Part shown: in pieces, positions 1-3,842 of the stretch
Position numbering within the stretch: the first letter of the stretch is position 1
Layout of the letters: the number at the start of each line of letters is the position of its first letter
DNA from: a virus
Taxonomy: Duplodnaviria > Heunggongvirae > Uroviricota > Caudoviricetes
Virus record (IMG/VR): IMGVR_UViG_2663762948_000004
DNA length: 3,842 nucleotides
Direction: 5' to 3' (one strand)
Made by a program: the position numbers and the translations under genes
Notes under the pieces: generated by a model
Databases searched by the model: none
The model's input: the letters and a program-made list of their open reading frames with translations, nothing else
What the model was told of the DNA's origin: nothing

Positions 1-192
1 TCAGGAGCATTTCTGATTAACGCCACCGTTAAGAATCCACCCCTCAACAGCTTCACGAAGGTATGATTTGGGGTGGGTTCTGACTGGCTTCGGAAATCCG
101 TGCCGTTTGGTATAGTTCCAGATTGTCTGACGTGATGAAACACCGAGCTTGTTCATCACTTCTTTCTCAGGAATCAGGCTGGTATCGGTCAT
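1..192 (-). CDS. AlpA/Xis-family DNA-binding protein (prophage excisionase-like regulator), 63 aa
   Basis: Complete ORF: ATG at 192..190, TGA at 3..1. GGAGA Shine-Dalgarno 6 nt upstream (plus 203-207). Translation LIPEKEVMNKLGVSSRQTIWNYTKRHGFPKPV...EAVEGWI fits the AlpA/Xis winged-helix pattern (S-x-x-TI-W/Y ... G-FP-x-P ... W ... EV-x-x-WI) as I recall it from E. coli AlpA. Confidence 0.7.
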   Translation of the reverse strand: MTDTSLIPEKEVMNKLGVSSRQTIWNYTKRHGFPKPVRTHPKSYLREAVEGWILNGGVNQKCS

Positions 193-351
193 CTTAATTC
201 TCCAGGCAAAAATAAACCGCCATATAGCGGCTCTATCAGATATGTACAGGCCTCATCGAGTGTGAGGCGTTAGTCATTGCGTAGCTCGCTGATTATTCTG
301 TAAGTCTCTGGTGCTTTGCTATCTCACGCAGTGCCTGATAGTCAATCTTGC

Positions 352-519
352 TCACTGGTTGCCTCCTTTACGCCACATCGCATTCAGATATTTGTTTTGA
401 TTCACTGATGGAAAAGAATTTCTCTTAAGCAATTCTTCTCTCGATGGCATTGGCTTTACGCGTTGGCGAATAATCATTTCTGCCGGAAGAATGCCGGGAT
501 TGTATGCAAGTCCTCTCAT
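352..519 (-). CDS. hypothetical small protein, 55 aa (below the ORF-track length cutoff)
   Basis: ATG at 519..517 with GAGGA (plus 527-531) 7 nt upstream, starting 17 nt after the stop of the 104-aa gene; TGA at 354..352. Product [55 protein letters not shown]. No family recognised. Confidence 0.3.
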
Positions 520-535
520 GATTAATTCCTCTTTG

Positions 536-850
536 TTAATTTATTCGTATGCCTGCTCTTTCTTCATCGAGTTTTTTTAGCTTGTATCGCATAGCTCTTA
601 CTGAATAAATTGAGCGGCAGGTTGCAATTGCTATTTCTTCTGCGGAGAACTTACCGAAAAGTGATACTTCGGCTCTTGTCCAGCGTCTTCCACGAAGTCG
701 GCTAACAATGTCAGCTCCAATCCTTGTTGCTTTCGCCATTACTGCTTTTTCAGTCCTTTCCAGTTTTTCAGCGATAACTTCAACTGGCATTGTCGCCGCC
801 ACTTCGCGCAAGAAATCGACTTCCCATTTCTCCCATGGAGTCTTTTTCAT
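536..850 (-). CDS. hypothetical protein with two tandem HTH-like repeats (putative DNA-binding), 104 aa
   Basis: ORF-track ORF, ATG at 850..848, 11 nt downstream of the Gam-like gene stop; no strong SD, so possibly translationally coupled. Residues ~5-45 and ~55-95 are an internal duplication (W-x-EV-x-F/L ... E-x-IA ... R-T/S ... V-x-A ... R/K-I/L), resembling GcrA-N or SANT-like helix-turn-helix motifs. Confidence 0.55.
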
Positions 851-861
851 AGTCGATACCG

Positions 862-1344
862 TTATTTGATAAGAAGTGAAGGTTTCCCAACTTTGAGTTG
901 AGCGCCAGGGATATTTATTCCTGCTTTTAGTTGGTGTTTGATTGCCAGTTTGTCGGCTTTAATTATCGTTTCAAACTCAACGTATTCAGGAGGAAGGGCG
1001 CTTGAGTCGATGATTTCTACAGTTTCTGACGGTTTGCGGATTGTTACCTGGTGAATACCTGCTCGAATCTTTTTCTTGCCAACCATTTCAAGCGATGACG
1101 CTATATACGCCATAATGCTGTCAATCTTATTTTGAATTACTGCGGCTCGCTCATTTAGTGACTTTGCCTCTTCCTTGAGGCGTTCAGCATAACCAGATTC
1201 ATTTTTAATAATGGCGAGAAGTTGCTCTATTTTATCGGTAAATTCTCCTTCCATCCCTTCTATTGTGTCAGCAATCATCTCTGGCTCTAAATCTGAATCC
1301 ATCAATTTTGCGTATTCATTGGCAATTTCATACAGTTTGCTCAC
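862..1344 (-). CDS. Mu-Gam-like / siphovirus Gp157-family protein (putative DNA-end-binding host-nuclease inhibitor), about 160 aa
   Basis: The ORF track starts it at TTG 1350, but GGAGG (plus 1351-1355) sits immediately against that codon and 6 nt upstream of GTG at 1344..1342, so GTG is the likelier start (MSKLYEIANEY...). The C-terminal half (GKKKIRAGIHQVTIRKPSETVEI ... FETIIKADKLAIKHQL ... IPGAQLKVGKPSLLI) resembles my recollection of phage Mu Gam; the N-terminal M-x-KLYE-I pattern is typical of Gp157-family proteins. Overlaps the recT 3' end by 17 nt. Confidence 0.55.
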   Translation of the reverse strand: MSKLYEIANEYAKLMDSDLEPEMIADTIEGMEGEFTDKIEQLLAIIKNESGYAERLKEEAKSLNERAAVIQNKIDSIMAYIASSLEMVGKKKIRAGIHQVTIRKPSETVEIIDSSALPPEYVEFETIIKADKLAIKHQLKAGINIPGAQLKVGKPSLLIK

Positions 1345-2239
1345 TGGCAACCTCCAGTTTCGCTTTGCATTCTATGTAAATGGCTTGTACGTTCTGCTGC
1401 AATTTCATTCCAGATGTCAGGCGATATGCTTCTGCAAAATATCGCTTCAAATCATCCATGTTTTCTGCCTGAGCCATTTCATCACAAAGAAGTTGTGCTT
1501 TATCCGTTATTTCCTGCTGGCGTTTCCGTTCATCTTCGCGGATATCTTCCTCTGATTTGTGCGGCATAACTGGTTCAGTCCACACACCTTCTTCTTCGTT
1601 TAGTACGTGAATAGCACTATCAAGACGTGATGCCTTAGGCCAATACTTGCTTGCACGCTTTACGACCGTCTTTCGCGCCATCTCATTCCAGTGATTTACC
1701 CATGGTCCTTTATCGCTGAATGCCGCCTTGCTTGTTTTCCTTACAGCCTCAATTTCAGCCAGACTCATCTCTTCCGTTAGATAATCACCTGCTGGCGTCT
1801 TAACTGTGCAGTAAACGCCAACGATATCACCACGATCACCGAAGGCGTTGTATTTATGGGTTGGTGCTTTATCAAGCCCGTTTGACTCATAGGTATCGTT
1901 AGCATGAACAAGTTTTGCCTGACCCCATGAGATAACACCAGACTCCATTGCAATATGGAGCAATCCCATATAGCTGATATCAAGGCACACCATGCCGTCG
2001 CGAGGAACCAGATAAGCCAGTTTGCTGGCCGGGTTTAAGGTGATGCCGATCGCCGCAACATTGATGATGGCGTTCTGTGCGCTGGTTGGATTTGCCAGTG
2101 CTGTTTTAGCCAGGTAATCGTTTTTCTGGAAATACTGAATTGCAAACTGGCTTTCCTTAGCCCATGTCACCGTCTGTTCAGTCAATGCTCCGCAGAATAA
2201 CTGCTCCTGCTGTTTAACGAATTCAACGATATTGCTCAT
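1328..2239 (-). CDS. recT: RecT-family single-strand annealing protein (phage recombinase), 303 aa
   Basis: Complete ORF; ATG at 2239..2237 with GGAGA 6 nt upstream; ATGA overlap with the upstream 103-aa ORF. Contains the conserved RecT core GPWVNHWNEMARKTVVKRASKYWP (compare Rac RecT GPWVTHWEEMAKKTAIRRLFKYLP, from memory) and the upstream SYMGLLHIAMESG block. Confidence 0.85.
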   Translation of the reverse strand: MSNIVEFVKQQEQLFCGALTEQTVTWAKESQFAIQYFQKNDYLAKTALANPTSAQNAIINVAAIGITLNPASKLAYLVPRDGMVCLDISYMGLLHIAMESGVISWGQAKLVHANDTYESNGLDKAPTHKYNAFGDRGDIVGVYCTVKTPAGDYLTEEMSLAEIEAVRKTSKAAFSDKGPWVNHWNEMARKTVVKRASKYWPKASRLDSAIHVLNEEEGVWTEPVMPHKSEEDIREDERKRQQEITDKAQLLCDEMAQAENMDDLKRYFAEAYRLTSGMKLQQNVQAIYIECKAKLEVASEQTV

Positions 2240-2547
2240 GCAGCTTCTCCAAAAATGTGTCTGCGTTTGAATATTGCGAAGGCATATTCAGCCTTAACTC
2301 TTTCGGTTATTGCATCCCAGAACCATTCAGCGGCTTTTTCCTGATAGTTACAGTCATCATCTTCCAGCCAGTCGATAGCGTCCTTAGTGTGTTCATCTGG
2401 TTTATATGAGCGAAGCATTTCGCTTATTGGGTCGCAACGTTTGCAGAGGCGATCAACTTCACTGTTGATTCGTTCGTAATCTTCATCAGTAAAACTTGCG
2501 ATTATTTGCGATATTTCACGCTTATCATTCAGAGTCAGAATCATCAT
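2236..2547 (-). CDS. hypothetical acidic protein, 103 aa
   Basis: ORF-track ORF with tandem ATG ATG start (2547..2542) and AGGAG 4 and 7 nt upstream; stop overlaps the recT start (ATGA). By my count 24 Asp+Glu against 15 Lys+Arg, with a DWLEDDD acidic patch. No family recognised. Confidence 0.55.
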   Translation of the reverse strand: MMILTLNDKREISQIIASFTDEDYERINSEVDRLCKRCDPISEMLRSYKPDEHTKDAIDWLEDDDCNYQEKAAEWFWDAITERVKAEYAFAIFKRRHIFGEAA

Positions 2548-2632
2548 CTTTCTCCTGTTCTTTGTGCTGATTGAGCATTTCTTTCATCTGACGAATGAAT
2601 TCTTCGTCTGACCAGTTATCTGTAAAACTCAT
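2525..2632 (-). CDS. hypothetical highly acidic peptide, 35 aa
   Basis: ATG at 2632..2630 overlaps the TGA of the upstream 50-aa ORF (ATGA), suggesting translational coupling; its own SD is poor (AGGAA directly abutting the ATG). Product MSFTDNWSDEEFIRQMKEMLNQHKEQEKDDDSDSE, 12 acidic against 4 basic residues. Its 3' end overlaps the 103-aa ORF start by 23 nt. Confidence 0.25.
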   Translation of the reverse strand: MSFTDNWSDEEFIRQMKEMLNQHKEQEKDDDSDSE

Positions 2633-2781
2633 TTCCTGCGATACCACGGAAGGTTGATAGCTGATTTCATCGCTTTATTTGCTTCAAGCCACATTTTTGA
2701 ATCAACAATAAATCGGGCTATTACTGCTTTGTTCTGTGCAGCACGAAGCATCTGGTGATTAATGGCTATTTCATTGCGCAT
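2629..2781 (-). CDS. hypothetical basic small protein, 50 aa
   Basis: ATG at 2781..2779 with GGAG 5 nt upstream; overlaps the 3' end of the 44-aa ORF by 16 nt. Product MRNEIAINHQMLRAAQNKAVIARFIVDSKMWLEANKAMKSAINLPWYRRK. Below the ORF-track cutoff; no family recognised. Confidence 0.3.
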   Translation of the reverse strand: MRNEIAINHQMLRAAQNKAVIARFIVDSKMWLEANKAMKSAINLPWYRRK

Positions 2782-2900
2782 AACGACTCCAGTTGTTTCT
2801 TTGCTGCTCTGATTAATTGTTTAACTCGGCGTGATAATTCAGATTCGTGCGGGTAGAAAGCGGACATGACGCCGCTACCCGCGAGCTGAAAGTGCATCAT
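2766..2900 (-). CDS. hypothetical small protein, 44 aa (internal-start version of the 92-aa track ORF 2766..3044)
   Basis: ATG ATG at 2900..2895 is preceded by a strong AAGGAG (plus 2907-2912) with 6-nt spacing. The 92-aa alternative starts at 3044 with no usable SD and would read through the terminator-like hairpin at 2964-2988. Product MMHFQLAGSGVMSAFYPHESELSRRVKQLIRAAKKQLESLCAMK. Confidence 0.4.
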   Translation of the reverse strand: MMHFQLAGSGVMSAFYPHESELSRRVKQLIRAAKKQLESLCAMK

Positions 2901-2963
2901 GGGTAACTCCTTATATTTGATTGCATAACGAAAACGCCTCGAGTGAAGCGTTATTGGTATGCT

Positions 2964-2988
2964 AAAAAAGGCCCTCACATTGGAGGGC
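2964..2988 (-). terminator. putative Rho-independent terminator on the minus strand
   Basis: Minus-strand reading GCCCTC-caatgt-GAGGGC-c-TTTTTT: a 6-bp stem with 5 G:C pairs (plus 2971-2976 pairing 2983-2988), a 6-nt loop, then a T6 tract (plus 2964-2969). It lies in the 183-bp gap between the 62-aa gene stop and the 44-aa ORF start. Confidence 0.5.
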
Positions 2989-3050
2989 AAAGAAGATTTC
3001 CAATAATCAGAACAAGTCGGCTCCTGTTTAGTTACGAGCGACATTGCTCC

Positions 3051-3078
3051 GTGTATTCACTCGTTGGAATGAATACAC
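3051..3078. repeat. perfect 9-bp inverted repeat GTGTATTCA-N10-TGAATACAC (candidate operator or RNA hairpin)
   Basis: Plus 3051-3059 is the exact reverse complement of 3070-3078. It sits 5 nt downstream of the 62-aa gene stop, and a boxA-like CGCTCGTAA (minus strand, plus 3032-3040) lies just beyond it on the transcript. Confidence 0.5.
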
Positions 3079-3083
3079 AGTGC

Positions 3084-3272
3084 TTATTCGTCATGCATTT
3101 CAGGTAATTCTTCGTATTCGACTCCCCATACGAGTTTACACCAAGTGACTCGCTCATATCTTTTACAAAAATCAGACCACATAACTTGTGTTCCATCATG
3201 GTTTGTTATTACTTCTGTAATATCACCAACACTAACAAAACTGGTATTAGAAGCAGTTATTTTTACTTTCAT
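3084..3272 (-). CDS. hypothetical small protein, 62 aa
   Basis: ORF-track ORF; ATG at 3272..3270 overlaps the TAA of the upstream 98-aa gene by 1 nt (TAATG), with GGGGA 6 nt upstream. No family recognised. Confidence 0.5.
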   Translation of the reverse strand: MKVKITASNTSFVSVGDITEVITNHDGTQVMWSDFCKRYERVTWCKLVWGVEYEELPEMHDE

Positions 3273-3568
3273 TACTTATCCCCAAGAGCTTTTCTGATTG
3301 CTGCGATACCTTTATTAACAGCTCCATACCATTCTGGATATGTTGTCGTTGTTCTATTTTTGGTTTGCTTAAGTAATAACTGAAGTGCTTCGAGAAGGTC
3401 AGGCGCTGCCGCTATTAGATTGGCATCTTCAATGCATTGAACTTCCTCACAGATTGCAATATACGAACGCCAGCCAGTGCCATTTTCAAGAGAGTCTGCC
3501 TGGATGATTTTAATCTCATCGCCATCCATCATTATTTCCCACTTACCTTCAGTACCTTTAAATTCCAT
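3272..3568 (-). CDS. Ead/Ea22-like prophage protein (tentative), 98 aa
   Basis: ORF-track ORF; ATG at 3568..3566 with GAGG 5 nt upstream. The motif ANLIAAAPDLLEALQ matches my recollection of the conserved A-N-x-R-LIAAAPELLEAL region of enterobacterial prophage Ead/Ea22-like proteins. The assignment is from memory only. Confidence 0.5.
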   Translation of the reverse strand: MEFKGTEGKWEIMMDGDEIKIIQADSLENGTGWRSYIAICEEVQCIEDANLIAAAPDLLEALQLLLKQTKNRTTTTYPEWYGAVNKGIAAIRKALGDK

Positions 3569-3620
3569 GTTAGCCTCTGTTGTTTATGCCAAAAATAAAG
3601 GCCACCGTCAGGCAGCCTTG

Positions 3621-3842
3621 TGAATCGCCACGGATAATCTAGACACTTCCGAGCCGTTGATAATACTGGTTTTCATATTCTGTCGGTGACATCTGTTCGC
3701 TAGAACCATGCCGACGCTTACTGTTATAAAACATTTCGATGTAATCAAAAATATCACTGCGGGCTTCTTCCCGCGTTCCGTAGATCTTTTTCTTTATCCG
3801 TTCACGTTTCAACAACTGGAAAAAACTTTCTGCAACCGCATT
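3621..3842 (-). mobile_element. IS3-family insertion sequence, right-end portion (partial; terminus placed approximately)
   Basis: Contains the transposase 3' end. The terminus is inferred at about plus 3619-3622, where TGTGAATCGCCACGG begins with the 5'-TG typical of IS3-family ends and resembles IS3-group terminal repeats as I recall them. It must lie right of 3580 because the 98-aa gene RBS and start are at 3566-3580. Confidence 0.5.
3639..3842 (-). CDS. IS3-family transposase OrfB (DDE integrase catalytic domain), C-terminal 67 aa; 5' end outside the window
   Basis: Minus-strand frame open to the window edge, TAG at 3641..3639. Translation NAVAESFFQLLKRERIKKKIYGTREEARSDIFDYIEMFYNSKRRHGSSEQMSPTEYENQYYQRLGSV carries the IS3-family signature around the third catalytic acidic residue (N-A-x-x-E-S-F-F with a basic residue 7 positions later) and the F-Y-N-x-x-R-x-H tail. 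Confidence 0.8.
   Translation of the reverse strand, partial: NAVAESFFQLLKRERIKKKIYGTREEARSDIFDYIEMFYNSKRRHGSSEQMSPTEYENQYYQRLGSV

Follow-up and report, generated by a model that had tools for sequence, protein, structure and literature searches.

A tandem Myb/SANT-like helix-turn-helix protein at the downstream edge of phage recombination modules and its probable kinship with P22 Abc1

What does a small protein built from two helix-turn-helix (HTH) units do immediately behind the recombination (Rec) genes of a lambdoid prophage? The question is raised by a stretch of DNA of 3,842 bp (hereafter, the window), in which all genes are on the minus strand and which is part of the early-left (pL) operon of a lambdoid prophage. 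The initial annotation of the window had placed such a protein right after recombination genes, and RecT and Gp157 genes are indeed located directly upstream of it. The genes of the window, in the order of the operon, are as follows:

3639-3815, minus strand: 3' end of an IS3-family transposase gene (rve_2, 1.3e-12)
3272-3568, minus strand: phrog_1273 gene (PHROG match)
3084-3272, minus strand: phrog_10407 gene (PHROG match)
2766-2903, minus strand: cIII (PF08134, 2.2e-30)
2629-2781, minus strand: kil
2236-2547, minus strand: phrog_3486 gene (PHROG match)
1328..2239, minus strand: RecT-family single-strand annealing protein (PF03837, 2.9e-32; phrog_148, 3.7e-92)
862..1350, minus strand: Siphovirus Gp157/Mu-Gam-like gene (PF05565, 2.2e-36; phrog_253, 1.5e-52)
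536..850, minus strand: target gene, encoding a 104-aa tandem Myb/SANT-like HTH protein (ORF call; stop codon at 536-538)
352..519, minus strand: DUF2737 gene (PF10930, 9.1e-32)
1-192, minus strand: AlpA/excisionase-like gene (phrog_66, 1.9e-8)

The Gp157/Mu-Gam-like gene directly precedes the target gene in the same operon, with a gap of 11 nt, and the DUF2737 gene directly follows it after a gap of 16 nt, in which we read a good Shine-Dalgarno sequence (AAGAGGAA). Upstream, the operon is interrupted by the IS3-family transposase gene, which is present as its 3' end and resembles ISSen4 of a related E. coli prophage (L002); N, nutL and pL are absent from the window. A strong terminator-like hairpin is located at 3598-3619 (minus strand), and two consecutive ones at 2933-2988 (minus strand), just upstream of cIII, occupy a position comparable to that of the annotated pre-c3 terminator of P22. 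Within the window, no convincing operator-like repeats or palindromes were found near the target gene. At the other end, only about 160 nt (193-366) lie between the DUF2737 and AlpA-like genes, where the ea genes of phage HK140 take up ~2.8 kb. The ribosome-site and start context of the Gp157 gene recurs, as direct repeat D3 (348-366 and 1337-1355), in a remnant of 20 codons with a GTG at about 355, and a terminator-like hairpin is found at 214-233 (minus strand). The short spacing and the remnant suggest a deletion of the ea region.

The target is a real lambdoid-prophage protein. Using a 401-bp stretch around the gene, we found it at ≥95 per cent identity in 299 of 5426 complete E. coli genomes, with every copy chromosomal, and a homologue search recovered 51 homologues of the protein. 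Phages Kapi1, HK140, mEpX1, Gally, Louie and Dewey have the same gene arrangement as the window (96–99 per cent identity). All 14 phage records with the window's Gp157 type (≥95 per cent identity) carry the target gene, 12 of them complete and two as a 72-codon fragment. The fragments, in phages EC.P3 (H50) and E212 (H51), encode residues 1–72 alone and are unannotated. Both may be truncated copies, and the E212 case could alternatively be a match that runs across the record ends.

Database names for this protein diverge. In RefSeq, the product is a 'hypothetical protein', PHROG-based annotation yields 'transcriptional regulator, D5-like' (PHROG 323), and a homologue in phage Gally is labelled 'Anti-RecBCD protein 1, similar to P22gp35_Abc1'. 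The protein matches the profiles phrog_11492 (4.6e-23) and phrog_323 (2.8e-20). Nothing in Pfam or NCBIfam is matched above threshold (the best Pfam model, HTH_12, scores 20.7 bits against a cut-off of 21.4), and no PADLOC defence-system model is matched at E ≤ 0.1.

Structurally, the protein divides into four segments:

713..838, minus strand: HTH unit 1, residues 5–46 (AF2 model; helices 8–17, 23–30 and 34–44)
686..712, minus strand: basic linker, residues 47–55, DIVSRLRGR, net charge +2 (lowest-confidence part of the AF2 model)
572..685, minus strand: HTH unit 2, residues 56–93 (AF2 model; helices 59–66, 70–77 and 81 onward)
539..571, minus strand: C-terminal tail, residues 94–104 (modelled as a continuation of helix 3)

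The initial annotation had described two tandem HTH-like repeats, to be checked by structure prediction and by the significance of the repeat in a self-alignment. AlphaFold2 (AF2; 11-sequence alignment) returned two three-helix bundles with a mean pLDDT of 82.3 and a lower-confidence linker between them (pLDDT of 68 for residues 51–60). The model thereby shows the tandem three-helix bundles with a helix 2–turn–helix 3 arrangement that are expected of a Myb/SANT-like repeat (about 50 aa per unit). Their mutual orientation is undefined in the model, as the pTM is 0.46. The tail is poorly conserved, is missing from several relatives and has a pLDDT of 56 in the last block. Self-alignment of the two halves as single sequences scored no better than shuffled sequences (z about 0; 5,000 shuffles). 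Because this comparison gave no signal, the repeat was tested by profile–profile comparison instead. Unit 1 aligned to unit 2 with an hhalign P-value of 1.9e-4 when close homologues were used and of 3.7e-7 (probability of 93 per cent, score of 31.8) when 17 diverse members were used; 60 column-shuffled controls for the latter scored 9.0 +/- 2.0, with a maximum of 18. Relatives of ~150 aa have a third unit, which aligns to unit 2 at an hhalign E-value of 3.5e-11. The repeat is therefore confirmed, although it takes profiles to reveal it.

In the family alignment, residues W6, E10, F13, I26, K29, L30, R32 and G45 of unit 1 and W57, T77 and R79 of unit 2 are invariant, and the subfamily is recognizable by the motifs W-E-x-[WY]-E-x-x-F-L ... 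I-A-E-K-L-E-R-[ST] and W-T-x-x-E ... T-G-R-[ST]-I-x-S-V-R-x-K-R. The invariant residues are core positions (W6, F13, I26, L30 and W57) together with the R-[ST] that caps the N-terminus of either recognition helix, a pattern shared with Myb repeats. A net positive charge is carried by both third helices in 14 of 14 aligned members (+2 to +4 in unit 1 and +1 to +6 in unit 2; +3 and +6, respectively, in the target), and the linker carries +1 to +3 in the same members. The C-terminal half of the target (residues 51–104) has a pI of 10.9.

A likeness of the units to SANT/Myb or GcrA-N motifs, also proposed initially, is borne out by fold matches of the AF2 model and by Pfam matches of multi-repeat relatives. 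The closest structural matches of the model are DNA-bound domains, namely the GcrA DNA-binding domain (DBD), Tc3 and c-Myb. Foldseek comparison with viral models retrieved many uncharacterized phage proteins of ~100 aa, a few of which are named 'Myb-like', 'GcrA' or 'D5 protein'. In a family-profile search of 1.84 billion cluster representatives, there were 3,282 matches at E ≤ 1e-3; among the best 143 new matches, 12 have two units, six have three and the rest have 4–10, with a median period of 46.5 aa. When 10 multi-repeat relatives were compared with Pfam, nine matched Myb_DNA-binding and/or Myb_DNA-bind_6, five matched GcrA and nine matched Sigma70_r4_2; one of the relatives, P0053, matches Pfam Myb at 2e-41. 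From the Pfam matches of these relatives and the Foldseek matches, we therefore conclude that the target unit is a bacterial/phage Myb/SANT-like HTH, and the two-unit proteins are one small branch of this group. For the target itself, the profile link to Myb is transitive, running only via the relatives, as neither PF00249 nor PF13921 is matched at E ≤ 1. A profile search of PDB sequences with the target family gave a weak match of unit 1 to the C-terminal LuxR-type HTH of NarL (E = 0.0023), chance matches to neuraminidases and nothing else. Sub-threshold, region-4-like Sigma70_r4_2 matches occur in the 150-aa relatives and in Abc1, and there are none in the target.

The larger relatives have architectures of their own. 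P0053 carries nine near-identical Myb-like units behind an N-terminal SF2 helicase (ResIII/Helicase_C), and P0053, P0055, P0059, P0063 and others are long proteins with 4–10 tandem Myb-like units at a period of ~46 aa. In the literature, our searches turned up nothing relevant on Myb-like proteins of RecT prophage modules.

To which genes is the family linked? Across all 80 IMG/VR loci, RecT and Gp157 precede the target gene in every case in which the flanking DNA is available; these loci are near-identical copies, suited to counting linkage and not to gauging diversity. A scan of genome contigs with eight closer sequences produced seven loci, and scans with P0125 and P0164 produced no matches. 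Loci with diverged family members (with identity to the target) have the following genes directly upstream:

Citrobacter, Enterobacter and Erwinia loci (51–59 per cent): RecT-Gp157
L095 (nearest relatives of its copies, 34–35 per cent): RecT-Gp157, then two tandem paralogues
Yersinia, L092 (43 per cent): DUF3799 exonuclease-RecT of another subtype
L093 (44 per cent for its representative, P0086): DUF3799 exonuclease-RecT of another subtype
Enterobacter, L097-99 (51 per cent): exoVIII-like-phrog_11517
Salmonella phage SEN22 (91 per cent): exoVIII-like-phrog_11517
Salmonella three-unit variant, L096 (57–63 per cent): Gam-phrog_21613-YqaJ
L100 (47 per cent for its representative, P0138): Bet-like-YqaJ

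RecT and Gp157 are directly upstream of the family member in the window, the 80 IMG/VR loci and L086, L087, L090, L091 and L095, a set that takes in members of 35–60 per cent identity, and in several loci the family member and the preceding gene overlap at start and stop codons. The diverged loci thus place the family at the 3' edge of Rec modules of five different compositions; Erf-Abc1-Abc2 of P22 is a sixth type, if Abc1 is counted.

Several of these loci have further features. The two-unit paralogues of L095, a single IMG/VR contig (99 and 93 aa; 4238-4537 and 4534-4815), have overlapping stop and start codons. The proteins phrog_11517 and, in L096, phrog_21613 occupy the position expected for an annealing protein and may be unrecognized single-strand annealing proteins. 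In several modules of different composition, a phrog_3486 protein of ~100 aa is encoded immediately ahead of the first Rec gene (window, 2236-2547, minus strand; L092:3936-4229; L095:2550-2852; L097:3306-3614). This protein and the target bracket the Rec module, the former at its upstream edge and the latter at its downstream edge. The copies in the window, L091 and L097 were matched by search, and those in L092 and L095 were assigned by position and size.

Two phages bear on what the linkage means. In SEN22 (L104, 1611-3315), the 91 per cent identical copy is located behind an exoVIII-like gene and a gene for a 189-aa phrog_11517 protein in place of RecT and Gp157; a mosaic breakpoint therefore coincides exactly with the start (5' end) of the target gene. 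As so similar a copy is found with a wholly different Rec module, the protein is neither matched to, nor co-evolving with, one annealing protein. In HK639, RecT and a Gp157 of 62 per cent identity are followed, in the target's slot, by a different HTH 'regulator' (L103:2992-3420; unrelated, 142 aa, with a sub-threshold HTH_11 match). Given these two cases, the association could mean a conserved slot in a strongly collinear operon and not a shared mechanism. Small HTH proteins of different families recur in this slot.

The initial annotation had recognized no characterized family, a statement that needs qualifying, since PHROG 323 is shared with Abc1 of phage P22 and the Gally label names Abc1, whose own role in recombination is known only genetically. 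The gene abc1 (gp35, 94 aa) is located directly after erf and before abc2 and orf56, and orf56 is a relative of the window's DUF2737 gene (detected together by tblastn and found at the same place in the fetched loci). Abc1 is a two-HTH protein, the second unit of which has a Myb-like signature, W-[ST]-x-x-E ... G-R-S-x-x-S-V-x-x-R. Its match to phrog_323 (1.3e-23) compares with that of the target (2.8e-20). Against the HMM of the two-unit family, Abc1 scores 17.3 bits (P = 2e-7 as a single comparison), collinear end to end over both units. Direct comparison of Abc1 with the target by hhalign gives P = 0.0019 (probability of 14 per cent, 76 columns), and BLASTP of the target against Abc1 gives no alignment. 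The Abc1 profile could not be broadened because full-length members, mostly from Salmonella, are all ≥88 per cent identical, making this a narrow family. We read the tie as probable remote homology, or at least shared architecture, with the target outside the narrow Abc1 family. The profile similarity could be a generic Myb-like HTH resemblance, as phrog_323 is itself a repeat profile. Like Abc1, the target is a small two-HTH protein at the end of a pL recombination module.

Abc1 aids homologous recombination and is non-essential, as known from genetics (PMC12315714). Expressed alone, it causes cell death that depends on the P4 satellite and maps to a P4 intergenic region, and it sensitizes several E. 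coli hosts to phage, an effect phenocopied by disruption of O-antigen or capsule; affinity purification–mass spectrometry (AP-MS) showed no clear partner, and the authors suggested an HTH protein working on transcription (bioRxiv 10.1101/2023.04.06.535777, PMC12373910). Names in this group call for care. The HK620 'abc1', named by position, proved to be an SSB (PMC5928155). The 94-aa Abc1 relatives P0196-P0212 are called 'sigma-70 family RNA polymerase sigma factor' in RefSeq/PGAP on the basis of a Sigma70_r4_2 match to one HTH unit, which is probably an over-annotation.

The best explanation, to which we assign a probability of roughly 0.5 as a whole, is that the target gene encodes a small delayed-early protein of the prophage leftward (pL) operon that is a remote relative and positional counterpart of P22 Abc1. 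In the best-supported model, one chain would bind duplex DNA in bipartite fashion. The positively charged third (recognition) helices of both units would enter neighbouring major grooves, a mode known from c-Myb R2R3 and from the bipartite domain of Tc3. The basic linker would lie between the units, and a monomer would cover a bipartite site of roughly 10–16 bp. Through such binding, the protein would assist the recombination/anti-RecBCD module without being essential to it, a role that genetics showed for Abc1, either on DNA substrates or via altered transcription of host or resident-element genes. The initial proposal of a DNA-binding regulator or recombination accessory is plausible; of a DNA-binding helper and an excision factor, the protein is probably the former. 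As we infer what binding achieves from Abc1 alone, an Abc1-like DNA-binding accessory of the Rec module receives even odds, and the alternatives receive the lower weights given with each of them below.

A role as a stand-alone modulator of transcription, serving host takeover or conflict between elements, is a tentative second possibility. Such a protein would bind specific promoters of the host, resident prophages or satellites, or mimic sigma-70 region 4 at RNA polymerase, and its adjacency to Rec genes would be inherited order; the adjacency may indeed only mirror the conserved gene order of lambdoid early-left operons. The only experimental phenotypes of Abc1, P4-satellite-dependent toxicity and broad phage sensitization, are transcription-like, relatives match Sigma70_r4_2 and the target weakly matches NarL, and two annotation systems point the same way (a transcriptional regulator label in PHROG for the target family and the PGAP sigma-factor name for Abc1 relatives). 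The SEN22 copy behind an unrelated Rec module and the other HTH regulator in the HK639 slot also fit. However, family members stand immediately after five Rec module types over 35–60 per cent sequence divergence, with frequent start/stop overlaps, a persistence beyond what so mosaic a region would lead one to expect of unrelated cargo; Abc1 is genetically tied to recombination (PMC12315714), and for a transcription role neither a target site nor a regulon is known.

SANT-type units can bind protein instead of DNA, and Abc2, which binds RecC, offers a model for a protein-binding adaptor that would dock on a host protein (RecBCD, SSB or another repair factor) and have no DNA-binding activity. 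We consider this unlikely for the target, as a basic third helix is a family-wide feature of both units, the model most closely resembles the DNA-bound domains named above, and Abc1 yielded no clear partner in AP-MS.

A recombination directionality factor (RDF) or excision accessory bending att DNA for the integrase, as suggested initially, is highly improbable: small basic HTH proteins often act as RDFs, but the fold is Myb-like and not the winged helix of Xis or an AlpA/MerR-like fold beside an integrase, DUF2737 stands between the target and int/xis, joined in intact relatives by 2–3 kb of ea genes, the window (at 1-192) and its relatives have their own AlpA-like or excisionase genes beside int, and the target gene tracks Rec modules and not integrase types. 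The single exception, which speaks for an RDF, is an in-frame fusion of a three-unit homologue to a DUF1233 putative excisionase domain directly upstream of an integrase gene in Scandinavium manionii (L089:5986-6708; DUF1233 at residues 162–231, 5.9e-29); it was seen once, possibly in a decayed prophage, and has no match among 224 collected proteins. It may be a deletion fusion in such a prophage or a genuine HTH-Xis chimera. Upstream of it are a cI-like repressor gene and a pair of HipA-like kinase and DUF3037 genes. Of the initial interpretation as a whole, the tandem HTH units, their Myb/SANT/GcrA-N shape and the position after the Rec genes stand, and the RDF is unsupported.

Returning to the Abc1-like accessory, a wider form of it is conceivable, though we hold it doubtful. 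The tandem Myb-like HTH subfamily, together with Abc1, would be a generic part, hitherto overlooked, of the recombination modules that phages base on single-strand annealing. Its members would assist any annealing protein (RecT, Bet and Erf as well as unnamed types) by acting on DNA or on a host factor. This would explain why the family is retained at the 3' end of Rec modules of at least five different builds.

The RecT/Bet/Erf modules of lambdoid phages underlie recombineering, and to our knowledge small accessory genes of such modules (Abc1, Arf, orf60a-type) are still functionally blank. A conserved two-unit Myb/SANT-like protein, predicted to bind DNA, at the downstream boundary of five Rec module types is a more informative annotation than either 'hypothetical protein' or 'sigma-70 family sigma factor'. 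By sequence comparison, the family appears related to Abc1 and is placed inside a very large, mostly unannotated prokaryotic/phage repeat family (3,282 representatives, up to 10 units). Its value is a testable link between this abundant family of HTH repeats and phage recombination modules. If the generic helper is real, it could improve recombineering, and Abc1 would gain a mechanism after nearly 40 years; if the target is only a generic regulator, the finding is ordinary.

How does the target compare with known systems? GcrA of Caulobacter (PDB 5yiu) has one such N-terminal DBD and a C-terminal sigma-70-interacting domain, the latter missing from the target. The target does not match the GcrA model PF07750, and a GcrA orthologue is rejected on domain content. 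The bipartite HTH domains of Tc3 transposase and paired-type proteins share a likeness of fold only (8–9 per cent identity), and the target has no transposase catalytic domain. Compared with proteins with sigma-70 region 4 or a LuxR-GerE domain (NarL), the target has neither sigma regions 2/3 nor a receiver domain, and all its own matches are below cut-off. A sigma-70 family sigma factor, with regions 2 and 4 on one chain, is likewise rejected, because 104 aa are too short for region 2.

The Myb R2R3/SANT proteins (c-Myb, WER and Cdc5/CEF1) are eukaryotic, whereas the target is a protein of a bacterial virus without flanking activation domains. The three-tryptophan core of Myb is absent from the target in the alignment. 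The first tryptophan of each unit (W6 and W57) alone is kept, as in many SANT/GcrA-type units, and the second and third members of the triad are replaced by aliphatic residues (I26/I44 and I73/L91). Abc1 differs in that its unit 1 lacks the W-E-x-W-E-x-x-F-L and IAEKLER motifs of the target, and it precedes the anti-RecBCD gene abc2, whereas the target follows a Gp157/Mu-Gam-like gene. Yet Abc1, directly after the annealing gene erf, and the target, likewise at the end of a pL recombination module, are both small proteins of two consecutive HTH units and belong to PHROG 323, and in either pL operon the gene falls in the stretch that begins with the Rec genes and ends with a DUF2737 gene.

Follow-up and report, generated by a model that had tools for sequence, protein, structure and literature searches.

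The locus and its genes

The window, by which we mean the whole 3,842-nt stretch of DNA that was analysed, carries every sizeable ORF on its minus strand. In the direction of transcription, its upstream half holds the end of an IS3-family transposase gene, a 98-aa gene, a 62-aa gene, an ORF that contains cIII and two tiny ORFs, and these are followed by p103, recT, a Gp157-family gene, p104, a DUF2737 gene and an AlpA-type excisionase gene. This is the cIII-to-xis stretch of the early-left operon of a lambda-like phage, and it follows from that layout that the entire recombination-gene region lies inside the window. The features, in transcription order, are:

3622..3842, minus strand: end of an IS3-family element (rve_2, 1.3e-12; NF033516), interrupting the operon upstream of the 98-aa gene
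2766..3044, minus strand: cIII-containing ORF (Pfam cIII, 1.1e-29, residues 50-86), the upstream border of the recombination slot
2236..2547, minus strand: p103, an acidic 103-aa protein (phrog_3486; pI 4.65)
1328..2239, minus strand: recT, RecT-family single-strand annealing protein, 303 aa, intact and equal in length to that of HK140
862..1344, minus strand: Gp157-family gene, 160 aa, with a GTG start, a GGAGG Shine-Dalgarno sequence within recT and a 17-nt overlap with recT
536..850, minus strand: p104, a basic 104-aa protein (phrog_11492/phrog_323, 'D5-like regulator'), starting 11 nt past the end of the Gp157 gene
352..519, minus strand: DUF2737 gene (Pfam DUF2737, 9.1e-32), a conserved neighbour downstream of the cassette
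1..192, minus strand: AlpA-type excisionase/regulator (phrog_66, 1.9e-8; weak Pfam Phage_AlpA match)

The corresponding places in HK140 and mEpX1 are annotated as cIII, whose true start in the window is probably at 2900; the 48 extra N-terminal codons of the 92-aa ORF at 2766-3044 are probably not translated. At the other border, AlpA is annotated beside int in HK140 and in the ET151 prophage of Escherichia coli, and the ea-gene block between DUF2737 and AlpA occupies ~160 bp in the window (193-351) as against about 2.8 kb in HK140. A promoter scan of the window gave no more sites than shuffled sequence, and the window holds no Chi site, an absence that is uninformative because only 0.07 would be expected by chance.

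The recT product matches Pfam RecT (PF03837) at 2.9e-32 (112.3 bits, cut-off 24), TIGR00616 at 82.4 bits (cut-off 52.65) and phrog_148 at 3.7e-92, and its gene shares 97-99% DNA identity with recT of HK140, mEpX1 and Kapi1. Against the Rac RecT equivalog model NF007351 it scores 101.8 bits, below the cut-off of 296, which points to a RecT subtype that differs from Rac RecT and is not its ortholog. Single-strand annealing activity is predicted here from family membership alone. Sequence searches of the PDB with RecT, p103 and the Gp157 profile gave no significant match.

The second protein of the pair matches Pfam Sipho_Gp157 (PF05565) at 2.2e-36 (125.7 bits, cut-off 28.6, profile positions 1-162), a family matched by 144 of 144 diverse Gp157 relatives, and phrog_253, labelled 'Mu Gam-like end protection' in PHROGs, at 1.5e-52. 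The longest ORF for its gene runs from 862 to 1350 and would give 162 aa from a TTG; we place the gene at 862-1344 because homologs are 160 aa long and because, in the junction sequence, a GGAGG lies 6 nt ahead of the GTG at 1344. An earlier, sequence-only reading of this DNA had described recT as directly followed by an overlapping Gp157-like gene, and its coordinates proved exact save for this 6-nt difference in start codon. The stop of p103 and the start of recT likewise overlap, as ATGA, and with these overlaps the three genes are probably translationally coupled; the Gp157 start codon lying inside the end of recT would mean that RecT and Gp157 are made together.

A module without an exonuclease

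Searches of Pfam, PHROGs and NCBIfam assigned none of the window's ORFs to a nuclease family. The ORFs ahead of recT had been judged too small to encode an exonuclease, and so they are: p103, two of 40-50 aa, cIII, one of 62 aa and one of 98 aa, none with a nuclease match. In other words, the 5'-3' exonuclease adjoining the annealase that defines a classical two-component recombinase is present in neither the window nor its relatives. The cassette p103-RecT-Gp157-p104 is found at 95-99% identity in the viable phages Kapi1, HK140, mEpX1, Gally and Louie. There is no annotated exonuclease in the N-to-int stretch of HK140 and mEpX1, nor in the complete genome of HK140, where the only genes of note in this respect are two HNH genes, RusA and NinB, and the same cassette in the intact, IS-free ET151 prophage is likewise without an annotated exonuclease from N to int. 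A phmmer search covering up to 8 kb on each side, with lambda Exo, the exonuclease VIII of SEN22, the DnaQ-type exonuclease of mEp235, P22-type Abc2 and two RecE-like proteins as queries, returned no exonuclease homolog (lambda-Exo, RecE or DnaQ) and no Abc2 homolog in the RecT-Gp157 loci among 153 loci.

The arrangement is also common and stable. Among 80 IMG/VR loci with a near-identical Gp157, RecT lies directly upstream in 80, p103 is present in 77, p104 in 79 and DUF2737 in 77, and the p103-RecT-Gp157 stretch occurs in 264-302 of 5426 complete E. coli genomes (about 5%), where PGAP names the proteins 'recombinase RecT' and 'siphovirus Gp157 family protein'. The absence of an exonuclease is therefore real and reflects design, not damage; the module is complete as it stands, without a phage exonuclease, and is present in viable phages. 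Of the two-component module proposed at the outset, the pairing of RecT and Gp157 stands, but the conserved unit has four genes, p103-RecT-Gp157-p104.

How does this module compare with those already known? Zheng, Casjens, Davidson, Amundsen and Smith (Genome Res 2025; PMC12315714) surveyed the recombination modules of 325 lambdoid phages and found 84 of 246 lambdoid modules to be without a nuclease. HK140 is named there as having an annealing protein plus 'MuGam' with the nuclease absent, and the Rec module of HK140, mEpX1, Kapi1 and Gally is given as annealing-protein sequence type 4 plus the 'MuGam' type, with no nuclease and no SSB (PMC12315714). The window shares with these four phages the gene order p103, RecT, Gp157, p104, DUF2737 at 95-99% DNA identity; it differs from the HK140 type in its IS3 interruption upstream and its shorter ea-gene block, the module itself showing no difference. 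Because nuclease-less modules of the HK140 type have been published, the module is already known, and the unusualness implied by the sequence-only reading falls away: it is an ordinary module, already described.

In the same survey, a P22 functional type is defined by an anti-RecBCD function and an annealing protein only, and it comprises 46 phages (PMC12315714). The window module belongs to this type of nuclease-less lambdoid Rec module, its anti-RecBCD activity being putative. The likeness to Erf-Abc1-Abc2-Arf of P22 lies in the combination of annealing protein and anti-RecBCD functions, the lack of a phage nuclease and the same early-left position; the proteins, however, are unrelated, P22 having Erf and Abc2 where the window has RecT and Gp157, and p104 being unlike Abc1. 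Abc2 of P22 binds RecC. With lambda Red (gam-bet-exo) and Rac RecET, the module has in common an annealase of the RecT/Beta superfamily in a PL operon, and sister loci carry lambda gam before recT, but the window module is without a 5'-3' exonuclease and has Gp157 in the position of exo.

The flanking genes p103 and p104

The slot before recT that p103 fills is occupied in sister loci by lambda Gam or by a phrog_1050 gam-like gene. We considered p103 as a Gam or GamL homolog and rejected it, the hhalign probability being 3-5%, as against 94.5% between the two Gam types. The gene may correspond to Gam in position, or be a mere linker gene for module exchange. It also flanks an unrelated exonuclease VIII cassette in Salmonella phage SEN22 (locus L163, 1672-3684), where p103, p104 and DUF2737 are kept at >90% identity and the place of RecT and Gp157 is taken by two other genes, one exonuclease VIII-like (273 aa) and one of 189 aa. 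SEN22 is a clean case of the exchange of a module core between conserved flanks.

On the other side, p104 aligns with gp9 of Mu by BLASTP at 5e-5 and has an internal two-fold repeat (window 536-850; locus L005, 5482-5781). The Mu gp9 gene lies directly upstream of Mu gam, and since p104, a gp9 homolog, adjoins Gp157, a pair of gp9-like and Gam-like genes is conserved between Mu and the lambdoid cassette. The label 'Anti-RecBCD protein 1' in phage Gally would make p104 an Abc1 of P22, an identification that we rejected: there is no BLASTP alignment between the two and no tblastn match to P22.

Gp157 and Mu Gam

Mu Gam is a Ku-like DNA-end-binding protein. The sequence-only reading had taken the protein as Gam/Gp157-like and as a protector of ends. 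Membership in the Gp157 family is clear; the link to Gam is remote, the two belonging to separate Pfam families. The window Gp157 protein does not match Pfam Phage_Mu_Gam (PF07352), even at E<=1, and 33 of 144 diverse members of its family do, the best at 5.3e-6. Of ten members inspected singly, two match over their full length and collinearly, at 19.5 bits against a cut-off of 28.3. With a profile of 144 Gp157 sequences set against a shallow Mu Gam profile, hhalign gives a probability of 11%; reciprocal HMM searches give collinear alignments both ways.

Predicted structures add to this picture. In the AlphaFold (AF2) model of Gp157 (pLDDT 80), a short helix leads to one of 67 residues, after which come three strands, helices and one or two further strands, the C-terminal domain being small, basic and beta-rich, and the conserved residues of the family fall in the long helix and the small basic domain. 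Mu Gam, modelled independently (pLDDT 70), shows an equal order of elements, so that in both models a long N-terminal helix is followed by beta-beta-beta-alpha-alpha-beta, and the register that hhalign found from sequence pairs every C-terminal secondary-structure element of one model with its counterpart in the other. The proteins are similar in size, and in both the N-terminal helical half is acidic and the C-terminal half basic (pI of the halves 4.3/9.85 for the window Gp157, family medians 4.7/8.8, and 6.3/8.3 for Mu Gam). Together with the gp9-like neighbour, the weak collinear sequence similarity and the matching models make it likely that the two are distantly homologous or at least share an architecture. 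They do not establish Gp157 as a member of the Mu Gam family, and its end-binding function is presumed.

Might Gp157 itself be a hidden nuclease? We rejected this candidate: the protein matches no nuclease family and has no recognisable nuclease motif. In a Foldseek search of BFVD, the Gp157 model aligns with part of actinophage PD-(D/E)XK or RecB-like exonucleases, the best such match being in Tsukamurella phage TIN4 (probability 1.0, TM 0.43) and two others having probabilities of 0.10-0.30; the three stand at ranks 11, 31 and 35 of that search. These matches may reflect the long helix only, or a Gp157-like domain fused to nucleases. A 'phage resistance' function was likewise set aside, as that label traces to a non-coding origin element beside orf157 in Sfi21. 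Our literature search found no experiments on Gp157-family proteins.

The neighbours of Gp157 across phages

Clustered at 50% identity, the relatives of Gp157 fall into about 7000 groups; they are present in 593 phage records, and the annealase beside them varies. Gp157 adjoins RecT in Enterobacteriaceae, Erf in Pantoea phage PdC23, and Sak4 with SSB in Listeria and Staphylococcus phages and in many Clostridia; 17 of 96 downstream neighbours of Gp157 relatives are AAA_24, the Sak4 context. A survey of annealing proteins in Firmicutes reported that Mu-gam-like and orf157-like genes adjoin erf and sak4, with functions that are probably analogous (PMC8093625). Modules of the Gp157-Sak4-SSB and Gp157/Erf kinds in Firmicutes and other phages (Sfi21 orf157; PMC8093625) resemble that of the window in that Gp157 adjoins the annealase and that they are usually free of exonuclease; they differ in that Gp157 lies ahead of the annealase, as the first gene of a replication module, whereas in the window it comes after RecT in a lambdoid PL operon.

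In 16 RecT-Gp157 loci from other enterobacterial species, the gene before recT is lambda Gam (PF06064) in four, phrog_1050 gam-like in five, p103 in five, and unassigned or unseen in two, and phage Dewey has the order gam-like, RecT, Gp157, p104. Given that Gp157 so often coexists with a genuine lambda-Gam-type inhibitor, its role may exceed the blockade of RecBCD.

Two further kinds of locus came to light. Distant homologs of Gp157 (about 35% identity) directly follow a phrog_2489 'exonuclease' of 513-737 aa in Proteus, Escherichia whittamii and Citrobacter murliniae prophages (loci L108-L111, L113, L114, L117 at about 6000-8000, and L158). The likeness of the phrog_2489 protein to RecE is confined to RecE's middle part. 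The protein lacks any Pfam nuclease domain, has no adjoining RecT and may correspond to the 'RecE-2' of Zheng et al. 2025. Contigs of 2-5 kb (L093, L097, L102) in assemblies labelled Actinomycetes MAG, Micromonospora and Streptomyces carry a RecT-Gp157 pair of enterobacterial type; the Gp157 in them shares 70-73% identity with the window protein, and assembly contamination is the most likely source.

Proposed role and alternatives

The explanation that we favour, with reasonable though not strong confidence, is that this is an HK140-type module in which RecT anneals, a Gam-like Gp157 shields DNA ends and the host supplies single-stranded DNA. After induction or infection, transcription from PL would give p103, RecT and Gp157 together. 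Gp157, probably a coiled-coil dimer, would bind duplex DNA ends through its basic C-terminal domain, by analogy with Mu Gam, and in doing so could protect linear phage DNA from RecBCD and other exonucleases, such that the substrates of rolling-circle replication and packaging survive. The single strands for RecT would come from the host, through resection of the RecQ/RecJ type or from gaps at replication forks, and annealing by RecT would support recombination-dependent replication and genome circularisation. The proposed logic equals that of the Erf/Abc system of P22, which is likewise nuclease-free. Gene content and the absence of a nuclease are matters of direct observation, and to these our proposal adds presumed end binding, a presumed host nuclease and a presumed coupling to RecT. 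Against it count the missing Phage_Mu_Gam match of the window Gp157, the scores of its relatives below the cut-off and the low hhalign probability, as well as the lambda-Gam-type RecBCD inhibitor that precedes recT in 9 of the 16 other enterobacterial loci and in Dewey; in such loci, with one inhibitor already there, a second RecBCD blocker is seemingly redundant.

Whether the module is expressed in this particular prophage is a separate question. The IS insertion noted in the sequence-only reading is genuine: the C-terminus of an IS3-family transposase occupies 3639-3815 (the final 58 codons), and similarity to phages ends at about 3621. Past that position relatives have ral, N and immunity genes, and ET151 has small genes, an N remnant and a repressor. 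With the IS3 element between the promoter-proximal genes and the module, PL-driven expression may be impaired here. It is conceivable, if somewhat unlikely, that the cassette is the silent cargo of a defective prophage in which the IS cuts off PL and N, a reading that is compatible with our favoured explanation of the module type. The element ends at 3622, on the side from which transcription comes; a terminator-like hairpin of phage sequence (3598-3619, minus strand) sits right beside the junction; and the exact phage/IS junction is present in 0 of 5426 complete E. coli genomes, the IS copy as such being common across E. coli. Given that absence, the DNA may derive from a different strain or from an IS-rich genome of the Shigella kind. 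However, every ORF is intact and 97-99% identical to its counterpart in active phages, and the transposase gene and the operon share the same orientation, so that read-through from the IS is possible.

What if Gp157 does something other than hold off nucleases? It could be a dedicated partner of the annealase that replaces the exonuclease, an anti-nuclease role not being its main one; for example, it could act as a loader that places RecT, Erf or Sak4 on replication intermediates or DNA ends, or it could bring in a helicase or nuclease of the host. We consider this unlikely, yet several observations speak for it. Gp157 takes the position of exo (Gam-RecT-Gp157 as compared with lambda gam-bet-exo), is probably translationally coupled to recT, co-occurs with the lambda-Gam-type inhibitors enumerated above, is linked to three unrelated annealase families (PMC8093625) and is only weakly similar to Mu Gam. 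On the other hand, the contact between RecT and Gp157 that such a role implies is putative; the collinear similarity and the secondary-structure order shared with Mu Gam fit a role in end binding; and distant Gp157 homologs occur without an adjoining annealase. Moreover, HK639 is reported to carry both the GamL and the MuGam type (PMC12315714), so their co-occurrence is evidently tolerated. The anti-RecBCD role of the partner protein is assigned in the literature by its similarity to Mu Gam. Broader still, and in our estimate quite unlikely, is the idea that the Gp157 family as a whole is a widespread annealase partner standing in for the exonuclease, for example by passing DNA ends, or DNA resected by the host, on to RecT, Erf or Sak4. 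Such a partner role would explain the exo position, the co-occurrence with Gam in most RecT-Gp157 loci outside E. coli, and the three annealase families.

Lastly, it is scarcely credible that an exonuclease was once present and has been lost or lies beyond the IS, leaving a damaged remnant, for although the operon is truncated at about 3622 and the DUF2737-AlpA ea-gene region is shorter than that of HK140, IS-free relatives and complete viable phages share the genes without an exonuclease, neither recT nor Gp157 is truncated, no exonuclease homolog turned up in the RecT-Gp157 loci among the 153 loci, and the cIII-xis interval, home of lambdoid recombination genes, is wholly inside the window. 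The earlier suggestion of an exonuclease beyond the IS is not supported, in view of this last point and of the ral, N and immunity genes that relatives have there.

Outlook

As a discovery, the cassette itself carries little weight: it is routinely annotated, and its nuclease-less design is in the 2025 survey. The interest lies in Gp157, a very large annealase-linked family labelled 'Mu Gam-like' or even 'resistance protein'. Should the partner role prove true, the acidic p103, which alternates with Gam genes before recT, could be a new RecBCD inhibitor. If Gp157 boosts RecT or protects linear DNA, it would be a possible additive for recombineering. It might also trigger defences that detect proteins bound to DNA ends, Gabija among them (PMC12407980).

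Follow-up and report, generated by a model that had tools for sequence, protein, structure and literature searches.

A lambda tL2a counterpart that probably also forms the 3′ end of a PreS-type small RNA in a lambdoid early-left operon

Terminators that are overridden by N inside the pL operon of phage lambda are textbook knowledge: transcription from pL passes such sites only if RNA polymerase has been modified by N at nutL. Lambda tL1, located just downstream of N, is an intrinsic terminator of this kind within the pL operon and is overridden by the N-modified polymerase. N-modified polymerase can also read through insertion sequences, and the lambda pL genes are silent in lysogens. Further downstream, the lambda map of Luk and Szybalski from 1983 reportedly places tL2a near 33930 and tL2b near 33494, in agreement with the coordinates from our terminator scan.

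The hairpin between ral and ea10 of lambda was explicitly named tL2a, a termination site of the early-left operon (10.1101/2024.10.31.621285). The names tL2a and tL2b, their coordinates and their suppressibility by N are used here on the basis of one sentence in that preprint and the 1983 map. A small RNA, LPR1, lies between ral and ea10 and has tL2a as its 3′ end (Silverman et al., bioRxiv 2024; 10.1101/2024.10.31.621285). Now called PreS, it is an Hfq-dependent sRNA of ~88 nt that is trimmed to ~68 nt, and it is made during lytic growth and not in lysogens (10.1101/2024.10.31.621285). PreS activates translation of host dnaN by opening the ribosome-binding site and represses alaS, as shown with compensatory mutants, and deletion of its seed led to less lambda DNA replication and less spontaneous phage release (10.1101/2024.10.31.621285). 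The documentation of PreS consists of this single preprint (10.1101/2024.10.31.621285) and one review citing it; a literature search found no further paper that prints the PreS sequence. The hairpin was thus already known, as a terminator from mapping in the 1980s and from a GenBank annotation, and as the 3′ end of an sRNA since 2024.

The early-left operon and its terminator hairpin

The window analysed here, a stretch of 3,842 nt from a Caudoviricetes record (IMGVR_UViG_2663762948_000004), is the early-left operon of a lambdoid prophage. All credible genes were on the minus strand in ORF, Pfam and phrog searches, and thousands of E. coli genomes carry close relatives, as do phages such as Kapi1, HK140, mEpX1 and Gally. 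In transcription order, the genes and the elements between them were as follows:

3621..3842, minus strand: terminal part of an IS3-family element, with the C-terminus of its transposase encoded at 3639-3815 (Pfam rve_2, E 1e-12)
3590..3619, minus strand: terminator-like hairpin and T-run (dG -13.2 kcal/mol, z -3.7; terminator scan)
3272..3568, minus strand: 98-aa gene, function unassigned (phrog_1273, E 5e-31)
3084..3272, minus strand: 62-aa gene, function unassigned (phrog_10407, E 1.5e-45; without a Pfam match)
3083..2901, minus strand: spacer of 183 nt between the 62-aa gene and cIII
2964..2988, minus strand: intrinsic terminator, ortholog of tL2a (terminator scan, fold, lambda identity, JQ182727 annotation)
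2925..2952, minus strand: second terminator-like hairpin, AACGCTTC-ACTC-GAGGCGTT (2952..2933), followed by TTTTCGTT
2766..2900, minus strand: cIII gene, 44 aa (Pfam PF08134, E 2e-30), the first gene downstream of the terminators
2629..2781, minus strand: kil gene, 50 aa (Pfam PF06301, E 4e-18; phrog_2055)
1328..2239, minus strand: gene for a recT-family recombinase, 303 aa (Pfam PF03837, E 3e-32; phrog_148)
862..1350, minus strand: Gp157 / Mu Gam-like gene, 162 aa, downstream of recT (Pfam PF05565, E 2e-36; phrog_253)

Two small ORFs lie between kil and recT in transcription order, and other accessory genes follow past the Gp157 gene. At the far end, a 63-aa gene (1-192, minus strand) is called an AlpA-family transcriptional regulator in phage match lists, and just upstream of it, at 214-233 on the minus strand, there is another terminator-like hairpin, GAGCCGCTATATGGCGGTTT followed by ATTTTTG. 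Across the window, ten terminator-like sites were counted, compared to 3.5 +/- 2.2 in shuffled sequences.

An initial annotation had placed a GC-rich hairpin with T6 on the minus strand between the 62-aa gene and the block of small ORFs and recT. The motif and its placement both held up: the terminator scan returned the stem GCCCTCCAATGTGAGGGC at 2988..2971 with the tail CTTTTTTAGC, and the small ORF that follows the spacer is cIII. GCCCTC (2988..2983) pairs with GAGGGC (2976..2971), giving six pairs, five of them G-C, around a 6-nt loop, CAATGT, and one unpaired C (2970) separates the stem from T6 (2969..2964). The plus-strand version of the stem is not followed by a T-run, which makes the site directional. 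A gene or terminator on the plus strand at this site was rejected, and the 54-aa plus-strand ORF found there was unsupported.

The hairpin alone had a dG of -10.7 kcal/mol and made up 82% of the ensemble, but its energy was unremarkable when the 33-mer was compared with dinucleotide shuffles (z -1.9), as 10/200 shuffles folded equally well. This number is what could be expected if the site were a functionless, chance GC-rich inverted repeat beside a T-run. Conservation, not energy, lifted the hairpin above chance. Window positions 2964-3083 matched lambda 33926-34045, the ral-ea10 spacer that ends in tL2a, at 117 of 120 positions (97.5%; BLAST), and a terminator scan of lambda 31000-36000 gave a near-identical hairpin, TTGCCCTCCAGTGTGAGGGCGA-TTTTTT, just upstream of ea10. 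In addition, the GenBank record JQ182727 (Escherichia phage mEpX1) annotates the orthologous hairpin, at 27132-27155, as a rho-independent terminator.

The conservation was also followed across phage and prophage loci that were anchored either on Kil or on a 22-nt pattern from the 5′ part of the sRNA. This survey gave 206 instances with 69 distinct sRNA variants. The sRNA body was nearly invariant, and apart from rare single mismatches and one change compatible with wobble pairing the terminator stem was conserved, whereas the loops varied (CAGTGT, CAATGT, CGATGT, CTATGT, TAATGT, CCGTGT and others). All 206 instances ended in a hairpin and a T-run of 5-8 T (4 T in one variant with an alternative terminator). 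In divergent variants, two other terminator hairpins were substituted (e.g. GCCGCTC...GGGCGGC), again with a T-run; the window hairpin at 214-233 is similar to one alternative terminator hairpin of such divergent PreS variants, GCCGCTCTATATGGGCGGC. Variation confined to the loop, the substitution of other hairpin-plus-T-run modules, the orthology to a named lambda terminator and the existing annotation in JQ182727 leave a chance repeat with virtually no weight; judged from the sequences, that explanation is refuted by the conservation data. The hairpin is a well-conserved copy of lambda tL2a, an already-described element rather than a new regulatory device.

BLAST of the window against lambda 31000-36000 gave only three matches, all of them non-coding. 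Besides the match that ends in tL2a, window 2924-2967 aligned with 44/47 identities to lambda 33483-33529 in the ea10-cIII spacer, and window 3576-3621 was 91% identical to lambda 34055-34100, the hairpin at the 3′ end of ral, which was found in the lambda scan too. The alignment that ends in tL2a and the one in the ea10-cIII spacer overlapped in a shared TTTT of the window. The three matches indicate that the window has the ral-ea10 spacer fused at the T-tract to the ea10-cIII spacer, with ea10 missing.

The spacer as a PreS copy

The conserved spacer begins directly after the stop codon of the 62-aa gene, and many phage matches stop at 3083, which marks a mosaic boundary there. The spacer folded at -65.6 kcal/mol compared to -40.9 +/- 4.2 in shuffles (z -5.9), and it holds four elements, namely a hairpin called H1 here, a structured middle part, the hairpin 2988..2971 and the second hairpin 2952..2933. 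The first three of these coincide with the lambda sRNA and its upstream flank. The +1 of lambda PreS follows from P810 (GAGCAATGTCGCTCGTAACT), a cloning primer listed in Table S5 of the preprint (10.1101/2024.10.31.621285), and the following features were placed with it:

3050..3080, minus strand: hairpin H1, 14 bp, immediately before the sRNA; nt +1 is part of the last pair of the hairpin
3049..2964, minus strand: PreS homolog, 86 nt, placed by identity to lambda PreS and by the primer-defined +1
3049..3036, minus strand: stem-loop SL1, nt 1-14 of the PreS homolog
3028..3011, minus strand: stem-loop SL2, nt 22-39
3019..2990, minus strand: seed, about nt 31-60, followed by the terminator at nt 62-86

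The PreS homolog was identical to lambda PreS at 83/86 positions (96.5%; 3 mismatches and 0 gaps), within the limits that its describers set for the conservation of LPR1, a minimum of 92% identity and no more than 3 gaps (10.1101/2024.10.31.621285). The three differences were confined to one loop base and to the junction between stem and tail, which reads GGGC-C-U6 compared to GGGC-GA-U6 in lambda. The primers P838/P839 and P888/P889 define the triplets that were mutated in lambda PreS, CUG for dnaN and GAA for alaS (10.1101/2024.10.31.621285). Both were intact in the window, at nt 40-42 (3010..3008) and nt 50-52 (3000..2998), respectively. In RNAduplex, sRNA nt 31-60 paired with the E. coli K-12 dnaN leader at -46..-11 with -28.6 kcal/mol, identical to lambda, and seed-dnaN duplexes ranged from -25.9 to -28.6 kcal/mol compared to -13.1 +/- 2.5 for shuffled seeds. 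The terminator hairpin and the U-tail together make a predicted Hfq-type 3′ end. By this sequence evidence, the spacer holds a complete, undecayed PreS copy. The RNAalifold consensus of the survey sequences likewise had SL1 at nt 1-14, SL2 at nt 22-39, a single-stranded seed and the terminator, and SL2 covaried, with G-C in place of A-U and A-U in place of G-U.

We consider it highly probable, at roughly 85%, that the hairpin is the tL2a ortholog of a lambdoid early-left operon and has two linked jobs, as a terminator and as the 3′ module of an sRNA. The stem-loop and its U-tail would then be the Hfq-binding 3′ end of the 86-nt RNA 3049..2964. Its seed would open the dnaN ribosome-binding site, resulting in more beta clamp and more phage DNA replication, and alaS would be repressed, as in lambda. 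We infer from the conserved body, seed and 3′ end that the window copy would behave like lambda PreS. For the annotation of such genomes this is a correction, since the spacer between the 62-aa gene and cIII holds a full PreS copy and not merely a terminator. A covariance-model search against Rfam 15 at E <= 1 gave no relevant family, the sole match being a chance mir-15 at 2729-2816. Evidently PreS is not yet a curated Rfam family, and current genome annotations, including those based on Rfam, miss it.

H1 folded with a dG of -18.8 kcal/mol and a z of -7.1, and it is identical in lambda. In every locus of the survey, a strong hairpin ended 1-3 nt before the sRNA +1, and this hairpin came in four unrelated sequences (IMG/VR loci L004-L227) of 11-14 bp and -14 to -19 kcal/mol:

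H1: GTGTATTCA.../...TGAATACAC, 189 instances
H1b: TATAGCAGA.../...TCTGCTATG, 12 instances
H1c: AATGACCA.../...TGGTCATT, 3 instances
H1d: AATGCGGA.../...TTCCGCATT, 2 instances

A structure that is kept while its sequence is replaced suggests a biogenesis signal that is selected for structure, and H1 may be a processing determinant, or a 3′-protective element or cap for the upstream mRNA. A promoter for the sRNA inside H1 was considered and rejected, as it contains no plausible -10/-35 and other loci have unrelated sequences in its place. We infer that the 5′ end of the sRNA is made by processing just 3′ of H1 rather than by a promoter of its own, given that +1 lies directly 3′ of H1, that no promoter is visible, that expression tracks the derepression of pL and that H1 is replaced in other loci. 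An H1-type hairpin is not mentioned in the PreS preprint (10.1101/2024.10.31.621285).

The survey also contained divergent PreS types (IMG/VR loci such as L054, L028 and L038). Type B is ~83% identical, has the seed GUUCUGGUUAAUCGAAAAAUCAUCCCUUGAU and ends in another terminator hairpin; it paired with the dnaN leader at -53..-17 with -28.0 kcal/mol compared to -19.5 +/- 3.2 for shuffled sequences, a modest z of about -2.7. In a chimeric type, nt 1-56 are joined to another terminator, and in the type C variant the complementarity to dnaN was not above that of shuffles. The T-tract at 2964-2970 on the minus strand was a mosaic junction: at least five gene cassettes start directly after it, namely an ea10-type cassette, ATGTCAAACATC, and ATGAGTGAAGTAACAG, ATGATAAAAACTG, ATGAAATTACGTG and ATGGAAATTACAG, or none does, as in the window. 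It is possible, if somewhat doubtful, that the sRNA/terminator unit is a portable module that combines the H1 biogenesis signal, the cassette junction at the T-tract and a family-wide targeting of dnaN. If so, the complementarity of type B would make dnaN targeting a selected trait of a broader sRNA family. The sequence-unrelated hairpin before the sRNA, the cassette junction and the second seed type complementary to the dnaN leader are modestly new.

The lambda PreS pattern was also present in assemblies of Pseudoxanthomonas, Shewanella, Bradyrhizobium, Neobacillus, Kitasatospora and others (L085-L107). Most matches outside Escherichia/Shimwellia were on low-coverage contigs, and two Pseudomonas contigs were ~48.4-48.5 kb long. 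These out-of-range matches are almost certainly lambda DNA contamination of the assemblies and not real prophages, which makes the contig scan uninformative on taxonomic range.

Termination, read-through and the upstream insertion

Downstream of the tL2a stem, the second hairpin (2952..2933) folded at -9.9 kcal/mol with a z of -4.2. Its lambda counterpart, AACGCTTCACTCGAGGCGTT-TTTCGTT, lies just upstream of cIII, and the hairpin itself is identical to that of the window. We take this lambda hairpin to be tL2b. In the window, the tL2b hairpin follows 18 nt past the tL2a stem because ea10 is absent. Within the family, the tL2b stem showed a compensatory C-G to U-A change in 25 of ~160 instances, and its loops varied.

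The initial annotation had also stated that no strong promoter lies downstream of the hairpin, and the promoter scan agreed: on the minus strand between 2963 and 2900, no site reached 9/12. The best candidate named there, TTCACT-16-TGCAAT at 2948..2921, scored 8/12, and it is the one observation in favour of an own promoter for cIII-kil-recT between the terminators and cIII, which would make antitermination irrelevant. Such a promoter is very improbable. The candidate falls below the 9/12 threshold of the scan, its -35 element is part of the conserved tL2b stem, and the covariation of this stem argues for an RNA structure and not for promoter function. Moreover, lambda PreS is silent in lysogens (10.1101/2024.10.31.621285).

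Translation of cIII most likely starts downstream of both hairpins. The 44-aa form with its start at 2900 was favoured by PGAP and by the Shine-Dalgarno sequence AAGGAG, which lies 7 nt upstream of that start. A 92-aa ORF (2766-3044, minus strand; counterpart in the related locus L001 at 6259-6534) extends cIII upstream over both terminators and part of the sRNA.

Of 119 related loci, 117 had a gene of the N family upstream in the same orientation. This count covered loci with at least 2.5 kb of upstream sequence and used five N types as queries; the P22 and H-19B N queries were validated by their matches. The closest E. coli prophage and mEpX1 likewise have an N-family gene upstream. With N in 117/119 loci, N-dependent read-through into cIII-kil-recT is the textbook expectation, and by analogy with lambda N would probably override the terminator of the window copy. 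Polymerase from pL without N modification would tend to stop at the GC-rich stem and U6, and polymerase that passes the tL2a hairpin would meet the tL2b hairpin 18 nt on. N-modified polymerase would read into cIII, kil, the small ORFs, recT and gp157.

The 6-bp stem, the unpaired C before the U-tract and the ordinary energy suggest that the termination efficiency may be modest. In lambda, PreS accumulates while N is active, which would mean that antitermination is incomplete or that the 3′ end comes from read-through RNA that has been trimmed. An improbable extension of the latter would be that the hairpin is mainly a module for 3′ protection and Hfq loading, that the 3′ end is made by exonucleolytic trimming and that downstream expression does not really depend on antitermination. 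The accumulation of lambda PreS in the lytic cycle, with N active, fits this explanation (10.1101/2024.10.31.621285), as do the short stem, the 1-nt spacer before the U-tract and the unremarkable energy. However, 5-8 T come directly after the stem in practically every one of the 206 instances, including those with another hairpin sequence. A T-run that is kept in this way is expected for termination and Hfq binding but would be needless for a mere block to exonucleases. The preprint, too, lists the site among the termination sites of the early-left operon (10.1101/2024.10.31.621285).

In the window, cIII is immediately downstream of the hairpin, and the region further upstream has given way to the IS3-family element at 3621. 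Prophage matches stopped at 3621, and matches to IS3-family transposase genes started at ~3617. The inverted repeat of the IS starts with TGAATCGCCACGG, and the transposase reads in the direction of the operon. By comparison with relatives, the IS went into an 83-aa prophage gene 11 nt ahead of its stop codon, beside the terminator-like hairpin 3619..3590, which has the TGA stop of the truncated gene in its loop. The 83-aa homolog in the closest prophage showed no similarity to lambda Ral, so the truncated gene was rejected as ral-like; only the hairpin that follows is shared. The junction between IS and prophage was present in 0/5,426 complete E. coli genomes and is thus a private event. The initial annotation contained neither this IS3-family insertion (3621) nor tL2b (2952..2933) or the PreS sRNA (3049..2964).

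The insertion bears on the function of the whole module, as it may part the module from pL, nutL and N, and in that case neither N read-through nor an sRNA in the lytic cycle need occur. On this ground, the hairpin could be a terminator only, either a relic attenuator or an end point for transcription from the IS or the decayed prophage, with no functional sRNA and with pL disconnected by the IS. The truncation of the upstream gene by the IS end at 3621, the shared direction of transposase and operon, and the private junction all speak for this explanation, which we nevertheless regard as unlikely. The sRNA body, the seed and the flanking hairpin are undecayed, and the 83/86 match to lambda has its changes in the loop and the stem-tail junction only. 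Since N-modified polymerase can cross insertion sequences, the IS alone need not uncouple the module if pL, nutL and N lie beyond it, and the module may or may not still be under N control.

Comparison with named systems

The initial annotation had likened the site to lambda tL1 under N control. The likeness is in the kind of device: the site does have the motif of an intrinsic terminator, on the strand that is transcribed in a lambdoid early-left operon, but the lambda counterpart is tL2a (117/120) and the window hairpin is not an ortholog of tL1. BLAST of the window against lambda 31000-36000 gave no DNA-level match to the region just downstream of N, where tL1 is located.

With lambda tL2a, the window hairpin shares the GCCCTC/GAGGGC stem followed by T6, the strand, and the place in the operon upstream of cIII and, judged from related loci, probably downstream of the accessory genes of the N region. 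The loop has an A where lambda has a G, and at the junction, GGGC-C-T6 compared to GGGC-GA-T6, the two extra outer pairs of lambda are lost. In lambda, ea10 comes next, whereas tL2b and then cIII come next in the window, and the recombination genes are recT/gp157 instead of gam-bet-exo.

The PreS copy resembles lambda PreS over its full 86 nt without gaps, in the primer-defined 5′ end, the seed, the predicted duplex with the dnaN leader and the terminator-type 3′ end. It differs in its neighbours, as the 62-aa gene replaces ral upstream and ea10 is missing downstream, and in that the operon is broken by an IS element further upstream.

The record of mEpX1 (JQ182727) draws the cIII CDS in its 92-aa form, spanning both terminators, and leaves the sRNA unmentioned. 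The mEpX1 terminator is the same element, with 98.8% identity and the same arrangement, tL2b and cIII following directly, and N and a putative nutL boxA are annotated upstream. Compared to lambda, the surrounding protein genes have all been exchanged, and only three short non-coding islands are kept at the DNA level, namely the ral-end hairpin, H1 with PreS/tL2a, and tL2b. This supports a view of these RNA elements as a stable scaffold of the mosaic early-left operon.

Follow-up and report, generated by a model that had tools for sequence, protein, structure and literature searches.

An IS3-family insertion at the end of ral in a lambdoid prophage of Escherichia coli

Introduction

In classical lambda genetics, N-modified RNA polymerase reportedly suppresses the polarity of IS insertions, as described by Adhya, Gottesman and de Crombrugghe in 1974. 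In the classical polar insertions in lambda pL operons the IS lies between pL-nutL-N and the distal genes, and this is also the arrangement at the locus described here. The gene interrupted in the present case, ral, is dispensable for lambda growth. Another component of the operon is LPR1/PreS, a recently described Hfq-dependent sRNA of lambda that has tL2a as its 3′ end (bioRxiv 10.1101/2024.10.31.621285). Among named insertion sequences, the nearest to the element found here is ISEhe3, of which Shigella phage SfIV (KC814930) carries a copy with the same length of 1229 bp.

We analysed a stretch of 3,842 nucleotides from an IMG/VR virus record (IMGVR_UViG_2663762948_000004), referred to below as the window. 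It is the reverse complement of the last 3842 bases of contig LIVB01000004.1 (“contig 4”) from E. coli assembly GCA_001419895.1. The window belongs to a lambdoid prophage that is integrated next to sbcB in this assembly, and it ends in an IS3-family element.

Results

The end of the IS element in the window

The sequence that starts with TGAATCGCCACGG at window position 3621 is the right end of an IS3-family element, which occupies 3621-3842 on the minus strand. Eight other copies in unrelated flanking DNA (L002, L013, L016, L017, L018, L019, L020 and L021) were aligned; similarity among them begins exactly at the T of window position 3621 and all eight diverge at that base, which places the IS terminus at 3620/3621. 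An earlier note on this DNA, made from the sequence alone, had put the terminus at about 3620, and the alignment bears this out, with 3569-3620 being native phage DNA rather than IS-internal sequence.

Positions 3621-3842 are identical (222/222) to the IRR side of the full-length copies L019, L020 and L021, which are 1229 bp long, start with TG and end with CA. From 3621 onward (TGAATCGCCACGGATAATCTAGACAC...), hundreds of loci on E. coli chromosomes and enterobacterial plasmids with the annotation “IS3 family transposase” have the same sequence at 100% identity, and this variant of the element is spread on plasmids of Klebsiella, Enterobacter, Citrobacter, Salmonella and E. coli. Both the window and the contig it comes from stop inside the IS, i.e., the contig break falls within a repeated element.

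The part of orfB that is visible in the window comprises 67 codons (3842-3642, minus strand) followed by a TAG stop codon at 3641-3639, and it matches the Pfam domains rve_2 (E = 7e-16) and rve_3. As this frame is on the minus strand, which is the strand of all the phage genes, the transposase and the phage genes are co-directional, in agreement with the earlier reading that transposase and prophage operon run the same way. On the plus strand of the IRR, at 3640-3667, there is a promoter-like TAGACA-16-AATACT that points into the IS, antisense to orfB, and occurs in all copies.

The features around the insertion are as follows, listed from the IS toward the PreS region.

3621..3842, minus strand: right end of the IS, 222 bp of a 1229-bp ISEhe3-like IS3-family element, with the IRR and the last 67 orfB codons
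3621-3633: perfect 13 terminal bases of the IRR; matches further in are imperfect
3618..3620, minus strand: one copy of the target duplication, which reads CAA (minus strand) or TTG (plus strand); its counterpart is at the IRL junction on LIVB01000049.1
3608..3620, minus strand: 3′ remnant of ral, from alignment with IS-free prophages and lambda ral; TGA at 3610-3608
3591..3619, minus strand: intrinsic-terminator-like hairpin in native phage DNA, from a terminator scan and folding
3569..3590, minus strand: leader of the 98-aa gene, native phage DNA conserved in all relatives, with a Shine-Dalgarno-like AGAGG at 3578-3574
3272..3568, minus strand: 98-aa gene of the Phage_P22_Y8K6 family (PF27050 in precomputed annotation)
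3084..3272, minus strand: 62-aa gene, function not assigned; usually, though not always, follows the 98-aa gene as its partner
2964..3083, minus strand: LPR1/PreS sRNA homologue, 97.5% identical to lambda 33,926-34,045, downstream of the IS and in the same operon

Family membership and name of the element

The two-ORF and frameshift features were read in L019, a full-length copy with the same 222 bp on its IRR side, since the corresponding part of the IS is unassembled in the source genome. Its orfA (92 aa) matches HTH_Tnp_1 (1.7e-19), and a slippery run, A AAA AAA G, at position ~302 is followed by orfB in the -1 frame; RefSeq annotates a “programmed frameshift” on the IS. The full-length OrfB matches rve (1.5e-33) and the IS3 family transposase model NF033516 transpos_IS3 (8.6e-108, 360.9 bits compared with a cutoff of 160). 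The terminal inverted repeats, IRL TGAATCGCCACGGGTTTAACAGACAC and IRR TGAATCGCCACGGATAATCTAGACAC, match at 13/13 terminal positions and have TG...CA ends. The IRR is inside the window, and the IRL is at the end of contig LIVB01000049.1. Direct repeats of 3 bp surround three other full-length copies (GCA, GAG and GTA). With a DDE transposase carrying rve, an orfA/orfB arrangement with frameshift, TG...CA repeats and a 3-bp duplication, the element is a member of the IS3 family. The earlier note had assigned it to this family, and both the rve_2 match in the window and the NF033516 match of OrfB in copies with the identical end support that assignment.

The ISEhe3 copy of SfIV and the element described here agree in their outermost 11-13 bases (TGAATCGCCAC.G), in having TG...CA ends and in the arrangement of orfA and orfB. 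We refer to the element as ISEhe3-like because this nearest named relative is only 202/222 (91%) identical over the visible part. Isoforms of a named element are defined by ~95% nucleotide identity to its ISfinder reference; the comparison here is with the copy annotated as ISEhe3 in SfIV. A conserved E. coli chromosomal copy was dropped as a naming reference, as it is a chimera with an IS911-type left end. Such a chimeric element, 1247 bp in length, is conserved on many E. coli chromosomes (L002 3001-4247, also L014 and L015). Its right end and the 3′ part of its orfB are ISEhe3-like, with the same sequence as in the window, and the opposite end is an IRL of the IS911 type. SLATT-domain and nucleotide-binding genes are its neighbours, with qatD nearby.

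The interrupted gene is ral

IS-free relatives, which number in the thousands among E. coli prophages, align with the window as far as position 3621; beyond it they have phage DNA instead of the IS. Homology ends one base beyond the junction because the first base of the IS matches by chance. In these relatives the gene usually found 39 bp upstream of the 98-aa gene is ral (66 aa, PF11058), and upstream of ral are a small ORF, N, nutL, pL and then the cI repressor gene. All that is left of ral in the window is its final 13 nt (C AAG GCT GCC TGA, encoding ..(N)KAA and the stop codon), and from this we place the IS inside ral, 10 nt before the stop codon and between codons 63 and 64 of 66. This remnant is identical to the ral end in IS-free prophages such as L004 and matches that of lambda at 12/13 positions. 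The insertion changes the C-terminus of Ral from ...QNNKAA to ...QNNNESPRV, with the last three residues lost and six gained. The interrupted gene on the other side of the IS (see below) matches PF11058 and is positioned after N, and its fusion protein (P0075) falls in the Ral cluster.

The junction between ral and the IS was spanned by 0/5,426 complete E. coli genomes, and we found no phage record that spans it. Exact junction strings had no match in GTDB representative genomes (50-mer and 22-mer) or in JGI metagenome contigs (30-mer).

The reciprocal junction and the target duplication

A simple insertion with a 3-bp duplication predicts a far junction that reads ...AAT AAC AA/T GAA TCG CCA CGG GTT TAA, where the slash is the boundary between phage and IS. 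The 69-aa Ral-IS fusion protein predicted from this is KQI93627.1 / WP_057696226.1. The protein is not a cluster representative in the homology search and was recovered by exact-sequence look-up, which gave one occurrence on one 28,068-bp contig. This contig, LIVB01000049.1 (L025, “contig 49”), is from the same assembly, GCA_001419895.1, and breaks off 77 bp into the IRL. In a collection of ~15 billion proteins, the 50-aa Kil sequence of the window (2629-2781, minus strand) has an exact match on one contig only, LIVB01000004.1.

The IRL-side junction on contig 49 reads ...AATAACAA/TGAATCGCCACGGG and the IRR-side junction in the window reads ...GGCGATTCA/CAAGGCTGCC. The target-site duplication is CAA (3 bp) and is perfect at both junctions. 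When the flanks are joined minus one CAA they give a 397-bp empty site, and three prophages without the IS, L004, L007 and L012, contain this sequence exactly. Because removing the IS restores this site exactly, the event was a simple insertion with no deletion. Comparison with IS-free prophages, which the earlier note had proposed, has yielded the interrupted gene, ral, and, together with the reciprocal junction, the target duplication, CAA. The two junction contigs are separate in this short-read draft, and we infer that they are adjacent across one intact 1229-bp IS. The approach has a wider use, in that the reciprocal junction of a contig ending in an IS can be recovered through an exact-sequence look-up of the predicted fusion ORF.

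Prophage genes on both sides of the IS

Upstream of the IS, contig 49 encodes, in order, the interrupted ral (ral′), a 74-aa ORF, a 14-bp terminator-like hairpin and N (an N_peptide gene, PF25694, at 9373-9645). These are followed by a nutL-like site, a pL-like promoter, cI (238 aa, S24 peptidase type), cro, cII, O, DnaB, the nin genes and Q. The nutL-like site, at ~9290-9318, has a boxA-like TGCTCTTT and a boxB-like hairpin GCCCCTCAGTTCGAGGGGC. The pL-like promoter (TTTACA-17-TATTCT, 8946-8974) has overlapping palindromes related to those of the cro-cI spacer. Both assignments come from reading the sequence and a simple scan. With N, a putative nutL and a putative pL, contig 49 has the components expected of an N-antiterminated pL operon. 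The earlier note had suggested that the insertion cut the operon off from its native promoter and upstream regulators, and the presence of ral′, N, the nutL-like and pL-like sites, cI and cro through Q on this contig speaks against that.

Downstream of the IS, contig 4 carries the 98-aa and 62-aa genes, the PreS homologue, cIII, kil, a 103-aa ORF and recT, and further on a Gp157-family gene, a 104-aa ORF, a DUF2737 gene, an AlpA-like xis candidate, int and the host sbcB. All substantial ORFs of the window are on the minus strand, and each has the length found in relatives, or is within 1-2 codons of it. We therefore see no sign in these reading frames of a decayed or cryptic prophage. The suggestion that the prophage is cryptic or remodelled does not fit with these ORF lengths, the CAA duplication and the exact empty site.

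The prophage of E. coli ET151 has ~2 kb of extra DNA relative to the window (~193-351), apparently located between the DUF2737 gene and the AlpA-like xis candidate, and it includes Ead/Ea22 and dATP/dGTP pyrophosphohydrolase-domain genes. This difference could be mosaic variation or a deletion in the prophage of the window.

The 98-aa gene and the PreS region

The ATG of the 98-aa gene is at 3568 and the IS terminus is at 3620/3621, so the gap between them (3569-3620) is exactly 52 bp, the value that the earlier note had given as approximate. The exact 98-aa protein was found on 234 contigs, and the contexts among the matches listed are all IS-free. The earlier note took this to be the first prophage gene. 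IS-free relatives have ral, N, nutL and pL upstream of it and, judged by this gene order, it is a mid-operon gene, the first intact one after the IS without being the first of the operon.

Together the 98-aa and 62-aa genes (3084-3575) form a cassette that is absent from lambda and lies between the hairpin at the ral stop codon and the PreS region. In lambda, ...GGCATAAATAACAGA leads to the PreS region after only ~9 nt. A terminator scan located the tL2a-like hairpin of the PreS homologue at 2988-2971. There is no Rfam family for LPR1/PreS, and an Rfam scan of the window returned nothing relevant (the single sub-threshold match, to mir-15, is due to chance). A second terminator-like hairpin, AACGCTTCACTCGAGGCGTT followed by TTCGTT, is found on the minus strand at 2933-2952, ~20 nt past the tL2a-like one and just before cIII.

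A hairpin overlaps the ral stop codon

The DNA between the IS and the 98-aa gene includes a hairpin with a 9-bp stem, AAGGCUGCC/GGUGGCCUU (3619-3598, minus strand), in which 3619-3611 pair with 3606-3598 by 5 G-C pairs and 2 G-U pairs among the 9. The UGAC loop (3610-3607) holds the ral stop codon, and the stem is followed by a UAUUUUU tail (3597-3591). The predicted folding energy is -13.2 kcal/mol (z = -2.47), and 4/200 shuffled sequences fold as well. The earlier note had recognized a hairpin with a T-tract here and called it weak; its presence is confirmed, and the 9-bp stem and folding energy indicate that it is stronger than described. With a GC-rich stem-loop and a U-tract, the hairpin looks like an intrinsic terminator. 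We found no report in the literature of transcription termination at this hairpin.

Among IS-free relatives with ral, the hairpin is identical or almost identical in sequence. In prophages of the mEp043 (L023) and E7476 (L024) types another gene takes the place of ral, and a short way ahead of their 98-aa genes a different stem, GGCCG-CAUAGU-CGGCC, precedes the same UUUAUUUUU (as DNA, GGCCG-CATAGT-CGGCC, then TTTATTTTTGGCAT). The occurrence of a different stem before the same T-tract argues for a conserved stem-loop function. Support for such a function is moderate, as lambda (-4.3 kcal/mol) and L005 (-2.5) have degenerate versions of the stem. The ral-type copies are nearly identical and provide no covariation support, which leaves the alternative mEp043/E7476 stem. 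Because the Ral coding sequence can partly explain the near-identity among relatives, this conservation does no more than suggest selection for terminator function. The break in homology between the ral-type and the mEp043/E7476-type prophages is located inside the hairpin, around window position 3603.

Promoter-like sequences in the IS

Scans of the whole IS and of its last 222 bp returned no outward promoter with at least 9/12 matches and a spacer of 16-18 nt. A looser scan of the outward strand returned TTCACA-19-TTTATT, which spans the junction, and CCGACA-15-TATTAT, located 40-65 bp inside the IS. In the inward direction, a weak promoter-like TTAACA-17-TAAGAT is located in the IRL and directed toward orfA; the IRL is the usual position of the transposase promoter in IS3-family elements. 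Given that the IS has the orientation of the operon, the IRL promoter and orfA/orfB are co-directional with pL. In total, 1229 bp of foreign DNA separate pL from the downstream genes.

Discussion

In combination, the results favour a recent insertion into ral without deletion that would be nearly neutral for the prophage, with N-dependent readthrough on induction, and we give this explanation as a whole a probability of about 0.85. The event looks strain-specific and recent, given the 100% identity between the IS end and plasmid copies, the undamaged ORFs and a junction that other genomes lack.

The following course of transcription would be expected. In the lysogen, cI should repress pL, and the only upstream transcription entering the 98-aa gene would come from the IS. 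Unmodified transcripts leaving the IS would meet the hairpin and its U-tract within 1-30 nt and should stop there. With few unmodified transcripts in the lysogen, and these stopping at a native hairpin, the insertion should be near neutral. On induction, polymerase that starts at pL and is N-modified at nutL would resist both intrinsic and Rho-dependent terminators. It should then cross the IS and the hairpin into the 98-aa gene, the PreS-like sRNA, cIII, kil, recT, xis and int, with distal expression perhaps at a reduced level. Such readthrough of the IS and the hairpin is expected from the relief of IS-insertion polarity by N in the classical work. Induction would also raise the level of IS transposase mRNA. 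If the insertion is polar instead, int and xis would be poorly expressed from pL and excision on induction would be poor.

Other explanations were weighed against this one. The IS could have severed the early-left genes from pL, perhaps with loss of the immunity region, leaving a decapitated, cryptic prophage in which the 98-aa gene is now the first. In favour of this, phage DNA is missing from the window past the IS, deletions in defective prophages are often bordered by IS elements, and 1229 bp of poorly translated DNA could be polar. However, the reciprocal CAA junction and a complete ral′-N-pL-cI-cro-cII-O-DnaB-nin-Q region are in the same assembly, the empty site is exact in three IS-free prophages and the ORF lengths match those of relatives. 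Moreover, int and an xis candidate are present and N antitermination is expected to overcome polarity, all of which makes a severed operon highly improbable. A related scenario is that later recombination between IS copies moved or inverted one side and so unlinked the early-left genes from pL. IS-mediated inversions are common, and both contigs end in the IS, which the assembler could not resolve at either contig end, suggesting that the genome holds more than one copy. We found no positive evidence for such a rearrangement, and int-sbcB on one side with immunity, replication and Q on the other are the expected halves of one prophage; we thus regard it as very unlikely.

Least probable, in our view, is that a promoter at the IS end, either complete or a hybrid of an IS -35 and a flanking -10, drives the 98-aa gene and the genes beyond it constitutively in the lysogen. 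The earlier note had raised both an outward promoter and readthrough from the IS as possible sources of downstream expression. Complete outward promoters have been estimated to occur in at least 26% of 706 IS3-family elements (PMC12095673), and our looser scan did return the junction-spanning and the IS-internal candidates. Both have poor spacing or hexamers, and the stricter scan (at least 9/12, 16-18 nt) gave 0 outward sites, so that the proposed IS-end promoter lacks a good candidate. Both candidates are also upstream of, or overlap, the hairpin and T-tract, which transcripts would have to cross without N modification, and the same native hairpin would oppose unmodified readthrough from the IS.

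Insertion into ral has happened elsewhere. We identified other IS3-family insertions in this gene, one IS911-like (L027) and two IS629-like (L028 and P0032), all in sense orientation (L027 3001-4480; L028 3001-3288; proteins P0008, P0013 and P0032). They are 12-15 nt (L027) and ~35 nt (L028) from the site described here, and P0032 is further upstream in ral. The IS911-like element of L027 has its own 3-4 bp duplication and is within a contiguous 194-kb contig in which the downstream early genes are present, which indicates that such insertions persist. Including the present case, there are four independent ral insertions by three IS species, co-oriented with pL and mostly within the last ~40 nt. 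It is possible, though unlikely, that the end of ral is a preferred landing site for IS3-family elements, or that N-antiterminated operons are safe harbours in which polarity is suppressed and transposase is co-induced. Were either true, IS mobility would be coupled to prophage induction. The recurrence could reflect tolerance rather than targeting, given that ral is a non-essential gene in an antiterminated operon.

For annotation, the consequence is that this should be recorded as a complete lambdoid prophage carrying ral::IS, instead of a truncated or cryptic one, and that the 98-aa gene should not be counted as the start of the operon. Beyond correct annotation the significance is small.

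Comparison with known systems

The event is an ordinary one, in which a known kind of IS entered a known gene of a well-understood operon. The other ral insertions involve the same gene and orientation as here, but other IS species, insertion points and prophages. The hairpin at the ral stop codon resembles the lambda tL2 cluster and tL2a in being a stem-loop with a U-tract within an N-antiterminated early-left operon. It is just upstream of the PreS homologue, which ends in a tL2a-like hairpin of its own. It is distinct from tL2a, and its counterpart in lambda is degenerate. The classical pL-operon cases and the operon described here both contain terminators that were present before any insertion and that N-modified polymerase ignores. 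Unlike those cases, this is a natural insertion in the prophage's own operon, for which we infer the relief of polarity by N.
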